Shown here: piece after piece, positions 1-64,000 of the stretch
Numbering within the stretch: the stretch's first letter is position 1
Layout: each line of letters begins with the position of its first letter
Origin: Candidatus Sumerlaeales bacterium
GTDB taxonomy: Bacteria > Sumerlaeota > Sumerlaeia > Sumerlaeales > Sumerlaeaceae
Reading direction: 5' to 3'
Length of the DNA stretch: 64,000 nt
NCBI GenBank assembly: GCA_038243585.1
Contig: JBBSQY010000014.1
Span: 1-64,000, forward strand
Notes under the pieces: generated by a model
The model's database searches: none
The model's input: the letters and a program-made list of their open reading frames with translations, nothing else
Told to the model about the DNA's origin: nothing
Program-made: the position numbers and the translations under genes

Positions 1-2
1 CC

Positions 3-1256
3 CAAGAAGGAACGTTTGAACGTAATTTTCAAGACAACGCTCCTCAAAATCGCTACGGTCGCAAGCCTGCCCGTGGCTCTATGTCGTATAATCGCTCCAG
101 CAATCGCGCTATCCGCGCGCTTGTTTTGGCCCCAACCCGTGAATTGGCCGGCCAGATAAACGACAGCTTCCGTGCATACGGAAAAAAGACCTCCATTCGC
201 ACCGCCGCCGTATATGGTGGCGTACCGCAGGGTCGTCAACTCCATGAGCTTCGCAGCGGAATCGACGTGCTTGTCGCATGTCCCGGCCGCCTGCTTGATC
301 TCATGAACCAAGGTCATATCCGCCTCGACAACGTAGAGTACGTCGTCCTTGACGAAGCGGATCGCATGCTGGATATGGGATTTGTTCCCGATATCCGCAA
401 GATCCTGTCCAAGGTCCCGGAAAAACGTCAGAGCATGCTCTTCTCGGCTACAATGCCAAATGAGATCGAGCGCCTTGTGAAAGATTTCCTTACAAACCCA
501 GTTCGGATCGAAATTGCGCCAGTTTCCACGTTGGCGTGCCATGTTGATCATGAAGCATACTATGTTAACCAGGGCAACAAACCTGTTCTGCTTAACCACT
601 TGTTGCTGAACGAAGACAATGGACTTATTAACAAAGGGGCAGGACGCGTGCTGGTATTTACCCGCACACGCCGCGCCGCAGACCGTGTAACCGAGCGCCT
701 GGAGAAATCCGGTGTTCGTGCGGAATGCATCCACGGCAGCAAAAGCCAGGCAGCGCGCGAACGCGCCCTGCGTAGCTTTAAGCGTGGAGCCAGCCCGGTA
801 ATGGTAGCAACAGATCTGGCTGCTCGTGGCCTTGATGTCACGAACATCACCCACGTGGTAAACTATGATCTGCCTAACGAACCAGAAACTTTCGTACACC
901 GCATTGGCCGCACGGGCCGCGCGGGCACGTCAGGAATCGCCATATCCTTCTGTGATTCCACAGAAGCAGGATTCATGACCCACATCGAAAAGCTTATTCG
1001 TGTCAGCCTACCTAAGAATGAAGACCATCCTTATCACTGCAACGTGGCCCTTTCGGCACATCAACGCATGGTAAGCCGGCCTTCAGGTCCCCCTCGCAGC
1101 AACCAGAACTTCGGCCGGAAGAAACCTTACGGTGGCGGTTATGGCCAGAGCCAGGGACGGCGCAACGGCGGCAGCTCAGCCGGTGGCGAACGCCAGTGGC
1201 AAAAACCTGCACCGCATCGTAAAGACCGCGGTCCACGGTTTGACAACCAGGACTAA
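3..1256 (+). CDS. rhlE: DEAD-box RNA helicase, RhlE-like (5'-truncated by window edge)
   Basis: Motifs LAPTRELA, DEAD, SAT, ARGLD, HRIGRTGRAG and an RG-rich tail. The frame is open back to nt 3; the Q motif and Walker A lie upstream of the window. Confidence 0.88.
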   Translation, partial: QEGTFERNFQDNAPQNRYGRKPARGSMSYNRSSNRAIRALVLAPTRELAGQINDSFRAYGKKTSIRTAAVYGGVPQGRQLHELRSGIDVLVACPGRLLDLMNQGHIRLDNVEYVVLDEADRMLDMGFVPDIRKILSKVPEKRQSMLFSATMPNEIERLVKDFLTNPVRIEIAPVSTLACHVDHEAYYVNQGNKPVLLNHLLLNEDNGLINKGAGRVLVFTRTRRAADRVTERLEKSGVRAECIHGSKSQAARERALRSFKRGASPVMVATDLAARGLDVTNITHVVNYDLPNEPETFVHRIGRTGRAGTSGIAISFCDSTEAGFMTHIEKLIRVSLPKNEDHPYHCNVALSAHQRMVSRPSGPPRSNQNFGRKKPYGGGYGQSQGRRNGGSSAGGERQWQKPAPHRKDRGPRFDNQD

Positions 1257-1287
1257 GTAGCACTTACAATTCACCATAACATCAACC

Positions 1288-1320
1288 AGGCGGGGCCTCA
1301 AACCCCCGCCTATTTTTTTT
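1288..1320 (+). terminator. Rho-independent terminator after helicase
   Basis: aggcgggg-cctcaaac-ccccgcct stem followed by a T-run. Confidence 0.85.
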
Positions 1321-1554
1321 GCTCAAAAAAGCTGGTGTTTGAACTGAACAAGCAGGATAAACATGCCTGTTTAAACTCGCCATTTATCCCTCTGGAGCGT
1401 CGGGGGCTTGCCACCGACACTCCAGAATGTAAGAAGAAATTTTTTATGCTCCAATGAAATTCGCATTTAGAAGCATTCCCCACATACACTGTACCCTCGT
1501 CAGGTGTCATATCCGGGGGGATGATTTTATTACGGAAAACAGGTACTAAAACTG

Positions 1555-2961
1555 ATGAAACGTTTTGCCCCACTGCTACTGATCACCTTGTTCACAACCC
1601 TCGCCGGCGGCGCATTTGCGGCCACCAATGTACAGGCAAACATCGAAGCGCAGGGCTTGATACTTACCCTTGCCGGCATCTTCTTTGGCGGAATGCTCGT
1701 CAGCATGACGCCGTGCGTTTACCCCATGATTCCCATTACTCTCAGTATCATCGGCGCGCGCAGCGCGGAATCCAAGCCCATCGTCGGATTTCTTCGCTCG
1801 TTTGTATTTGTGCTTGGAATTGCCACGATTTATACGGTGCTGGGACTAATCGTCGCGCTGAGCGGCGGCACAATCGGGTTCCTGCTTCAGAGCAAAGGCT
1901 TTCTGATCGTTCTTTCCGTGTTATTTATTGTGATGGGTCTTAGTATGCTCGGGCTCTTCAACCTGCAATTGCCCCCGGCTGTTGCATCTAAACTGCAAGG
2001 CAGCGGCAACCGCGGTGGCTTTCTTGGCGCGTTTCTTCTGGGGATTACCACGGGAGTGGTAGCATCCCCTTGCGGCAGCCCGGTATTGGTTGGCATACTG
2101 GCATTGGCCGGGGCAGGTGGCCAGGCGATATTGGGCGCCATTATGCTGTTTACCTATGCCTTGGGGATCGGAATGTTATTTTTGGTCCTCGGTACGTTTC
2201 CCTCATTTTTGAGCAAGGTCCCCAAGTCCGGCGTCTGGATGGAAGACGTCAAAAAAATGCTGGGCCTGGTGTTGATCATAGCTTCGTTTTATTATCTAGG
2301 TTTGGCGTTGCCGAAGATGCTGGTGTGGGGAATGCTGATCGCCACCTGTCTGATGTTCGCCGTGGTTATTGCGATCAAAAGCAAAGAACGCGAAACGTGG
2401 CCAAAACTGCTATGGGCGTGGCGGGTGACCGGCCTTATTATGCTGGGACTGGCCATGTATGCGGCATTTGTCTCTGTACCTTCGCTGATTGCGGCCGACA
2501 CATTTGCCAAAGAAAAAGCCGCTGGTATAGACCGATTAACGGAAGGCGCAATAATAGGGACTTCGACCATGGATGGTGATACGTCCGCGACGCAGACGTT
2601 GACAGCTCCCCCTGCGGCATGGTTGACAGATGAGCCTGCCGCCCTGGCGATGGGGAAAGAATACGGCTGGCCGATCATGATCGATTTTGGTGCAGAATGG
2701 TGCGCCGCCTGCAAAGAACTGGAACACAAAACTTTCGCCGACCCCGCTGTCGAGAAAGTGCTGGCCGGTTATATCAAGGTGCGTATCGACTGCACGGAAG
2801 AGACGCCCGAGAACACCGCGCTTCAAAAGAAATACAACAGTTTGTCGCTGCCAACGGTCGCTTTCATCGACGCGCAGGGAAACCATCTACCTGATTTAAC
2901 GCTCTACGAATTTGAAGCCCCCGCGGAGTTCATAAAGCGCCTGTCGCAGGTGACAGACTAG
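1555..2961 (+). CDS. dsbD: DsbD/CcdA-family thiol:disulfide interchange protein (TM domain + C-terminal thioredoxin)
   Basis: TPCVYP and SPCGSP transmembrane cysteines; DFGAEWCAACK thioredoxin motif; no N-terminal alpha domain visible. Confidence 0.85.
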   Translation: MKRFAPLLLITLFTTLAGGAFAATNVQANIEAQGLILTLAGIFFGGMLVSMTPCVYPMIPITLSIIGARSAESKPIVGFLRSFVFVLGIATIYTVLGLIVALSGGTIGFLLQSKGFLIVLSVLFIVMGLSMLGLFNLQLPPAVASKLQGSGNRGGFLGAFLLGITTGVVASPCGSPVLVGILALAGAGGQAILGAIMLFTYALGIGMLFLVLGTFPSFLSKVPKSGVWMEDVKKMLGLVLIIASFYYLGLALPKMLVWGMLIATCLMFAVVIAIKSKERETWPKLLWAWRVTGLIMLGLAMYAAFVSVPSLIAADTFAKEKAAGIDRLTEGAIIGTSTMDGDTSATQTLTAPPAAWLTDEPAALAMGKEYGWPIMIDFGAEWCAACKELEHKTFADPAVEKVLAGYIKVRIDCTEETPENTALQKKYNSLSLPTVAFIDAQGNHLPDLTLYEFEAPAEFIKRLSQVTD

Positions 2962-3077
2962 TGGCTGAATGCTTATCGGAAAATTGATTATAGGCGTGGG
3001 CGGCCGCGCTGATACTACGAAGCAGACAGCTCTGATTACTTGGACGGTTGGGCACGCGCGCTCCCGGGAAATTTACC

Positions 3078-3293
3078 GTGCCGCACCTCGGTAAAATGCT
3101 GATCATCGGTGGAATCCTGATGGCGCTGGCCGGCGTGTACGTCTTGTATGGCCCACGCATACCATGGTTCGGGCGCTTGCCGGGTGATATTCGTATCGAA
3201 GGAAAGAACAGCTCATTCTATTTCCCCATTGTCACTTGCATTATCATCAGCGTAGTTCTCAGCATCATACTGAACCTGTTTCGAGGACGCTGA
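3078..3293 (+). CDS. DUF2905 family small membrane protein
   Basis: GRLPGDIRIE..FYFPIVTCIIISVVLS signature; GTG start chosen by inspection. Confidence 0.8.
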   Translation: MPHLGKMLIIGGILMALAGVYVLYGPRIPWFGRLPGDIRIEGKNSSFYFPIVTCIIISVVLSIILNLFRGR

Positions 3294-3297
3294 ATCT

Positions 3298-4113
3298 ATG
3301 ACATCTCCCGCAGAAGCCCCTGACGTAGCCGCTATCGACACCGATCCGTCGCAGGCGCCTGGAGTTCTGATCGAGCACCTCACAAAGACTTACGAAGACC
3401 TGACAGCGGTTGACGACCTGAACCTTGTCGTTCCTCGCGGAGAATTCCTATGCTGCCTCGGACCCAACGGCGCCGGAAAAACGACGACCATCAAAATGCT
3501 CACCGGTCTTATTCGGCCCACAAGCGGACGGGTAATGGTGGCTGGCTATGATGTGCAGAAACAACCCGTGGAGGCGAAACGCCGTATCGGTTACATACCG
3601 GACCAGCCGTATCTCTACGAGAAACTGAGCGGCCGCGAATTCTTCCATTTCGTTGGCGATTTGTTTTCTGTTCCGCGTGAGCTGCAAGAGGAGAAGCTGA
3701 ACTATTTCATGGATCTGTTTAGCATCAAAGGCGTCGCCGACAAACTGATCGAAGGCTACAGCCATGGCATGAGGCAGAAACTTGTGATCAGCGCCAGCCT
3801 GATGCACGATCCGGAAGTGGTGGTGGTGGATGAGCCGATGGTAGGTCTGGATCCCAAAAGCGCGCGGACGGTGAAGCAGCTCCTTAGCCGCCAGACAGAG
3901 ATGGGGCGCACGGTATTTCTGTGTACCCACGTGCTCAGCGTGGCGGAAGAACTGGCCGACCGCATTGCAATTTTCAATTACGGTCGGGTGATTTTTTTGG
4001 GTACCATGAACGACCTGCGCGAGCGTTTGGGCAAAGACGACAGCCTGGAGCAGCTTTTTCTGGAACTGACAAAAGACGCGGATGAAGTGACTGGCAGTGT
4101 CCCGATAGTTTAA
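3298..4113 (+). CDS. ABC transporter ATP-binding protein (ABC-2 type)
   Basis: GPNGAGKTT Walker A, YSHGMRQK signature, VVVDEP Walker B; no permease adjacent. Confidence 0.9.
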   Translation: MTSPAEAPDVAAIDTDPSQAPGVLIEHLTKTYEDLTAVDDLNLVVPRGEFLCCLGPNGAGKTTTIKMLTGLIRPTSGRVMVAGYDVQKQPVEAKRRIGYIPDQPYLYEKLSGREFFHFVGDLFSVPRELQEEKLNYFMDLFSIKGVADKLIEGYSHGMRQKLVISASLMHDPEVVVVDEPMVGLDPKSARTVKQLLSRQTEMGRTVFLCTHVLSVAEELADRIAIFNYGRVIFLGTMNDLRERLGKDDSLEQLFLELTKDADEVTGSVPIV

Positions 4114-4300
4114 CGCAACCGCTGCATTAAGGACCAGTCGCTTAGATTGAGAAGCAGCTCGATGCGCCTCTCCGCATTTTTTCCGAACAATCGCTTTGAC
4201 ACCCTTATTGCAAATCATTAGCGCTGTCCAGGTATGATGTTTCTGAACGCCGGGGCGGTTTCCTCGGTCTATTGATTTTTTCTTTTGGAGTCTCGTCCCA

Positions 4301-4501
4301 ATGGCATTACACGCAAGCCGCGGCACGCGGACCTTCTGGTACTTGATGTTCCTGGTGGTGGTACTCATCAGCGTTTGCTGGCCGCTGTTTAACCGCATTG
4401 AACCCCGGCTTATGGGAATTCCGTTTTTTTACTGGTTCCAAACCGTGTTGGTAGCAGTGAGCGCCGCGGTAACAGGGCTGGCTTTCCGCGCCCGAGTATA
4501 A
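4301..4501 (+). CDS. DUF3311 family small membrane protein (SSS transporter accessory)
   Basis: NRIEPRLMGIPFFYWFQ motif; directly upstream of the SSS permease. Confidence 0.8.
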   Translation: MALHASRGTRTFWYLMFLVVVLISVCWPLFNRIEPRLMGIPFFYWFQTVLVAVSAAVTGLAFRARV

Positions 4502-4570
4502 ATAGCGCGGCGCACGCGCTCAATGCGGAGTGATCACTATTAATTTTACAACATCTTAGGACTAACAACA

Positions 4571-6079
4571 ATGGATTCAACAGCAATTTGGGTATTCGCA
4601 GGCTTGTTTGCGCTGGTAACTGTGCTCGGTTTCGTGGCGTCCCGCTGGCGCGCTGCGGATCTTAATCATCTGGACGAATGGGGTCTGGGCGGTCGGCGGT
4701 TTGGCACCATGGTAACCTGGTTTCTTCTCGGCGGCGACCTCTATACCGCGTACACGTTTATCGCCGTGCCGGCGCTGGTTTTTGGCAAGGGCGCTATTGG
4801 CTTTTTCGTGCTGCCGTACGCCCTTATGATTTTCCCATTATTCTACGTCGTTTTTCCCAGATTCTGGTCTGTCGCACGCAAGCACGGCTTTGTGACTGCG
4901 TCAGATTTTGTGCGTGCCCGTTATGATAGTCCTACTCTCGCGCTGCTTATCGCCCTCACCGGCATCCTTGCAATTATGCCCTACATCGCGCTGCAACTGG
5001 TCGGCATGGAAGTGGTCATCGGCGCGCTTGGTTTTCATGGCCACATTCCCATCATTGTCGCCTTTGCCATCCTGGCCGCCTACACGTACACCAGCGGCCT
5101 GCGTGCGCCCGCGCTTATTGCCATTGTAAAAGATTTGCTCATCTATATCGTTGTTATTGCGGCAGTCATAATCATCCCGGCCAAACTTGGGGGATATGAT
5201 AATATTGTAGCCGCCGTGCCGCCCGAAAAGCTGCTGCTACAGCCAGGACAAGGGTTTTCCTATGCAACCCTGGCCATAGGTTCAGCCGTGGCGCTGTTCC
5301 TGTATCCCCATTCGATTACCGGCCTGCTCAGTGCCGGAAGTGTTAAGGTAATTAAGCGCAACATGGCAATGTTGCCCGCCTACACCGTCGCCCTTGCGCT
5401 GGTGGCAGCGCTCGGTTACATGGCCCTGGCGTCAAATGTGGCCGATAATCCCGCATATGCGGACGGCTTCAATCGCTACGGGCCAAACTACGCCGTGCCG
5501 GCACTGTTTCTCCACTGGTTTCCCTCGTGGTTCGCTGGCGTGGCTTTTGCCGCCATTGCTATTGGGGCCCTGGTGCCTGCCGCCATTATGTCCATTGCAG
5601 CGGCCAATCTTTACACTCGAAACATCCATAAGGAATTCTTTCGCCCAAACTGCTCCCACAAGGACGAAGCCGATGTGGCCAAGCTTGTGTCGCTGCTCGT
5701 GAAATTCGGCGCGCTCCTTTTCATTCTAGCGCTGCCGCAACAGTATGCGATTCAGTTGCTACTCCTCGGCGGTATCTGGATCATTCAGACGCTTCCCGCG
5801 GTCCTCATTGGCTTGTATACCCGCCGACTACACTCCAACGCACTGATTATCGGCTGGGTCGTAGGCATGGGCAGCGGCACCTGGATGGCCGCCAGCCAGA
5901 ACTTCAGCAGCAATTTCCCGTTGCCCATCGGCGGAACAACCTTGACCGGCTACGCAGCCATTTACGCACTCATCCTGAACCTGGCGACAGCTCTGGTTCT
6001 CTCAGCGGCAGCAACTGCCATGGGGGCCCAGCGTGGGGCGGATCTCACAAAAGAAGAAGACTATGCCGTGGCGGATTAA
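4571..6079 (+). CDS. mctP: Sodium:solute symporter, MctP-like monocarboxylate permease
   Basis: EWGLGGRRFG..WFLLGGDLYTAYTF motif, multi-pass hydrophobic profile, DUF3311 partner. Confidence 0.8.
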   Translation: MDSTAIWVFAGLFALVTVLGFVASRWRAADLNHLDEWGLGGRRFGTMVTWFLLGGDLYTAYTFIAVPALVFGKGAIGFFVLPYALMIFPLFYVVFPRFWSVARKHGFVTASDFVRARYDSPTLALLIALTGILAIMPYIALQLVGMEVVIGALGFHGHIPIIVAFAILAAYTYTSGLRAPALIAIVKDLLIYIVVIAAVIIIPAKLGGYDNIVAAVPPEKLLLQPGQGFSYATLAIGSAVALFLYPHSITGLLSAGSVKVIKRNMAMLPAYTVALALVAALGYMALASNVADNPAYADGFNRYGPNYAVPALFLHWFPSWFAGVAFAAIAIGALVPAAIMSIAAANLYTRNIHKEFFRPNCSHKDEADVAKLVSLLVKFGALLFILALPQQYAIQLLLLGGIWIIQTLPAVLIGLYTRRLHSNALIIGWVVGMGSGTWMAASQNFSSNFPLPIGGTTLTGYAAIYALILNLATALVLSAAATAMGAQRGADLTKEEDYAVAD

Positions 6080-6087
6080 GACGATGC

Positions 6088-6170
6088 ATCGGGCTTCCAG
6101 CCCTCAATGCAATGCGCTGGTAACCTGGGCCTGCGGCCCAGTCCGCTCATGCGAACGAGCCTTCGGCCCT
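6088..6170. repeat. REP-like tripartite palindromic element
   Basis: Hairpins gggct-tcc-agccc, ctgggcc-tgc-ggcccag and gagcc-ttc-ggccc between convergent genes. Confidence 0.55.
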
Positions 6171-6180
6171 AAATACGATA

Positions 6181-6240
6181 TGAGAAGGAAATATGCTCCG
6201 ATGTACTGAAAGGAAATAAGCTCCGATGCGCTGAGCGGAA
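6181..6240. repeat. Imperfect ~25-bp tandem repeat (2 copies + partial)
   Basis: tgagaaggaaatatgctccgatgtac / tgaaaggaaataagctccgatgcgc / tgagcggaa. Confidence 0.6.
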
Positions 6241-6285
6241 AACTAACTCTTTAGGAACAAAGACAATTGCCGTCAAAATCCATCA

Positions 6286-6921
6286 TCACATGTTCATCTG
6301 CCGCTTTTGCGTCCACAGTACGTCGCCCCGGCTGATCGTACCGTTTGTGGCGTCGTAGCTGGCCTGGCCCTCGCCGACGATAGTATCCGGGCCCTTCATA
6401 TCCGGGCCGCTTGAATGAATGCGCCATGATCCATGCTGATTGCGCAGATCGTTAAATGCCATCTGATACCCGCCAGTAATTCTGCTTACCGCATGGTCCC
6501 AGTTTACGTACCAGTACTCCTTCGTTTCTGGCGACTCGATGTTGCCGCCTTTGCCAAAGACGTCTTTCGGCGGCTGGCTGAGGTAGGACACTGGCGTCGT
6601 CAGCGGGTTGTTGCCCATAAATGGTGGAGATACGAAAATGTTGATCATGTCTCCGCCGACATGGAAACTCCAACCGTTTTCCGCATCATCGTTTTGCACA
6701 TAATGATACGCCGGGTAAGACGAGTAATCTGTTCTATAAAACTCAAGACCGGTCGCCACGGTGCGCAGATCAGACTTAGCCCTGGCCACCTTCGCCCGTG
6801 TCTGAGCCTCCAGGAAATTGACGACTGCTATTCCGGCAAGAATGGCTATGATTGCGACCACTATAAGAAGCTCGATCAGCGTAAAACCGCGCCGAAATAA
6901 ATTTAAGCTATGTGGTTGCAT
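6286..6921 (-). CDS. Prepilin-type N-terminal cleavage/methylation domain protein (GspG-like pseudopilin)
   Basis: RRG|FTLIELLIVVAIIAILAGIA class III signal; SGPD and YDATNGTISRGD C-terminal motifs. Confidence 0.88.
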   Translation of the reverse strand: MQPHSLNLFRRGFTLIELLIVVAIIAILAGIAVVNFLEAQTRAKVARAKSDLRTVATGLEFYRTDYSSYPAYHYVQNDDAENGWSFHVGGDMINIFVSPPFMGNNPLTTPVSYLSQPPKDVFGKGGNIESPETKEYWYVNWDHAVSRITGGYQMAFNDLRNQHGSWRIHSSGPDMKGPDTIVGEGQASYDATNGTISRGDVLWTQKRQMNM

Positions 6922-7208
6922 TCTGACACATTCCTGTCATTTGCATTATGGTGTGTAGCAGCAGGTCTTAAACATTTGGCCCTTGTTACGCTGGCGCTTA
7001 GCCTACACAAGCCGTTCACACGTCGGGCAGGTGAGGCCTCCGGCGTAATGGACTTCGCGAGCAATTTCTTCTGCGCTGATAGTGTGTTCAATAGCGGGCG
7101 CGACATAAGGTGTTAAGGCACCAGGCCCCTGTGAAAAGTTATCACTCTGCTTTACAAGATCCGTATCTGTTGTCATTGGGTGGCAGCGCTTTCTATAAAT
7201 TTAGATCA

Positions 7209-7237
7209 GCGGGCACCTGGTATTCCCAGGCGCCCGC
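7209..7237 (-). terminator. GC-rich hairpin just downstream of the giant gene (possible terminator)
   Basis: gcgggcacctgg-tattc-ccaggcgcccgc; weak U-tail. Confidence 0.45.
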
Positions 7238-7254
7238 CATTGGAGAAGTTTTAC

Positions 7255-10200
7255 TTAGTTCGGTCCTGATGCGGTATTGTTCAATTTGTTGCATTCAAGC
7301 GCTATTCCCTCAGCGTCAACGACCGCGATGAGATAGCGACCGCGAGGATCCTGGTCGGGCCGCAGCTTTACCTTGATGTTAACTTTTTTCGATTTCTTGC
7401 CCGGGCACAATGGCTTCAGGGCTTTGACGGACAGGAACTCGTCCGACGAGTCCGGAATTCTGTCGTCGGACAGATAAAGTTGAACCAACGTCGCCGGGGC
7501 GCACTCCGTGCCGATATTGCTTACGGCTATTCTGGATTGAACGCTGAACTTCCACTCCCCTTTCTTCTTATTGTATTTACAGATGGCCCGAGCCTTTGTC
7601 ATCTGCGCCGTCAGATCCGCGCAGTTGGACATTACGCCCACCACGGTACTGAGTTCCACGATGTTGTTCAGCATATCCGGATCCAGCACATCGGAAAGCA
7701 CGCCCGCACGATTAACCAACACGCCGGGTGCAAGAGGGGTCACGGTAATCGTAAGCGTAATAGATTCGCCGACCTCAAGAGCGACACCCGAGACGGATAC
7801 GGCACGGTCTGCTATGACGGCGGCTCCACGATCCGACGCGGCGGACACAACCGTCACATGATCAGGAAGTACGTCCACCAGCGAGGTCAGTGTGCTGCGG
7901 TCCGGGCCGAGGTTGATTGCTTTTACGGTGTAGGTCAGCGGCTGATTTGCGACCGCCGGATCCGGAGTGGCCGACTTGATGATCATCAGATCAGCGCCGG
8001 GGGTCGGCACGATGGCGACGGGCGTTACCGCGGATGCTGAGTTGTTGATGGTAGTCGCCTCTGACAGCGGGCTTGAGACGCTTGCCGTGTTTCTGATTTC
8101 GCCGACAGCGCCAGTACGAACGACAGTGGTGACGGTGACCGTCGCCGACTGATCCGCCGCGAGCCCCTGCAGGAAGGCCGTAAGATTGTTGCCGTCCAGT
8201 TGGGTTGTCCAGGGGCCTGAAGCATCCACGGACTGGACTTCCAGTTCTGCAGGGAGCAGGTCGGCAAGGGTGATGTCTGTGGCGTCATCCGGTCCGAGAT
8301 TGGTGACTCCGATGGTGTAAACCAGAGTCCCACCCACCTGCACAGCAGCAGGCGACGCCTGCATGGTGATGGCAAGGTCGTACTGTGAAAATGGCGCCGT
8401 AATACTCACATAAGCAATGTCATCGTTATTGATTGGGTTTGGATCATTTGTCTGGGAAAATACTTCAGCTAAATTATAAATGAAGCCGATTTCCCGGGCT
8501 CGTGCTACTACTGTCAGTCTCGCCACTTCCTGAGATTGCAGCTCGCTATAAGTTACCGATGCCCCGGACAGTGACGAAGTCAACATTCCCGTTGATGCGC
8601 TGGCAGAGACCAGTTCCAGATTTGGAGGCAGCGTGTCAACAAGCCGGACCGACCTACTTGGGTCAGGACCATTATTGGTAACTGTAATTTCAAACGTTAC
8701 AATTTCACCCAGTACAATATCTCGGGCTGATGCCGTTTTCGTTACATCCAGATCGGCAGCTATTGCGGGAACCACTGTAACCGCTGCGGATGCTTCATTG
8801 TTTGCTGGATTTAAATCTGGCGTATGTGACGTAACTTTAGCAGTATTTACCAAAGGCCCTAAATATACGACCCTTGCTACTATGTTTAGTGTCGCTGTTT
8901 CTCCAACATTTAAAGTTGGAATAGTTAAAGTTACCTCGCTATTAGATGATCGTACCGTGCCAGTCGACGCATTAGCGGAAATAAGATACGTACCCCAGGG
9001 CAGTGCATCAGTTACCTTGACCATTGTAGCCGGATTTGGCCCGTTATTTGTCGTAACTATCGTAAAATTGACGAATGAGAAGACCACCGCTTCTGAAGCC
9101 GACGCTGATTTACTAACCGACAGATCAGCCTCCTGAAACAGTTGATAACCGAAGGGGTTAGACATGTTCACATCTACGTTTTCTTCAATAAGTATGGAGT
9201 ATGGCATATTTCCTGTCGTCAGTTTAAACCCTGTAGGAAGAGTGTCAGAAATTATGTTCAGTACAGCAATGCCTTCCGGTAAAATAGCTTCAAATTTCCC
9301 AGATGTATCAGATACAAGTATCCTCGTTGTTTGAAGCGAATCAGTAACAAGCAGGGACACGTTCTCTAAGGGGCTCTCTTCGGGTGAAAAGAATCCGTCT
9401 CCATTCAAATCATTAAAAACCGTTCCACGATATAAGCCAGTGGGCACCGCTAGCTTTACGCCAACGGGCTGCGCCGTGGCTGTAGTTGGATTTTCATCAA
9501 GACCGACATCGATGATTTGAACTACGGTATCGGAGGTTGTAACGGTGCTTCCGGGAGGCAGCGTGGAGGTGAGAACTTCCACGCGTTTGCGGCCGGTGAT
9601 GATGGTCGTCGTGTAGCGGCCGTCGGCGTCGGTCATTACCTCTCCGCCTGCTTCAACCACTTGTCTGGCTAGCGCAGGAATCGGCTCGTCAGTAATAGAA
9701 ATCGTAACACCAGGCAGTCCCGGCTCGCCTAAATCCTGCACACCATTGTCGTTCACATCATTAAAGATCTGACCTTCGAGAAATCCGACTCCGACAAAGC
9801 CTACAGGCTCTGCCTCAACGGATTGATTCAGGCCCAGCGTGATAGATTGAGTGGTGTTTTCCGTGGTGACGACAGAGTTCGGGAAGAAGCTTTCCGGAAT
9901 GACGACATAATAGACGCCGGGATCGAGGAGGGCGGTGTAATTGCCCGCGTCGTCGGAAACCTGTGTGAAGATGGCGGAGTCCGAGGCCCGGGTCAGCGTG
10001 ACTGTTGTATCGGGCAATGGGAAATCAAATCCGTCTTTTAGGCCGTTGGCGTTGATATCGAAATATATATGGCCGTGGATGTCCTGAACCGGCGCAGCCT
10101 CGGAAACGGTGACAGTAAATGTGCATGTAGAGGTCGTCCCCGCGGCGTCTGTGGCCGTGCTTTGCACCGTTGTCTGACCAACAGGGAAAGTCGATCCGGA

Positions 10201-13200
10201 GGCGGGATTGCTGACGATGGTTGTCGTTGAGCAATTGTCGGTCGCGGTAACGGTGAAGCTGACAGGCATGCCAGTCTGATTCCGCTCGGCCACGAGGAAG
10301 ATATTTTCCGGACATGTGATTACCGGTGGCTGAGTATCGCGCACTTCAATTGTCATACTGCAGGTCGACTGATTTCCAAATGTATCCGTTGCAGTAGTGA
10401 TTACGTCCGTAAAGCCTACTGGAAAACGTGAACCGGACGGTGCGCTGGACTCAACGACTGAGGGTGTGCAATTGTCTTCATGTCCCACAAAGAAAAAGAC
10501 TTGAGCATCACAGAGACCAGGTTCAGCATTTACTGGGTCTACGCGTCCGCAATTAAGTAGAGGTGGCTGGGTATCACGCACCGTTACGGTGAAGGAGCAT
10601 GTTGTCTGGTTGCCAGCGGCGTCGGTGGCGGTGTTCAACACTGTCGTCACTCCGACAGGCAGTCGTGAGCCGGACGGCGGAACCGCCGTTACCGTTACGG
10701 TCGAACAGGAATCAAACGCCTGGGCGTCCCGGACTCCGAAGATTCCAGGCGCAAAGTTTTGGTTTTGCGGGGAATCATAAACTACAAGGGCGTCGCAGAG
10801 TCCCGGTTCTGCATCTACTACCATGTTTTGTGGGCAGGCAATAAACGGCGGCACTCGATCCAGCACTGTTACATTGAAGGAGCATACCGTTGTCGCGCCG
10901 TCCCGAACATAGACAGGCGTGGTGCCCACAGGGAAGAACGATCCGGAGGGCGGATCATAAGTCACATCCAGACACGTGCCACCGACTGGAGTTGCGTCGG
11001 GATATGCAACCTCGATACCGCACTGTCCGAAATTGGACGAAGCTGTTTCGGTGGTGATGTCATCGGGACAGGAAAGAATGCATGGCCCGCATTGACTTGC
11101 GCCACCATAAATCACATAGATGGAACTCGAATCACCAGAGTCGTCCCCATCCAGATACGCACCCACGAACACGTCATCATAACCATCGTTGTTGATGTCG
11201 CCAGCGGAAGAAACGATATAGCCCGCCTGCTTACCCGCTGCCGACCCGTCAATGCGATATCCAAAGGAATTCGAGGAGGCGAAATCCGCCAAATCAATAT
11301 TGCTGATTCCGACGTTCCTGCCAAAAATCACGTAGCTTGAGCCGGAAGCGTAGCGCCCGTTATTACTGGCCCAAAGAGCCCCCACAATGACATCGTCAAA
11401 ACCATCGCTGTTTACGTCACCTGCGGAAGAAACGCTACTTCCAGACTGGTCAAACGCCGCCGCCCCGTCGATTCGAAAACCGGCGGAGGAGGCCGCTGTG
11501 AAATTGGCTAGGTCAATATTGCCGAACCCACCAGCTTTTCCGAAGATCACGTAGCTGGAACCCGAAAGGTTACGCCCGTTGTTCCCAGCGGACAGAGCCC
11601 CTATAATAACGTCATCATAGCCGTCGCCATTGACGTCGCCCGCAGAAGAAGCGCCGCCGGCATTATCAAGCGCCGCCCCGTCAATGCGGAATCCGGCGGC
11701 ATTCGCCCCTGTGAAAGTAGCAAGGTCAATATTGACGAACCCAACGGCTTTACCGAAAATAACGTAAGTCGATCCAGATCGAGGCCGCCCGTTGTTGCCC
11801 GCCTCCCTGGCTCCCACCACAACATCATCATATCCATCGCTGTTTACGTCTCCTGCGGAGGAAACACTACCGCCGGATTGATCACCCGCCGTAGCCCCGT
11901 CCATGCGAAAACCAGCGGCATCCGAACTTGTAAAATTTAGCAAATCGACATTGCTAAACCCCCCAGCCTTTCCAAAAATAACATAACTGGAACCGGAAGA
12001 TCCGGGGCCATTATTGTCTGCGCCCCGAGCCCCCACAATCATGTCGTCATAGCCGTCGCTGTTGACGTCGCCCGCGGAAGAAATGCTACCGCCGGATTGA
12101 TCACCCGCCGCGGCACCGTCAATGCGGAATCCAACGGCATCCGCTGCTGTGAAATTCAGCAAGTCGATATTGCTGACGCCGCCGGCTTTTCCGAAGATGA
12201 CATAGCTGGAGCCGGATAAGCTGCGTCCATTGTTCCCCGCATTCTGAGCCCCTACAATCAGGTCGTCGTAGCCGTCGCCGTTGACATCGCCCGCGGAAGA
12301 AACGCTAGCGCCGGACTGATCATTCACCTCTGCCCCGTCTATGCGAAACCCAGTGGAATCTGAGGTGGTGAAGTCAGGCAGGTCGAAATTACCGAACCCG
12401 CCGACTTTCCCGAATATTACGTAGCTAGAGCCGGAGTCGGCGCGTCCATTGTTGTCGGCATTTGGCAATCCCAGGATCACATCATCAAAGCCGTCCCTGT
12501 TTAAGTCTCCTGCGGAGGAGACGCTAAAATAGGCCTCGTTATTGGACGGCCCATCGATACGGAATCCGCGGCTGTCCGGGGATTCAAAATCCGCCAGGTC
12601 GATGTTTTGCTCCTTGGAAACCGTAACACTAAACGAGCAGGTCGTCATATTGCCGGCGGCGTCGGTCGCCGTGGTGATGACATCTGTCACGCCGGGGAAG
12701 AATTCCGAGCCGGACTGCGGATCTGAAACGACTGTCGCCCGGCCGCAACTTTCAAAGGCCCGGACTGAGAATCTTACCGGCCTGCTGCACTCATCTGCTC
12801 CCAGGCTAATAAAAATGGGCTCGGGACAATTGAGGTACGGAGCGGTTGTGTCGGAAACTGTAACGTTGAAAGTGCAGGTTGTGGTGCCGTCGCTAACGGT
12901 GACAGAGTGGACCCCAACGGGGAAAAAAGATCCTGAAGGCGGATCATATTGCAGTTCGCCGCATTCGCCGCTCATCTGCGCATTCGGGTAGTCCACACGA
13001 TTCCCGCACTCATCAGAGGAGATTCCGGAAAATACATCCGCCGGACACTCAAGCACGCATGGCAATGCGGCAATAGTGAAGCTTTGCTCTGGCGCGAAAC
13101 GGGATCCTGCGAACGCGGTGTCGATAGACTGGACACTCCAATAGTAGGTGCTTGGTTCCAGGCCGACGATGGTTCGGCTAGTGATTATTTCTGCGTTGCC

Positions 13201-14844
13201 TATTGCGGGCACAAGACGGTAGCCGTTGCTGTCTCCCTCGCCAGAGTTGGCCATGGGACTGACGACATCTGAGATTCCTGGCGCCGTCCCAAGGCGCAGA
13301 TTATAATTAAGCCCTGAAGTGGATGTTTGGGCATCTGAAGCCGACAGCCAGCGCAAAGTCACGCTGCTTTCGCCGGTCTCGGCGGTCAGGCTTTCCGGAG
13401 TTGATGGAGTTGTGTTGCGGACATCACTGTTATTACTGTAGATGTTGCCTGCGCTTTCATCGTCAATGTCTCCACCGGTCAGCAAAATATCAAGGTCACC
13501 GTCATTATCATAGTCACCCCAGGTCGCGGTGGACATATAAAGTCCGCGGTACTCGACAGGAATACCTGACTCCGACGCGGTGAGCGAGGCAAAATTGTTT
13601 CCATCATTGCGGTACAATAACGAGAGCTCCTCACCAAGACCGGTCATCAAAAGGTCAAGGTCGCCGTCGTTGTCATAGTCCCCAAATGCCAGGGAACTGT
13701 CAACAACCGGAGGCAAACCGCTTTCCGTCGCCGTGAACACATTGCCGGGATCATTTCGATAAAGATTTGTTTTATAGGCGCCGCCGAAATTTATGCCTGT
13801 CGTAAACAGGTCAAGATCGCCGTCGTTATCATAGTCTGCCCATACGATGGCGCCTCTATAAAGTCCTTCAATACCGGCGTTCACATCAGTAAATACGCCA
13901 TTCCCATCGTTTCGGCGCAGAGCGGCGAATTGGTCACGGCCGCTGGAAAGGATGTCCAGGTCGCCGTCATTGTCATAATCGGCCCACGCTGCGTTGGAAT
14001 CCTCTCCCACGCTGAAATTGGCAAGACCGGTAAACGATCCGTCATTATTTTGATAGATGTAGACCATACCGTCATCGTTGACATCATCTCCCGACAGCAA
14101 AACATCCAAGTCTCCGTCGTTGTCAACATCACCCCAGGCAACATCAAGCCCGTATGATCCTGTCACGAGGCCGGCGTTAATATTGACAAACACACCATTG
14201 TCGTTGCGGTAAATGTCTGATATAGTGCCGCCATTGACCCGGCCGGAAATCAACAGATCCAGGTCGCCGTCGTTGTCATAATCCCCCCAGGCCAACCCGG
14301 CGTCATAAGTCCCCGGCAGGCCCGCGTTGATATCCGTAAACGCTCCGCCGTCGTTGCGATAAATTCTAGTAATGATATCTTCCGAGCCGTAACCGGTCAC
14401 AACAAAATCCAGGTCGCCGTCCGCGTCGTAGTCTCCCCAGGCCGACGCGCCATTTGCCACCTGTGGTATCGCCGCCTCGATATCCGTAAATAGGAACCGG
14501 AGACGCAGATGCAAAGTGCTTTCGCTCTGGATATTGTAGTCGGCAAGCGTGCGACCGTCTTCCAGATACTTGCCCGCAAAAACCAAACGTTGCTGGTCGG
14601 GGGGAATGCCTTCCTTATCCTGAATTTTCGTCTTTACGTTTTCAATTGTGTCATTGGCATCGACTTCCAGGGCAATGGTTTTTCCTGTAAGCGTCTTTAC
14701 GAATATCTGCATGGCATCGGCCTGGCCGGCCGCCGCAAATAGGAATAGCGCGATGAAAAACCTCGTGGCAATCCGCCGCAAGATGACCGGTATCTCCGTC
14801 GTGTGATTTCCGGTTCCGTTTGCTGCGAAGTTGTCAAAAGTCAA
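7255..14844 (-). CDS. Giant secreted multidomain surface protein: signal peptide, ubiquitin domain, 7x FG-GAP propeller, FN3-like, 2x HYR, 7x integrin-alpha-type FG-GAP, 4x HYR, 3x SdrD-B-like, 4x DUF11, CARDB-like C-terminus
   Basis: Uninterrupted 2529-aa ORF with AGGA 9 nt before the TTG start. Repeat motifs counted in the translation: [11 protein letters not shown] x7, AGDVNxDGYDD x7, TCxFxVTV-like x6, GxIFxDxNxxG-like x3, (A/Y)DLxxx(K/M)xA(S/T) x4. Confidence 0.9.
14497..14712 (-). other. Eukaryote-type ubiquitin domain (residues 45-116 of the giant protein)
   Basis: [72 protein letters not shown]; 62/72 identical to human ubiquitin by manual alignment. Confidence 0.97.
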
Positions 14845-15113
14845 TTTTCATCGTCCTGTTTAATGTTTTGTTTGCGCATATAATAATAAGAGTGCCAAAT
14901 TGAGCGTCAACGTAAAACCGGATTTAAAGGTACGATTTATGAACCTCCGGATCGAACTCGGCGCTGCTTTGCAAATGTTCTTCCTGAACCGGCTGGAAAT
15001 GAGAGTTTGTGCTGATGTTATGTGTCGCCTGTAAACGCCTTAAGCCTTCGCGCCCGCCTTGCCGCTATCACCAGTTGACGGGGCGCGCTTTTCTCTGGTG
15101 TGCTTTCTCTATC

Positions 15114-16709
15114 ATGCAAATCATCCGCCGCCATTCTTTAGATGCCCTGGTGTTCCTGCTGCTTTTTTGGAGTTTCGCTTATTTCCAGCACAGCCTGCCC
15201 GGCTGGAACGTTAATTCCCGGTTCGCGCTCACTTTGGCGCTGGCAGAATCCGGCACAGCGCAGGTCGATCGTTATGTCTCACAGCCGGCGCTGGAGACTC
15301 AGGACCTGGCCGCTTTTGATGGTCATCTCTATTCCGATAAGAGCATTGGTACATCCGTATTGGGCGTGCCTGCCGCGTGGGTTGTGGGGGCCGTGGAAAC
15401 AGCAGCAGACAGAACATTCTCCACCGCCACCCGCCGCTACCTGGTTACGTTGCTGTCTGTTGGCGTTGCCGGGGCGCTTTCCGGCGTATTGCTCATGCGG
15501 TTTCTGTCGCTGTTGTGGTCGCCTGTTCCTGGCGATCGGTCACTGGAAACGGCACCCGGATCCGCACGGCCTCCATCTGTCACGGGCGATGCCGCCTTCG
15601 CAGCCATTGGCGTCACTCTTGGCTCAATGCTTTTCCTTCACGGCACTCTTTTCATGAGTTATCTGCCGGCCCATATGTTTCTGGTGGCCTCGTTGCTTAT
15701 GCTGGAGAAAGCGCTTCGCCGCGTCAGGAGGGCGGAATCGCTGTCTGGCGCTCATGTTAAAGAGACGGGCTGGCCTTTGCCAGTTATCCTTCACTTCGCC
15801 TTGGCAGGGCTGTTCGCGGGCCTGTCGGCGCTGTGTGAATACACTTATGCGGTTGCGCCGGCGTTTATGGGGGTCTATCTTCTCGCGCGCCTGATTGGGC
15901 GAGTGCGTGTTCGGGATGGGGGATTTCATCTTTTCAGACGGCTCGGCGAGTCGTCCCTACCTGGGGCGGTTTATATCGTCGGCGGCGTTATTGGCTTTGC
16001 TCCGTTTCTCGCCTATACCTATTCGATTTTCGGCCGGTTTGCCATTCCTTACGAATACCACCTGATGCCGGAGTTTCGGGCCGCCATGGCCCAGGGACTG
16101 ATGGGCGCTAGTTGGCCCCCGGACGGGGATGTGTTGTGGCTGATCACCTTTCATCCGTTCCGTGGGATCTTTTTCTACTCGCCGCTGCTGCTGCTGGGCG
16201 CGGGGGGCATCCTCTGGATGATTTTTCTCGATAAACCGCGCCGCGCCTTCGCCTGGCTGTCAGTAGCCTGTATTGGCTTCTACCTGCTTTTTAACAGCGC
16301 CTATTATATGTGGTGGGGCGGCTGGAGCTTCGCCCCGCGCCACCTCGCACCGGCGATACCTTTTATGGCTGCGGGGCTTTTTCCTTGGTTTGGCAGCCGA
16401 TGGAGGTGGTGGGTTGCCGTCGTAGCGGCTTTGTTCGGGGTGGGAGTTCACACCCTCGTCAACGCCACGGAACCTCAGACCCCGGACGGCGGATGGCAGA
16501 CGGCCCTGTTGCGCCCGGACCTGGTTGCGTTCGACTATCCGGCCATCTTCCTCCACGACACCTGGCCCCGCGTGCTTGACGGAGCTTTTGATGCCAATCT
16601 GGGAAATTTGGCCGGTCTTCCGGGCAATCTATGGAGCCTGGTACCGCTCTTCGCCTGGTGGATTATAATGACCTGGTTGATCCGTGTCAGGCTGAAAAAA
16701 CTTCGCTAA
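15114..16709 (+). CDS. Polytopic membrane protein, probable GT-C-fold glycosyltransferase
   Basis: Many TM segments; NVNSR..D..YSDK first loop and WWGGWSFAPRHL motif; ATG at 15114 preferred over the upstream GTG. Confidence 0.6.
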   Translation: MQIIRRHSLDALVFLLLFWSFAYFQHSLPGWNVNSRFALTLALAESGTAQVDRYVSQPALETQDLAAFDGHLYSDKSIGTSVLGVPAAWVVGAVETAADRTFSTATRRYLVTLLSVGVAGALSGVLLMRFLSLLWSPVPGDRSLETAPGSARPPSVTGDAAFAAIGVTLGSMLFLHGTLFMSYLPAHMFLVASLLMLEKALRRVRRAESLSGAHVKETGWPLPVILHFALAGLFAGLSALCEYTYAVAPAFMGVYLLARLIGRVRVRDGGFHLFRRLGESSLPGAVYIVGGVIGFAPFLAYTYSIFGRFAIPYEYHLMPEFRAAMAQGLMGASWPPDGDVLWLITFHPFRGIFFYSPLLLLGAGGILWMIFLDKPRRAFAWLSVACIGFYLLFNSAYYMWWGGWSFAPRHLAPAIPFMAAGLFPWFGSRWRWWVAVVAALFGVGVHTLVNATEPQTPDGGWQTALLRPDLVAFDYPAIFLHDTWPRVLDGAFDANLGNLAGLPGNLWSLVPLFAWWIIMTWLIRVRLKKLR

Positions 16710-16718
16710 GAAAAAGCT

Positions 16719-17588
16719 TTAACGCTCGCGGCGCCAGAAGACCCCGGCCCGATCGACCTTCACCACTGGCTCGGTAATTCCATGTTTGCTTCGGAAATCT
16801 TCTACGGCCTGGGCGCAGGGCTTGTGCCACAGATAATCGTCGATGATGGCGAAACCGCCCACAGACAATTTGTGGTAAAGAGCGCTCAGGGCGTCCATGG
16901 TGCTTTCGTACATATCGCCGTCCAGCCGAATGACGGAATACCGCTCTGCAGGGGCATTTGGAAGGGTGTCTTTAAACCAGCCCTCGAGAAATCGGACCCG
17001 GTCGTCGAGCATCCCATAGCGTTTGAAGTTTTCTTCAACCTGCTCGCGGGAGATGGCAAGCTGGCCATAGGTGGAGTGAAGGTCTCCCACATCCGCCGGG
17101 TACACATCCGCGCTGGGCGGTGGCAGGCCCTTAAAGGAATCCGCCAGCCAAACTGTTTTCTCTTTATCCCCGAAGGCTTTGAGGCAGGCTCGCATAAAGA
17201 TGCATGCGCCGCCGCGCCATACGCCGGTCTCGATGAGGTCGCCGGCGATGCCGTCTCGCACTACTTCGCGGACGCAGTGCTGGACATTGTCCAGGCGGTA
17301 CAGGCCTATCATGGTTTCACCGTCCGGAATCCATTCCACGCCATCCACACGTGACTCCATGTCACGAGTCACCCGTTCTACTATTGCAAGGTTGTGCTGT
17401 TGGAGGTACGGCTGAAGACCCTGGAACTCAGGAGCGTCGGCAACGGACGGAGGAATATCGGCCGGCACAAACAGCTGGGGTCTTACAAGACCGGTCAGCA
17501 CGCGCTTCATCAGCTCAAGATATAATTCTTCAGGCGACTGCTCGTCGCCGGATGGCCACTCCAACCGAGTTATTCCCGCGTTTTCCAT
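16719..17588 (-). CDS. TylF/MycF/NovP-family O-methyltransferase
   Basis: IETGVWRGGA, DSFKGLP, GWFKDTLP, RLDGDMYEST, IIDDY motifs. Confidence 0.9.
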   Translation of the reverse strand: MENAGITRLEWPSGDEQSPEELYLELMKRVLTGLVRPQLFVPADIPPSVADAPEFQGLQPYLQQHNLAIVERVTRDMESRVDGVEWIPDGETMIGLYRLDNVQHCVREVVRDGIAGDLIETGVWRGGACIFMRACLKAFGDKEKTVWLADSFKGLPPPSADVYPADVGDLHSTYGQLAISREQVEENFKRYGMLDDRVRFLEGWFKDTLPNAPAERYSVIRLDGDMYESTMDALSALYHKLSVGGFAIIDDYLWHKPCAQAVEDFRSKHGITEPVVKVDRAGVFWRRER

Positions 17589-17751
17589 ATCATACCTTGC
17601 ACAAAAAAATTAATAGCAGGGCAAGCAGCTTCCCGGCGCAGAGTGGCATTACCAAAGAAACTCGATCAAATTTCTATTTCTTTTTTTGCGTTCCCTCGGC
17701 TTCCTGAGCGGCTCAAAGTCGAAATTTGTCGCTTACAGGATGCGTTATTTC

Positions 17752-19530
17752 CTAGCCTGCTTCGGCCTCGATGGAATCTGCCAGGAGCTGTTTTTCGAAC
17801 AGGTCGGCGTACTCGCCCCGCATTTCCATTAGTTCCGCGTGAGTGCCGCGTTCCACAATGCGACCTTCGTCCATCACGATGATCTGTTCGCAATTCATGA
17901 CGGCGCTTACTCGATGCGCGATAATGACGGACGTTCGGCCCTGCAGTTCATCATGCAGCGAGTCCAGAATGCGGCTTTCGGTTTCCGTGTCTACCGCGGA
18001 TAGGGCGTCGTCCAGTACGATGATGCCCGGATCGCGTAGTAGCGCCCGGGCAATGGCAGTACGCTGTTTCTGCCCGCCGCTCAGGTTGATACCGCGTTCG
18101 CCAAGCATGGTGTCGTATCCCAGCGGAAGCTCTTCAATCTCGTTGTTAATATGAGCCACCCTGGCCACCCGCTCAACCTCTTGTAGCGGGGCGTCTGGTC
18201 GGCCAAAGGCGATGTTGTTGCGTAGCGTATCGCTGAATAGAAACGTTTCCTGAAACACAATCCCGACCCGCTCGCGCAGCTCCTCCAGACTAATATCGCG
18301 GATGCCTCGCCCGTCGATGAAAAGCTGATTTCTGCACGGGGCATACAGTCCGCTCAGCAGCGCGGCGATTGTGCTTTTGCCGCTGCCAGTGTGGCCGACA
18401 ACGCCGAGACGTTCTCCTGAGCCGATTTTCAGCGTGATATCCTTCAGCACATAAGGCAGGTCCGGACCGTAGCGGAATGACAGATTGCGAAATTCGATGC
18501 AACCGGGCTCGTCAGAATTGGCCATCTCTGGTGTAAGGTCGTCCGGCATATCATCCTGATCAAGGGGCACCGTGTAAGAGGGCAGGTCGAGCACCTCGGC
18601 GATTCGGTCCATGCTGGCCGCGCCGCGCTGCATCAGACTTACGGTCCAGCCAAAGGCTATCATGGGCCAGAAGAGCATCGTCTGGATGAGAGAAAACTCC
18701 ACCAGCTCACCGACGGTAATCGTCCCGTTGATGACGTCTCGTCCGCCCACATAAATCAGCAATACGACACACAGGCCGGCGAGCACCCGCAGAAACGGGT
18801 AGAACGCGCTTTGCACCTTTGCCAGGTGCATGTTCATGTCAATGAACTGCCGGTTCAGTTCGGCGAATTTTTTCTTTTCCGCTTCTTCCTGGACGAAGGC
18901 CTTTACCACCCGTACGCCGGCCAGGTTTTCCTGCACCATGGCGCTGATTAGCGAGTAATGGTCCTGGCATTGGCGGAAACGCCAGTGCACGCGATTCCCA
19001 AAGTAGTTCATCACAAAAGGAAGAGAAATCAAGGGCAGCATAGTGATGGTGGCCAGCCGCGGATCAATAACCCACATTCTCCACATGGCCAGGGGAAATA
19101 TCATGACGGAATTGAAAAACTGGAGAAACCCGGGACCAAGAAAAGACCGCACCTGCTCTACGTCGCTGGTGGCTTTCGCCATAAGGTCGCCGGTGCGCTG
19201 CCGATCAAAGAAAGCGGGGGATAATGACTGTAGCTTGGCAAACAGATCGTTTCGGAATGACGCCTCAATATCGCGCGAAGCCCCGATTATCCACTGGCGC
19301 ATAAAGTACCGGAATACGCCCATTACGACGGTATAAGCGATTATTTCAAGCGCGTACATAAGGAAATCATGGGGAGCATGACCTCCCGCTTTAATAGCGT
19401 CCGTGGCCTCGCCTACTACCCGTGCGACTCGGAGGGTGTAATAGCTGGCAAGTCCAAGGCAAATAAAGCCGCCAACAAGGCGCCACTTGTGGCGGGAGAC
19501 GTAGGGTTTTAACCGTTTAAGATTCTTCAT
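17752..19530 (-). CDS. ABC exporter, fused permease/ATPase (MdlA/MsbA-like)
   Basis: N-terminal TMD, GHTGSGKST, LSGGQKQR, LDDALSAVD. Confidence 0.9.
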   Translation of the reverse strand: MKNLKRLKPYVSRHKWRLVGGFICLGLASYYTLRVARVVGEATDAIKAGGHAPHDFLMYALEIIAYTVVMGVFRYFMRQWIIGASRDIEASFRNDLFAKLQSLSPAFFDRQRTGDLMAKATSDVEQVRSFLGPGFLQFFNSVMIFPLAMWRMWVIDPRLATITMLPLISLPFVMNYFGNRVHWRFRQCQDHYSLISAMVQENLAGVRVVKAFVQEEAEKKKFAELNRQFIDMNMHLAKVQSAFYPFLRVLAGLCVVLLIYVGGRDVINGTITVGELVEFSLIQTMLFWPMIAFGWTVSLMQRGAASMDRIAEVLDLPSYTVPLDQDDMPDDLTPEMANSDEPGCIEFRNLSFRYGPDLPYVLKDITLKIGSGERLGVVGHTGSGKSTIAALLSGLYAPCRNQLFIDGRGIRDISLEELRERVGIVFQETFLFSDTLRNNIAFGRPDAPLQEVERVARVAHINNEIEELPLGYDTMLGERGINLSGGQKQRTAIARALLRDPGIIVLDDALSAVDTETESRILDSLHDELQGRTSVIIAHRVSAVMNCEQIIVMDEGRIVERGTHAELMEMRGEYADLFEKQLLADSIEAEAG

Positions 19531-19702
19531 GACAACGCCGGATAGCTACACGCCGACTGTCGGAATGTTTCTTTCGCACCAACTTCACACAAAATGTTGA
19601 CACGCGCACATCAAGCAATGACCAACGAACAGAGATCACTTGCTTCACATCAAGATTGCCGGTCTCCGGCTTCACTTACCAAACGATCAAGAGGAACAAA
19701 AC

Positions 19703-20965
19703 ATGATAGCACGACTGCCCCAAACCGCAAAAAACAATTCGATATCTATAAAAGGCTGTATTCTGGCTGGTGTCATTACAGCTTTTGCTGTATCCAGCGC
19801 GTCAGCCCAGTATGAGGTACGCGAGTGGGCGAACTTCGAAGATGGCAAATTGCCTCCGAGCATGATTACCATTGGCGGCGGCTGGCAGAATCGCATGCAG
19901 GTGGTGGCTACGGATTCGGCCACCACGCAGGCTCCGGCTTTTCGCAACGAAGAGGTTGGAAAGAACGTTCTCCGGCTTCAGGCGACTCCAAGGAAAGCAG
20001 ATGCGACCAGCTGGCAGGTGGGTCTTGCCGTGGGCGATGTGGTGGATCGTACCAAACTGGGACCGAATGGCCGCGCACTGTTTCAGGCAGATTTTTATGT
20101 GGAGGAAGACGGCCGGTATCCGAGCATCGCCGTGATGGCCATGGAACCGCCAAAGAACATGGTAAATAACCATGTGGATTCCATCGGCGGGTCTTTTTAC
20201 CGGTTTGGCATCACTAAGGGTGATCGACTTTATTTTTCCCAGGTAGTTCCCGGTGGCGCAACAGCGTCCCGGTTTGAGCAGGACAAGGATCTGCTGACGC
20301 AACTGCCTCGCCCAGGCTGGCACCGCTTCGCCATTGTATGCGAAGGTCCGGAGATTATCCGGTGCTTTGTGGACGGCCGGGAAGCAGCCTTTTCTCCTTT
20401 AAAAGACACCGGCATGACGCAGGTGATGGTCGGTATGTTGCTCGCTGAACAGGACGCATCCTATGCCACGTATGCAGACAATCTTTCAATCCAGATCAGT
20501 GATGACGCGCCAGCGCTTCCAGCCTCGCCTTATGATGCTGGCTGGAATGTGGCCGCTGGCTCGTCTAGCAAAGCGAAGTCATCCGGTGCGAGCACAGCAT
20601 TACCTACCGCTCAGGTCACAACGGCGCTAGGCAGCGATTGGCTGCCCCCGGTTCAGGCATGGAGCAAGGCTCAGTCTGACAAAAAAGGTCTGCTTCTTTA
20701 CTTTTACGCGCCGGGCGTGACCAGGGTGGAAAAGGTAAACCAGATGTTGCAGACAGATGCATCCGCAAAAGCATATATGGCAAAACACGCCTGTGCGCGG
20801 GTGGACGTCAATCAACTTGAGGGCGGCAGCATAGCCAAGAAGTATGGCATCTTTAAAGTGCCAAGCTTCCTGGTTATCTCTCCTGATGCGCAATCCTATA
20901 AGAAGGCATCTCCTGGCGCCAACGACACTTGGCAGCAGATCGAATCGCAGCTGGCGCCGCTGTAG
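19703..20965 (+). CDS. Secreted protein: beta-sandwich (LamG/ConA-like) region + C-terminal thioredoxin-like fold lacking CxxC
   Basis: GAGGA RBS before ATG 19703; signal peptide ending ASA; WHRFAIV..CFVDG; C-terminal LLLYFYAPG..KYGIFKVPSFLVI. Confidence 0.55.
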   Translation: MIARLPQTAKNNSISIKGCILAGVITAFAVSSASAQYEVREWANFEDGKLPPSMITIGGGWQNRMQVVATDSATTQAPAFRNEEVGKNVLRLQATPRKADATSWQVGLAVGDVVDRTKLGPNGRALFQADFYVEEDGRYPSIAVMAMEPPKNMVNNHVDSIGGSFYRFGITKGDRLYFSQVVPGGATASRFEQDKDLLTQLPRPGWHRFAIVCEGPEIIRCFVDGREAAFSPLKDTGMTQVMVGMLLAEQDASYATYADNLSIQISDDAPALPASPYDAGWNVAAGSSSKAKSSGASTALPTAQVTTALGSDWLPPVQAWSKAQSDKKGLLLYFYAPGVTRVEKVNQMLQTDASAKAYMAKHACARVDVNQLEGGSIAKKYGIFKVPSFLVISPDAQSYKKASPGANDTWQQIESQLAPL

Positions 20966-20997
20966 TCCCCTTAAGTTTCTGATGGCTCTGAGATTGC

Positions 20998-21022
20998 GGA
21001 CGGCTCGGAGAGCCGTCCCTAC
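20998..21022. repeat. GTAG-type REP palindrome
   Basis: ggacggctc-gga-gagccgtcc-ctac (reverse complement begins GTAG). Confidence 0.6.
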
Positions 21023-21058
21023 CCAGGAACAGAGGGAACGCGGTTATACTAAAATAAG

Positions 21059-21094
21059 GAAAAGCCCCTGACTGGTTGCAGTCAGGGGCTTTTC
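21059..21094. terminator. Bidirectional Rho-independent terminator
   Basis: gaaaagcccctgactg-gttg-cagtcaggggcttttc between convergent genes. Confidence 0.85.
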
Positions 21095-21119
21095 TATTAT
21101 TGATTGATCGACGCCAGAG

Positions 21120-22673
21120 TTACTTCTGCGCGACCCAGATGTTTTGGAATTGTACCTCGTTACCGTGCTCCTGAAGCTGCAGCGGCGCCGGATGATTTGG
21201 TTCACCTTTGTATTTCGCGCCGCCGGTGGCGTCTGGCAGTTCCACGTTGTCCTGAATCAGAAAGCCATTATGCTTAACGGAGATACGTGCGTTTTCAGTT
21301 TTTTTGTCGCCGTCCCAGCGTGCCGCCGTGAAGCTGATATCATATGTCTGCCATTGCAGAGGTGGGAAGCTCATGTTCAGCTTTGGAGTGCCGACCTTAT
21401 AGATGCCACCGCATTCGTTATCCGCCAGCGGCAAGGAGTAGCTATCCAGCACCTGCACCTCATAGCTGCCCTGCAGATACACGCCGCTGTTTGACCGCTG
21501 TTGTCCGCGGGCATAAGGCATGAGCGATGTACGAAATTCAAGGTGAAGTTCCATGTCGCCAAATTGCTTTTTAGTTTCAATCGTGCCCGTCTTTGGAACG
21601 ATCTGCATTGTGGCATTTTCGGCTATCTTCCACCCAACCGGACTTCCGTCCGCCTTTTGCCACTCGTTAAGACTCGAGCCGTCAAACAGAACTGTTGCAC
21701 CCTCTGGAGCTTTTGCGCCAAGCGTCGGCGACCATCGCTTCACGGGCTTCAGGTCGAATGCGACTCCGTCGGCTCTTGTGCCGGTAAACGTTTTGTTATC
21801 AATAATGCCACTGATCGCGTCCCCCTTGAACCCGACAGTTCCTGTTGTTTCCGCGCGACCGTCCGCCTCGCCAATCTTAGATCCCGTGGTTTCAAACCCG
21901 GTCATGAAGCTCGCGTGAAAGCGGCCATCGCCCAGATCCGTCACTTGCGCGACCAGCGGACTTCCATCTGCAAATTTACCCTCGTAGTCGCCAAAAGGGC
22001 TGTCGCTCTCCCATTTCGTAATAGCGACCTTGTCCCAATCCTTAATTCGGATATTGCGCCAGCGGACTTCCAACGGGGCGGTGGTTTTTACGCCGTGAAC
22101 CTGCAGGGCAATAAATCCGCTGGAGGTCATGCTGTCGTTTACAGTGACAGCGTCTACGCCGTTGATCTTCGTTTTCATGATGTCACCGCGGCAAGAAATG
22201 TACATCTTGTTCCACTCGCCGTGCTTGAAGGCGCTCCGAGCCGGTTCATTGTCCTTTAAATCTTTCAAGAAAACTGCCCGGCGCGCCTCGTCGTATATGG
22301 CGCCAGTGAAATTACGGGGCGATGGATCAATCTCAACCTGATAGCCATGTACCCGACCTTTTTTATATGCAGGGTCGCTGTTGCTACGCACCTGAACGCC
22401 AGAATTCAGCCCCTCATCCACCTTGAATTCCATTTCCAGCTCGAAGTCTGACCATGTCTGATCAGTGCACAGGAAAGCGTTTTCCTTCTGGGCCGGCGCG
22501 GTGCGGCCGATGACAACACCATCCTTTACCTCGTAAGTCGCGTTGCCGCCTCGCTGGGTCCAGCCGTCGAGGCTGTCACCCTTAACAAGGGGTTCCCACT
22601 CTTGTGCGGAGGCGCTGCAGGCGGCTGCCACAACGGCCATCGCCAGCATTCCCGATCGATTCCATAATTTCAT
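21120..22673 (-). CDS. Secreted tandem DUF1080 (3-keto-disaccharide hydrolase-like) protein
   Basis: Two domains with NSGVQVRS..GFIALQVHG and NSGVYLQ..LQLQEHG; signal peptide. Confidence 0.85.
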   Translation of the reverse strand: MKLWNRSGMLAMAVVAAACSASAQEWEPLVKGDSLDGWTQRGGNATYEVKDGVVIGRTAPAQKENAFLCTDQTWSDFELEMEFKVDEGLNSGVQVRSNSDPAYKKGRVHGYQVEIDPSPRNFTGAIYDEARRAVFLKDLKDNEPARSAFKHGEWNKMYISCRGDIMKTKINGVDAVTVNDSMTSSGFIALQVHGVKTTAPLEVRWRNIRIKDWDKVAITKWESDSPFGDYEGKFADGSPLVAQVTDLGDGRFHASFMTGFETTGSKIGEADGRAETTGTVGFKGDAISGIIDNKTFTGTRADGVAFDLKPVKRWSPTLGAKAPEGATVLFDGSSLNEWQKADGSPVGWKIAENATMQIVPKTGTIETKKQFGDMELHLEFRTSLMPYARGQQRSNSGVYLQGSYEVQVLDSYSLPLADNECGGIYKVGTPKLNMSFPPLQWQTYDISFTAARWDGDKKTENARISVKHNGFLIQDNVELPDATGGAKYKGEPNHPAPLQLQEHGNEVQFQNIWVAQK

Positions 22674-22895
22674 TGGTGATTGCTCCTGGTAAATTTCTTT
22701 TAGACTTAACTAAACCGATGTTCCGGAGAGGAATACGATAGTCCAGCGATTTTGCGGGGTTGCGCAGAGACACAATCTCTGCTATCCGTGATGGGCACTG
22801 AGGCGATAATGCGATGAGATTGGAATTGAAAACCGGTTAAAGTCATGTCCAGTCTGTGTTCGCACTTCCAGAAACGTTCGAGGATAATTGAAACT

Positions 22896-23702
22896 ATGCA
22901 TCTCCGCTTATGGCACACGGGCGTTATCGCAACGCTGCTTATTGCCACTTCGCTACAAGGACAGCCGCCCGCTGCCGTGGATAAAAATCAGCAGCTTGTC
23001 CAGATTTCCACCATCAATGCCCTTATTAAAGGGATATACGAAGGGGATACAACCATTGGCGAACTGCGCACAATGGGTTCTTTCGGCATCGGAACGCTCA
23101 ACCATCTGGACGGCGAGATGGTCGCGATGGACGGCACGGTGTATCAGGTGACCAGTGACGGGAAAGTGCATGTTGTGCCGGATGCGGCCAAGACGCCTTT
23201 TGCATCGGTCACTTTCTTTGAGGCGGATACCACGACACCTTCTGTGGACGCAGACAGCTTTGAGGCGCTGCAAAAAGCGATCGATGCGGGACTGCCAAGT
23301 GAAAATCTTTTTTACGCCGTAAAAGTTACCGGTACGTTCCCGAAGATGAAGGTTCGCAGCGTCACCCGCCAATCGGAACCCTATCGGCCACTTACGGAAG
23401 TGGTTAATGAGCAATCCATTTTTGATATTCCCGATACGTCTGGAACCCTTATTGGATTTCGCTGCCCCGACTATGTACAAGGAGTCAACGTAGCGGACTA
23501 CCACATGCATTTTTTAAGCGCCGACAAAACGCAGGGTGGCCATGTGCTTGGGTTTGAATTGAGAGACGGAACGGTCGAAGTGGACAAGCTCGCCAACTAT
23601 CGTCTCATTCTGCCTGAAGATAAGAAATTTCTCGAGGCGGATCTGAGTCCCGGCGGCGACGCAGCTATTCACAAAGTTGAGAAGCTTACCGGGAAAGAAT
23701 AA
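22896..23702 (+). CDS. budA: Alpha-acetolactate decarboxylase with N-terminal signal peptide
   Basis: FGIGTLNHLDGEM, RSV, YHMHF..GGHV Zn ligands; hydrophobic leader. Confidence 0.88.
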   Translation: MHLRLWHTGVIATLLIATSLQGQPPAAVDKNQQLVQISTINALIKGIYEGDTTIGELRTMGSFGIGTLNHLDGEMVAMDGTVYQVTSDGKVHVVPDAAKTPFASVTFFEADTTTPSVDADSFEALQKAIDAGLPSENLFYAVKVTGTFPKMKVRSVTRQSEPYRPLTEVVNEQSIFDIPDTSGTLIGFRCPDYVQGVNVADYHMHFLSADKTQGGHVLGFELRDGTVEVDKLANYRLILPEDKKFLEADLSPGGDAAIHKVEKLTGKE

Positions 23703-23734
23703 AAAAAGGCGCCTCGTGATCGAGGCGCCCTTTT
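23701..23734. terminator. Bidirectional terminator
   Basis: aaaaaaaggcgcctcg-tgat-cgaggcgccctttt. Confidence 0.85.
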
Positions 23735-23753
23735 ATATCTGCTTGTAAGACTT

Positions 23754-24806
23754 TTACCGCGTGCGGGCGGGAATGTATGTGTGAAGAGCCGGGTCTTCGC
23801 TTCCGGTTGATGTCATCAGGCGAAACGCGATGGTGCGGCTAAGCAGCGGGATAAAGACCGTTGGGTAACCGTTGTACTTGGTCATCACGCTGAGCACGTA
23901 TTTTTTCCCGTTCGGCAGGCTGATCAGCGCTGCTTCGTGGTAATTGCGTACGCTGTAGCCGTTGGCGGTAATGATTTCGGCGCCTACTGGAAGGCCGTCC
24001 GCGATTCCGGCCAGGGGTCCGATCTTCTTTTGCTCCAGCGGATGGTGCATATAAGCCTTCATTGCCTGGCTGGCCCCCGGAGAAACCAGTGCGTCGTGGG
24101 ACAGCAGGTAGAACAGGCCGGCAGCCTGGTTGCTGGTCATGCGGTTGCTGTTTTCGTAGTTCATGTGGAGCTTGCGTCCGAGGGTGTCGGCGTCACGGCC
24201 AACAGGGTCGCCGGTTACGAAACGCTGGTTTACGTTAAAATCCTGCAGACCAACACTGGCGAGGTACCAGTTTGCGTATTCGGAGCCTTTAATGGTGCGC
24301 AAATGATTGATAAGGCGATTTGAAGCTTCGTAGTCAGAGTCGCGCAGGCTGGCCATAACATCGGCTTTCATAGCGGATGGAAGGGTTTTGCCCGTAGACG
24401 CTTTAGCGCCGTAGAGAGCTGCTGCGTAGGGAACCCGCGCCAGGCCGCTGGCATAGAGCATCTCTTCGCCATTGACGTGGCCAAGAGCAGCGGTGCAACC
24501 GTCTTCAGGACAGAGTTCGATCATTGTGACCGCCACGTCTCCCTTGTTTAAGGTGCGAACCTGGCTCAGGGTCTGATTAACGATTTCGTTGAGCATCTTG
24601 TCGATACGTTCCGACCGCCGCAGGCTGCACAACAGCGAATTGCTGTATGCGGCCGGCACCGCGCGGAAAGCCGCCGAGGTTTGGTGGTTGTGTACAGCCC
24701 GCTGAACGGGGGCGGCAGGACCAACTTCTACTCTGATGTTGTCACCGCCGGCGATGGCCAGGCCAGCCATAGTTGCAATGGCACCGAGGGATATTATTCT
24801 ACGCAT
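23754..24806 (-). CDS. Secreted class A beta-lactamase-fold (serine hydrolase) protein with degenerate motifs
   Basis: Fold landmarks NRMTSNQAAGL and HEAALISLPNGKKYVLSVMT; SxxK, SxN and KTG positions appear altered. Confidence 0.65.
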   Translation of the reverse strand: MRRIISLGAIATMAGLAIAGGDNIRVEVGPAAPVQRAVHNHQTSAAFRAVPAAYSNSLLCSLRRSERIDKMLNEIVNQTLSQVRTLNKGDVAVTMIELCPEDGCTAALGHVNGEEMLYASGLARVPYAAALYGAKASTGKTLPSAMKADVMASLRDSDYEASNRLINHLRTIKGSEYANWYLASVGLQDFNVNQRFVTGDPVGRDADTLGRKLHMNYENSNRMTSNQAAGLFYLLSHDALVSPGASQAMKAYMHHPLEQKKIGPLAGIADGLPVGAEIITANGYSVRNYHEAALISLPNGKKYVLSVMTKYNGYPTVFIPLLSRTIAFRLMTSTGSEDPALHTYIPARTR

Positions 24807-25068
24807 GGGGGAATGCCTCCGAACAGGTTCTAAAACGATTTTACTAATGAATTAGAACAGACTTAGCCAGTCAGCGAGTTAAATTGCAAGAATTATAATA
24901 CGGTATTATTTTGCAATACAATGCTGTTATTAAACGTGTTAGAATCAAGTTTCCTTAAATACAAAACGAGCAAATCGCTGCGGTTGACGAAATCAATCGC
25001 AGCGATTGGGAAGCCGTTGATCAGCGCTTTCGTGTCACTTTTGGCTGAACAGAAATGTTTACCGTATC

Positions 25069-25102
25069 AAAAAAACGGGCGACTCCAATGAGCCGCCCGT
25101 TT
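25069..25102 (-). terminator. gyrA terminator
   Basis: Minus strand aaacgggcggctc-attg-gagtcgcccgttttttt. Confidence 0.85.
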
Positions 25103-25107
25103 ATCAA

Positions 25108-27765
25108 TTAGTCTTCGTCGTTGTCTGAATCAGCGCTGTCTGGTTCGTCGTCATCTTCGACTTCCACGACCTCGTCTTCATCAGTTTCTTCGCCTGTATC
25201 AGGTTCGACGACTTCTCCGTCGACGACTTCAACGTTATCGCCGTCCATATCCTCGGTAATATCGATACCCTCTTCGTCTTCGTCGTCTTTCTCGGCGAGC
25301 CGGGCAACGCCCATAACCAAATCGTTGGGCTGCAGGTTAATCAGACGAACGCCCTGCGTGTTGCGGCTGATGGTGCGGGTGTCGCCGACGCGGCTACGAA
25401 TGGACATTCCTTCGCGGGTAATCATAATCAATTCGTCTTCATCTATGACTTCTTTGACCGCGACAACCTTGCCGTTGCGTTCATTGGCCTTAATATTGAT
25501 GACGCCTTTACCGCCGCGGCCAATCAGACGATAATCCTCAACGTTGCTCCGCTTGCCGTATCCGTTTTCGCAGACGGTAAGCAGGTCGGCACCGGGGCGC
25601 GGGGTCTCAACTCCGATCACGTAATCGTCGCCCTTGAGGCTGATGCCTCGGACACCGGCAGTGAACCGGCCCATTCCGCGGACAGCAGTTTCGTGGAACC
25701 GGCAAGCCATGCCCATGCGCGTTGCCAGAATAATTTCGCTCTGGCCGTTGGTCAACTTCACGTCACACAGCTCATCGCCTTCGTTGATATTGATGGCCTT
25801 GATACCATTTTTCCGCGGGTTTGAGTACAGCGAAAGTGCCTGTTTACAGACCTGGCCTTTTTTGGTCGCGAAAATCAGGTAGCGGGTATCGTCAAACTGA
25901 TTGCCGACTGGCAACACCGCCCGAATCTTTTCACCTTCGGTAAGCTGTAGCAGATTGACTACAGGCCGCCCTTTGGTTGCGCGTCCTCCCTGGGGAATCT
26001 CGTAGACCTTAAGCCAATGAGCCTGGCCCTTGTCCGTGAAGAACATCAGGTAGTTGTGCGTTGTGCCGATGAAAAGATGCTCGATCCAATCTTCGTCCTT
26101 CGTCTCCACGCCGGTCGAGCCGCGCCCGCCGCGCTTTTGGCGGCGATACAGTGATGTCGGGGTACGTTTGATGTAGCCAGTATGAGAGATTGTGATCATC
26201 ATGTTCTCTTCGGCGATCAAGTCCTCAATGGACAAGTCTCCGCTGTCGTCGATGATCTCAGTGCGGCGCGCATCATTGTACTTCGCTTTGACCTCAAGCA
26301 GTTCTTTGCGAACAATGCTCCAGACTTCACTGGTTTCGGCCAGAATATGGCGATAGCGCGTGATGGCCGCTACAAGCTCTTCTGCTTCATGATAAAGTTT
26401 CGATTTTTCGAGCTGAGTCAGGCGGCTCAGGCGCATCTCAAGGATGGCGGTGGCCTGCTCTTCACTCAGTGGCACAGCCTCGATGGCGTCCGGATCAATC
26501 TGCTTCGCCATGTCCAGGGGAACTTTGAAGGTTGAGATCAGGTTGCGTTTGGCTTCTTCCGGATTGGAAGCGGCACGGATGATTTTGATGACTTCATCAA
26601 TATTATCCTGGACCACTACGAGGCCATGCACGATGTGCAGGCGGCGCTCAGCGCGATCCAGCTCATAGCGGGTGCGTCGGACCACAACATCATTGCGATG
26701 CTGAAGATAATATGTGATCATTTTCGGCAGGCTGAGATAGCGGGGACGGCCGTCTACCAGGGCCAGCATGATCACGCCAAAGGTTGTCTGAAGCTGTGTG
26801 TGCTTGTAGAGGTTATTGATAACCACCTCCGGCACTTCGCCCTTCTTCAACTCTATGACGATGCGCATACCCTTACGGTCGCTCTCGTCGCGAAGGTCGC
26901 TTATGCCGGTGAGCTTTTTGTCGCGGACCAGGTAGGCGATTTCTTCCACCAGCCGGGCTTTGTTCACCTGGTAAGGCAGTTCGGTGACGATAATGGATTC
27001 GCGACTGAGTTTAAGCTGTTCCGTTTTTATCTTGGCCCGCATAACTACGCGGCCACGGCCTGTGCTGTAGGCGTCGAGGATGCCTTTGCGGCCCCGGATA
27101 TATGCGCCAGTTGGGAAGTCAGGACCCGGCATGTGCTTCATCAGATCCTGGACTGTGGCGGCGGGATTTTCGATCATCAGGACGCAGGCGTCAATGACCT
27201 CGCCCATGTTATGAGGGGGAATGTTTGTCGCCATGCCCACGGCGATACCGCCGGAGCCGTTGACCAGCAAGTTCGGAAACGCGGCCGGAAGCACCAAAGG
27301 CTCTACGTGGCTGGAGTCGTAATTGGGGCCGAAGTCGACGGTGTTTTTATCCAGATCCTGCAGTAGCAATGCAGCGTGGTGGCTAAGCCGGGACTCGGTG
27401 TAACGCATGGCCGCTGCGGGATCGCCGTCGACGGAGCCAAAGTTTCCCTGGCCGTCGATAAGCGGGTAACGCAGTGCGAAAGGTTGCGCCATGCGAACGA
27501 GGGTGTCATAAATGGCGGAGTCGCCGTGGGGATGAAAATTACCCATCACGTGACCGACACTCTTGGCAGATTTTTCGTATTTATGGGTCGGGCCAAAACC
27601 CAGATCGTGCATGCCGTATATTACGCGCCGATGTACGGGCTTGAGGCCGTCTCGCACGTCGGGCAGCGCCCGGCCTACGATCACCGACATGGCATAGTCG
27701 ATGTACGAGACTCTCATCTCATCTTCGATGTTTATGGAAATGATCTGTTCGCGGTTATCCTGCAT
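25108..27765 (-). CDS. gyrA: DNA gyrase subunit A
   Basis: [25 protein letters not shown], GyrA-box QKRGGRG, acidic tail; ATG 27765 with AGGAG RBS. Confidence 0.97.
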
Positions 27766-27997
27766 GGTTCTCCTGAGTAAAAACGGGGACTGGAAGGTCG
27801 CGTCGATACCAAAGGCGCCTAGCACGCCATCGACAGCACAACCCAATTGCCTACCTCAAAACGACATAAATGTTCCCGACACGGAAATTAGGCGAACCCG
27901 GCTTTAGTCAGGCAGCAAACCACAGGCGCTGCCGGGGACTGAGGGGCGCAAAAAAAGCTGAAACGGGGAAACTAATAAGGCGTGGCGTGCAACACTG

Positions 27998-28927
27998 TTA
28001 CAGGTCCGGAAAGAATTGCCCTGGATCGATGGCGGTTTTGCCTTTTAAAATTTCAAAATGAAGGTGGTTTCCGGTTGAAGCTCCGGTGCTGCCAACCTCG
28101 GCTATAAGATCGCCACGATTTACGTTATCGCCGACATCGGCGATAAGCTTGCTGCAGTGACCATAGAGGCTTTCGTATCCGTTCTGGTGATCTACGACGA
28201 CGCAATAGCCATAGCCGCCTTTCCAGCCGCTAAACTTTACCACGCCGCTGTCAGTGGAAAGGATGCGGGCGCCGCGATTAGCGGAAAAATCGATGCCCTT
28301 GTGCATTTTTGAACCGCCGCCAATGGGATGTTTTCTGTATCCGAATGGGCTGCTTATGCGTTTATAATTGGCCACTGGAATGCCGAATCTTCCGGCCACC
28401 GCGCTAGCGACGGCCTTTGCCGCCTGGGTAACTTCTCCGGCCAGCGAAGGTTTTTTCCGACTATCCTTTTTAGGCGTAAACAAATCCCACCTTGTAGTGG
28501 AGGCGGTGTCGGAGTAAAAATTCCTGGATTCAGCTCCTGACGTCAGAGGCGACTCAGGCGCAATCACCGATGCCAGTTCACGATCGCCCGCAGGCTTGTT
28601 TGTCCGGTCAGCGATCGTCTCTGTTTCAAAAGCCAGGTATCCCAAAATGCCATCTTTTTCCAGCTTAACGCCTTCTGCGGATATAGCCGTAATGCGGTGC
28701 CCATAGATAGGATCCCCGACTTTATAGAAGGAGTCCGTATGCGTGTTGAGATCTTCAATGAGAGCGGTAAACTTGCCCTGAAAGCTGGCAGTGCCAACAA
28801 TTCGGACGTGAAGGTTTTCCGGGCGATTTAGGCCGCTGTCAGCAGCCGCCCGCAAAGATCCTATCATTACCAGGCAGAGAGCACCGAACCACAATCTGCC
28901 TTTCCTACTGGTCATCAACAGCATCAA
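27998..28927 (-). CDS. M23 family peptidoglycan endopeptidase with N-terminal signal/anchor
   Basis: HKGIDF (HxxxD), YGHC and STGNHLHFE (HxH). Confidence 0.88.
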   Translation of the reverse strand: MMLLMTSRKGRLWFGALCLVMIGSLRAAADSGLNRPENLHVRIVGTASFQGKFTALIEDLNTHTDSFYKVGDPIYGHRITAISAEGVKLEKDGILGYLAFETETIADRTNKPAGDRELASVIAPESPLTSGAESRNFYSDTASTTRWDLFTPKKDSRKKPSLAGEVTQAAKAVASAVAGRFGIPVANYKRISSPFGYRKHPIGGGSKMHKGIDFSANRGARILSTDSGVVKFSGWKGGYGYCVVVDHQNGYESLYGHCSKLIADVGDNVNRGDLIAEVGSTGASTGNHLHFEILKGKTAIDPGQFFPDL

Positions 28928-29239
28928 TCTCCAATTTGGCCGGCTCTGTTATTGCCGGTCTGTAAGGTATGGTCCAATGCCATCGTGTCCCTATGTTACG
29001 CGGGACTGCATGGCAGTGACTTGTTGTCTTATTGCGGCAGCCGAAAACTGAAAGAACGCAATTTTAACCTACCGGAATATCGCTACGGCCTTTGGCCTAC
29101 CGCGTCAATATAAAAGTGTTCATTTCCGGCGAGTCGCGAACTGAATGCGCGGGCAGGTCTTGGATGACACAGACATTCTATCGCACCGCAAGCCAGGGTC
29201 GTGAGTAAGAAAGCCCGCAGCGAACTATAAATATTACCC

Positions 29240-29464
29240 ATGAAACTGAAGCTGACATTGACGACCCGGGAGCAGGAGCAGGCCGAGGACCGGGCTTATA
29301 TGAGAAGTCTGACTCCGGCGGAACGCCTGGACAGAGCCAACCTTGGTATCGGGGGATCCAACCTGGGTATCGACTCGACTCGTGTAGTTCTGGCCATCAG
29401 GAGGCACTCAGTTGCGCCTGGTTTGCCTACAAACTGGGCGGACTTCGCATCTATCGTTGATTGA
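29240..29464 (+). pseudogene. Possible remnant of a small antitoxin-like gene
   Basis: N-terminal EDRAYMRSLTPAERL resembles small partners of nucleotidyltransferases; the resemblance ends at a 15-bp duplication. Confidence 0.3.
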
Positions 29465-29585
29465 ACTGACCAATTCGCTCCATCATTGACAGACCGTAAA
29501 CAACGATGCCGGTTTTGACCAGACATGAGGATTATCCAGCAGGAATTTCCGCAATAACCAACTTGAAGATAATTTAACGCTTCAT

Positions 29586-32500
29586 TTGCCAAAGTCCCAG
29601 ACATGGGAAGAATTCAATATCATCTTGCAACCGGCCGCTTTTGTTTGTGCGTCTTATCATATGCTTAATTCTCTGTCGCCTTCGGTTAATAAAAGTGAGA
29701 TTTCAGGTCGTTTTGCCGGCCGCCACAAACACGCCGGATATGAATCTCTGCCGTACCTTGTTATCTGCCTTTTAACACTGATATACAACTTCCCACTGCT
29801 CGTTCCTGGCATGGGTAATATGCAAGGCGGAGACTTCGTCATGTTCTACCTGCCGTTCCGAATCGTATCCTCAATGCAACTTCATATGGGCGATTTGCCG
29901 TTCCGTGCGGGAGAAATTTTCGGGGGTTACCCCATATGGCAGGACCCTCAGTTTTCTCTGCTCTATCCTATAAATCTCCTGTTTGGTCTGCTGGTTCCCA
30001 ACTTTGCCACTGAAACTGTGATCGATCTTTATATGCTGGTAAACCTTGTAGTCCTTTCGCTGTCCTCAGTTTTTTTTATACGATCAGCCGGAATATCCAG
30101 GATAGGAGCCGTTGCCGGAGCCTGCGTAATTTGTTTTACCGGTTTCACCGTCACTCACGGCCAGTATCTGGCAATGCTTCAAATTGAATCCATGAGTCTG
30201 CTTGCAGGCGCGTTTCTTATAAAATTTTTCCGAGGTGGCGCCACAAATTTTCGATTTCCGCTTGCGGCCGGCCTTGTACTTGCGGTCGGTAACCTGGCGG
30301 GCAATCCGCAGCCTATTGTATATTTCCATTATGGCATCGCGGCGGGAGTGGCTATACTGGCCTTCGAACTCTGGAGGCGTACAGGGCGCATTAAACCGGG
30401 GGCTCGAATGGCGGCCGGCGGTATAACTGCCTTTGTATTCGGAATAGTCCTGTCGGCCATTCATCTTGTGCCTGCGGCCTACCTTATCTCCATAAGTGCC
30501 CGTGCCGAGGTCTTGCGCGACGCCGCAGTGTGGTCGCCTATCCAGCCTAAACAACTTTCCATGATGCTTTTTCCCGGCTTTTACCAGATGCTGCCGTGGC
30601 AACTGCAATGGCCGCCTTACGCGGTTAACATCGACCTGAGTTTCACAAATTTGGTCGAAGGATATATTCCCATAGGACTATTTGCGGCGGCACTGGGACT
30701 ATTGGGGTGGTTTCAGTATTCGAAATCTGTGTTGGTCCAGGCGACTGGATGGGGCAGCGTCCTGTTGCTTGCATGCGCTGTTGGCGACGCCCTCCCGTTC
30801 TATGGGTGGCTGTACAACTTTTTTCCCGGCATTAGCCTTTTGCGTGTAGCCACGCGAATTCTCCTGGTGTTTTTTCCAGCATGGGGCATTCTAGTCGCGC
30901 TGGGCGTACAGGCATTATGGAGAAATGAACCCGGAATCTCACGATCGGCGCGCTATGTAACGTTGTTCCTTCTGTTCATTGTAAGTAGTCTGACAGCTTA
31001 TGCATTTGTCGGAAAAGAAAGCTGGATTATGGCATGGGTAGGCAACATGGCCCAGTTCGTACAGGACTATGTCTACCAGAATGCCCCTTTCTTTTTGGCC
31101 CATCTGCCTGCGATTATTTTTGCCTTAAAAATACAGATAGCGTGCGGCCTGTTTTTTCTAGCGGGCTTGATTTTGCTCTTTAGTCTTCCAGGAAAGTTTC
31201 ATCAGGTGCGGGTTATTTCCATCATTTCTTTTATGTGTGTGGAAATATTTCTCTACAGTTTCGGCTGGAATATGGCAATCAATACTCCTCCTCTCAACAC
31301 GGGAACTGTAAAAGAGTACACGAGCTATCCTCCCAATGTCAAAGGGCGTACTGTCGGTCTTCATGGCGTATACTCCGGACCCATTAATGCGGCTCTCTAC
31401 ATGGATACCCCGCCGTTAGCCAACGGCTATTCTGTTACGTATGACAAGTGGGTGGGTGCATTTCTGCCTATGGGAGAACCGCCATGGTCTGTCGGCCAAC
31501 AGCGGGTTTTCTGTGATTTATGGAATGTGACAGATCTCGCTTTTCCTCGCCGTCTTACTCAAGCGAAGGTTGCGGGCCAGCTGATGACTGTGGGTGACTG
31601 GGGGTGGAATGCCCTAGCCCAACCACCAGCCCCGGAGTCTGGCGTCACCATCGACATCGGCCGAAAGGAAATGCTGACGACTTTTACTATGGCATTTCCC
31701 ACAGATAAGCTTATCGCAAATCTTCACATCCTCGGGATAGCCGGCGAATCTGCTTCCTTTCCCGATGGCACTGAACTTGGCCGGGTTACAGTTAAAACGG
31801 AACGGGACGACGAAGAGGTCAGCGCCGTTGTTCGCCTGGGAGAACATTTCAGTGATCCCTTTTATCAGGAAAGGGTAGTTCTTGACGTAGAAAAGCCGAA
31901 ACATTCCATAGCTCCTATTGCCTTTCAGTGCACCGTACCCCATATATGGACCCGGGGGGGAATTATCTATGACGCCAAGCTTGATTTAGCGACATCTGCG
32001 CCGGTGGTCTCGGTGGAATTTACTGTAACGGCGCCTTTTCCAGTAACTTTTGGTATTAGCCATGTGGTCGCCATTTTAGAAGACGGCACTAGTGTAACCA
32101 GGGAAGCTTTTGAAACGGCAGGTTTCAAAAAATCAGAAAGCACGCAGCCGGAACTATATACTCTCCGGCGGGATAAAGCGCCGGGCTATATCCGGCTTTT
32201 CTCCACTGCGGTGGGCAGCAGCTATAAGAAGACGGAATATGTTTTGTGGAAGATTTTTAGCGGAGAAATTGATCCCCTGAAAACACTGGTGGTAGATAAG
32301 CGTCTGCTTGATGAAAAAGCTTTGCAGAAGTTGAACACACCCAGCCACGAACCTTTGCGTGGCACTGCGAAAATGATTTGGAAAAACGAAGAGAACGCGG
32401 TGATTCAAGCCGAGACAAATCAGCCCGGATGGATTTTCCTCAGCTATGCCTGGGATGCGGGGTGGTCAGCGGAAATTAATGGCTTACCTACTGACATTTA

Positions 32501-32681
32501 CCGGGCTAACGGTCCATTTATGGCCATACCGGTTAAAGCAGGTAGAAGTGAAATTGTAATGCACTACCGGCCTAAAGGTTTGATGCTGGGCGGAGCAATT
32601 AGTGCTATCGCTTTAGCTGGGTTTATCGGCGCATGGGTTTACAGTGGAAGACGCTTACGCGATAAGGTTCATCCCGCTTAG
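29586..32681 (+). CDS. YfhO-family (GT-C) polytopic membrane protein
   Basis: GDF..FYLP..GGYP..DPQFSLLYP N-terminus; C-terminal GWSAEING..RANGPFMAIPVKAG..YRP + TM; start uncertain. Confidence 0.75.
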   Translation: MPKSQTWEEFNIILQPAAFVCASYHMLNSLSPSVNKSEISGRFAGRHKHAGYESLPYLVICLLTLIYNFPLLVPGMGNMQGGDFVMFYLPFRIVSSMQLHMGDLPFRAGEIFGGYPIWQDPQFSLLYPINLLFGLLVPNFATETVIDLYMLVNLVVLSLSSVFFIRSAGISRIGAVAGACVICFTGFTVTHGQYLAMLQIESMSLLAGAFLIKFFRGGATNFRFPLAAGLVLAVGNLAGNPQPIVYFHYGIAAGVAILAFELWRRTGRIKPGARMAAGGITAFVFGIVLSAIHLVPAAYLISISARAEVLRDAAVWSPIQPKQLSMMLFPGFYQMLPWQLQWPPYAVNIDLSFTNLVEGYIPIGLFAAALGLLGWFQYSKSVLVQATGWGSVLLLACAVGDALPFYGWLYNFFPGISLLRVATRILLVFFPAWGILVALGVQALWRNEPGISRSARYVTLFLLFIVSSLTAYAFVGKESWIMAWVGNMAQFVQDYVYQNAPFFLAHLPAIIFALKIQIACGLFFLAGLILLFSLPGKFHQVRVISIISFMCVEIFLYSFGWNMAINTPPLNTGTVKEYTSYPPNVKGRTVGLHGVYSGPINAALYMDTPPLANGYSVTYDKWVGAFLPMGEPPWSVGQQRVFCDLWNVTDLAFPRRLTQAKVAGQLMTVGDWGWNALAQPPAPESGVTIDIGRKEMLTTFTMAFPTDKLIANLHILGIAGESASFPDGTELGRVTVKTERDDEEVSAVVRLGEHFSDPFYQERVVLDVEKPKHSIAPIAFQCTVPHIWTRGGIIYDAKLDLATSAPVVSVEFTVTAPFPVTFGISHVVAILEDGTSVTREAFETAGFKKSESTQPELYTLRRDKAPGYIRLFSTAVGSSYKKTEYVLWKIFSGEIDPLKTLVVDKRLLDEKALQKLNTPSHEPLRGTAKMIWKNEENAVIQAETNQPGWIFLSYAWDAGWSAEINGLPTDIYRANGPFMAIPVKAGRSEIVMHYRPKGLMLGGAISAIALAGFIGAWVYSGRRLRDKVHPA

Positions 32682-32919
32682 TAAACTTTGAACGGGGCAC
32701 TTTTGAGTCTTTCTAAAACTGGCTGGCGCGGCTAACAGCATCTCCGCGACTATAAACGTGAGCGACCCGGGACAGAGATAAGCCGAAGGCAGGGACCTCG
32801 AATAGTCTTTTTTCCTTGTCGTTCCTTAAATACCGTTGTCCTATAGATGTTTATTACTATCATTATGAAGCACCGTCCAGGTCCAGGCCCGGCGGATACC
32901 ACCATGGGAGGCTGTATAA

Positions 32920-33582
32920 ATGGGAGTATTTGAAGGCATTGTAGGCCAACTTGCAGTGGCAATGGGAGCCAGCTGGTGCGCAGGCATCAACCTGTATGCA
33001 ACAGTGGGTGTTCTTGGGTTGATGGTACATTTAGTGCCGGGATTTCAGTTGCCGCCTGGCATGGAAGTGCTGGCAAGCCCCTGGGTTATCGCTCCGGCTG
33101 TGACCTTATATTGTGTTGAATTTTTTGCGGACAAAATTCCTGCGGTTGATTCCGCCTGGGATACCATTCATACTTTTATCCGAGTGCCTGCGGGCGCGGC
33201 TCTGGCGGCTGCGGCATTTGTGAATGTACCCCCCGAAGTGCAAGTAGGCGCAGCCCTGTTGGGTGGAACGCTGGCGCTGGGAAGCCATACGGCTAAGGCA
33301 ACCACGCGGGTAGCGGCTCACGGTACCGGAACGAGCGCGCTGGTGAGTCCAGCGGCAAGTCTGGTGGAAGACGGACTGGTGATCGCAACCATTGGAATGC
33401 TGGCGGCCAATCCGCTACTGGCGCTCGGAATGACAGTGGCCATGATTATTGCCGCGGGCTTTTTGCTGTTTTTCCTTTGGAATATTACACGGCGAATTTT
33501 CCGCACTTTAACCGCCAGAAATCCTGTATACGAATACGAGCAGACGCCACCGGCTCCGCCGCAGATACAGCGCATTGTATAA
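32920..33582 (+). CDS. DUF4126 family membrane protein
   Basis: GINLYAT, EFFADKIPAVDSAWD, SLVEDG motifs. Confidence 0.85.
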   Translation: MGVFEGIVGQLAVAMGASWCAGINLYATVGVLGLMVHLVPGFQLPPGMEVLASPWVIAPAVTLYCVEFFADKIPAVDSAWDTIHTFIRVPAGAALAAAAFVNVPPEVQVGAALLGGTLALGSHTAKATTRVAAHGTGTSALVSPAASLVEDGLVIATIGMLAANPLLALGMTVAMIIAAGFLLFFLWNITRRIFRTLTARNPVYEYEQTPPAPPQIQRIV

Positions 33583-33602
33583 GTTCCCTTTTTAAAATAG
33601 CA

Positions 33603-33637
33603 GTGTGGATGCGCAGTTGACGCCTGCGCATCCACAC
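33603..33637. terminator. Perfect 14-bp-stem hairpin after DUF4126 gene
   Basis: gtgtggatgcgcag-ttgacgc-ctgcgcatccacac; no U-tail. Confidence 0.45.
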
Positions 33638-33731
33638 CGAGCTTCCATTCCCCGCTTCCGCTTTAAGTTGAATTTTCCTGAAAACCCATTGTTTTGCCCT
33701 AACCGGTAGAAGAATTCCAAGGTAGAGATTA

Positions 33732-33887
33732 ATGAAACGTACTTTTCAACCCAGCCTGACCAAACGATATAACAAGCACGGCTTCCGCGAGCGCATGTCC
33801 ACGAAGAACGGACGCCTTGTGTTAAAGCGTCGCCGCGCCAAGGGCCGCAAGAAGCTCACGGTTTCCGATTCATGGAGCTCACGGTAG
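33732..33887 (+). CDS. rpmH: 50S ribosomal protein L34 (not in supplied ORF track)
   Basis: Translated by hand: [51 protein letters not shown]; upstream of rnpA. Confidence 0.96.
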
Positions 33888-33944
33888 TACAACCTGCTCC
33901 GCATAAGGCTTATGTAGTAAGCCTGCGGTGCGTTTGACACTTCC

Positions 33945-34394
33945 ATGACTCAGTCTTTAGAAAAAGCGGCCTCGCGCCGCTTTTTTTTTCGTAAAGAAAA
34001 CCGTGTCCTTAAGCGGGCCGACTTCAAAAAGGTGTACAATAGCGGAAGGCCATGGCGTCGGTCGCTGATCCATGTCTTTATTTTGGAACCAGCCGTTAAG
34101 TCTGATGACGAGGCGCTTTCTGTTGTCCCGCCGCCTACCCGTCTAGGGATCACCGCGACTAAGAAGGCCGGCAACGCTGTCCATCGGAACCGCGCCCGGC
34201 GCGTTGTCCGAGAATCTTATCGGCATCTGCTGCCTGATCTGAAGCCCGGCTACACAATCATCGTCAACACCATGCGCCTGGCCACCACTGCGCCCCAGAC
34301 GAAGGTGGATGCTCAGCTGAAAGACGTCCTGCGTCAGGCGGGGGTGTTCGCCGATGCAGTCGATACCCAACCGATGCCTGAAACTCGCCCCTGA
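33945..34394 (+). CDS. rnpA: Ribonuclease P protein component
   Basis: RLGITATKKAGNAVHRNRARR (RNR motif); follows rpmH. Confidence 0.93.
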   Translation: MTQSLEKAASRRFFFRKENRVLKRADFKKVYNSGRPWRRSLIHVFILEPAVKSDDEALSVVPPPTRLGITATKKAGNAVHRNRARRVVRESYRHLLPDLKPGYTIIVNTMRLATTAPQTKVDAQLKDVLRQAGVFADAVDTQPMPETRP

Positions 34395-34478
34395 ACGTTT
34401 TTCGCCGTTCGGCGTATGGGTTTGGGGCTGGTCGTTGCCTCCGCGCCAATTTCAAATCAATACCCTCTGAGGATTGCC

Positions 34479-35222
34479 ATGTATAAACTCGTACTGATAC
34501 GCCACGGCCAAAGCACGTGGAACCTTGAAAATCGATTCACGGGCTGGACAGATGTAGACCTGACTGATCTTGGCCGCGAAGAAGCCAAAAAAGCCGGAGA
34601 ACTCATGAAGGCGGAGGGTTTCACTTTCGACGTCGCATATACGTCTGTCCTCAAACGCGCCATTCGCACCCTTTGGATCGCGCTGGACGAACTGGATCTT
34701 ATGTGGATTCCCGTAGAGAAATCATGGCGTCTGAATGAGCGCCACTATGGTTCTCTCCAAGGCCTGAACAAGTCAGAGACGGCAGAAAAATTTGGCAACG
34801 ACCAGGTCCATATCTGGCGTCGCAGCTATGATGTGCCACCGACCCCATTGGACGCTGATGATGAGCGCCATCCCGGTAACGATCCACGCTACAAGGATTT
34901 GCCCGCAGGAGACTTGCCCGCCACCGAATGTCTTAAGGACACGGTTGATCGGTTTATGCCCTACTGGCTTGAAACTATCGCGCCGGCAGTCAGTTCCGGA
35001 AAAAAAGTCATCGTAGCCGCCCACGGCAACACCATCCGCGCCCTGGTAAAATACCTGGATAATATCTCAGAAGCCGACATCGCTGATCTCAACATCCCTA
35101 CGGGCATCCCGCTTGTATACGAACTGGACGCCGACCTTAAGCCCATCAAGAGCTACTACCTGGGCGACGCCGAAGCAGCAGCCGCAGCAGCAGCAGCCGT
35201 AGCGAACCAGGCCAAAGCCTAA
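34479..35222 (+). CDS. gpmA: 2,3-bisphosphoglycerate-dependent phosphoglycerate mutase
   Basis: LIRHGQS, LNERHYG, AHGNT; ATG 34479 with GAGG RBS. Confidence 0.96.
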
Positions 35223-35394
35223 AAAAGAAACACTCAACGCGAGGCGCGAATACACGGAGCCACGCTGAGCGCCTGATGCAATATGACGGCATCAAAGGTT
35301 CGGCTGGTGGATATTTCGCAGGAATGTGCCTGTGGGTCCGTGTCTCCGCGTTATTGCATCACCAACAAACATTCAACCCTATAGGAGCAACACC

Positions 35395-36120
35395 ATGCGC
35401 GTAGACGGACGCGGTATTGACGAAAAGCGCACCCTGAAACTGACGCCCGGTTACGCGAAATACGCGGAAGGCAGCGTGCTGATAGAAGTTGGCGAAACGG
35501 TGGTTCTATGCACCGCCACGGTGGAAAACCGCGTGCCGCCCCACCTGCGCGATCAGGCGACCGGCTGGGTCACGGCGGAGTATGCCATGCTGCCGCGTTC
35601 CAGCAAACAGCGCATTCAGCGTGAAGCCACCAAGGGCAAACAGGGCGGGCGCACGCATGAGATTCAGCGTCTGATCGGCCGCAGCCTGCGCACCGTCACA
35701 GATTTGCGCCGTCTGGGCGAACGCACGATCATGGTCGATTGCGATGTAATACAGGCCGACGGCGGCACCCGCACCGCCGCTATCACTGGTGGATTTATCG
35801 CCTTGGCCATGGCCGTTCAGCATCTCAAAAAACTGAGCCTCGTCGGTTCCAACATTCTCTCCGATTACGTCGCCGCCACCAGCATGGGCGTGGTCGAGGG
35901 TCGCGCTGTCCTCGATCTTAACTACATCGAAGACAGCCAGGCCGAGGTAGACATGAACCTTGTGATGACCGGCAATGGCAACTTCGTCGAGATACAGGGT
36001 ACCGCCGAAAAAACGGCGTTTGGCGACGATATGCTTGCGGAAATGCTCGTCCTCGGACGCAAAGGGATCAACGAACTGATAGCGGCGCAAAAAGAAATCA
36101 TCGGCGACACGCTGCCATAA
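35395..36120 (+). CDS. rph: Ribonuclease PH
   Basis: [39 protein letters not shown]. Confidence 0.96.
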
Positions 36121-36263
36121 ATCTTGAACCTATATTTTTAATGTCGCCAGCGTCATTTCCTCGTGGACAAGACTGCCACCGCCTGAACCCTGAATTTCAG
36201 GAATTCATCGGCAAAAACCATATTGTGATACAACCACGCTAACTCAACTGACCCTCGGAGCTG

Positions 36264-37115
36264 TTATGGTTTGCGTCGATTAAGATAAATCAACAGCAGC
36301 CACCCGGCAAGGCTTGCCACTGCCAGCATTACGACAGGTGCCACTAATATCACAGTCCGCTCGCGCTGATCATAGGGTGCCTGGAAATTTTTCAATGTTA
36401 CATCTTCCGGGTATACAAGAGCCGCGACCAGCGACCGCCCGTACATCCGCCAGAGCTTCTCGGGCGAATTCTCATGCGCCTTGCCTGGAAACTCCCAGGT
36501 AATAATCGGAATCCCGAGATCGCCGCCGGCGTATGAACCAAGGGATCCGGGGCGAGAGCCGATCCGCTTCGCCGGATGGATCGTATGCCGCGCCATGTGC
36601 TCTGCCAGGGGCTGCCCTGGCCCGTCCCAATCCACGATCGCCCAGGGCTGATGAGCCACCACGATCCGCACCGGATTAAACTTATGAAGCAGCTCAAATA
36701 TCGCTTTCGATTCCGGCTCCGAAAGCCCGCTCGAGCCATACTTGGCATTGTTTTTCCGGTTCGTCGCCGGAAAATTCCTGTTCAAATCAACCCCGTTTAT
36801 GTTGCCCCGGGTGTTCTTCGCATAGCCGTCCGGATTCATTACGGGAATGATTACCGCCTTGTACCCCTCCAAAAACTCCGGCCGTTCACCCAGGTAATCC
36901 ATCAGGGTGCGCATCAGCGGCGTGCCCGCGTGTTCATTGCCATGGATGGTTGCGATAAACAATACAACCTGCTTCCCCTCCCCCATTACATAATATTGGA
37001 TCGGCCGCCCCTCAACGGATTTACCCGCCAGCAGCGCCGCAGGCGCTCGTCCTTCGGACTGGCAACCCGCCAGCATTAGCATTGCGACAAAAAGTTTATA
37101 AATTTTAGGAATCAT
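36264..37115 (-). CDS. M14 zinc carboxypeptidase, MpaA-like, with lipobox and C-terminal TM helix
   Basis: LAGC lipobox, IHGNE, NPDG, DLNRNF, third His in VAHQP, hydrophobic C-terminus. Confidence 0.8.
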   Translation of the reverse strand: MIPKIYKLFVAMLMLAGCQSEGRAPAALLAGKSVEGRPIQYYVMGEGKQVVLFIATIHGNEHAGTPLMRTLMDYLGERPEFLEGYKAVIIPVMNPDGYAKNTRGNINGVDLNRNFPATNRKNNAKYGSSGLSEPESKAIFELLHKFNPVRIVVAHQPWAIVDWDGPGQPLAEHMARHTIHPAKRIGSRPGSLGSYAGGDLGIPIITWEFPGKAHENSPEKLWRMYGRSLVAALVYPEDVTLKNFQAPYDQRERTVILVAPVVMLAVASLAGWLLLIYLNRRKP

Positions 37116-37218
37116 TCGCCTACTGCCTCTTTCTCATGGTCCGCACGCAAACACTATCTGTCGGCCTGTTAAGGCACGTGAATTGCGCTTGTAAGGTGAA
37201 AAACCAACGGAGCAAATC

Positions 37219-37710
37219 ATGATACAGACTCGCGACGAATCCATAAAAAAACTGGGCCATCTAATTAAAGACGTACGAATGGCCATGCTCACAACCGTAG
37301 ATAACGGCGTTCTGCGGTCTCGCCCCATGGCCACCCAGCAGACGGATTTTGACGGAACTCTCTGGTTTATGACCGGCTCGGACACCCATAAAATGGCTGA
37401 GATTAAAGCCGATAGCCGTGTTAACGTGTCTTATAGCGACCCGTCAGAAAATACTTACGTATCGGTCTCCGGGTCTGCTTCCATCGTCACGGATCGCGCC
37501 AAAATCGAAGAGCTTTGGAACCCCATCTACAAGGCATGGTTCCCCGAAGGCGTGGACGATCCCACCATCTGCCTGTTGAAAGTCCACGTGGAACAGGCCG
37601 AATATTGGGATTCCACCTCATCGACTCTTGTCCAGCTCGCTGGTTTTATTAAAGCGGTTGTTACTGGCAAAGCAGCAGATGGCGGCGAGAACGAGAAGAT
37701 AAACCTTTAA
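37219..37710 (+). CDS. General stress protein 26 / pyridoxamine 5'-phosphate oxidase-like
   Basis: AMLTT..RSRPM, LWF, YVSVSG, AWFPEG..DP, AEYWD. Confidence 0.85.
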   Translation: MIQTRDESIKKLGHLIKDVRMAMLTTVDNGVLRSRPMATQQTDFDGTLWFMTGSDTHKMAEIKADSRVNVSYSDPSENTYVSVSGSASIVTDRAKIEELWNPIYKAWFPEGVDDPTICLLKVHVEQAEYWDSTSSTLVQLAGFIKAVVTGKAADGGENEKINL

Positions 37711-37830
37711 CCTGTATGCGCAGGCGGACGGCCCTCTTCGCGGCGATATTAAGTTTCATTGCCCCATTGGCGAAGGGCGTTCGCCTGAGTTGGTACGTGT
37801 GCGTATAACGCGAAAGGTCACACCTCACAA

Positions 37831-38931
37831 ATGCCGCTGCAAGCTGGAATCGTCGGACTCCCGAATGTCGGAAAAAGCACCCTGTTTAACGCCATTACAT
37901 CCGCAAAGGCAGAAGCTGCAAACTACCCGTTCTGCACCATCGAACCCAATGTCGGCGTCGTCGAGGTGCCGGATAAGCGGCTGGACGTCTTGACGACGTT
38001 GGTTAAACCACAGAAAACTATACCGACCACCTTTGAGTTTGTAGACATCGCCGGCCTTGTAAAAGGTGCCTCCACGGGAGAGGGGCTGGGCAACCAGTTT
38101 CTCGCTCATATCCGCGAGGTCGACGCCATCATTCAAGTCGTCCGCTGCTTTGAGGACGACGACATCGTCCATGTTTCCGGCAAAATTGACCCTCTCGACG
38201 ACATCGAAACCATCAATCTCGAACTTATCTTTGCGGACATTGCTACCCTCGAAAGACGCATCGAGCGCACCGCCAAGGCCGTCCGCAGTGACAAAAAACT
38301 CGAAGCTGAACTAGAACTCCAGAAACGCCTCCTGGCCTTTCTCCAGACTGGAAAGCTTGCCTCCCGTATGACGGCCACCGACGAAGAGGCCATCCTTATC
38401 CAGACCTTCCAGCTCCTCACCGCGAAGCCCATGCTCTTCTGCTGCAACGTGGCAGAAAGCGAAGCCGCAAACGCCGACGCCAACCCGCATGTCCAGAAGG
38501 TTCGAGCCTACGCCGCCGCTGAAGGCTGGGACGCTGTCGCCATCTCAGCCCAGGTCGAGTCTGAAATTGCACTTTTGGATAAAGACGAAAAAGAAATGTT
38601 TCTCGACGAGCTCGGGCTGAAAGAAAGCGGTCTTGACCGCCTCATACAGGCTGCCTACCATCTGCTCGGTCTCGCGACTTACCTCACTGCCGGCGAAAAG
38701 GAAGTCCGTGCATGGACGTTCCACCGCGGCTGGAAAGCGCCACAGTGCGCCGGCGTCATCCACACGGATTTCGAAAAACTCTTTATCCGCGCAGAGGTCG
38801 TAGCCTATGATGATTTGTTAGCCGCCGGCACAATGACCGCCGCAAAAGCCGCCGGGAAAGTTCGTGTGGAAGGCAAAGAATACGACATGAAAGACGGAGA
38901 CGTCTGCAACTTCCGCATAGGCGCCAGCTAA
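37831..38931 (+). CDS. ychF: Ribosome-binding ATPase YchF
   Basis: GLPNVGKST, NYPFCTIEPN, DIAGLV, C-terminal TGS domain. Confidence 0.97.
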   Translation: MPLQAGIVGLPNVGKSTLFNAITSAKAEAANYPFCTIEPNVGVVEVPDKRLDVLTTLVKPQKTIPTTFEFVDIAGLVKGASTGEGLGNQFLAHIREVDAIIQVVRCFEDDDIVHVSGKIDPLDDIETINLELIFADIATLERRIERTAKAVRSDKKLEAELELQKRLLAFLQTGKLASRMTATDEEAILIQTFQLLTAKPMLFCCNVAESEAANADANPHVQKVRAYAAAEGWDAVAISAQVESEIALLDKDEKEMFLDELGLKESGLDRLIQAAYHLLGLATYLTAGEKEVRAWTFHRGWKAPQCAGVIHTDFEKLFIRAEVVAYDDLLAAGTMTAAKAAGKVRVEGKEYDMKDGDVCNFRIGAS

Positions 38932-38956
38932 AGCCGGGGCTGGTTGTGACTTTATT

Positions 38957-39102
38957 GCACCCCTTCAGGGTGCGATGTTAATAGAATTCAACCCAGGATT
39001 TCATCCTGGGCTATCTTATTTACCCCTTCGGGGAAGAAGCGCATTGGGTTAATTTGTTACCCCATCGGATAAGGTACGCATAATGTAGCCCCTGTCGGGG
39101 GG
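38957..39102. repeat. REP-like tripartite palindromic element
   Basis: gcaccc-cttca-gggtgc, cccagga-tttca-tcctggg, cccc-ttc-gggg hairpins; same layout as 6088..6170. Confidence 0.55.
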
Positions 39103-39204
39103 AGGATGTAAACAACACTATTCCTTCAATTCCAACATCTATATCCCTGACAACTCAGCCGATTAGCGCGTTCCTTATTTCGGGAAGGCCCCGTGGTTCA
39201 GAGT

Positions 39205-39813
39205 CTATTTTTTGCCGAGCAGGAGTTCTATCTGAGCGTTTAGCAGGGGATCTTCCGGTGTAACTTTGCTTTCGTAGTGGGCGATTACGTTGCCTTCGCG
39301 GTCGACCAGGAACTTGTTAAAATTCCAGGCCACTTCGCCTTTACCGGGATGATCGCCTTCGGTCAGGTATTTGTATAAGGGGGCCTTATCCTCGCCGACA
39401 ACCGTGGTTTTAGCAAATAGCGGAAAGCTCACGCCGAAACGGCCCTGACAGAATTCAAGGATTTCCTCTTCGGTGCCTGGCTCCTGCTCTTTAAAGTCGT
39501 TGCTGGGAAATCCAAGAACGACCAGGCCGCGGGGCCCAAACTTTTCGTTCAGGGCCTGAAGTCCCTCATATTGTTTTGTATAGCCGCACTTGCTGGCGAC
39601 GTTAACGATCAGCATGACTTTTCCACGATATGGTGCCAGGGTGGTGGCACTGGTTCCGCCATCTGCATCCATAGGATCAACGGGTATGGAATAGATTGCT
39701 CCGGGGGTGGCTGTCGTTTGTGCTTCGGCGGTTGCTGTAGTCTGGGCTCCAGCGACGCCTGATATCGCGCCCAACACGGCGGCGCATAGGATTCCTACGA
39801 ACTTCTTCACCAC
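39205..39813 (-). CDS. Glutathione peroxidase-family protein with signal peptide
   Basis: NVASKCGYT, GFPSNDF..QEPG, WNFNKFLV; GTG start after GGGAG; signal peptide ending AGA. Confidence 0.88.
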   Translation of the reverse strand: MVKKFVGILCAAVLGAISGVAGAQTTATAEAQTTATPGAIYSIPVDPMDADGGTSATTLAPYRGKVMLIVNVASKCGYTKQYEGLQALNEKFGPRGLVVLGFPSNDFKEQEPGTEEEILEFCQGRFGVSFPLFAKTTVVGEDKAPLYKYLTEGDHPGKGEVAWNFNKFLVDREGNVIAHYESKVTPEDPLLNAQIELLLGKK

Positions 39814-39918
39814 GAGTAATCTCCCTGCAAAATTGAGGTTATGTACGGTTAGACGCTTTTGCTTACACCTCAGTTGCGGGTTTGTTGCAAATGGCAATGA
39901 TTGCCGGTTCTTATCATT

Positions 39919-39953
39919 AAAAAGGAGCCGGAGTCTTTCAGGAATCCGGCTCC
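39919..39953 (-). terminator. Terminator downstream of pyrR-like gene
   Basis: Minus strand ggagccgga...tccggctccttttt. Confidence 0.75.
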
Positions 39954-40036
39954 AAATACTGTTTCAGGCTCGACGGGTTGGTCTCGCGTGGCCTGAACTA
40001 ACTATATAAAGGGAGCAAAAGCGGGTACGATCAGGA

Positions 40037-40591
40037 TTAGCCGGGTAGCGTACAGAGCAACACGCCGTCGTCTCCGTCCACGTCGGTCAGGCGCACCTGC
40101 ACCACGTGGGTTTCATCCGTCTCTACGGTTTTTGCCACGTAGTCTGCCTGGATGGGGTATTCGTGCATCCCCCGATCCACCACAACCATCAGGCGTATCA
40201 GTTTCGGTCTGCCAAAATCCACAATCTGGTCCAGTGCCGCCCGCACTGTTCGGCCAGTAAACAGAACGTCGTCCACAAGGATGATTTTCTTGTCCGTCAC
40301 ATCGAACCCGATGTCGCTGCTGCCTACCACCGCCTGTGGGCCAAGGGTGCTCAGATCGTCCCGGTAGAGCGTAATATCGATCTCGCCCAGAATTACCTCA
40401 TGGTCATGTTTTTCCGCCATAATACCCGCGAGGCGCTGCGATAGCCACACCCCCCTGGTTCTGATTCCCAGAAGAACCAGGTTAGGGTCATTAGGAAAGT
40501 CCCGATGAAGCTCTGCCGCCAAAGCCACCAGCGCGCGTTTGAGGTCACCCTCGTCCATCAGTCTTTTTAATACCGGGAAGTTCTCCGCCAT
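40037..40591 (-). CDS. pyrR: PyrR-family uracil phosphoribosyltransferase
   Basis: GIRTRG, DITLYRDD, LVDDVLFTGRT, VDRG..PIQADY; AAAGGA RBS before ATG 40591. Confidence 0.9.
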   Translation of the reverse strand: MAENFPVLKRLMDEGDLKRALVALAAELHRDFPNDPNLVLLGIRTRGVWLSQRLAGIMAEKHDHEVILGEIDITLYRDDLSTLGPQAVVGSSDIGFDVTDKKIILVDDVLFTGRTVRAALDQIVDFGRPKLIRLMVVVDRGMHEYPIQADYVAKTVETDETHVVQVRLTDVDGDDGVLLCTLPG

Positions 40592-40642
40592 GATGTTTAT
40601 CCTTTGAAGATCACATGAATGCACGCGAATCTTGTGTCTGTT

Positions 40643-41506
40643 TTAGGTACCTGCAATCGCATTCCTGATCGTCTGAACGGCGATGCGCAATCCTTCTTCT
40701 TCACGGTCTCCAAAATATTCCGGATCATGCCGGCCTTCGATGTCGAGGTTTCCGGAATAGCCGGCGCGACGAAGCGCCGTGACTACCTGCTGCCAGTCTG
40801 CCTGACCCAGCCCGGGCATTCGGTGGCGTGTTGTTCGCCGGTCTAGAACGCCATATTTCTGCAGCGCCGCCGGTTCCACTTCGGCGTCTTTCGCGTGAGC
40901 GTGGAAAATCTTTTTGCCGTAGCGCTCGATTACCCCAACCGGATCAATTAACTGGCAGATCAGATGGCTCGGATCAAACTCCAGACCAAGGGCGGGGGAC
41001 GATACGGCATCAAACATCATGTCCCAGGCCGCCGGCGTGTGGGCGAAGTTTATCCCCCGAAACGGCCAGCCCAGAAACATGGGACAGCCTTCGATGGCGA
41101 TGCGCATTCCTCTATCTTCCGCCTTGCGGCATATGGGCTCAAACGCCTTTTGAAACAACGGAATATTATCAGGGATATCCAGGTCCGGATCTCGGCCTGC
41201 GAAAGTTCCGATCGTATTGCAGCCCACGCTGTCGGCCATGTCAAAAAGCATCTCTAGGTGCTGAAGGTTGCGGTCGCGCTCTGCCTTGTCCGGGGAGAGG
41301 TTATTGGTGTATGACCCCAATGCGCTCACTTCGATGCCCAGGCCGTCCAAACGCTCCCGCGCCCGCTTCCAGTCATCCGGACTGCCGCCTGCGCCCGGAC
41401 TGAGCGGGTCGTCTGGCCACACAAGTAGCTGGCAACTCTGGCAACCCAATCGTTCCAGCAGGATGATATCTTGCTGAGTATAATGGATCAGCAGTCCGAC
41501 TTTCAC
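40643..41506 (-). CDS. Sugar phosphate isomerase/epimerase (xylose-isomerase-like TIM barrel)
   Basis: IAIEGCP, FDPSH, HAHAKD, IEG metal ligands; GTG start overlaps the GNAT stop. Confidence 0.82.
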   Translation of the reverse strand: MKVGLLIHYTQQDIILLERLGCQSCQLLVWPDDPLSPGAGGSPDDWKRARERLDGLGIEVSALGSYTNNLSPDKAERDRNLQHLEMLFDMADSVGCNTIGTFAGRDPDLDIPDNIPLFQKAFEPICRKAEDRGMRIAIEGCPMFLGWPFRGINFAHTPAAWDMMFDAVSSPALGLEFDPSHLICQLIDPVGVIERYGKKIFHAHAKDAEVEPAALQKYGVLDRRTTRHRMPGLGQADWQQVVTALRRAGYSGNLDIEGRHDPEYFGDREEEGLRIAVQTIRNAIAGT

Positions 41507-42477
41507 ACAGCTAATTCCTTTTTCATAATGGCGAAGCGCCGGCTCAGCTTAAAGCCTAGCCGACCATAAACCCCGTCCAGTGCCCGCTGCCCGGTCCATA
41601 ATACCCAGGCGCTGTGGCAACCTTTTTTGCGCATCTGATAGAGAGTCCGGGCCAGCAGAACAGTGCCGATTCCCTTTCCCTGGTAAGCGTCCGCCACGCC
41701 GAACGGGCCGAAATGCTCATGCTCGTGCTGGCAAAATCCAATGATTCGTTCGCCCCCATCAGCTCGAGTGTCCAAGGCCAGCCAGATGGCGTCCTCCGGA
41801 AACCGTCCGGCGGTCAGATCGCGCAGGTTTCGCCGTGCATCCTCTATCCATGGTCCCGGCATCAGGTCGCGCTGAAACTGCATGTAGGCCACAAGGTCAT
41901 TCCGCTGGTAGTGGCGGACTATGATTCCTTCATCAACCAGGGATATTTCCGCGGCCCGCGTCTTATCCGACAGCTCAAATGTCCCGATTAACGCGTCTGC
42001 GGCGAGGGCTTCAGAGTACTCAACAAACCCATTGTTCGTAAGAAAGGCCATCCCGTCGGGGTAGTTGTCTTTGTCGACACCGGGCACAAAGTAGTTGGGA
42101 GTGTACGGGGCAAGCAGTATGACCTTACGATTGCGCCGACGGAAAAAGGCTTCCGCTTCGGACAGCAGCGTCGCCCCAACCCCGCGATGGCGGAACGAAG
42201 GATCGACGCCGAACGCAGAGATAAACCCGGTGTCTTCCCGATGACCGGTTTTCTCGATGGGCTTGTTTAGCACAAAGCTGACAATAAATCCAACCAGATC
42301 GCCGCCGACATGAGCGACAAGCAGGCTGCCGGGCTCGAAGTTATCGTCCAGCAATATCCGCGTTTCCAACTGGTCGCGGGTGATGGCGTCGAGGGGCAGC
42401 GCCCGCTCCCAGCAGGCAAGCAGCGCCGCGGTGTCGGTGCCTTTAAAATTGTTTATTTCTACAGACATAATGGCCAT
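41503..42477 (-). CDS. Tandem GNAT acetyltransferase
   Basis: Two acetyl-CoA motifs: VDPSFRHRGVG and VADAYQGKGIG. Confidence 0.85.
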   Translation of the reverse strand: MAIMSVEINNFKGTDTAALLACWERALPLDAITRDQLETRILLDDNFEPGSLLVAHVGGDLVGFIVSFVLNKPIEKTGHREDTGFISAFGVDPSFRHRGVGATLLSEAEAFFRRRNRKVILLAPYTPNYFVPGVDKDNYPDGMAFLTNNGFVEYSEALAADALIGTFELSDKTRAAEISLVDEGIIVRHYQRNDLVAYMQFQRDLMPGPWIEDARRNLRDLTAGRFPEDAIWLALDTRADGGERIIGFCQHEHEHFGPFGVADAYQGKGIGTVLLARTLYQMRKKGCHSAWVLWTGQRALDGVYGRLGFKLSRRFAIMKKELAV

Positions 42478-42550
42478 TCTGGACGGGATGGGGGATATGG
42501 AAAGTTTTGCCCGAGAAAGATCAAGTTCATTGTGTCTATTACCTCATTTT

Positions 42551-44032
42551 TCATCGGTTTCCGAACCTCCGCATGGCCCGCTCCAGCACGGCGTCGATTT
42601 TTTTGTCCCCGGCTTTGGCAGCTTCTTCGGCGGTGGAGTAGGGTTTATTTGTGCCAGGCATCCGCAGGAGAGACTTCTGAATTTCCTGCTGAAACACGCG
42701 GTCAATACGTTCGCCTCCGGGCACCAGCGGAGTCAGCACTGCGTCCGGAAACAGATCAAACACCGGCCCGATCATGGGATCATCTGCAAACGGATTGCCC
42801 GCGCTTATCCGGGACGGAAAAACGCACTCGCTTTTTAATACGGTCTGACCTTTTCCGCGCGCCAGGTGCAGGGCCAGTTCGATCGCCAGCTTACGTCGGC
42901 GGGCATCCTTCTGCTTAAAGACCACAAAAGTCCCGAGGCCTGAGGACGCCAGCACCGGGGTGGTCGCTTTGTCCACGGTCGGGGGCGCGGCCAGCATCCA
43001 GCGAAACGGCCGCAAACCTTCGCTTGCGCGGCCGGCGGCGGTCAGGCGTTCGTTTGCGCGCAACTGCTGTTCGTTGGATTTGTTTAGCGCCATGACTACC
43101 CAGCCGCCCTGAATGGTCGAGGCCACGGTGCCGCCCTCCTTCCACAGCTTCCAGCTCTGTTCCTGTGTAAAGGCCCCGATGCCCGGTGCGGCTATGTGAT
43201 CTTTAAAATCCAGGTCCTGCAAACGGCGGAGCCCCGTGATGAAATCCGGTTCAGCGGCGGCCGACTCTACGGTGCCTTCGGGGCTGGTGCGCAGGATGCG
43301 TCCGTCAAAGTTATAGATGATCGAATATGCTTCGTATTCCGCCACCCCAAGGTTGGTTACCAGGCCGTAATACTGCGAAGTTTCCGGGGCAGAGGGCGCG
43401 GCAGGATTCAGCCGCAAATCCGGAGCTGGGGCTTGTTGCGTCAAGGCTTTCATTTTTACCTGGAACTCGTCCCAGGTCCAGCGCCCGTTCTCTGGCGGCG
43501 CTACGCCAAACCGATCGAACACATCCAGGTTCAGCGCCATGACGTAACAGGCCTTATACCACGGCACCGCATAGATTTGACCCTGAAACGAGACTGCGTC
43601 TATATAGGATTTATAAAAGTCCGCCTGCTCCGGCGCGATGGCTTCATTTAATGGTTCGAGAACATCCTGGGCTATGAACTGACTGATATTGTTACTGACC
43701 TGGGTGCAGACGTCCGGGGGCTGTCCGCTCAGCATAGCCAGAGTCACCTTTTGCTGTCCGTCCTGCCAGGGCAGGCGGGTGTATCTGATCTTAACGCCCG
43801 GGTGAGAGGCTTCAAACTCCCGCATTGCTGTCTGCAGATAAGCCGCCGTTTCCGGCATGTGGGGGAAGTCCCAGAATTCAATGGTGATGGGCTCCTGCGC
43901 ACGGGCGGAGGCGGTGATGGCAATGATGGCGAGGCCAACGGCGTTCATTATAACCCGGCGGGCATGAGAAAGCGGCCCCGTAAGAAGGGCTTTCGCCTTC
44001 CATTCGTTCTTTATAGTGGAAATCCTTTTCAT
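42551..44032 (-). CDS. Carbohydrate ABC transporter substrate-binding protein
   Basis: ITIEFWD, GQPPDV, YAVPWY, WTWDEF (SBP_bac_1/8); start uncertain. Confidence 0.8.
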   Translation of the reverse strand: MKRISTIKNEWKAKALLTGPLSHARRVIMNAVGLAIIAITASARAQEPITIEFWDFPHMPETAAYLQTAMREFEASHPGVKIRYTRLPWQDGQQKVTLAMLSGQPPDVCTQVSNNISQFIAQDVLEPLNEAIAPEQADFYKSYIDAVSFQGQIYAVPWYKACYVMALNLDVFDRFGVAPPENGRWTWDEFQVKMKALTQQAPAPDLRLNPAAPSAPETSQYYGLVTNLGVAEYEAYSIIYNFDGRILRTSPEGTVESAAAEPDFITGLRRLQDLDFKDHIAAPGIGAFTQEQSWKLWKEGGTVASTIQGGWVVMALNKSNEQQLRANERLTAAGRASEGLRPFRWMLAAPPTVDKATTPVLASSGLGTFVVFKQKDARRRKLAIELALHLARGKGQTVLKSECVFPSRISAGNPFADDPMIGPVFDLFPDAVLTPLVPGGERIDRVFQQEIQKSLLRMPGTNKPYSTAEEAAKAGDKKIDAVLERAMRRFGNR

Positions 44033-44087
44033 CTGGAATTGAAGGTTGTATTCGAAAATGGTATTTCAAGGTCGTTGATCGATTTTC

Positions 44088-46871
44088 ATGAGTGATATGT
44101 TAAAACAACTAGTTACAGAGGTTCGAGAGCAGGACCCACAGCCGATGGTCCGGGGGCTGCTTCGTATGGCAGCCACTGCTGCTATCGCGCTGTTCGCCTT
44201 TCTAATGTATGCGCCTGCCCTGGGCAAAACTCTGTTTGTCTACGGCACGGATACGGTCAGCCACGATTACGTCATGCATCTTTATGGCTGGGCCCAATCC
44301 ATCGGCGAGCGAGGCGAGCTTCCCTTGTGGAACCCGTATATGTTCAGCGGAATGCCCATGATCGGCAGCGCCGCCCTGTGCCCATTCTATCCTAGCCAGT
44401 GGCTGTACGCACTGCTTCCGTTTAATATTAGTTTTACTCTGCAATACGTATTTGCTGTTATGGTCGGCGGCATCGGTGCCGCCTGGTGGATGCGGTGCCT
44501 TGGTCACCGTCGCTCTATTTGCGTTTGGGCCGGTTTCCTCTATATGGTTTCGGGTCACTTTCTTACGCTAACCTACGCCGGGCACCTCCAGAAGATGATC
44601 GCCCTCGCATGGACACCCGTCGCCCTGGGAGCCACCATTCAACTGGTGCAACTGGGCCGAGGGGGCATCAGGCATTCGCGTCGATACAAGGCGGCTGCCT
44701 TGCTGGGGATCGCTTTGGCGATGCAGATGCTGGCCAGCCATCCACAAATATTCTACGCGACGGCGGCGGCGTGCGTGTTACAACTGGTGGGCATGGCGCT
44801 TACAACGGTTAAGTGGAAGTCTCTTTACGGGCGCGAGGCTGCCGTCCGTCCTATATCTCCTGTAAAAGCGATGCGCCCTGTGGGCCGGGCCCTGGCTATG
44901 AGCCTGCTAGCGCTTCTAATTTGCGTGGTCATAAGCGCCGTGCAGTTTTTTCCCAGCTACGAGATGGCCGGGCTTTCCAACCGGGCAGACGGGGTGACCT
45001 TTGCTGAAGCTGTGGAAACAAGCTATCCGCCGCTGGAACTGCTGGAGTATGGTGTTCCCCAAGTATTCGGAGACAGCGTGCGAGGTTCGACGGTTCCCTA
45101 CTTTGGTGCCTGGGGCGAACGCATCGTCAGCGATTATATCGGGTTACCGGTTCTGCTTCTGGCAATGATGGGCCTGTTCGGCGGCAAACGGCGCTACCGC
45201 TGGTTCCTTCTTATCCTTGTTTTTTCCGGCACTCTCATTGGTCTCGGCCGCTACACGCCCGTCTATTGGATCCTATACCAGGTCATGCCCGGCTTCGACG
45301 GGTTCCGGTCACCGGGCACTTATATGTTTCTGACAAACTGCGGTCTCATCGGGCTGGCGGCATTTGGCCTCGATTACCTAATCAGCCTGGCCAACACCGT
45401 TAACAACAAAGGCTGGGGGTCATCCTTCTCGGATGTGGAAAACAGCGCCGGCGAACGAGTTGTCCATGCGGGGATTACTCAGCCCTTTCGGATCGATTCC
45501 GTTCCATATTCCGGTACCGACACACCTCCGCAGAACATTTCCATCGATTACGACGATATGGATGATGATCCCAATAATTATGGCTACGCCGCTGAAGCTC
45601 CCGCCAGCGTATCATCCTCCAACTTTACATGGGACAACGAAAACATTCCCTGGCTGGGACGCCCTGTAGTATTGATATTTTTGGCGGCGACAGCCGTTAC
45701 GGCTCTCGTTGCGGCGATCATCGCGATGGCTGAAAACTGGGACGTAAATCTAAAAATCGCCACGGAAGAAGAGCTGCTCTCCTATCACACTTATTCGAGA
45801 GTGGCAGGCCTTGCTATTGCCGCGATGGCCTTTATCTGCGCAATTCTGCTGTTGCGGCTTCGCACTTGGATAGGCGGGGTGTTGGCGGCTATTGTCGCGC
45901 TGGCCTTCCCTCTATATCACAATTTTCACTTTCTCCACTTCGAACCGCTGGGCCCCTACCTGGCGCACCTCCAGCAGCAGCCAGACCTTCGCGCCCTGGC
46001 GAAAAACGCCGCCCAGCCGGTGCGCCTGTTGGAAGAAAACGCTTTAAAAAATGAAGCCATGATGTACAGCATCAGCAGTGTGGCCGGCTATCATCCTGTC
46101 TCCCCTGGTGACTATTCAGCCATGGCCGGCGCTTTGGGGCTCGGCAGCGAAGGCTTCGGTCAACTGTTTGCCGTGAACTACATTCGCGCGTCGCCAAATC
46201 AGCAACTGCCTGACCCGCAATGGACACTGGAACCCGAAGTTCCAACCGCAGGACTCGACAGCAACCTGTGGCGTCGGACCCAGCCAGTGCCTTACGTACG
46301 CGACGGAGCGGAGGTTGTGTTTGTTGACACAGACGATCTGTCTCTGACCAGCGCTACGGTTCGCGCGTTGACCGAAGAACAGCAGGCTGCTCCCCCGACC
46401 TATGTAGCCCGCCTGTCGGAATTTGATGGCCGTCGTTTTCGAATTAAAGAAGGGGCGCAACCTGCCGAAGCCGTGTTGCGGCGTTGGCTGCCCCATGAAG
46501 TTCGTCTATCCACCCGGGCCGCCCTGGCAGAATCATCCGGTGGTGCTCTTTTGCCTTTGTCAGACCCCTGGTTTTCCGGCTGGCGTGCGGAGACCTCCGA
46601 AGGCCGTCGCCTGCCGGTAGTTGCGGTTAACGGTGCCCAGCGAGGCGTGGTGTTGCCGGCGGGTGAGCACAAAATTCGACTTGTTTACTCCCCTTATTCT
46701 TTCAGGCTTGGGCTGTTTGTTAGTCTTGTAAGCGCCGTTTTGCTGATTTCTTTCGGTATCGGAACGCTTAGCCGCCGATTAATTAAAGGTCGCAAACGAG
46801 TTCGAAAAGTAATCAGGCAGTCGCAAACGGGGCGGCATAACGCTCTGGATGTTGCTCCAGAGAAGGGCTAA
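44088..46871 (+). CDS. YfhO-family (GT-C) polytopic membrane protein
   Basis: GELPLWNPYMFSGMP, FYP, HPQ; C-terminal GWRA..VNGAQRGVVLPAGEHKIRLVYSP + TM. Confidence 0.8.
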   Translation: MSDMLKQLVTEVREQDPQPMVRGLLRMAATAAIALFAFLMYAPALGKTLFVYGTDTVSHDYVMHLYGWAQSIGERGELPLWNPYMFSGMPMIGSAALCPFYPSQWLYALLPFNISFTLQYVFAVMVGGIGAAWWMRCLGHRRSICVWAGFLYMVSGHFLTLTYAGHLQKMIALAWTPVALGATIQLVQLGRGGIRHSRRYKAAALLGIALAMQMLASHPQIFYATAAACVLQLVGMALTTVKWKSLYGREAAVRPISPVKAMRPVGRALAMSLLALLICVVISAVQFFPSYEMAGLSNRADGVTFAEAVETSYPPLELLEYGVPQVFGDSVRGSTVPYFGAWGERIVSDYIGLPVLLLAMMGLFGGKRRYRWFLLILVFSGTLIGLGRYTPVYWILYQVMPGFDGFRSPGTYMFLTNCGLIGLAAFGLDYLISLANTVNNKGWGSSFSDVENSAGERVVHAGITQPFRIDSVPYSGTDTPPQNISIDYDDMDDDPNNYGYAAEAPASVSSSNFTWDNENIPWLGRPVVLIFLAATAVTALVAAIIAMAENWDVNLKIATEEELLSYHTYSRVAGLAIAAMAFICAILLLRLRTWIGGVLAAIVALAFPLYHNFHFLHFEPLGPYLAHLQQQPDLRALAKNAAQPVRLLEENALKNEAMMYSISSVAGYHPVSPGDYSAMAGALGLGSEGFGQLFAVNYIRASPNQQLPDPQWTLEPEVPTAGLDSNLWRRTQPVPYVRDGAEVVFVDTDDLSLTSATVRALTEEQQAAPPTYVARLSEFDGRRFRIKEGAQPAEAVLRRWLPHEVRLSTRAALAESSGGALLPLSDPWFSGWRAETSEGRRLPVVAVNGAQRGVVLPAGEHKIRLVYSPYSFRLGLFVSLVSAVLLISFGIGTLSRRLIKGRKRVRKVIRQSQTGRHNALDVAPEKG

Positions 46872-46877
46872 CAAATC

Positions 46878-47915
46878 ATGACGCGCTTTCAAGTCATTAC
46901 GGAAATGCACTCCGGTGCACAGGTCTACCTGTTGCGGGACATGCAGACGAATGCTCTCGCCCGAATATTGCCTGGCTTGGGGGCCAACTGCATGGAGCTT
47001 CGCCTGCCGCCAGGCATAGCCACCGATGCAGCCCCCGTGGCAATTATTGACGATATGCAGTTTGTGGACAAGGTGCACGAATACCCGAGTCGCTACGGGA
47101 TTCCGATTTTGTTTCCGTGGCCCAGCGGAATTGTTAAGGGCGCTTTTGTGTTCGAAAAGAAAGTCTACAACCTTAACCAGCCGGGTAAAACAGGATCATT
47201 GCACCATGGCTATGTGGACAATGTTGCCTGGCGGGTTGTGCGGTCCGATTGTGATAATTCTGCGGCCTGGCTTACGTGCGCCATTGACTCATCCGCATGC
47301 GGCGAACTTGCGACAAAGTATCCGTCATCCTTTACGCTCCAAGTTACGTGGCGCCTTAGCGCCGCCGGGTTCCAGATAGCCATGGAAGCCGTCAACACAG
47401 GCGATGTCTCGATGCCGATGGGTATGGGATTGCACCCATACTTCACAATTCCTTTCGGACAGAAGGGATCCCATCAAGAATGTCGCCTGGCGGCGCAGGT
47501 CGGCCGTCAGTGGGATTTGAAGGCCTTGATGAAGGTGGAACCCGGCGGTGAAAAACCTACAACTATTTTCCTGCCGGAGGCAGGTTTCGATCCCGTCGCG
47601 GAGACCGGTACCCTCATTGGCGATGTGCAGTTTAACCATGTTTTCCAGGCGCATTTTAACGAACGGCAAACGACTAGTGCCACTGTTATTGATCCGGTAA
47701 ACCAAGTCAAAATGGTGGTTACAGCATCTAAAGAATTCGGCACATGGGTCTTCTATACGCCTACCGGCCGGTCGGCGATTTCTCTTGAGCCATGGACAAT
47801 GGCTCCCAATGCTTTTAATCTTGCGGCAACAGGAATTGAAGAAGCCGGAATGCGGACCCTTCAACCGGGCGAAAAATGGAGCGGGCATGTGGAGATCAAT
47901 TGTCAAAAGCCGTAA
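46878..47915 (+). CDS. Aldose 1-epimerase family protein
   Basis: GIPILFPWP, HHG, GLHPYF, SLEPWT. Confidence 0.85.
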   Translation: MTRFQVITEMHSGAQVYLLRDMQTNALARILPGLGANCMELRLPPGIATDAAPVAIIDDMQFVDKVHEYPSRYGIPILFPWPSGIVKGAFVFEKKVYNLNQPGKTGSLHHGYVDNVAWRVVRSDCDNSAAWLTCAIDSSACGELATKYPSSFTLQVTWRLSAAGFQIAMEAVNTGDVSMPMGMGLHPYFTIPFGQKGSHQECRLAAQVGRQWDLKALMKVEPGGEKPTTIFLPEAGFDPVAETGTLIGDVQFNHVFQAHFNERQTTSATVIDPVNQVKMVVTASKEFGTWVFYTPTGRSAISLEPWTMAPNAFNLAATGIEEAGMRTLQPGEKWSGHVEINCQKP

Positions 47916-47996
47916 ATATTAGAGGTATCGCGGCGGAACTACGGTTCAGCAAATCATGGATTCCCGCCACATCGATGAAAGTCTACACCACCTGAG

Positions 47997-49004
47997 ATGC
48001 GCAGACTCTTACTCATAGTCGGCCTGCTGGCCCTGCTTGCGACCAGTATTTTTTCCACGCTTTACCTGGTGAATCATCCCCGCCGTTCCGCCAATGAAGA
48101 TGAGGTGCTTGTGGGTGTCGCTGAGCCGGATCAGGTGCTGGCTCCAAGCGATCTGCTCGGTCCTCCGTCGCAATCGGCAGGAAAAAACCTGCCGCCCGGC
48201 TCGCTGGAAGGCTCAGAACCCGAGTCGTCTCGTCCCGCAGGCTATATGCTGGCCTACCCAGAATGGCAACCGAGCGACGCCCGGGTGGAAGGGGCGCAGG
48301 GGCTGACTGACGCAGCGCAATATATTAAACCTGTATGGTCTCCTGTCGGGCTGGACATCGCGTTTACAAAAGAAGATTTTTCCGGACTTTACCTGGGCGC
48401 GTCTACCCCCGGCACTGCGCCCCGTCTGCTGGCCGCCGACGAAGGTATCGGCCGCGAGTTCCAGTGGACCCCCGACGGCATGAGTATCAAAGCACCTGGC
48501 GCAGATGGCACCTACGCGGAGTTTCTTATCACTGGAGAACGGTTTCCCGTCCCGGCTCCGGTACAAAAAATTCTGGTTCGCGATGATCGGATTTTCATTC
48601 GCGACGAGGACGGTACATTAAAACAGATTTCCGGTCTTGAGGACCGATTTACTGATCCGGAACTTTCACCGGACGAGTTAAAGGTAGTTTATCGCGGCCG
48701 CGAAACAGGGTTGTATATCGGGCTGGCGGATGGATCGCGAGTCATTTTCGTTGGCGAAGGACGCAACGCCCGATGGTTGCCAGACAGTCGCGGAATCGTT
48801 TATGACCAGCCCGTAAGCGACGGCACGTCCATAGTAGACGGCGACATTTGGCTGGCAACAGTGGACGGCCGTTACCGCACCAATCTGACTAACACGCCGG
48901 GTATAGTGGAAGTTTGGCCGTCGGTGGCGCCGGACGGCCTGAGAATAGCCTTCACCGCCGGCGGCGCGGTGTACGCAGGGAACCTGGTGCGACCAAAGAA
49001 GTAG
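47997..49004 (+). CDS. Membrane-anchored TolB-like / PD40 beta-propeller protein
   Basis: N-terminal TM; PVWSP, WTPDG, PELSPD, WLPD, PSVAPDG repeats. Confidence 0.7.
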   Translation: MRRLLLIVGLLALLATSIFSTLYLVNHPRRSANEDEVLVGVAEPDQVLAPSDLLGPPSQSAGKNLPPGSLEGSEPESSRPAGYMLAYPEWQPSDARVEGAQGLTDAAQYIKPVWSPVGLDIAFTKEDFSGLYLGASTPGTAPRLLAADEGIGREFQWTPDGMSIKAPGADGTYAEFLITGERFPVPAPVQKILVRDDRIFIRDEDGTLKQISGLEDRFTDPELSPDELKVVYRGRETGLYIGLADGSRVIFVGEGRNARWLPDSRGIVYDQPVSDGTSIVDGDIWLATVDGRYRTNLTNTPGIVEVWPSVAPDGLRIAFTAGGAVYAGNLVRPKK

Positions 49005-49187
49005 CGCGGAATGCAATTCGCCACGTAATCGAACTGCGGCAACAGGGACAGTTTAAATAATTAAGACACTGTATTTCCAAACAAACGTCTGAAATTGTCT
49101 TTAACGCGTGTCGCCGCCCGAACTTTTAAATTTGGACCAGCCCAAAAGGTATGTACACTTTATCTGAGAAAGGCCAATGATGCAGAT

Positions 49188-49406
49188 ATGGTATCTATAG
49201 CGCTTAACCTTCCCGAAGAGATTACCGCAAATGAAGCTCAGGTGCTTCTCGCAATTAAATTGCTTGAAATGCACCGAATCTCTGTTGGCACGGCCGCCGA
49301 ACTCGCAGGCTATACCAAGCCGGCTTTTCTCGAAATTCTTTCCCGGTACGAAGTGGCTGTGTTTGACTACCCCGCAGGCGATCTAGAAAACGAACTTAAA
49401 TTGTGA
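49188..49406 (+). CDS. UPF0175 family putative antitoxin
   Basis: LAIKL..ISVGTAAELAG..FLEIL..V motif; stop overlaps the PIN gene start. Confidence 0.82.
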   Translation: MVSIALNLPEEITANEAQVLLAIKLLEMHRISVGTAAELAGYTKPAFLEILSRYEVAVFDYPAGDLENELKL

Positions 49407-49858
49407 TCGCCCTTGGCATTACTGACAGTTCCCCAATAATAGCCTTGAACGGCATTAACAGATTGGATTTGCTGGATGGCCATTTTACGAGTTTGATCGC
49501 TCCTGAGGCGGTAGCTGAGGAAGTCGGGATTATACCGGAGTGGATAACCGTCACACCCATTAAACAGCCCCGCGTAATTGACATATTTCCATCCAGTATC
49601 CATAAAGGTGAGGCCGCAGTTATCGCCCTTGCTCTGGAAAACCCAGAAGCTGTGCTGGTTTTGGACGATTGGCACGCCAGAGAGTTCGTCCGGCGGCGCC
49701 ACTTTAAAATGATTGGAACTATTGGCCTGATACTTCGTGCGCATCAACAGGGAAGAATTGAAAAAGTAACCCCAATCCTTAATCAACTGGAAGAAGCTGG
49801 TTTTCGAATGTCCAGATCCGTCCTCGCCGAGGCAATACACTTAGCCGGCGAATGCTGA
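49403..49858 (+). CDS. DUF3368 family PIN-domain putative toxin
   Basis: DSSPII, AVAEE, GEAAVIALA, LDD, GTIGL. Confidence 0.85.
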   Translation: MIALGITDSSPIIALNGINRLDLLDGHFTSLIAPEAVAEEVGIIPEWITVTPIKQPRVIDIFPSSIHKGEAAVIALALENPEAVLVLDDWHAREFVRRRHFKMIGTIGLILRAHQQGRIEKVTPILNQLEEAGFRMSRSVLAEAIHLAGEC

Positions 49859-50076
49859 CCGATATCCATGATGACAGCGCTGTTTCTGTACTGAGAAAGG
49901 GAACTCAGGAATAGCGTGTTTTTCTGATCCGGTAATCCGTCCGCTAGCCATCTACGGCTTCGTGTACAATTCTTTTTTTTAGGGTTACTCAACTGCGCCT
50001 TATCAATCTTTTGAGGTGCGCCCTTTACAAGATTAGCTGGCTCCTGCCGGCAGAACCCTTGTTTGCCACGCCTCAC

Positions 50077-50409
50077 TTACCGGGAGTTTGCAAGGCCGTC
50101 TGGATCCATCTCCGGCTTTGGCTCGTCTGATACCCCTGGCTCCCTTTTTATCTCGGGTTCGGGCTTTTGCTCAATCAGAGATTCATCTGGATCCCTGTCT
50201 ATCTCGGGCTTCGGTTCGCGATTGGCCTCGCCTCCAATTCCCGGCTTGGTCATTGGGTCATTAATCATATTCTCTTCCTCTTTTTGAACATCGGTATCTC
50301 TTTTTCGCACATCTTGCGGAATCATAAAAAGGTGTATCATACTGAGAAAGAGCAGGCCGCAAACGACGACAATTCCTGCCAGAAGAGCAAGGTAATGTTG
50401 AAGAGTCAA
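50077..50409 (-). CDS. Hypothetical single-TM protein with acidic Pro-rich repeats
   Basis: N-terminal TM; EPKPEIDRDP / PEPEIKREP / EPKPEMDP; ATGA overlap with the kinase stop. Confidence 0.55.
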   Translation of the reverse strand: MTLQHYLALLAGIVVVCGLLFLSMIHLFMIPQDVRKRDTDVQKEEENMINDPMTKPGIGGEANREPKPEIDRDPDESLIEQKPEPEIKREPGVSDEPKPEMDPDGLANSR

Positions 50410-51689
50410 TCCTCCAGCGCCCCCAACGCTCCGTCCTGTTCCCCGCTCGTTTTTGCCTCCAGCAGTCTGACGGGTCGCCCGTTCATAGGCAGGCTTATCG
50501 TGATGACGGTTCCCGCCCCTTCCTGACTTGCTATATCCATGCTTCCCCCATGTTCCTCGACGATTCGGCTGACAATGGCCAGACCCAAACCCGTGCCACT
50601 GAACTTTGTAGTGTAGTAAGGTTCCAGCACTTTTTTTATGTTGTCATCGGAAATTCCGGATCCGTTATCCGCCACCCGAACCAGGTACCTGTCCTCCGAT
50701 ATCCGCGTCTGAATTTCCATGGCCGGCTTCCAATCCCGCAATTCCCTGGGCGTCTCCGCGGCTTCCCACAGCCTTTCCTTATGCTCCTGAAGTGCCTCCA
50801 TGGAATTCTTAACCAGGTTAAGCACAGCCTGGGTCACCTGGGCCGGGTCAACCTGCACGGGCGGAATATCCCGATCAAGCCGGAGGACGCATTCCACACC
50901 CCGTGACTCCAGTTCCGGCTGGAGGGTCTCGTATACGTGTTCGATCAGGCGATTGATGTCCGCTTTGTCCTTCATGGGCCGGGTCGGGCGCACCGCCGTC
51001 AGAAAGTCGTTAACCACTGAGTTAAGACGGCTTATCTCTTCCAGGATCACATCGCTGCTTTTCTGGATACGTTCCCGGTCTGTTTTGCGCGGCTTCGGTT
51101 CGTTGAGGGCCCGGCGCAGCAGCTGGGCGTGGATTTGCAGGCTGTTCAGGGGGTTTTTAATTTCATGGGCCAGGCTGGCCGTCAGCCGGGCCAGCGTATC
51201 TACTCGGCCCATTCGGTCCCGTTCTTCCTGGGCCTTGCGAACCTCTGTGTTGTCATGGATAAACACCACCGATGTGCCCGCCTGATGGTTCAGCTCCGCG
51301 TCCAGCGGAAGGATGCTCACGTCCAGCCAGCGGGTCTCCGGGGATTCAATTTCGATCTCCACCCGGACAATTTTCTCACGGTTCAGAGCGTAGCGCCCCA
51401 GCAAATCGCGAAACGCTGGAACATCCACCAGCCCTGCGAAATGTTCGCGATAAATCCGCGACCGTCCGCGTATACCCAGCAGCTCGACTGCGGCGTTGTT
51501 AATATACAAAACCTCAAGGTTTGGCCGAAGCACAACCAGCCCGTCGAGCATGGCATTGAACACGACCTGCAAAAATTGCTTTTCCCGAACTAATCCGGTT
51601 AAAAACGTCTCAATGCCCTGCCGATCAACCTTTGTCAGTTTCGACAAAAATCGATCATCAAACCCGCCACTTTTTTGCAGTCCAGCCAT
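50406..51689 (-). CDS. PAS-domain sensor histidine kinase (NtrB/AtoS-like, no TM)
   Basis: LAHEIKNPL H-box, NLVKNS N-box, DNGSG and GTGLGL G-boxes. Confidence 0.9.
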   Translation of the reverse strand: MAGLQKSGGFDDRFLSKLTKVDRQGIETFLTGLVREKQFLQVVFNAMLDGLVVLRPNLEVLYINNAAVELLGIRGRSRIYREHFAGLVDVPAFRDLLGRYALNREKIVRVEIEIESPETRWLDVSILPLDAELNHQAGTSVVFIHDNTEVRKAQEERDRMGRVDTLARLTASLAHEIKNPLNSLQIHAQLLRRALNEPKPRKTDRERIQKSSDVILEEISRLNSVVNDFLTAVRPTRPMKDKADINRLIEHVYETLQPELESRGVECVLRLDRDIPPVQVDPAQVTQAVLNLVKNSMEALQEHKERLWEAAETPRELRDWKPAMEIQTRISEDRYLVRVADNGSGISDDNIKKVLEPYYTTKFSGTGLGLAIVSRIVEEHGGSMDIASQEGAGTVITISLPMNGRPVRLLEAKTSGEQDGALGALED

Positions 51690-51826
51690 GAGGAACAGGT
51701 ACACCGCAGGGGGCACTAATTCAACGGAGAAAACGTTGTCTGCGTGCGCTTCGGAGCAGGTACAGAATGAATGCTCCCATGCGTTCGAAAGGAGGCAACG
51801 TTGCCAGGGCAGTGACTTTAACGTCC

Positions 51827-53371
51827 TTACCTGGGAGGATTATAAACGCGTATGGTCGGACAGAGAAACTCCGTGTGGTCAGGAACTTTTCCGAGAAATG
51901 GCTTCATCTCAAAAGTCTTTTCTAACTGCCAGTGGGCCAGGATGTCCTTATTGAATCTTTCTGCCGGACCAAACTTGTCGCTTTGCCACATACTACTGGT
52001 GAGAGCGTATTTTACGGAAGAAGGTGTTCGTGGTGGATTCGCTTCCAAAACGGGCCTGTCCGTGTCATAAATAACTTCGGGGCGCAAAAGGGGAACAGGA
52101 AAATAAGTATCGACAGTCGCAGGCATGGCTATTGTCTCGGGGCCGTTGACGCGTTGCTTCAGCCACTGGGCCGCTTCGTATCGAGTTTCGTTGTAGAAGT
52201 TAAACGCTATGGCAGCAGTGGATCGGAACTGCAGCAGAATTCCCACCACGAAAAGCGCAATAACCGCATTTCGAATACCCGATGACCCGATTGCTTTTCT
52301 GCTCGTAACAAGAGCGGCAAAGCCGATTCCCCCCATCAACAACAAAACACCATAAAGCGGGAGTACGAAACGCAGGGGATAAAAGTGGTTGTTAAACATG
52401 AAAAGATAAAATACCACAGCGCTCACCAGCAACGTAACGTGTAGCGGCATTTGCCATTTACTGATGGCCCGATATAAACCACACAGACAAAACCCGAGTA
52501 CGATTGGGCTGAGTACCGACAGGATCTGTAGAGGAATGCCAATGGCCGCGATGATCTGGTCAGTACCGCTCCACGCCGGCACCCGGTCTGCGAGAAACTT
52601 AACATCGGACAGCAGCCTGCCTGGTTCAATTAGGGCATAAGGGGTAGAAAAGATAAATCCGGCAAAAAGAGCACCCGCCCAGACGGCAGATTTTTTAACA
52701 AATCCATTATAGTCTCGTGTCTTGATGCAGGGCAGGACCAAGGCGATCCAGAGACCAGGCACGAAGAGAGCGCCGAGAAACTTGACTCCGACCGCCAGTC
52801 CCGCGCACACGCCGGCTATGACAATCCATTTTAGCGACCCTCGTGATACAGCACGAAGCGTGGTCAGGATGGAAAGCAGAATCCAAAACAGGTTGGGAAC
52901 GTCGGTTGTGTTGTAACGTCCCAGGTTATTCAACAGGGGAAAACTGGACGCTAACAGCAGAAAGCAGAGAGAAAGTTTCTTATCATACCCCCCGGCGCGC
53001 CCGATCAGATAAGACAAAAGGGAACAGCCTACGGTTATAATACCGGCAATCACTCGCCCGATTAAATCAAAAAGCCGAACATCATAAGCAGGAAACAACC
53101 CGAGCTTAAAATGCCCCAGATCGGCGATAGGAATTGTCAGCAGTTTCAGGAGATATTGATGGGTTGTGGGATAATAATAATTGAATGGTCGCCATTGGCT
53201 CCACCCTACCATATCCATTATCCGGCTTCCCAGTTCATCCGGATGCGTGCCGTACCTGGTAAATCCTACCGTCAACAAGTAGGCTTGAAGGGCAAGCAGA
53301 CCTGCAATTAAGAGGTTAATATTTAAAAGTTTCTTGTACACAGATCGACCTTCGCAGAGGGCGAAACACAC
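51827..53371 (-). CDS. ArnT/PMT-like (GT-C) glycosyltransferase
   Basis: HPDE after the first TM, AGLAVGVKF, multi-TM; start uncertain. Confidence 0.75.
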   Translation of the reverse strand: MCFALCEGRSVYKKLLNINLLIAGLLALQAYLLTVGFTRYGTHPDELGSRIMDMVGWSQWRPFNYYYPTTHQYLLKLLTIPIADLGHFKLGLFPAYDVRLFDLIGRVIAGIITVGCSLLSYLIGRAGGYDKKLSLCFLLLASSFPLLNNLGRYNTTDVPNLFWILLSILTTLRAVSRGSLKWIVIAGVCAGLAVGVKFLGALFVPGLWIALVLPCIKTRDYNGFVKKSAVWAGALFAGFIFSTPYALIEPGRLLSDVKFLADRVPAWSGTDQIIAAIGIPLQILSVLSPIVLGFCLCGLYRAISKWQMPLHVTLLVSAVVFYLFMFNNHFYPLRFVLPLYGVLLLMGGIGFAALVTSRKAIGSSGIRNAVIALFVVGILLQFRSTAAIAFNFYNETRYEAAQWLKQRVNGPETIAMPATVDTYFPVPLLRPEVIYDTDRPVLEANPPRTPSSVKYALTSSMWQSDKFGPAERFNKDILAHWQLEKTFEMKPFLGKVPDHTEFLCPTIRVYNPPR

Positions 53372-53495
53372 CCGCCTGTGTCAATTGCTTAATCAGGGTT
53401 ATAAGAGTGCCGCATTTGTCGGCATGGCGCGTGAACTTAAACGGATTATACGAGCCGCTATGAACCGATTTCGTCCAGCGTAGTAACCTATAATC

Positions 53496-54257
53496 ATGTC
53501 CAGCAGGCCTGCATCTCACCAGTCTTCCCTGATTTGCGCGGCGGGGGTTGATCGCGACACCGCCCGGCGGTTTCTGCTCCGCCTGGAGCAGCAGATCGAA
53601 CGGCCGCTGCGGCTTCGCGTGAACAATAACGCCAGCACCCTGCTCAGCCTGGTGCGCCCGCGCGACGGATCGCCCGTACGCTTTAGCGTTCACCGGATGT
53701 TTCTTGATGCGCCCGACGACGTTGTGCGGGCGCTGGGGCAATACGTCGTCCGCGCCACGCCCGCCTGTCAGGCGCTGATCCGTAATTACATGAACTCGGG
53801 GGCCGCCGAGGCCGACACCGACGATTCATCCACCGCTGCCCCGGCACGGGCGCTGAACCTGAGATCACGCGGCGCGGTCTATGATCTGCACAAACTGGCC
53901 GAGGACGTAAGCCGCGAATTCTTTAACGGCGAAATGAAAGTGAACATCACCTGGAGCCGCGGCGCGACTGAGCCGCGTAACGGGCGAAGCCGCAGACATA
54001 TCATCTTTGGAAGTTACGATAGACGACACGCGCTTGTCCGCATACACCCGGCGGTGGACAGCGTTAGTGTCCCCGAGTTTTTCGTAAAGTTCGTCATTTA
54101 CCACGAGATGCTGCACCACATCCTCGACGTGCGCCCGCAGCCGGGAGGGCGACGCTGCGTGCATACGCCGCAGTTTCGAGAGCGGGAGCGCCGGCATCCG
54201 GATTACAAACAGGCGCTGGAATGGGAAGGGAAATTCATGCAGGGCCGGCACCTGTAA
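53496..54257 (+). CDS. SprT/YgjP-like zinc metalloprotease domain protein
   Basis: YHEMLH (HExxH) plus distal HTPQFR. Confidence 0.7.
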   Translation: MSSRPASHQSSLICAAGVDRDTARRFLLRLEQQIERPLRLRVNNNASTLLSLVRPRDGSPVRFSVHRMFLDAPDDVVRALGQYVVRATPACQALIRNYMNSGAAEADTDDSSTAAPARALNLRSRGAVYDLHKLAEDVSREFFNGEMKVNITWSRGATEPRNGRSRRHIIFGSYDRRHALVRIHPAVDSVSVPEFFVKFVIYHEMLHHILDVRPQPGGRRCVHTPQFRERERRHPDYKQALEWEGKFMQGRHL

Positions 54258-54263
54258 CCAAAA

Positions 54264-54289
54264 TGAAGTAGCATTGGCGTCCCGCCTGT
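54264..54289. repeat. GTAG-type REP element (copy 1)
   Basis: tgaagtagcattggcgtcccgcctgt; 24/26 match to the reverse complement of 58084..58109. Confidence 0.7.
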
Positions 54290-54376
54290 AAATTTCACCT
54301 CACCTCACCCGGACCGACTTCTTATCGCCGCCAAAGGTGCGGCATATGAATTATTTACTTATCACGATCATGGTCC

Positions 54377-55255
54377 TCATGTTGCCGTATCCGCCAGCAC
54401 CACGCGGTCGTGGCCGGCGTAATCCTTTATGCTGCGCACCAGCTTAAGTCCAGTCTCTGCGAAAATGCGTTCTACGGCTTCCCGTTGTTTATAGCCGATT
54501 TCCACGGCAATGAAACCGTCGGGGGCGAGCAGGCGCTTTGCCGCTTCTGCCAGAAACTTGTACCACTGCAGCCCGCCATCCTCCGCGAACAGCGCTTCGT
54601 GGGGTTCATAGTTGGCCACGTCCGGAGCCAGGGTCGGCAGCTCGGATAAATCTATGTAAGGCGGATTGCTGACGATGGCGTGAAAGGGGCCGGCGATGTC
54701 GGCGAAATCCGGCTGTACCAGGATTTCAACGCGGTCCGCAACGCCATTGGTCTCCGCGTTTTCCCCCGCGATTGCCGCCGCCGGTTCGCTTATTTCCGTA
54801 GCCGTTACCCGCGCCCGCAAATGTTCCGCCGCCAGCGTGACCGCAATGGCACCGCTCCCCGCTCCAAACTCAAGAACTCGAAGATCACCAGGCGTCTCAT
54901 CAAAACGCGCCTGAAGTTCTCTGCTGATCTCTTCTACCAGGATTTCTGTGTCTGGACGCGGAATAAGGACCCCCGGCCCCACCTTGAAGCTGCGTCCGGC
55001 AAACTCTCTCTGACCCAGGATATACGCCATAGGCTCCCTTGCCGCCCGCCGGCGCACCAGGTCCCGCGCCCTAGTAAGCTCGACCTCGTCCATCGGACGG
55101 TCCAGGTTCATAAAAAGGCGGAGCCGGTCATAACCCAACACTTCCGCGACAAGCAGATCCGCATCCAGCCGGGCGCTGCCTATGCCCTTGGATGAAAAAT
55201 AGGCGCTGGTCTTATCAACAATTTCGCGAGCAGTGGTAATTTTATCAGACGGCAC
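54377..55255 (-). CDS. prmC: Release factor glutamine methyltransferase
   Basis: EPMAYILG, LIPRPDTE, GAGSGAI, SNPPY. Confidence 0.95.
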   Translation of the reverse strand: MPSDKITTAREIVDKTSAYFSSKGIGSARLDADLLVAEVLGYDRLRLFMNLDRPMDEVELTRARDLVRRRAAREPMAYILGQREFAGRSFKVGPGVLIPRPDTEILVEEISRELQARFDETPGDLRVLEFGAGSGAIAVTLAAEHLRARVTATEISEPAAAIAGENAETNGVADRVEILVQPDFADIAGPFHAIVSNPPYIDLSELPTLAPDVANYEPHEALFAEDGGLQWYKFLAEAAKRLLAPDGFIAVEIGYKQREAVERIFAETGLKLVRSIKDYAGHDRVVLADTAT

Positions 55256-55438
55256 AGAACGCGACTACCCTCTCCAATTCCGGGAATTTTGATACAACGG
55301 CAGGATGAAATAAATATTTAACGCTCACGGACAATTCCACACCCGTCTCTTTTGCGTCAAATCCGTGTGTGTGTCAAATTTCCGATCCCCCCATTCTCCC
55401 CTTGCACTAAGCCTGCCGCCTGCGCATGACCTTCAACC

Positions 55439-56596
55439 ATGAGCCGTTACCGAATCCTGCGCCTCATTACGTGGCTGCCCCAAGGGGGCATCGAACGTAA
55501 GATTGTCGCTGTGCTGCCAAAACTGAACCGTGACCTTTTCGACGTGCATCTCTGCTGCATACGGGAACGCGGCGCCCTGGCCGACGACCTCGAGCGCGCC
55601 GGCGTGCCTGTGCATCTGGTGCCGTTTAAAAGTCGCCTGGACCCCGTCGCGCTCCTGCGCCTCCGCCACCTAACTCGCCGCCTGGACATCAGCCTTGTCC
55701 ACAGCCATATGTATCGGGCAAACACGCCGGCTACCGCCCTCAAACTTATCAATCCCCGCCTGGCTGTGGTGGGTCATTATCACAACGTAGACACCTGGGA
55801 ATCCCGGCGCCAGCTGAAGATGGACCGCTATATGGCCGGCAGCCGCAACATGAATGTGGCGGTTAGCGAAGCCGTTCGCCGGAACGTTGTGGATACGCTG
55901 GGCATACCGGAAGAGCTGACGACGACCCTTTACAATTGCGTGGACCTGAACGAATTCAAGCGGCTCTCTCCCGATGACCGGGCCGCCGTTCGCGCGGAAA
56001 TCGGCCTTACTCCATCGAACAAAATTGTCATAATGGTCGCCCGCATGGTTTTACAAAAAAATCATTCACTGGCGCTCGACATAGCACCCGATATTCTCCG
56101 TTCGTGTCCCGATGCGCGATTTGTATTTGTCGGCGGCGGCCCCGACGAAGAGGCGCTGAAGAAGCGCGCAGAAGACGCCGGTATTGCGGCGAAATGCCTG
56201 TTCCTTGGTCGTCGCGACGACGTGCCGCGCCTGCTTGGAGCGTCCGACGTCGCAATTCTCCCGTCCTATAAAGAAGGCTTTTCTAATGCCGTGCTTGAAG
56301 CTATGGCATGTAGTTTGCCTGTTATTGCAAGCGATGTCGGCGGCAACGGCGAAATCATTGAATCTGGCACGAACGGTTACCTGCTGGAAACTACACCCGA
56401 TCCGGGAAGTCGATTTGGCGTCGCGATTCAGACGTTGCAGTTCCCCCGGCTGCTTAAGCGGCTTTTAACGGACGAGCCGCACCGACTCCGTCTGGCCCAG
56501 GCTGCGTGGCAACGGTCGCGGCACTATGGCATTGACGCAATGGTACGAGAAATCGAGCAGCTCTATTTGGAAATTTTGGAAGGAAACACCCCGTGA
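55439..56596 (+). CDS. GT4 family glycosyltransferase
   Basis: GGIER, PSYKEGFSNAVLEAM (Ex7E), SDVGG; GTGA overlap with glgC. Confidence 0.88.
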   Translation: MSRYRILRLITWLPQGGIERKIVAVLPKLNRDLFDVHLCCIRERGALADDLERAGVPVHLVPFKSRLDPVALLRLRHLTRRLDISLVHSHMYRANTPATALKLINPRLAVVGHYHNVDTWESRRQLKMDRYMAGSRNMNVAVSEAVRRNVVDTLGIPEELTTTLYNCVDLNEFKRLSPDDRAAVRAEIGLTPSNKIVIMVARMVLQKNHSLALDIAPDILRSCPDARFVFVGGGPDEEALKKRAEDAGIAAKCLFLGRRDDVPRLLGASDVAILPSYKEGFSNAVLEAMACSLPVIASDVGGNGEIIESGTNGYLLETTPDPGSRFGVAIQTLQFPRLLKRLLTDEPHRLRLAQAAWQRSRHYGIDAMVREIEQLYLEILEGNTP

Positions 56597-57882
56597 GCAA
56601 AGACGTATGGAGCGAAATGATAGCGGTAGTTCTCGGCGGCGGACGCGGCACGCGTCTCTCTCCGCTGACGACATACCGTAGCAAACCAGCGGTTCCCCTG
56701 GCGGGCAAGTATCGGCTCGTAGATGTGCCCATCAGCAACTGCATTAACTCCGGCATCCGGCGCATCTTCGTCCTGACCCAGTTCAATAGCGCTTCGCTCA
56801 ATCGCCACGTCGCCAACACTTATAAGTTCGACGATTTTTCCGGCGGGCGAGTCGAAGTGCTGGCCGCCGAACAGACCCCGGAAACCGAAGCATGGTTTCA
56901 GGGCACCGCAGATGCGGTCCGCCGCAGCATAAAACACGTAACAGATCAACCGTCATCCCACGTCCTCATCCTCAGCGGAGACGCCCTCTACCGACAGGAT
57001 TATAAGCAGGTGCTAGATCAGCACCTGGCAGAAGGGGCCGAGATCACGGTATGTTGTAAGATGGTGGACGAGCAGCAGGCCAGCGACTTTGGCATCGTCG
57101 GCATTGATGATAACCGTAATGTGACTGGCTTCACGGAGAAGCCAAAAGGCGACGCTATTCCCCCGCTGAAAGTCGACGCCGACATCATCCATCGTGCCGG
57201 CCTGTCTGGCGACAGCACCAATCGCCCATATCTCGCCAGCATGGGAATTTACTTGTTTAACACGGCCACCCTCCTCGAACTTTTGCGGGAGAACACCGAC
57301 GAAGACTTCGGGCGGCAGATTATCCCGTCCGCCATTGGCCGCTTTAAAACCGTCGCAAACCTGTTCGACGGATATTGGGAAGATATTGGAACCATCCGCG
57401 CGTTTTTCCAGGCGAACCTTGACCTGCTTGCCGACAATCCAGAGTTCAGTTTTTTCCATCAGACCTGCCCAATCTTTACCAACACCCGCATTCTCCCCAG
57501 CTCGGAAGTGATGGATTCCCAGATCGTCCGCGCCATGATCGCCGAAGGCAGCATGATCCGCAAGGCCCGCATATCCAACAGCATTCTCGGCATACGCTCA
57601 ATGGTCCGCGAGGACGTCGACATGGAAAATGTCGTCATGATGGGAAACGATTACTATGAGGAGTTCGCCGGCGTAGGCACCCTCGATCGCCCCGGCCTCG
57701 GCGTAGGGCGGGGAGTCGTCATCAAAAACGCGATCGTGGATAAAAACGCCCGCATCGGCGAAGGTTCCCGCATCCTTAACGAAGGCGGGATCCAGGATGC
57801 CGACGAAGAGCACTACAGCATTAAAGACGGCATTGTCATCATCCGGAAAAACGCCATGATCCCGCCAGGCACGGTTATCTGA
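56593..57882 (+). CDS. glgC: Glucose-1-phosphate adenylyltransferase
   Basis: LGGGRGTRL..RSKPAVP, WFQGTADAV, ASMGIY, YWEDIGT. Confidence 0.95.
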   Translation: MSKDVWSEMIAVVLGGGRGTRLSPLTTYRSKPAVPLAGKYRLVDVPISNCINSGIRRIFVLTQFNSASLNRHVANTYKFDDFSGGRVEVLAAEQTPETEAWFQGTADAVRRSIKHVTDQPSSHVLILSGDALYRQDYKQVLDQHLAEGAEITVCCKMVDEQQASDFGIVGIDDNRNVTGFTEKPKGDAIPPLKVDADIIHRAGLSGDSTNRPYLASMGIYLFNTATLLELLRENTDEDFGRQIIPSAIGRFKTVANLFDGYWEDIGTIRAFFQANLDLLADNPEFSFFHQTCPIFTNTRILPSSEVMDSQIVRAMIAEGSMIRKARISNSILGIRSMVREDVDMENVVMMGNDYYEEFAGVGTLDRPGLGVGRGVVIKNAIVDKNARIGEGSRILNEGGIQDADEEHYSIKDGIVIIRKNAMIPPGTVI

Positions 57883-58083
57883 ATACGCTAAATTGTTTTG
57901 CAGAAACAGTAAACGCAAAACAGCGGAGCTTATCGGTGACGTCACCGATGCATTAGTTCTTAAGCTATCAGATCCTGTGACGGGACTCTATGAGGTGGGT
58001 TGTACGCAGGCAACGCACTTAAGATGGTTGTGCAGGACTTCAAATGAAGTGCTCCAGCAGTCATGCCCAAATAAGATCCCTAC

Positions 58084-58109
58084 ACAGGCGAGACGCCTAT
58101 GCTACTTCA
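58084..58109. repeat. GTAG-type REP element (copy 2)
   Basis: acaggcgagacgcctatgctacttca. Confidence 0.7.
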
Positions 58110-58142
58110 ACGCAGCCATTAACCGGTGTAGCTTTGCCAGCC

Positions 58143-61100
58143 TTAAGGCATTATTGGCGCGGCGGGCTGGGTTTCGGTTGTTGAGGGTTTGGTGGTGTTT
58201 AGAGTGGCGGTTGTTTCAAGCGAATTGCTGGTGATCACTGCGACTACGGGATCTTTGGCGGCTTCGCTGCTCGTAGTCTTCACTGTCTGATTGGTCTGAG
58301 TTGTTTGGGGTTCCGTGGCCGCAGGGGTTGGAGTAATCGGTGCCGGTGTTGAGGTTGTGGTGCTGGCGGTTGGGGCTGTTACTGCAGGCGGGCCTGTCGT
58401 GCCTGCAGCCGCCGCTGCGGGTGTCGTTGTAGCCTCGTCTCCCAGGCTGATGCCCAGGCTGGTCAGCTTATCTGCGTAGGTTTTGGCTCGCGGCCCATCG
58501 TTAGTCGTTTTGTAGGCCTGGTAGATTTCCCGAAGCAGCGATGGGTCCTGGGGCGAGAGGACTTCCACTCTGCGAAGTTCATTAACGTATTTTTTGGGTT
58601 GGTCGGCCTTTTTGTAAGCCTCTGCCAGTTCGATGCGCAACGCAGGATCGGTGGGGTTGGCGTGGACAGCTTTTTCCAGATAGGCCAGCTTCTCCTCCGT
58701 TTTCTTCGAGCGGTCATAGGATTCCAGAAGCGCGTTCAGCATCAGCTTGCTTTCCGGATTGTCCTCGACCATCTGCGTGAGCACCGCGATAATTTCTTCG
58801 ATTTTGTTCGTTTCTTCCGCCAGGGCCAGCAGGCTCTTTTGCGCTTTTCCGTAGTACTCTTTCTGGTCGAGTTGAAGGTCTTCCAGACGTGGCTTATAGG
58901 TGATTATGGAGCGGAAGTAGCGCTTGGCTTCTTCCTTGACCTGATCGCCCTTTTCCTTTTTCCCCTGCTCATCGTAGATCGTGGCCAGTTCGCGTCCGAT
59001 GGATCCCGTCAGATACTGGGTGTTCGGCTTCAGGCTTTGATGGGCGGCATCCTTCATGTGTTCGTAGGCGGTTTTCATATATTTCAGGCGCAGTTCCCCT
59101 TCGGTTTCCTGCAGAGATTTGAGGGTTTCCGCCTTTTCGTCATGTTCCTTTTTCAGACGAGCCTTTTCCCCGCCTGTCGCGGCAGTCATCTGCGTTTTTA
59201 GCTCGGCAATATCTTTCTGCAGTTGGACTTTCAGCTGTGGCAGGCTACCCGCTTTTTGCGCATACATGATTCCAAGGTTCAGATGAACTTCAGAGTAGTT
59301 CGGGTTTATCGCGTTGAGTTTTTCGTAAGTTTTAATGGCTTCTTCGCTGTATTGCGGATCATCTGTCAGGTTGCCGATCTGGTTATATACGTGACCCAGC
59401 TTGTAATAACTGGTGGCGAAGGTGGGGTTGTGTTTGATCGCGCTGTCAAAGTGGACCAGTGAGTTCGCCAGCAAAGTTATTTGCTGCTCTGCCGTAATTC
59501 CGGTGCTACTGGCGGATTCCATATCGCGCAGGCCTTCGGCGTTTTGCGTGGCACCTTTCCAGTAATCGTAAAACTGGGCGCCGGGCGCGATGCACCGCAG
59601 TGCGAAAAGAAATGCAAGCGACAGCGACGCCCAACGGGCAAACCTGTAGATCGGAATACCAAAGAACTGCCTGCTTGCGGAATTATCTGAAGCAGGCGCG
59701 CGATCGAGCGACGCCAGACCCATGCTGAGTCCAAACATGGACCAATAGATCATTCCCGCTACGGCCCAGCGATTATTCGGGCTTGAAAAATTCTGCACCC
59801 CAATGCCAACCAGACCGGTCAGGATCGCGATCTGGTACAGCACATGAGTTCGGCTTTCGCTGATTCTCAACTGCCGCACGCCGTCCGCCATCACCCGCAC
59901 AAGAAACCCGGTAAACAGGACAAGACCCACGAGGCCGGTTTCAAGAAGCACATCCAGATAAAAGTTATGGCTGAAGGTCGTTACATTATTGATCTGCTGA
60001 TCAAAGAAGTCAGGTCGGCGAAACCACGGAAAATAATGCCGGTAACCGCCTGGCCCGGTGCCGAAAATTATTGAGATCAGGTCTACGCTCTGACCGTGAA
60101 GGTTGTCGCCGTAGATCCAGGGCCAGAAGCCCCCGCCCCACAGGACGCGCCGCCCTTCAAAAGCAGCGGATTTAAAATCGAAGGTGGCGCTCAGCTTTGG
60201 AAGCATCATGATAGCTACGAAAATCAGGAGGGCCGCAGTGCAGCCGACCAGGGTAAAAACAAAGCGCCTCGACATTCCCCAGTCTCTTACAAACCACCAT
60301 CCCAGCAGAAAGTAAACGGGGTAGGCAACCAGGTACATGGCTATGAAGGAGTCATTGCTGTTGGTAAGAAACAGACAGACGGTCATGAGAAGCAGTGCGG
60401 CAAGCGCGAGAATCTTGTAGCCGGTCCGTTGCTCGACAAAAAACATGGAGAGGGAGACGGGTATCAGCATCACCAGAAAGGCGGCATAGAAATCGGAATT
60501 CAGAATGAAGGAGTACATATCACCAGAGGAACTGGTCAGGGTGTAGACGCCGATCATCCAGGGACGCCGGGCCTCTGTCTGCCAATAGGGATCCTGCAGC
60601 ATGGCGGTGTAAAAGCCCTGGGTGTAGCGGCCGGCAAAGAGGAACAGTCCGAGGACGGTGGAGATAAGGCCAAGGCTCACAAAAAAGATCATTGTCTTGC
60701 GGGCTTTGTCTTCCGTGTTCATATACCAGGCAAAAACGACTGCAAAAGTAGCCACGCCCAGGTTGAACCAGATGACCCCTTCGCCTACAAGCTTATAAGG
60801 GTTTACCAGCCACGAGATGCACATCCACAGGAAATACAGGCCGAGCAAAATAAGCGCTCCATGGCGTTTCCATGTGATTTCGGAAAAGTCCATTCTCCAC
60901 AGAGCCGCGATCAAGAGCACCGGCGGAACGAGCATCAGAAGTACATTTTTGATCTCGTCAAGTTGATGGGTGTAGGGGGTAAAGAGAAACGAAATGAGTA
61001 TGATAGTCAAAAAGGTGCCAAGCAGAAGCAGCCAGCCGTAGGAAGAGTAGTCCGACTTGGTGGCCCCGGATTTTCCGGAGAGAATCGCCGCCGCGGATGA

Positions 61101-61151
61101 CGGCCGTCGGCTGGATATTGGGGCTCTGCGCTGGGGTTTATCCTGTTTCAT
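58143..61151 (-). CDS. O-antigen ligase/Wzy_C-like membrane protein fused to TPR repeats and a Thr/Pro/Ala-rich tail
   Basis: FGTGPGGY and SHNFYLDVLLETGLVG (Wzy_C His motif); TPR-like YYKLGHVY and VHLNLGIMY. Confidence 0.78.
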   Translation of the reverse strand: MKQDKPQRRAPISSRRPSSAAAILSGKSGATKSDYSSYGWLLLLGTFLTIILISFLFTPYTHQLDEIKNVLLMLVPPVLLIAALWRMDFSEITWKRHGALILLGLYFLWMCISWLVNPYKLVGEGVIWFNLGVATFAVVFAWYMNTEDKARKTMIFFVSLGLISTVLGLFLFAGRYTQGFYTAMLQDPYWQTEARRPWMIGVYTLTSSSGDMYSFILNSDFYAAFLVMLIPVSLSMFFVEQRTGYKILALAALLLMTVCLFLTNSNDSFIAMYLVAYPVYFLLGWWFVRDWGMSRRFVFTLVGCTAALLIFVAIMMLPKLSATFDFKSAAFEGRRVLWGGGFWPWIYGDNLHGQSVDLISIIFGTGPGGYRHYFPWFRRPDFFDQQINNVTTFSHNFYLDVLLETGLVGLVLFTGFLVRVMADGVRQLRISESRTHVLYQIAILTGLVGIGVQNFSSPNNRWAVAGMIYWSMFGLSMGLASLDRAPASDNSASRQFFGIPIYRFARWASLSLAFLFALRCIAPGAQFYDYWKGATQNAEGLRDMESASSTGITAEQQITLLANSLVHFDSAIKHNPTFATSYYKLGHVYNQIGNLTDDPQYSEEAIKTYEKLNAINPNYSEVHLNLGIMYAQKAGSLPQLKVQLQKDIAELKTQMTAATGGEKARLKKEHDEKAETLKSLQETEGELRLKYMKTAYEHMKDAAHQSLKPNTQYLTGSIGRELATIYDEQGKKEKGDQVKEEAKRYFRSIITYKPRLEDLQLDQKEYYGKAQKSLLALAEETNKIEEIIAVLTQMVEDNPESKLMLNALLESYDRSKKTEEKLAYLEKAVHANPTDPALRIELAEAYKKADQPKKYVNELRRVEVLSPQDPSLLREIYQAYKTTNDGPRAKTYADKLTSLGISLGDEATTTPAAAAAGTTGPPAVTAPTASTTTSTPAPITPTPAATEPQTTQTNQTVKTTSSEAAKDPVVAVITSNSLETTATLNTTKPSTTETQPAAPIMP

Positions 61152-61202
61152 CTAAGCGTGTCCTGTCGTTATGTGCGTTTTGGCTGATCTGAAGACTGTC
61201 TT

Positions 61203-61490
61203 CTAAATCACGTCGGGAAAGCCCGGTGCCTGGACGTCAGGCACCACCGGGCCCGCTACCACCAGCCCCAGCTCTTCTCGCGCGTCTTTTAAAAAGCTTT
61301 CAAAGTCCCGCTGCATCAGCGGGGAAATCCAGAATTCAACGATACCCGCCCCCGCATCCTTTGTTCTTACCACGGCCAGCCCCTCGTAAGCCTCCATCAG
61401 GTTGACCAGGAAGCCTATTCGCGAAGGGTCGATGCGCCCGGTATAGCAGAGGCCAGCTTTTGGCTCTGGATGATCATCCCAGCGTCTCAT
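61203..61490 (-). CDS. DUF4911-like small protein
   Basis: IGFLVNLMEAYEGLAVVRT motif; ATG overlaps the GT2 stop (ATGA). Confidence 0.65.
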   Translation of the reverse strand: MRRWDDHPEPKAGLCYTGRIDPSRIGFLVNLMEAYEGLAVVRTKDAGAGIVEFWISPLMQRDFESFLKDAREELGLVVAGPVVPDVQAPGFPDVI

Positions 61491-62386
61491 CGGCGCAGCC
61501 GGGCCAGTATGTCGGCCAGGAAGCCCACAATCATTATCTGCAGTGCGGAGACCACCAGTATGGTAATAGTCCCGTCGAGGATCCGGCCTTGGGCGTCGCG
61601 GACGAAGGAAACCGCCAGCGCCGCCAGCAGCAAAAGGCATCCGAACGGAAGACAGACTCGCAGCGGATTAAAGAACAGGATGCTTCGGACTACGGTGAGA
61701 AACAGGTTTTTTGTGTCGCGAAAGGGGCGGATTTTGCTGTGACCGGTCCGGGCATAATAATCAATGGGTAGGTACTGCACCAGCAGATCGCTGCTGAGAT
61801 AGGCCAGGGTAATGGTGGTGGTAAACGAGAAGCCGCTGGGATACAAGGCCATAAACCGCAGGGCATCGTGCCGTCGGAACGCGCGAAAGCCACTGTTGAG
61901 ATCGATGATGCGGCGGCCGGCCAGAAACTCCGCCGTCACTTTCAAAACCCATTTCGCAGGACGGCGCACCGCCGGAATATTGACATCCGCGCCGATGCGC
62001 GCGCCCACAGCCATGTCGCAGTCGGCCAGCATGTCCAGCAACTGCCCGGTGGCGGCCACAGGATAGGTGCTATCGGCGTCTATGATGACGATAATATTGA
62101 ACTGGGCATGGCGCAATCCGGTTTTAAGAGCGGCACCGTAGCCAAGATTTTCGCGGTGACGGATCACCCGCGCGCCCGCGCCACTTGCCTCTGAAGCCGT
62201 GCCGTCAATTGAGCCGTCGTCGATGACCAACACTTCCCACTGGTCCGGAGAAAGTCCGGATACCTCGGCCAGGGCGTCGCGCGCCTGCGCCACCACGCCG
62301 ACCACCCCACCCTCTTCGTTATAGGAAGGGATCAGCAGGCTGACGCCGGAAGGCGCGAGGGTGGACTCTTGTGGGTTAATTGACAC
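61487..62386 (-). CDS. GT2 family glycosyltransferase (polyprenyl-phosphate glycosyltransferase-like)
   Basis: IPSYNE, IDDGSIDGT, IDADSTY, SGFR, two C-terminal TMs. Confidence 0.88.
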   Translation of the reverse strand: MSINPQESTLAPSGVSLLIPSYNEEGGVVGVVAQARDALAEVSGLSPDQWEVLVIDDGSIDGTASEASGAGARVIRHRENLGYGAALKTGLRHAQFNIIVIIDADSTYPVAATGQLLDMLADCDMAVGARIGADVNIPAVRRPAKWVLKVTAEFLAGRRIIDLNSGFRAFRRHDALRFMALYPSGFSFTTTITLAYLSSDLLVQYLPIDYYARTGHSKIRPFRDTKNLFLTVVRSILFFNPLRVCLPFGCLLLLAALAVSFVRDAQGRILDGTITILVVSALQIMIVGFLADILARLRR

Positions 62387-62451
62387 GATGGGTAATGGGA
62401 CTCCCGCTTACGGAAGGTGCAAGAGGTAAATGCGGACTGGTGCCTTGCGGT

Positions 62452-63999
62452 TTACATCTGCTCAAGCCGTGGGATGCCCAGCAACTCCAGTCCCTTGTCC
62501 AGAGTGCGCGCAGCGGCGTCGCACAGGGCCAGACGACTGGAGCGGGTTTCTCCTTCGCTTTGTAATACGGGACAGTTTTCGTAGAAACCGTTGAACGCCG
62601 TAGCCAGATTGTACAAGTATCCGCTCAGATGGTGTGGCTTCAGCTCTCGGCCGACCACGTCAAGGACCTCGCCAAATTGCAAAATCTGCCTGGCCAACGC
62701 GAGTTCGTGAGGCGCATCCAGGCTCAGGCGCGGCGCGGCTGCCTCGTTTGGGGAAGGCTTGACTCCCTCTGCCGCTTTCCGGAAAATAGAACGAATCCGC
62801 GTAAGTGCATATTGGAGATACGGGCCCGTGTTACCGTCCATGGACATCATTTTGTCCCACGTAAACACGTAATCGCTAGTGCGGTCTTTCGACAGATCCG
62901 CGTATTTGACCGCCGCAATCCCCGCTGCCCGGGCAATCACGCGCCGGGTGGCTTCGTCCATAGCGGGATTCTTCGTCGTCACCAGATCGAAAGCCCGCAC
63001 GTCCGCCTCCGCCAGCAGGTCGCGCAGCTTCACCGTTGCGCCGCTGCGGGTCTTGAACGGTCGCCCGTCCTCGCCCAGCATAGTGCCAAAGGGTGCGAAT
63101 TCCAGCGACACCGACTCGGCCGGCGCCCAGTTCATCTTCCGCGCTGCATCAAACACCTGCGCGAAGTGCTGGCTCTGCCGGCTGTCGTGGACGTAGATGA
63201 TGCGCGTCGCACCGACTTCTTTTACACGGTGACGGATGGCGGCCAGGTCTGTGGTACCATATAAATACCCGCCTCCGCTTTTTTCCACGATCAGCGGAGA
63301 ATCAAAACCCTCTGTAAATATGACCATGGCCCCTTCGCTGCGTTTGGCCACGCCTTTTTCAGCCAGTTCGGCGACGACATCTTCGAGGAACTCATTGTAA
63401 AAAGATTCGCCCCGCTCGTGCGCCGGCGTCAGCGCCACGCCCAATTGCTCATAAATCGGCTGATAATGGCGGCGCGTCTCGTCCACAATCCGGTGCCACA
63501 ATTCCAGTTCTTCCGTGCCGCCGGATTGCAACTTTACTACGGTTGCGCGGGCGAGATCCTGAAAACCAGGCTCATCATCAAATCGCTGTTTCGCCTGACG
63601 ATAGAAGTCTTCCAAATCTTCAATGTGGGATTCGCCGGTGCCCGCTGGCGAGGTGCGCAGGTGGGCGATCAGCATACCAAACTGGGTTCCCCAGTCGCCA
63701 AGATGGTTTTGACGAACGACGTTGTTGCCCTGAAACTCGAGCACTCGCGCGATGCAATCGCCAATGATGGTGCTGCGCAGGTGACCCACGTGCATCTGCT
63801 TGGCGATATTTGGCCCGGAGTAATCGACAACAACAGTAGGGCAGGGATGGCTCGCCGAGTCGCGCCGACCGCCGACCTGCAGGCCCAACAGATCATCCTC
63901 AACGGCCTCAGCAAGACGACTTCCCAGCCACTCTGGAGCTAGACGGACATTAATAAAACCTGGCCCGGCGATGGAGATTTCAGACGCGATATCTGCCAA
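62452..63999 (-). CDS. argS: Arginine--tRNA ligase (5'-truncated by window edge)
   Basis: DYSGPNIAKQMHVGHLRST, GDWGTQFG, KTRSG, GNTGPYLQYA. Confidence 0.96.
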   Translation of the reverse strand: MADIASEISIAGPGFINVRLAPEWLGSRLAEAVEDDLLGLQVGGRRDSASHPCPTVVVDYSGPNIAKQMHVGHLRSTIIGDCIARVLEFQGNNVVRQNHLGDWGTQFGMLIAHLRTSPAGTGESHIEDLEDFYRQAKQRFDDEPGFQDLARATVVKLQSGGTEELELWHRIVDETRRHYQPIYEQLGVALTPAHERGESFYNEFLEDVVAELAEKGVAKRSEGAMVIFTEGFDSPLIVEKSGGGYLYGTTDLAAIRHRVKEVGATRIIYVHDSRQSQHFAQVFDAARKMNWAPAESVSLEFAPFGTMLGEDGRPFKTRSGATVKLRDLLAEADVRAFDLVTTKNPAMDEATRRVIARAAGIAAVKYADLSKDRTSDYVFTWDKMMSMDGNTGPYLQYALTRIRSIFRKAAEGVKPSPNEAAAPRLSLDAPHELALARQILQFGEVLDVVGRELKPHHLSGYLYNLATAFNGFYENCPVLQSEGETRSSRLALCDAAARTLDKGLELLGIPRLEQM

Positions 64000-64000
64000 A

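Follow-up and report, generated by a model that had tools for sequence, protein, structure and literature searches.

How did a ubiquitin closely resembling the human protein come to stand at the head of a giant, adhesin-like bacterial protein, and what might it do there? These questions are raised by a gene on contig JBBSQY010000014.1 of a Candidatus Sumerlaeales bacterium (assembly GCA_038243585.1), of which we analysed the first 64,000 nucleotides, referred to below as the window. The features discussed are collected in Table 1.

Table 1. Features of the ubiquitin-propeller gene and its surroundings (positions are those of the window)
Feature	Positions	Strand	Residues	Match or remark
Promoter-like site upstream of gene (TTGACG, 16-nt spacer, TATTAT)	14883..14910	minus		Consensus match only
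Whole ORF, adhesin-like protein	7255..14844	minus	2529 aa	
N-terminal leader of ubiquitin-propeller ORF	14713..14844	minus		
Ubiquitin domain (ubiquitin positions 1-72)	14497..14712	minus	45-116	PF00240 and human ubiquitin match
Junction F-L-F-T in place of ubiquitin L73-R74-G75-G76	14485..14496	minus		
First seven-bladed FG-GAP/VCBS-type beta-propeller	13405..14484	minus	~121-480	PF13517 FG-GAP_3
Segment without Pfam assignment (E <= 1e-4)	13120..13404	minus	~481-575	FN3-like by resemblance to relatives only
HYR region	12610..13119	minus	~576-745	PF02494, best stretch 665-742
Second seven-bladed propeller, integrin-alpha-type FG-GAP	10975..12609	minus	~746-1290	PF01839, 7 stretches
Further HYR domains	10045..10974	minus	~1291-1600	PF02494, E 3e-19 and 8e-28, two segments
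SdrD_B / carboxypeptidase-regulatory-like beta-sandwich stalk repeats	9145..10044	minus	~1601-1900	PF17210, PF13620
Four DUF11 repeats	7645..9144	minus	~1901-2400	PF01345, E 4e-86, 4 stretches; TIGR01451
C-terminal CARDB and stop codon	7255..7545	minus	2434-2526 (CARDB)	PF07705
Downstream co-directional gene, prepilin-type N-terminal methylation motif	6286..6921	minus		TIGR02532, 36.2 bits (cut-off 16.3); PF07963

The gene and its ubiquitin domain

A preliminary description of the locus had claimed that residues 45-116 share 62 of 72 positions with human ubiquitin, that this domain lies in frame within an otherwise bacterial gene and neighbourhood, that a hydrophobic leader ending in A-D-A directly precedes Met1, and that the terminal Gly-Gly is missing; all four statements hold. 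The domain matches the PF00240 profile over positions 1-70 of 72 (E 5e-27; 93.8 bits, cut-off 25.4) and solved human ubiquitin chains at E ~1e-36, with 86% identity. The differences from the human protein are T14A, E18D, P19A, S20N, A28T, I44V, Q49Y, S57A, K63S and V70R. The frame through the domain is open, with no stop and no gap, and its GC3 of 0.556, compared with 0.562 for the remainder of the gene, amounts to a native codon composition. The genome is a metagenome bin of 99 contigs (89.7% complete, 3.6% estimated contamination), and bacterial genes make up at least 64 kb of the contig; the neighbours encode an RhlE-type helicase, DsbD, ABC transporters, MctP, a prepilin-type protein and an acetolactate decarboxylase. 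One DNA sequencing run (X1, share 0.90), which may be the source sample, contains the stretch; no RNA run containing it was found. Contigs built separately from X1 contain 90% of the sampled 31-mers across positions 14100-15100, a recovery that is not independent if X1 is the source sample.

The promoter-like site upstream agrees with the consensus at 10 of 12 positions, one such site being observed where shuffled sequences average 0.4. The first TTG of the reading frame lies at 14842-14844, and the ORF has no in-frame ATG or GTG ahead of Met45. A likelier start codon is the TTG at 14779-14781: GGAG lies 12 nt before it, and the product would have a 23-residue Sec-type signal peptide. Within the leader the 11-residue Kyte-Doolittle mean peaks at 2.77, and the A-D-A at 14713-14721 puts Ala at -3 and -1, abutting ubiquitin Met1 (Met45 of the ORF). 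From the -3/-1 rule, together with the pattern found across the whole family, we infer a cut directly before ubiquitin residue 1; provided that cleavage follows A-D-A, ubiquitin would form the mature N-terminus of a protein of ~2485 aa. Tat export was considered and rejected by inspection, the leader having an Arg-Arg that misfits the twin-arginine consensus and a cargo of 2500 aa favouring Sec.

Ubiquitin is marked by seven lysines and by a recognition patch formed by Leu8, Ile44 and Val70. The window copy keeps K6, K11, K27, K29, K33 and K48 and has serine at position 63, while in the patch L8 is kept, I44 has become Val and V70 Arg. Because the classical Ile44 patch and Lys63 are both altered, a simple reading in which this copy binds canonical ubiquitin receptors is weakened. 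Each of Y49, S63 and R70 is unique among 53 ubiquitin units from the wider class described below, and judged by its substitutions the window copy is among the more divergent of that class.

The end of the domain departs further from the eukaryotic form. The C-terminal L-R-L-R-G-G with a free Gly76 is absent, since the chain passes directly from LRLR (in ...LHLRLR) into FLFTD and the FG-GAP propeller, and continues for 2413 residues. The ubiquitin body is thus predicted to be unable to be conjugated. Nor is this likely to be a cytosolic protein served by E1, E2 and E3 enzymes and deubiquitinases: a signal peptide lies upstream, and a search of the organism's own genome (89.7% complete) for the E2 (PF00179), UCH (PF00443) and OTU (PF02338) families gave no match, which is weak evidence because control genomes gave no match either. 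With Gly-Gly replaced and no UCH or OTU enzyme found in the genome, the fusion is probably permanent.

The remainder of the protein is adhesin-like, comprising two seven-bladed propellers, HYR, SdrD_B, four DUF11 and CARDB domains, all above Pfam cut-offs. Seven D-x-D/N-x-D-G-x-x-D motifs mark the first propeller (residues 138, 188, 239, 289, 337, 389 and 444), and those of the second lie at residues 780, 853, 926, 999, 1070, 1143 and 1216. The usual mature N-terminus of such propellers is F-x-F-T-D-I, and in a 536-aa propeller protein of a same-genus genome (G002) AFTLVEN... follows straight after its own signal peptide; ubiquitin is inserted at exactly the point where signal peptide normally gives way to mature propeller. 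The G002 protein also aligns through residues ~481-575, where homologues have PF00041 or PF16656 after the propeller. Residues 1750-1910 gave no Pfam match, and the protein ends in ...NNTASGPN, with no anchor or sorting tag recognised there by Pfam or by the NCBIfam sorting domains, so the protein could be released instead of displayed.

A class of putatively exported prokaryotic ubiquitins

Is this gene a solitary curiosity? A scan of species-representative genome contigs gave 393 confirmed ubiquitin stretches, of which the best 80 loci, holding 102 ubiquitin units, were analysed. A signal-like peptide ending at Met1 was found in 46 of these 80 loci (50 of the 102 units; locus L049 is doubtful), so that even among the best 80 of 393 matches such genes occur in at least 46 species-level genomes bearing 10 phylum labels. 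Bacterial ubiquitin genes of this kind are thus not very rare, contrary to the preliminary description, in which close ubiquitin homologues counted as rare in bacteria. We define the class by a signal-like peptide running to Met1, a ubiquitin body (1-72) at least ~80% identical to the eukaryotic one, and a tail (73-76) that is not conserved; the window protein has all three features. What follows the ubiquitin varies. Pfam recognised, among 45 class frames, nine autotransporter beta-domains, three dockerins, one SLH domain, two T9SS tails (one below cut-off), two OmpA domains and one archaeal pilin N-terminus; with NCBIfam, L067 proved to have an IPTL-CTERM tail and L013 a choice-of-anchor U domain. 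Ubiquitin is always at the extreme N-terminus, beside unrelated types of cargo and anchor, and in several genes (autotransporter, dockerin-only and IPTL-CTERM forms) it is the sole recognised cargo. The tip display put forward in the preliminary description is in keeping with this comparison: in genomes other than this one, a head of the same make-up precedes C-terminal anchors. The window protein shares with the class the signal peptide abutting Met1, the conserved body, the lost tail and an extracellular C-terminal part; it differs in being the longest member seen, in lacking a recognised anchor, which many members have, and in its unique changes at positions 49, 63 and 70. Its stalk of SdrD_B and DUF11 repeats has a counterpart in L051, a protein of 1518 aa with SdrD_B, SpaA and DUF11.

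Class members come from soil, fresh water, sea, sludge and rumen, and some carriers are isolates with megabase contigs. The cultured carriers are Dyella jejuensis, Dyella humi, Dyella sp. OK004, Leeia oryzae DSM 17879 and Ruminococcus albus 7, whose gene lies on a megaplasmid and whose product (WP_013483628.1) is automatically annotated as a 'ubiquitin family protein'. With a 31-aa query, a length that limits sensitivity, R. albus 7 gave the one match in a plasmid search, and phages gave no match with the same short query. All-against-all BLASTP of 251 neighbour ORFs and 10 window neighbours brought up no shared neighbour family, its matches being antisense shadows, further ubiquitin copies and, in a few cases, pairwise syntenies. 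There was likewise no conserved neighbour gene pointing to a partner.

The fusion to a propeller is another matter. Further joins of signal peptide, ubiquitin and FG-GAP propeller, for which the preliminary description had proposed a search, were found neither in proteins nor in genomes of the phylum nor in metagenomes: the top 120 matches to residues 1-330 were eukaryotic polyubiquitins or bacterial FG-GAP proteins, none with both PF00240 and FG-GAP; a metagenome scan with residues 86-200 gave 76 related propeller loci, 0 with ubiquitin; and none of the 45 class frames joins ubiquitin to an FG-GAP propeller. The five nearest genomes hold no orthologue of the giant protein. The ubiquitin-propeller fusion is a singleton in the genomes and metagenomes searched, and the class is widespread and seemingly undescribed, with the window gene as a lineage-specific member. 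We found no paper describing the architecture, as had been surmised; in the literature covered, BfUbb and BoUbb are the only bacterial cases described, and members of the class may already figure among the 'top 100 bacterial hits' that PMC11467351 mentions in its methods.

The class units allow the constraint on the domain to be measured. Ubiquitin GC3 tracks the GC of the locus (r 0.85, n 52), and over 1378 pairs the median pS is 0.86 and the median pN 0.094; the Dyella pairs alone give pS of 0.76-0.86 and pN of 0.03-0.06, and dN/dS is 0.015 for L007/L012 and 0.055 for L044/L058. Despite this synonymous turnover, the median identity of the 53 units to a eukaryote-type consensus is 90%, K11, K27, K29, K33, K48 and K63 are each kept in at least 92% of them, exchange of Lys for Arg is confined to K6 (8 units) and K33 (1 unit), and ~60% of the purely surface-exposed positions are held at 91% or more. 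LRGG, by comparison, is retained in 5 of 53. These patterns indicate strong purifying selection on almost the whole ubiquitin surface across the class. Part of the saturation of pS between lineages could come from separate acquisitions from different eukaryotes. Such near-constancy of the protein beside complete turnover at synonymous sites speaks for a strongly selected extracellular role of ubiquitin that does not involve conjugation.

Of the horizontal acquisition proposed in the preliminary description, the foreign origin stands: none of the phylum's 74 other genomes and none of 60 relatives contained PF00240. A phylogeny built on 78 rows and 72 columns, with 51 of 72 inner branches unresolved, does not separate one acquisition from many or name a donor; in it the window copy joins prokaryotic sequences alone, in a group of weak support. 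Proteobacterial copies have A14, N20 and V44 in common with it, and a bacterium, not a eukaryote, may have been the immediate donor.

Readings of a presumably displayed ubiquitin

On balance, and leaving the identity of the partner aside, we think it probable that the gene is genuine and bacterial, that its product of ~2500 aa is exported by Sec to the cell surface, and that the eukaryote-derived, unconjugatable ubiquitin serves there as a displayed recognition module. On this reading the very hydrophobic signal peptide would drive export, probably co-translationally; signal peptidase I would cut after A-D-A, leaving a mature chain that begins at ubiquitin Met1; and ubiquitin, folding only after export, would cap the far end of a long stalk formed by the two propellers and the HYR, SdrD_B, DUF11 and CARDB domains. 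There it would work in protein recognition and not as a modifier. As the partner we tentatively prefer ubiquitin-recognising proteins of eukaryotes such as grazers or hosts, that is, molecular mimicry, a choice that could well be mistaken. The existence of the class and its architecture of export and display are far better supported than any partner. Mimicry leaves unexplained how a surface ubiquitin meets cytosolic eukaryotic receptors.

Secreted ubiquitin homologues are known from Bacteroides fragilis (BfUbb) and B. ovatus (BoUbb) (PMC3352274, PMC5705921, PMC11467351), one B. ovatus homologue having been added in 2024. BfUbb and human ubiquitin share 63% identity (PMC3352274). The SPI signal of BfUbb has its cut site aligned with ubiquitin residue 1, Gly-Gly is missing, and the protein is lethal to B. 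fragilis strains (PMC5705921); it enters through the SusCD-type transporter ButCD and targets a periplasmic PPIase (PMC11467351). By analogy, the window ubiquitin could be an interbacterial weapon or targeting module, its head released or presented, taken up through an outer-membrane transporter and blocking a periplasmic target such as a PPIase, while the body would serve delivery or contact. We regard this as unlikely. The sole bacterial ubiquitin homologues characterised in these sources do work in this manner (BfUbb; PMC5705921, PMC11467351), and the three Dyella genes have the BfUbb layout of signal peptide plus ubiquitin and little more. However, an identity of ~90% in the class, as opposed to 63% in BfUbb, suggests constraints broader than a single bacterial target, and most partner modules (autotransporter, dockerin, SLH, T9SS tail, OmpA) are anchors that would hold ubiquitin on its producer. 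No immunity-like or transporter gene recurs among the 251 ORFs neighbouring class genes, and Pfam recognises no toxin domain in the 2529-aa protein.

A slightly less likely reading makes the domain an inert structural cap, a fast-folding, stable, protease-resistant N-terminal plug that would aid export, folding or survival with no specific partner. Ubiquitin is very stable and is fused to other proteins to raise their yield, and a mere cap would account for its constant place at the extreme N-terminus beside unrelated cargo and anchors and for the dispensability of its conjugation tail. Yet stability alone would not hold so large a share of the exposed surface constant while synonymous sites are saturated, and Lys is kept over Arg at six of the seven lysine positions even in high-GC genomes; the genes in which ubiquitin is the only recognised cargo also speak against it.

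That the join is an artefact, whether an assembly chimera of eukaryotic or other DNA with a bacterial adhesin gene or a cytoplasmic protein truly starting at Met45, is highly improbable: the fragmented bin with its estimated contamination, and the many ubiquitin matches in 'prokaryotic' assemblies that are plainly eukaryotic (polyubiquitin, ubiquitin-ribosomal fusions, contigs <1.2 kb), would allow for it, but the reading frame is unbroken across both joins, which fall exactly at the signal-peptidase site and at the usual propeller start, the domain has 10 substitutions, no Gly-Gly and the GC3 of its gene, the same signal-to-Met1 join recurs in 46 independent loci, megabase contigs of isolates included, the X1 contigs cover most of the region (with the reservation given above), and all downstream domains are extracellular types needing a signal peptide.

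Known systems and significance

Several known systems resemble the window gene in part. Together with BfUbb and BoUbb, the window gene has a eukaryote-type ubiquitin, an SPI cut before residue 1 (for the window by the -3/-1 rule), no functional Gly-Gly and a presumed inter-kingdom origin. BfUbb, however, is a free mature form of 76 aa, a proven diffusible toxin confined to Bacteroides, whereas the window ubiquitin, with its higher identity to the human protein, heads a surface protein ~2500 aa long in an uncultured soil lineage. The eukaryotic ubiquitin-fusion precursors (polyubiquitin, ubiquitin-eL40 and ubiquitin-eS31) likewise place ubiquitin N-terminally in a longer chain, but they keep the Gly-Gly and deubiquitinases release their ubiquitin, while in the window protein it is replaced. 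Secreted ubiquitin-extension proteins of nematodes also have a signal peptide (discussion of PMC5705921). Giant FG-GAP/VCBS, HYR and DUF11 surface proteins, finally, have the architecture of window residues 117-2529 and abundant relatives in Bacteroidota and other phyla; in these relatives the propeller starts directly after the signal peptide, without an intervening ubiquitin in the protein matches compared.

The finding places a near-canonical ubiquitin at the exposed ends of surface proteins across many phyla and habitats, with a bearing on resistance to grazing, host-microbe mimicry and antigenic cross-reaction with ubiquitin. It also touches on annotation, since bacterial 'ubiquitin family proteins' are now given misleading ubiquitination GO terms. 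Because cultured carriers exist, in Dyella species, Leeia oryzae DSM 17879 and Ruminococcus albus 7, the question of function is directly testable. It is conceivable, though we consider it doubtful, that prokaryotes of at least 10 phylum labels display near-native, unconjugatable ubiquitin on surface tips, on adhesin stalks, autotransporters, cellulosomes and S-layer- or T9SS-anchored proteins, to engage the machinery of the eukaryotes that eat or host them. If true, display to eukaryotes would be a general and previously unrecognised form of inter-kingdom mimicry, with selection acting on nearly the whole ubiquitin surface, its lysines included.

Ubiquitin domain, leader and body of the giant protein

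Residues 45-116 of the 2529-aa protein match the Pfam ubiquitin family (PF00240, E 5e-27; 93.8 bits, cut-off 25.4) and align with human ubiquitin chains of solved structure (E about 1e-36); judged on the sequences, chance is excluded as the source of the match. A recount on the alignment to the solved human chains gave 62 identities in 72 positions, in agreement with the count and coordinates of the preliminary description, the ten changes being T14A, E18D, P19A, S20N, A28T, I44V, Q49Y, S57A, K63S and V70R.

The domain is directly preceded by [22 protein letters not shown], with Ala at -3 and -1 and a hydrophobic core whose Kyte-Doolittle mean peaks at 2.77; cleavage immediately before Met1, as originally proposed, is thus also what we predict. 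Ahead of Met45 the frame offers just two start codons, TTG at 14844 and TTG at 14781; the latter lies 12 nt downstream of a GGAG and on direct reading yields a signal peptide of textbook form, 23 residues long. Past ...LHLRLR the chain goes straight on into [11 protein letters not shown]..., and the Gly-Gly of conjugation is therefore absent, as had been claimed.

The domain order of the body was read from a motif count and from Pfam searches with the full-length chain and with 16 segments: a seven-bladed FG-GAP_3 propeller, a stretch without Pfam assignment, HYR domains, a second seven-bladed propeller of integrin-type FG-GAP repeats, further HYR domains, SdrD_B-like repeats, four DUF11 repeats and a C-terminal CARDB domain. 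Pfam and NCBIfam scans recognised no C-terminal sorting domain, the chain ending in ...TASGPN (window 7255-7300). The earlier picture of a near-canonical ubiquitin at the N-terminus of a giant secreted-type protein therefore stands, on the Pfam match, the identities, the leader and the body domains. Ordinary bacterial genes flank the giant gene; the prepilin-motif protein could be a functional partner of it, say a pseudopilin or a secretion component, or just a neighbour. The source bin comprises 3.43 Mb in 99 contigs and is 89.7% complete, and its contig 14 opens with the 64 kb of the window; the stretch with the ubiquitin domain is present in a soil-metagenome run, which may be the source sample.

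Coordinates of features in the window and at three ubiquitin loci in other genomes
Feature	Sequence	Position	Strand	Remark
Giant protein ORF, 2529 aa	window	7255..14844	minus	
Ubiquitin domain, residues 45-116	window	14497-14712	minus	Pfam PF00240
Promoter-like site	window	14910-14883		upstream of giant gene; consensus match only
Prepilin-type N-terminal cleavage/methylation motif protein, 211 aa	window	6286-6921	minus	333 bp downstream of, and co-directional with, giant gene
566-aa ORF	window	15009-16709	plus	divergent from promoter region of ubiquitin gene; no Pfam/NCBIfam match at thresholds used
441-aa ORF	window	19640-20965	plus	no Pfam/NCBIfam match at thresholds used
L003, ubiquitin gene	Nitrosomonas-labelled contig	5848-6216		
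L036, pilin-ubiquitin gene	Methanobacteriota-labelled contig	5635-6429		
L167, signal-plus-ubiquitin gene	Ruminococcus albus 7 plasmid pRUMAL01 (NC_014824.1)	4800-5540		420-kb mobilizable megaplasmid

Origin of the domain and census of related loci

PF00240 occurs once in the window's genome and was found in none of 60 relatives and none of the 74 other genomes examined from its small phylum, which bears out the foreign origin first suggested. The giant protein has no orthologue in the five nearest genomes, and a search for the same fusion elsewhere came back empty: among the 120 best-ranking protein relatives not one combines ubiquitin with FG-GAP, and of 76 metagenome loci with related propellers not one has ubiquitin. 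The ubiquitin-propeller fusion is a singleton so far.

With the 72-aa domain as query, a scan of prokaryotic genomes, one for each species, returned at least 605 pattern matches, 393 of them confirmed, from which the best 80 loci, holding 102 ubiquitin units, were kept. About half of these best 80 were obvious eukaryotic contamination (polyubiquitin or ubiquitin-ribosomal fusions, mostly on contigs below 1.2 kb), and a few others were free 76-aa genes. Tiny low-coverage contigs of this kind lie inside the representative genomes of cultured bacteria, such as Marinobacter, Microbacterium, Arthrobacter, Ectobacillus and Shewanella strains (L015, L018, L019, L025-L028, L032, L033, L035, L038, L040-L042, L048, L062, L063, L069, L075), and are plain eukaryotic contamination of public assemblies.

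By a simple rule (a hydrophobic run with small residues at -1 and -3), a signal-like peptide ends exactly at Met1 in 50 units at 46 loci among the best 80 of 393, L049 being doubtful; on visual inspection L046, L058, L070 and L071 follow this pattern too. Their hosts fall under ten phylum labels (Pseudomonadota, Verrucomicrobiota, Bacteroidota, Bacillota, Actinomycetota, Lentisphaerota, Planctomycetota, Bdellovibrionota, Vulcanimicrobiota and Methanobacteriota) and include, as long-contig isolates, three Dyella strains and Leeia oryzae DSM 17879, so that the rarity in bacteria assumed by the preliminary description was too narrow a view. Run on 45 signal-plus-ubiquitin frames, Pfam found these partners C-terminal to ubiquitin: the autotransporter beta-domain (9), dockerin (3), T9SS sorting tail (2, one below cut-off), OmpA (2), SLH (1) and SdrD_B with SpaA and DUF11 (1, the 1518-aa L051), as well as Flg_new/Big_2, RCC1 with Calx-beta, DUF6345, FGE-sulfatase and CBM_X2; one frame has an archaeal pilin N-terminus upstream of ubiquitin, and in about 20 of the 45 no partner was recognised. 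NCBIfam added an IPTL-CTERM sorting tail above cut-off (L067) and a choice-of-anchor U domain (L013). The theme of the class is ubiquitin as exposed N-terminal cargo on a C-terminal anchor or stalk.

In L036 a near-canonical ubiquitin comes some 100 residues behind the N-terminal domain of an archaeal type IV pilin, an order that suggests mounting on an archaeal pilus-like protein. Two signal-plus-ubiquitin genes, adjacent or a few kb apart, occur at each of L013, L064, L065 and L078, the last with OmpA-like domains fused to both copies. The gene of R. albus 7, a cultured type strain, has a DDE transposase and a dockerin gene as neighbours; automatic annotation names it 'ubiquitin family protein', and its GO terms for protein ubiquitination are very probably wrong, because the protein is exported and lacks Gly-Gly.

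Among the best 80 of 393, the window's ubiquitin is nearest to prokaryotic copies, with L003 at 90% amino acid identity and L064 and L022 at the highest nucleotide identity (78%). The phylogeny placed it in a weakly supported 15-row group (93/77) made up of prokaryotic contigs only, without eukaryote-type contaminant units, and this composition hints at a bacterial donor, although the tree is poorly resolved overall. L003 itself has no signal peptide in its assembly, a stop lying two codons upstream; its tail, built of a short motif, a hydrophobic helix and a basic cluster, resembles a C-terminal sorting tag, and the gene lies between two GC-rich repeats, each about 25 nt long and almost the same in sequence.

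Selection on the class

Host-locus GC is tracked by ubiquitin GC3 (r 0.85, n=52; GC3 range 0.18 to 0.97), indicating that these genes are resident and ameliorated. Over 1378 pairs the median pS was 0.86, which is saturated, and the median pN 0.094. Between lineages, separate eukaryotic donors might account for the saturation; within lineages sharing an architecture we likewise found synonymous saturation with low pN, Dyella pairs giving pS 0.76-0.86 and pN 0.03-0.06 (L047 and L055 share an upstream neighbour). The dN/dS was 0.015 for L007/L012 and 0.055 for L044/L058, and the tandem paralogues exceeded such orthologue-like pairs (0.09-0.21).

Median identity to a eukaryote-type consensus, derived from the contaminant contigs, was 90% over the 53 units compared. 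Variable positions cluster at 16, 19, 20, 22, 24, 28, 32 and 57 and, to a lesser degree, at 44, 49, 70 and 72. The window's copy is among the more divergent: Y49, S63 and R70 each occur in no other of the 53. Six of the seven lysines are conserved in at least 92% of units, replacement by Arg being confined to K6 (8 units, rumen Clostridia) and K33 (1 unit), and Arg stays this scarce even in genomes with GC3 near 0.9-0.97, which hints at selection on lysine chemistry or recognition and not on charge alone. LRGG is retained in 5 of 53 units; with the conserved body, this means that the globular body is strongly constrained and the conjugation tail is not.

Function and rival readings

The giant protein would be exported by Sec, probably co-translationally because its core is very hydrophobic, and cleavage after ADA would leave a mature chain starting at Met1, with ubiquitin capping the far end of a long stalk as a presumed recognition module. 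We prefer a eukaryote-facing mimic, because nearly the whole surface is constrained, as it is in eukaryotes, and because BfUbb, the secreted Bacteroides fragilis homologue, which serves a bacterial target, drifted to 63% identity (PMC3352274, on the Bacteroides ubiquitin homologue). An interbacterial weapon of the BfUbb type is unlikely on that comparison, even though the BfUbb signal is cut before residue 1, aligned as at the window's leader/Met1 join (PMC5705921), and an inert stability cap is slightly less likely again. We found no conserved neighbour gene across the class loci, and searches of the window's genome (89.7% complete) gave no E2, UCH or OTU family, weak evidence because the control genomes were silent too; neither result separates mimic, weapon and cap.

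An assembly chimera joining ubiquitin to a bacterial adhesin gene is very improbable: the frame stays open through both joins, which fall at functionally sensible points; the domain is no canonical eukaryotic copy; in GC3 it agrees with the remainder of the gene (0.556 and 0.562); the chain resumes after ubiquitin exactly where the 536-aa propeller protein of a same-genus genome (G002) begins its mature chain, AFTLVEN..., directly after its own signal peptide; and the signal-to-Met1 join recurs across many independent assemblies.

In the full-text literature searched, which took in few subscription journals, only the Bacteroides work came up, so the architecture is, as first surmised, without earlier description there. 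PMC11467351 covers a PPIase target, ButCD uptake and BoUbb, the B. ovatus homologue; PMC5705921 mentions signal-bearing nematode ubiquitins; PMC6194340, also on Bacteroides, speaks of 'the only bacterium known'; and the beta-grasp survey PMC1949818 does not mention signal-plus-ubiquitin surface proteins. As far as searched, the broad class is not in print, and the giant two-propeller adhesin is a new, extreme variant of secreted bacterial ubiquitin.

What the first reader, a model, noticed from the sequence alone, without database searches (positions are those of the whole stretch)
14480..14590. Substitutions target the conjugation and recognition surfaces of ubiquitin: no GG, K63S, I44V, Q49Y, V70R
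Seen: the C-terminus reads [12 protein letters not shown] rather than LHLVLRLRGG. K63 is Ser, while K6, K11, K27, K29, K33 and K48 are retained. The L8/I44/V70 patch carries I44V and V70R (alternatively a V70-L71 deletion), and nearby Q49 is Tyr. Known: GG is needed for E1 activation and DUB cleavage, and the I44 patch binds most ubiquitin receptors. Inference: the domain cannot be conjugated or released by DUBs and may have a re-tuned binding face. No E1/E2/RING/JAB genes are in the window, so this is not a local ubiquitination operon.
Basis: partly seen in the sequence, partly recalled or inferred. Interest (0 to 1): 0.7.

Follow-up and report, generated by a model that had tools for sequence, protein, structure and literature searches.

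The report
Exported bacterial ubiquitin with worn face
A bacterium caps a giant exported protein with a near-copy of eukaryotic ubiquitin whose attachment tail is gone and whose main binding face is altered; related bacterial proteins often lose these two features together, which looks more like release from ubiquitin's old job than redesign.

Summary
The residues are as described. The domain (62/72 identical to human-type ubiquitin) sits directly behind a predicted signal peptide and runs without a linker into an FG-GAP propeller of a 2,529-aa exported protein. 'No GG' is that fusion joint. No E2 was found; the one ThiF looks like MoeB and the one JAB like RadC. Among 86 close prokaryotic signal-peptide-ubiquitin relatives, K63 is kept in 83, Q49Y occurs in 0 and V70R in 1, so these are nearly private. 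But I44 and Q49 change together (13 versus 5 expected; 10 of 41 lineages), mostly where the tail is lost early, and the I44 face changes about twice as fast as other surface that eukaryotes hold fixed, with dN/dS 0.21. Best reading: a non-conjugatable surface cap with a relaxed I44 face; re-tuning is not excluded. My searches found no paper on the family; the scan met it before on other DNA.

The parts
7255..14844 (-). Whole ORF, 2,529 aa: signal peptide, ubiquitin, FG-GAP propeller, FN3-like stretch, HYR repeats, second FG-GAP propeller, HYR, SdrD-B-like, DUF11 repeats, CARDB-like end
   Evidence: FN3-like inferred from Pfam PF00041 in relatives
14713..14781 (-). Predicted Sec signal peptide (23 aa if the TTG at 14781 is the start), ending A-D-A right before ubiquitin M1
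   Evidence: sequence; no signal-peptide predictor was run; 81 of 86 close relatives have an A-x-A-like site directly before M1
14497..14712 (-). Ubiquitin domain, residues 1-72, 62/72 identical to human-type ubiquitin
   Evidence: model matches PDB ubiquitins at rmsd 0.5-1.2 A
14581..14583 (-). I44V, recurrent in the family (12 of 86 close relatives; 0 of 51 control ubiquitins)
14566..14568 (-). Q49Y: site often changed (22 of 86) but Tyr seen in 0 of 105; at least two base changes from a Gln codon
14524..14526 (-). K63S: nearly private; K63 kept in 83 of 86 close relatives; at least two base changes
14503..14505 (-). V70R: site often changed (18 of 86), Arg in 1 of 86 close and 5 of 105 in all; at least two base changes
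14485..14496 (-). Fusion joint: FLFT in place of LRGG; from about L74/F75 the chain is already propeller blade 1, with no linker
13417..14493 (-). First FG-GAP/VCBS-type beta-propeller (approximate limits)
   Evidence: best fold match CRTAC1, PDB 9etn, E 7e-15
7267..7545 (-). Lys-rich CARDB-like C-terminal domain shared with three paralogues in this genome and with proteins of same-genus genomes; candidate lineage-specific anchoring or sorting domain (inferred)

Best explanation
This is one member of a widespread set of prokaryotic exported proteins whose mature chain starts at ubiquitin M1. Here the ubiquitin gene was joined, at about residue 72-73, to a lineage-native FG-GAP/HYR/DUF11 surface protein. 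After export and signal-peptide cleavage (inferred) it sits as a folded, non-cleavable cap at the tip of the protein. It cannot be adenylated or cut off. Because it no longer meets E1, DUBs or I44-patch receptors, the I44/Q49/V70/tail surface has been released from constraint and has eroded as one unit, as in other early-tail-loss relatives. Selection still keeps the fold and, family-wide, a different set of residues (Q2, F4, T55, D58, Q62, K63, T66). Most likely role: a stable display or capping module that works through its fold or a non-I44 surface, not a mimic for the ubiquitin cascade. Shown: sequence, fusion joint, no E2 found, family patterns, purifying selection. Inferred: export, surface position, loss of binding, capping role.
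For: Joint and architecture. One copy in the genome and 1 of 75 genomes in the phylum; of the 120 best long relatives only this protein carries both ubiquitin and FG-GAP domains; codon use fits the host (70th percentile). Family dN/dS 0.14 over 25 disjoint pairs: core 0.06, I44 face 0.21, other eukaryote-invariant surface 0.10; ubiquitin is more conserved than its fused partner in 16 of 16 hand-picked pairs. Lineage-weighted change 0.14 on the face versus 0.065 elsewhere, p 0.004. Among 76 fused relatives, I44 changes in 14 of 34 whose tail match ends by residue 71, 2 of 22 ending at 72-73 and 0 of 20 ending at 74-76, at similar background divergence (6.9, 5.7, 6.4 changes). Residue 49 goes to V, E, T, L, M, A, I or Y, not to one residue.
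Against: No function was tested. K63S lies among the residues the family conserves, which this reading does not explain. Q49Y, K63S and V70R each need at least two base changes. I44 mostly goes to V (12 of 16), which could be convergence. Pooled dN/dS can hide short bursts of positive selection, and some of the 25 pairs may not be true relatives. The face set was fixed after I had seen the per-site counts; with only L8/I44/H68/V70 the contrast is p 0.087. The tail classes partly overlap the face (V70, H68). In later-fetched loci, L272 has I44V without a Q49 change.
Confidence: 0.55

Rival explanations
1. Re-tuned binding face: V44, Y49, R70 and S63 were selected to bind a new outside partner, like a natural ubiquitin variant.
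For: Four of the five changes at non-core sites fixed in the control lie on the face or at a lysine. I44V plus a Q49 change recurs in 7 lineages; co-change of 44/49 is 13 versus 5.0 expected under a margin-preserving shuffle, 0 of 2,000 shuffles reaching it. Three changes need two bases each.
Against: Face dN/dS 0.21. The new residues at 49 and 70 differ between lineages; Q49Y 0 of 105, K63S 2 of 105. I44 and Q49 are cross-strand neighbours (recalled; consistent with the strand layout), so local compensation alone can give co-change.
Confidence: 0.2
2. The changes fit the ubiquitin onto its own propeller: with no linker, the tail-side face (V44, Y49, R70, R72) packs against the acidic FG-GAP blades.
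For: Zero-length linker; face changes track early tail loss, that is, a close joint; R70 and R72 are basic and the blades are Asp-rich (sequence).
Against: Face changes also occur in members with only a short sorting tail after ubiquitin (L247, L248). The model's pTM of 0.84 is about what a free domain would give (my arithmetic, 407/480), and no interface could be read from it.
Confidence: 0.12
3. The domain in this genome has no function left and is decaying; all changes are drift.
For: It is private to this genome within its phylum; it carries rare changes (K63S, Q49Y).
Against: None of the 16 core positions is changed although synonymous sites are near saturation against every relative (pS at least 0.62, pN about 0.10) and codon use has adapted to the host.
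Confidence: 0.1
4. Artefact: eukaryotic DNA mis-joined into the assembly, or part of a bacterial ubiquitination system.
For: Ubiquitin contaminants are common: many of the 80 loci are polyubiquitin on tiny contigs. The genome is about 90% complete. The joint was not checked on reads.
Against: In frame between a signal peptide and blade 1; host-like codons; contig GC 0.543 versus genome mean 0.527, sd 0.018; nearest control ubiquitin differs at 9 sites; 105 distinct relatives have the same design; no E2 found.
Confidence: 0.03

Closest known systems
BfUbb / BoUbb, secreted ubiquitin homologues of Bacteroides fragilis and B. ovatus (PMC3352274, PMC5705921, PMC11467351; passages read)
   Same: Eukaryote-type ubiquitin in a bacterium, signal peptide cut so that the mature chain starts at ubiquitin M1, no terminal glycines, no conjugation enzymes in the genome.
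   Different: BfUbb is a free 76-aa antibacterial protein, 63% identical to human ubiquitin, with a C-terminal disulfide needed for killing. This domain is 86% identical, has no cysteine and is fixed to about 2,400 further residues.
Canonical ubiquitin and cleavable ubiquitin precursors (polyubiquitin, Ub-eL40, Ub-eS31)
   Same: Fold (rmsd 0.5-1.2 A), 62 of 72 residues, six of seven lysines, N-terminal position in a fusion.
   Different: No LRGG joint; exported; I44, Q49, K63 and V70 changed, which are kept in 51, 51, 51 and 50 of 51 control ubiquitins.
Prokaryotic signal peptide-ubiquitin fusion proteins (unnamed; RefSeq 'ubiquitin family protein', e.g. WP_013483628 of Ruminococcus albus 7)
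   Same: Same design: signal peptide, ubiquitin from M1, then an unrelated exported module (autotransporter, IPTL-CTERM, LPXTG-like and others).
   Different: FG-GAP partner not seen in another member examined; Q49Y unique; K63S and V70R rare.
Bacterial ubiquitination-like operons (Bil/Bub; PMC11601596 seen in a search listing only, otherwise recalled)
   Same: Beta-grasp protein in a bacterium.
   Different: Those carry divergent Ubls with E1, E2 and peptidase genes beside them (recalled); none was found here.

Membership tests
Canonical ubiquitin modifier | Ubiquitin fold and sequence | tested here: met
Canonical ubiquitin modifier | Free or releasable C-terminal G75-G76 | tested here: not met
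   FLFT, start of propeller blade 1
Canonical ubiquitin modifier | Intact L8/I44/H68/V70 patch | tested here: not met
   I44V and V70R; L8 and H68 kept
Canonical or bacterial (Bil/Bub) conjugation system | E1, E2 and DUB genes in the locus or genome | tested here: not met
   UQ_con 0 (positive), Prok-E2_B 0 without control, single ThiF and JAB hits read as MoeB-like and RadC-like; RING/E3 families not searched; genome about 90% complete
BUbb (BfUbb/BoUbb) | Signal peptide ending directly before M1; no GG | tested here: met
   sequence; cleavage predicted by eye, not shown
BUbb (BfUbb/BoUbb) | Stand-alone protein of about 76 aa | tested here: not met
   2,529-aa ORF
BUbb (BfUbb/BoUbb) | C-terminal disulfide | tested here: not met
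   0 Cys in the domain; first Cys at mature residue 552; feature from PMC11467351
BUbb (BfUbb/BoUbb) | Antibacterial activity through a periplasmic PPIase | not testable with these tools
   needs an assay
Prokaryotic signal peptide-ubiquitin fusions (unnamed) | Signal peptide, near-canonical ubiquitin from M1, unrelated exported C-terminal module | tested here: met

The most novel reading that the evidence does not exclude
Near-canonical ubiquitin is a common extracellular binding module of bacteria and comes in two functional classes: one keeps the I44 face and tail to engage ubiquitin-reading proteins (of protists or hosts, or a co-encoded bacterial propeller as in Dyella relatives), and one, including this protein, has had the I44/Q49/V70 face re-specified for new partners, making a natural library of ubiquitin variants.
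Probability: 0.2. Interest if true: 0.8.

Novelty: new variant of a known kind. Interest (0 to 1): 0.5.

Why it matters
A 2017 paper calls B. fragilis 'one of a few bacteria' with a eukaryotic-like ubiquitin (PMC5705921). Here a Pfam ubiquitin match was found in 4 of 201 to 17 of 134 genomes of eight sampled families, mostly as exported fusions under purifying selection. These copies are a natural experiment on which ubiquitin surfaces matter once conjugation is gone: the I44 face and tail erode together while K63, D58, F4 and T66 stay. That points to where an unknown bacterial function lies and gives cultured test cases (Dyella, R. albus 7).

Tried and rejected
Reads over the fusion joints could not be examined, so the joints rest on the assembly; no RNA holder was listed, which says nothing on expression. 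A monophyly test for bacterial versus eukaryotic/viral copies did not finish; origin and number of transfers are open. The second partner tree failed; the first has weak support (41-72 on the relevant nodes). A 511-aa homologue search returned only polyubiquitins among its best 120, so it cannot say whether a shorter ubiquitin-FG-GAP fusion exists. The metagenome scan gave no bacterial fusions among its 79 loci and served as the control. Phage collection: no match; plasmids: 2 records. Roscoe 2013 was not held; the three supplements of PMC4862753 were listed, not read, so no per-residue fitness values were used. No paper held 'ubiquitin variant' with Q49Y, I44V or V70R, so likeness to engineered variants is recall only. 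Rejected: K63 as a target; GG loss as substitution; a local ubiquitination operon; membership in BUbb.

Full report
Observation. The stretch lies in a 2,529-aa minus-strand ORF, 14844..7255. Residues 45-116 are ubiquitin (Pfam E 5e-27), 62 of 72 identical to the human-type sequence. The ten differences are T14A, E18D, P19A, S20N, A28T, I44V, Q49Y, S57A, K63S and V70R; FLFT stands where LRGG would be. F75-T76-D77-I78 matches the xFTDI start of later propeller blades, so the tail was displaced by fusion, with no linker. An AlphaFold model of mature residues 1-480 (pLDDT 90) keeps the ubiquitin fold (rmsd 0.5-1.2 A to PDB ubiquitins) followed by a propeller closest to CRTAC1.

Context. A hydrophobic stretch ending A-D-A precedes M1; I read it as a Sec signal peptide (by eye). 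The rest is FG-GAP, HYR, SdrD-B-like, DUF11 and CARDB domains. The C-terminal part has three paralogues in the genome, one 92% identical and cut by a contig end, and matches in 5 of 5 same-family genomes, so the carrier is native. Ubiquitin is single-copy and found in 1 of 61 relatives and 1 of 75 phylum genomes, the own genome included. Of the 120 best long relatives only this protein has both ubiquitin and FG-GAP domains. Its codon use fits the host (70th percentile of 4,712 windows). No UQ_con or Prok-E2_B match was found; UQ_con does ring in 1 of 5 other genomes. The one ThiF protein looks like MoeB with a rhodanese tail and the weak JAB hit like RadC (names from my reading). The genome is about 90% complete and E3 families were not searched.

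Family. These gave 51 signal-peptide ubiquitin domains besides ours, 12 other non-polyubiquitin hits, and polyubiquitin on short contigs, which I dropped as likely contaminants (L051 removed by hand). Because that scan favours close hits, I added Pfam scans of families that hold a known member: 17 of 134, 13 of 201, 8 of 164, 4 of 201, 4 of 201, 17 of 251 and 15 of 201 genomes matched, and later 7 of 133. Pooled without there are 105 distinct relatives, 86 within 20 differences. The control is 51 distinct eukaryote- or virus-type ubiquitins from 79 metagenome loci, picked for closeness to the query, so their invariance is overstated.

Testing 'targeted'. Tail: G75-G76 is kept in 11 of 105, LRGG in 10; loss is the norm. 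0 of 3 LRGG-keeping genomes have an E2, and none of 30 proteins from eight such or related loci (27 neighbours, 3 ubiquitin fusions; 30 of the 58 ORFs listed) matched an E1, E2 or JAB family. Lysines: K63 is kept in 83 of 86, better than K48 (78) or K6 (70). Exact residues: I44V 12 of 86, Q49Y 0, K63S 1, V70R 1. Limited to non-core sites fixed in the control, P is 0.008-0.057, so a weak signal exists.

The family-level signal is clearer. I44 and Q49 change together in 13 of 86 against 5.0 expected when row and column totals are kept (0 of 2,000 shuffles), with 44/72, 49/72, 44/70 and 49/70 also in excess and 44/63 at zero. The 44/49 link holds in the Pfam-scan subset (7, 3, 5, 34; p 0.0008) and with one member per lineage (median p 0.001; 10 of 41 lineages). 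Weighted by lineage, ten face sites change at 0.14 versus 0.065 for 25 other control-invariant surface sites (p 0.004; 0.018 without 70 and 72; 0.087 for the four-residue patch); a tree-based count against all 34 other surface sites was not significant (p 0.10). The face set, core list and spatial grouping are recalled from the ubiquitin structure and were fixed after I saw. Face change follows tail loss: I44 changes in 14 of 34, 2 of 22 and 0 of 20 fused members whose tail match ends by 71, at 72-73 and at 74-76; 0 of 10 stand-alone copies have a face change. Pooled dN/dS over 25 disjoint pairs is 0.14, the face 0.21, other invariant surface 0.10, core 0.06. In the later set, L272 has I44V with early tail loss but keeps Q49: for the tail link, against the 44/49 link.

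Mechanism. Most likely (0.55) the domain is a non-cleavable cap at the tip of an exported surface protein whose I44 face and tail were released together once it stopped meeting ubiquitin enzymes and receptors. The fold, and family-wide Q2, F4, T55, D58, Q62, K63 and T66, remain constrained. In yeast the face opposite the patch tolerates mutation while R42, I44, K48 and the GG are the sensitive sites (PMC4862753, passages), so the bacterial pattern partly inverts the eukaryotic one and hints at a use away from I44. K63S in this protein does not fit and stays unexplained. Rivals: re-tuned face (0.2), packing on its own propeller (0.12), decay (0.1), artefact or local system (0.03).

Comparison. 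It resembles BfUbb in having a signal peptide directly before M1 and no GG (PMC3352274, PMC5705921; passages) but fails membership: not stand-alone, and no cysteine for the disulfide that BfUbb needs (PMC11467351; passages). It is not a cleavable precursor or part of a conjugation operon. Searches and passages of one review (PMC11354881) found no description of the fusion family or of the face-and-tail pattern; subscription papers, including the primary BfUbb structure paper, and supplements were not seen and could list such homologues. RefSeq already labels members 'ubiquitin family protein'. The scan noted the family on other DNA before and this same stretch in another note.

Verdict. Observation confirmed; interpretation partly supported. 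New variant of a known kind. Interest 0.5, carried by the family pattern more than by this protein's own residues.

Noticed in passing
L048:6758-8228; also L038, L059/L181, L182, L184-L188, L190: In Dyella and relatives all 10 stand-alone secreted ubiquitins lie in the same locus as a conserved secreted protein of about 370 aa (no Pfam match; propeller-like by features), directly behind it where checked (L048, L038, L059). The ubiquitins keep the whole I44 face; 5 end in LRGG, 4 stop at L73, 1 ends LRGY. They are 87-97% identical to the first, the partner 56-91%. A candidate partner; binding was not modelled.
   Followed up: partly
window 14834-14851 (-): An ATG behind an AGGA motif opens a five-codon frame one base out of register with the long ORF; the real start may be the TTG at 14781. 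Could be a short upstream ORF or an assembly slip.
   Followed up: no
G000:C67:3-1271 (+): Paralogue 92% identical to the last 423 aa, cut by the contig start; whether it also begins with ubiquitin is unknown.
   Followed up: partly
G000 C24, C39, C67; G001, G002: A Lys-rich CARDB-like C-terminal domain recurs on several exported proteins of this genus (about ten matches in G002); possible lineage-specific sorting domain.
   Followed up: partly
L053:878-1093: An archaeal (Methanothrix) contig carries the same signal peptide-ubiquitin design on a protein of about 1,500 aa.
   Followed up: no
L275 (G1533:C28): Four tandem divergent ubiquitin domains behind one signal peptide, followed by a short C-terminal domain.
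   Followed up: no
L226 (G1105:C22:30899-31909): Three small tandem genes, each with a leader ending ELVIGG followed by a divergent ubiquitin-like domain; looks like a double-glycine leader (my reading).
   Followed up: no
L270:3923-4663: Ruminococcus albus 7 plasmid pRUMAL01 encodes a signal peptide-ubiquitin fusion, a cultured test case.
   Followed up: partly
window 6801-6900: A stretch of about 90 bases overlapping the start region of the pilin-like gene (6289-6936, N_methyl motif) has 73-86% matches at six other places in the genome, probably a family of prepilin-type genes.
   Followed up: no
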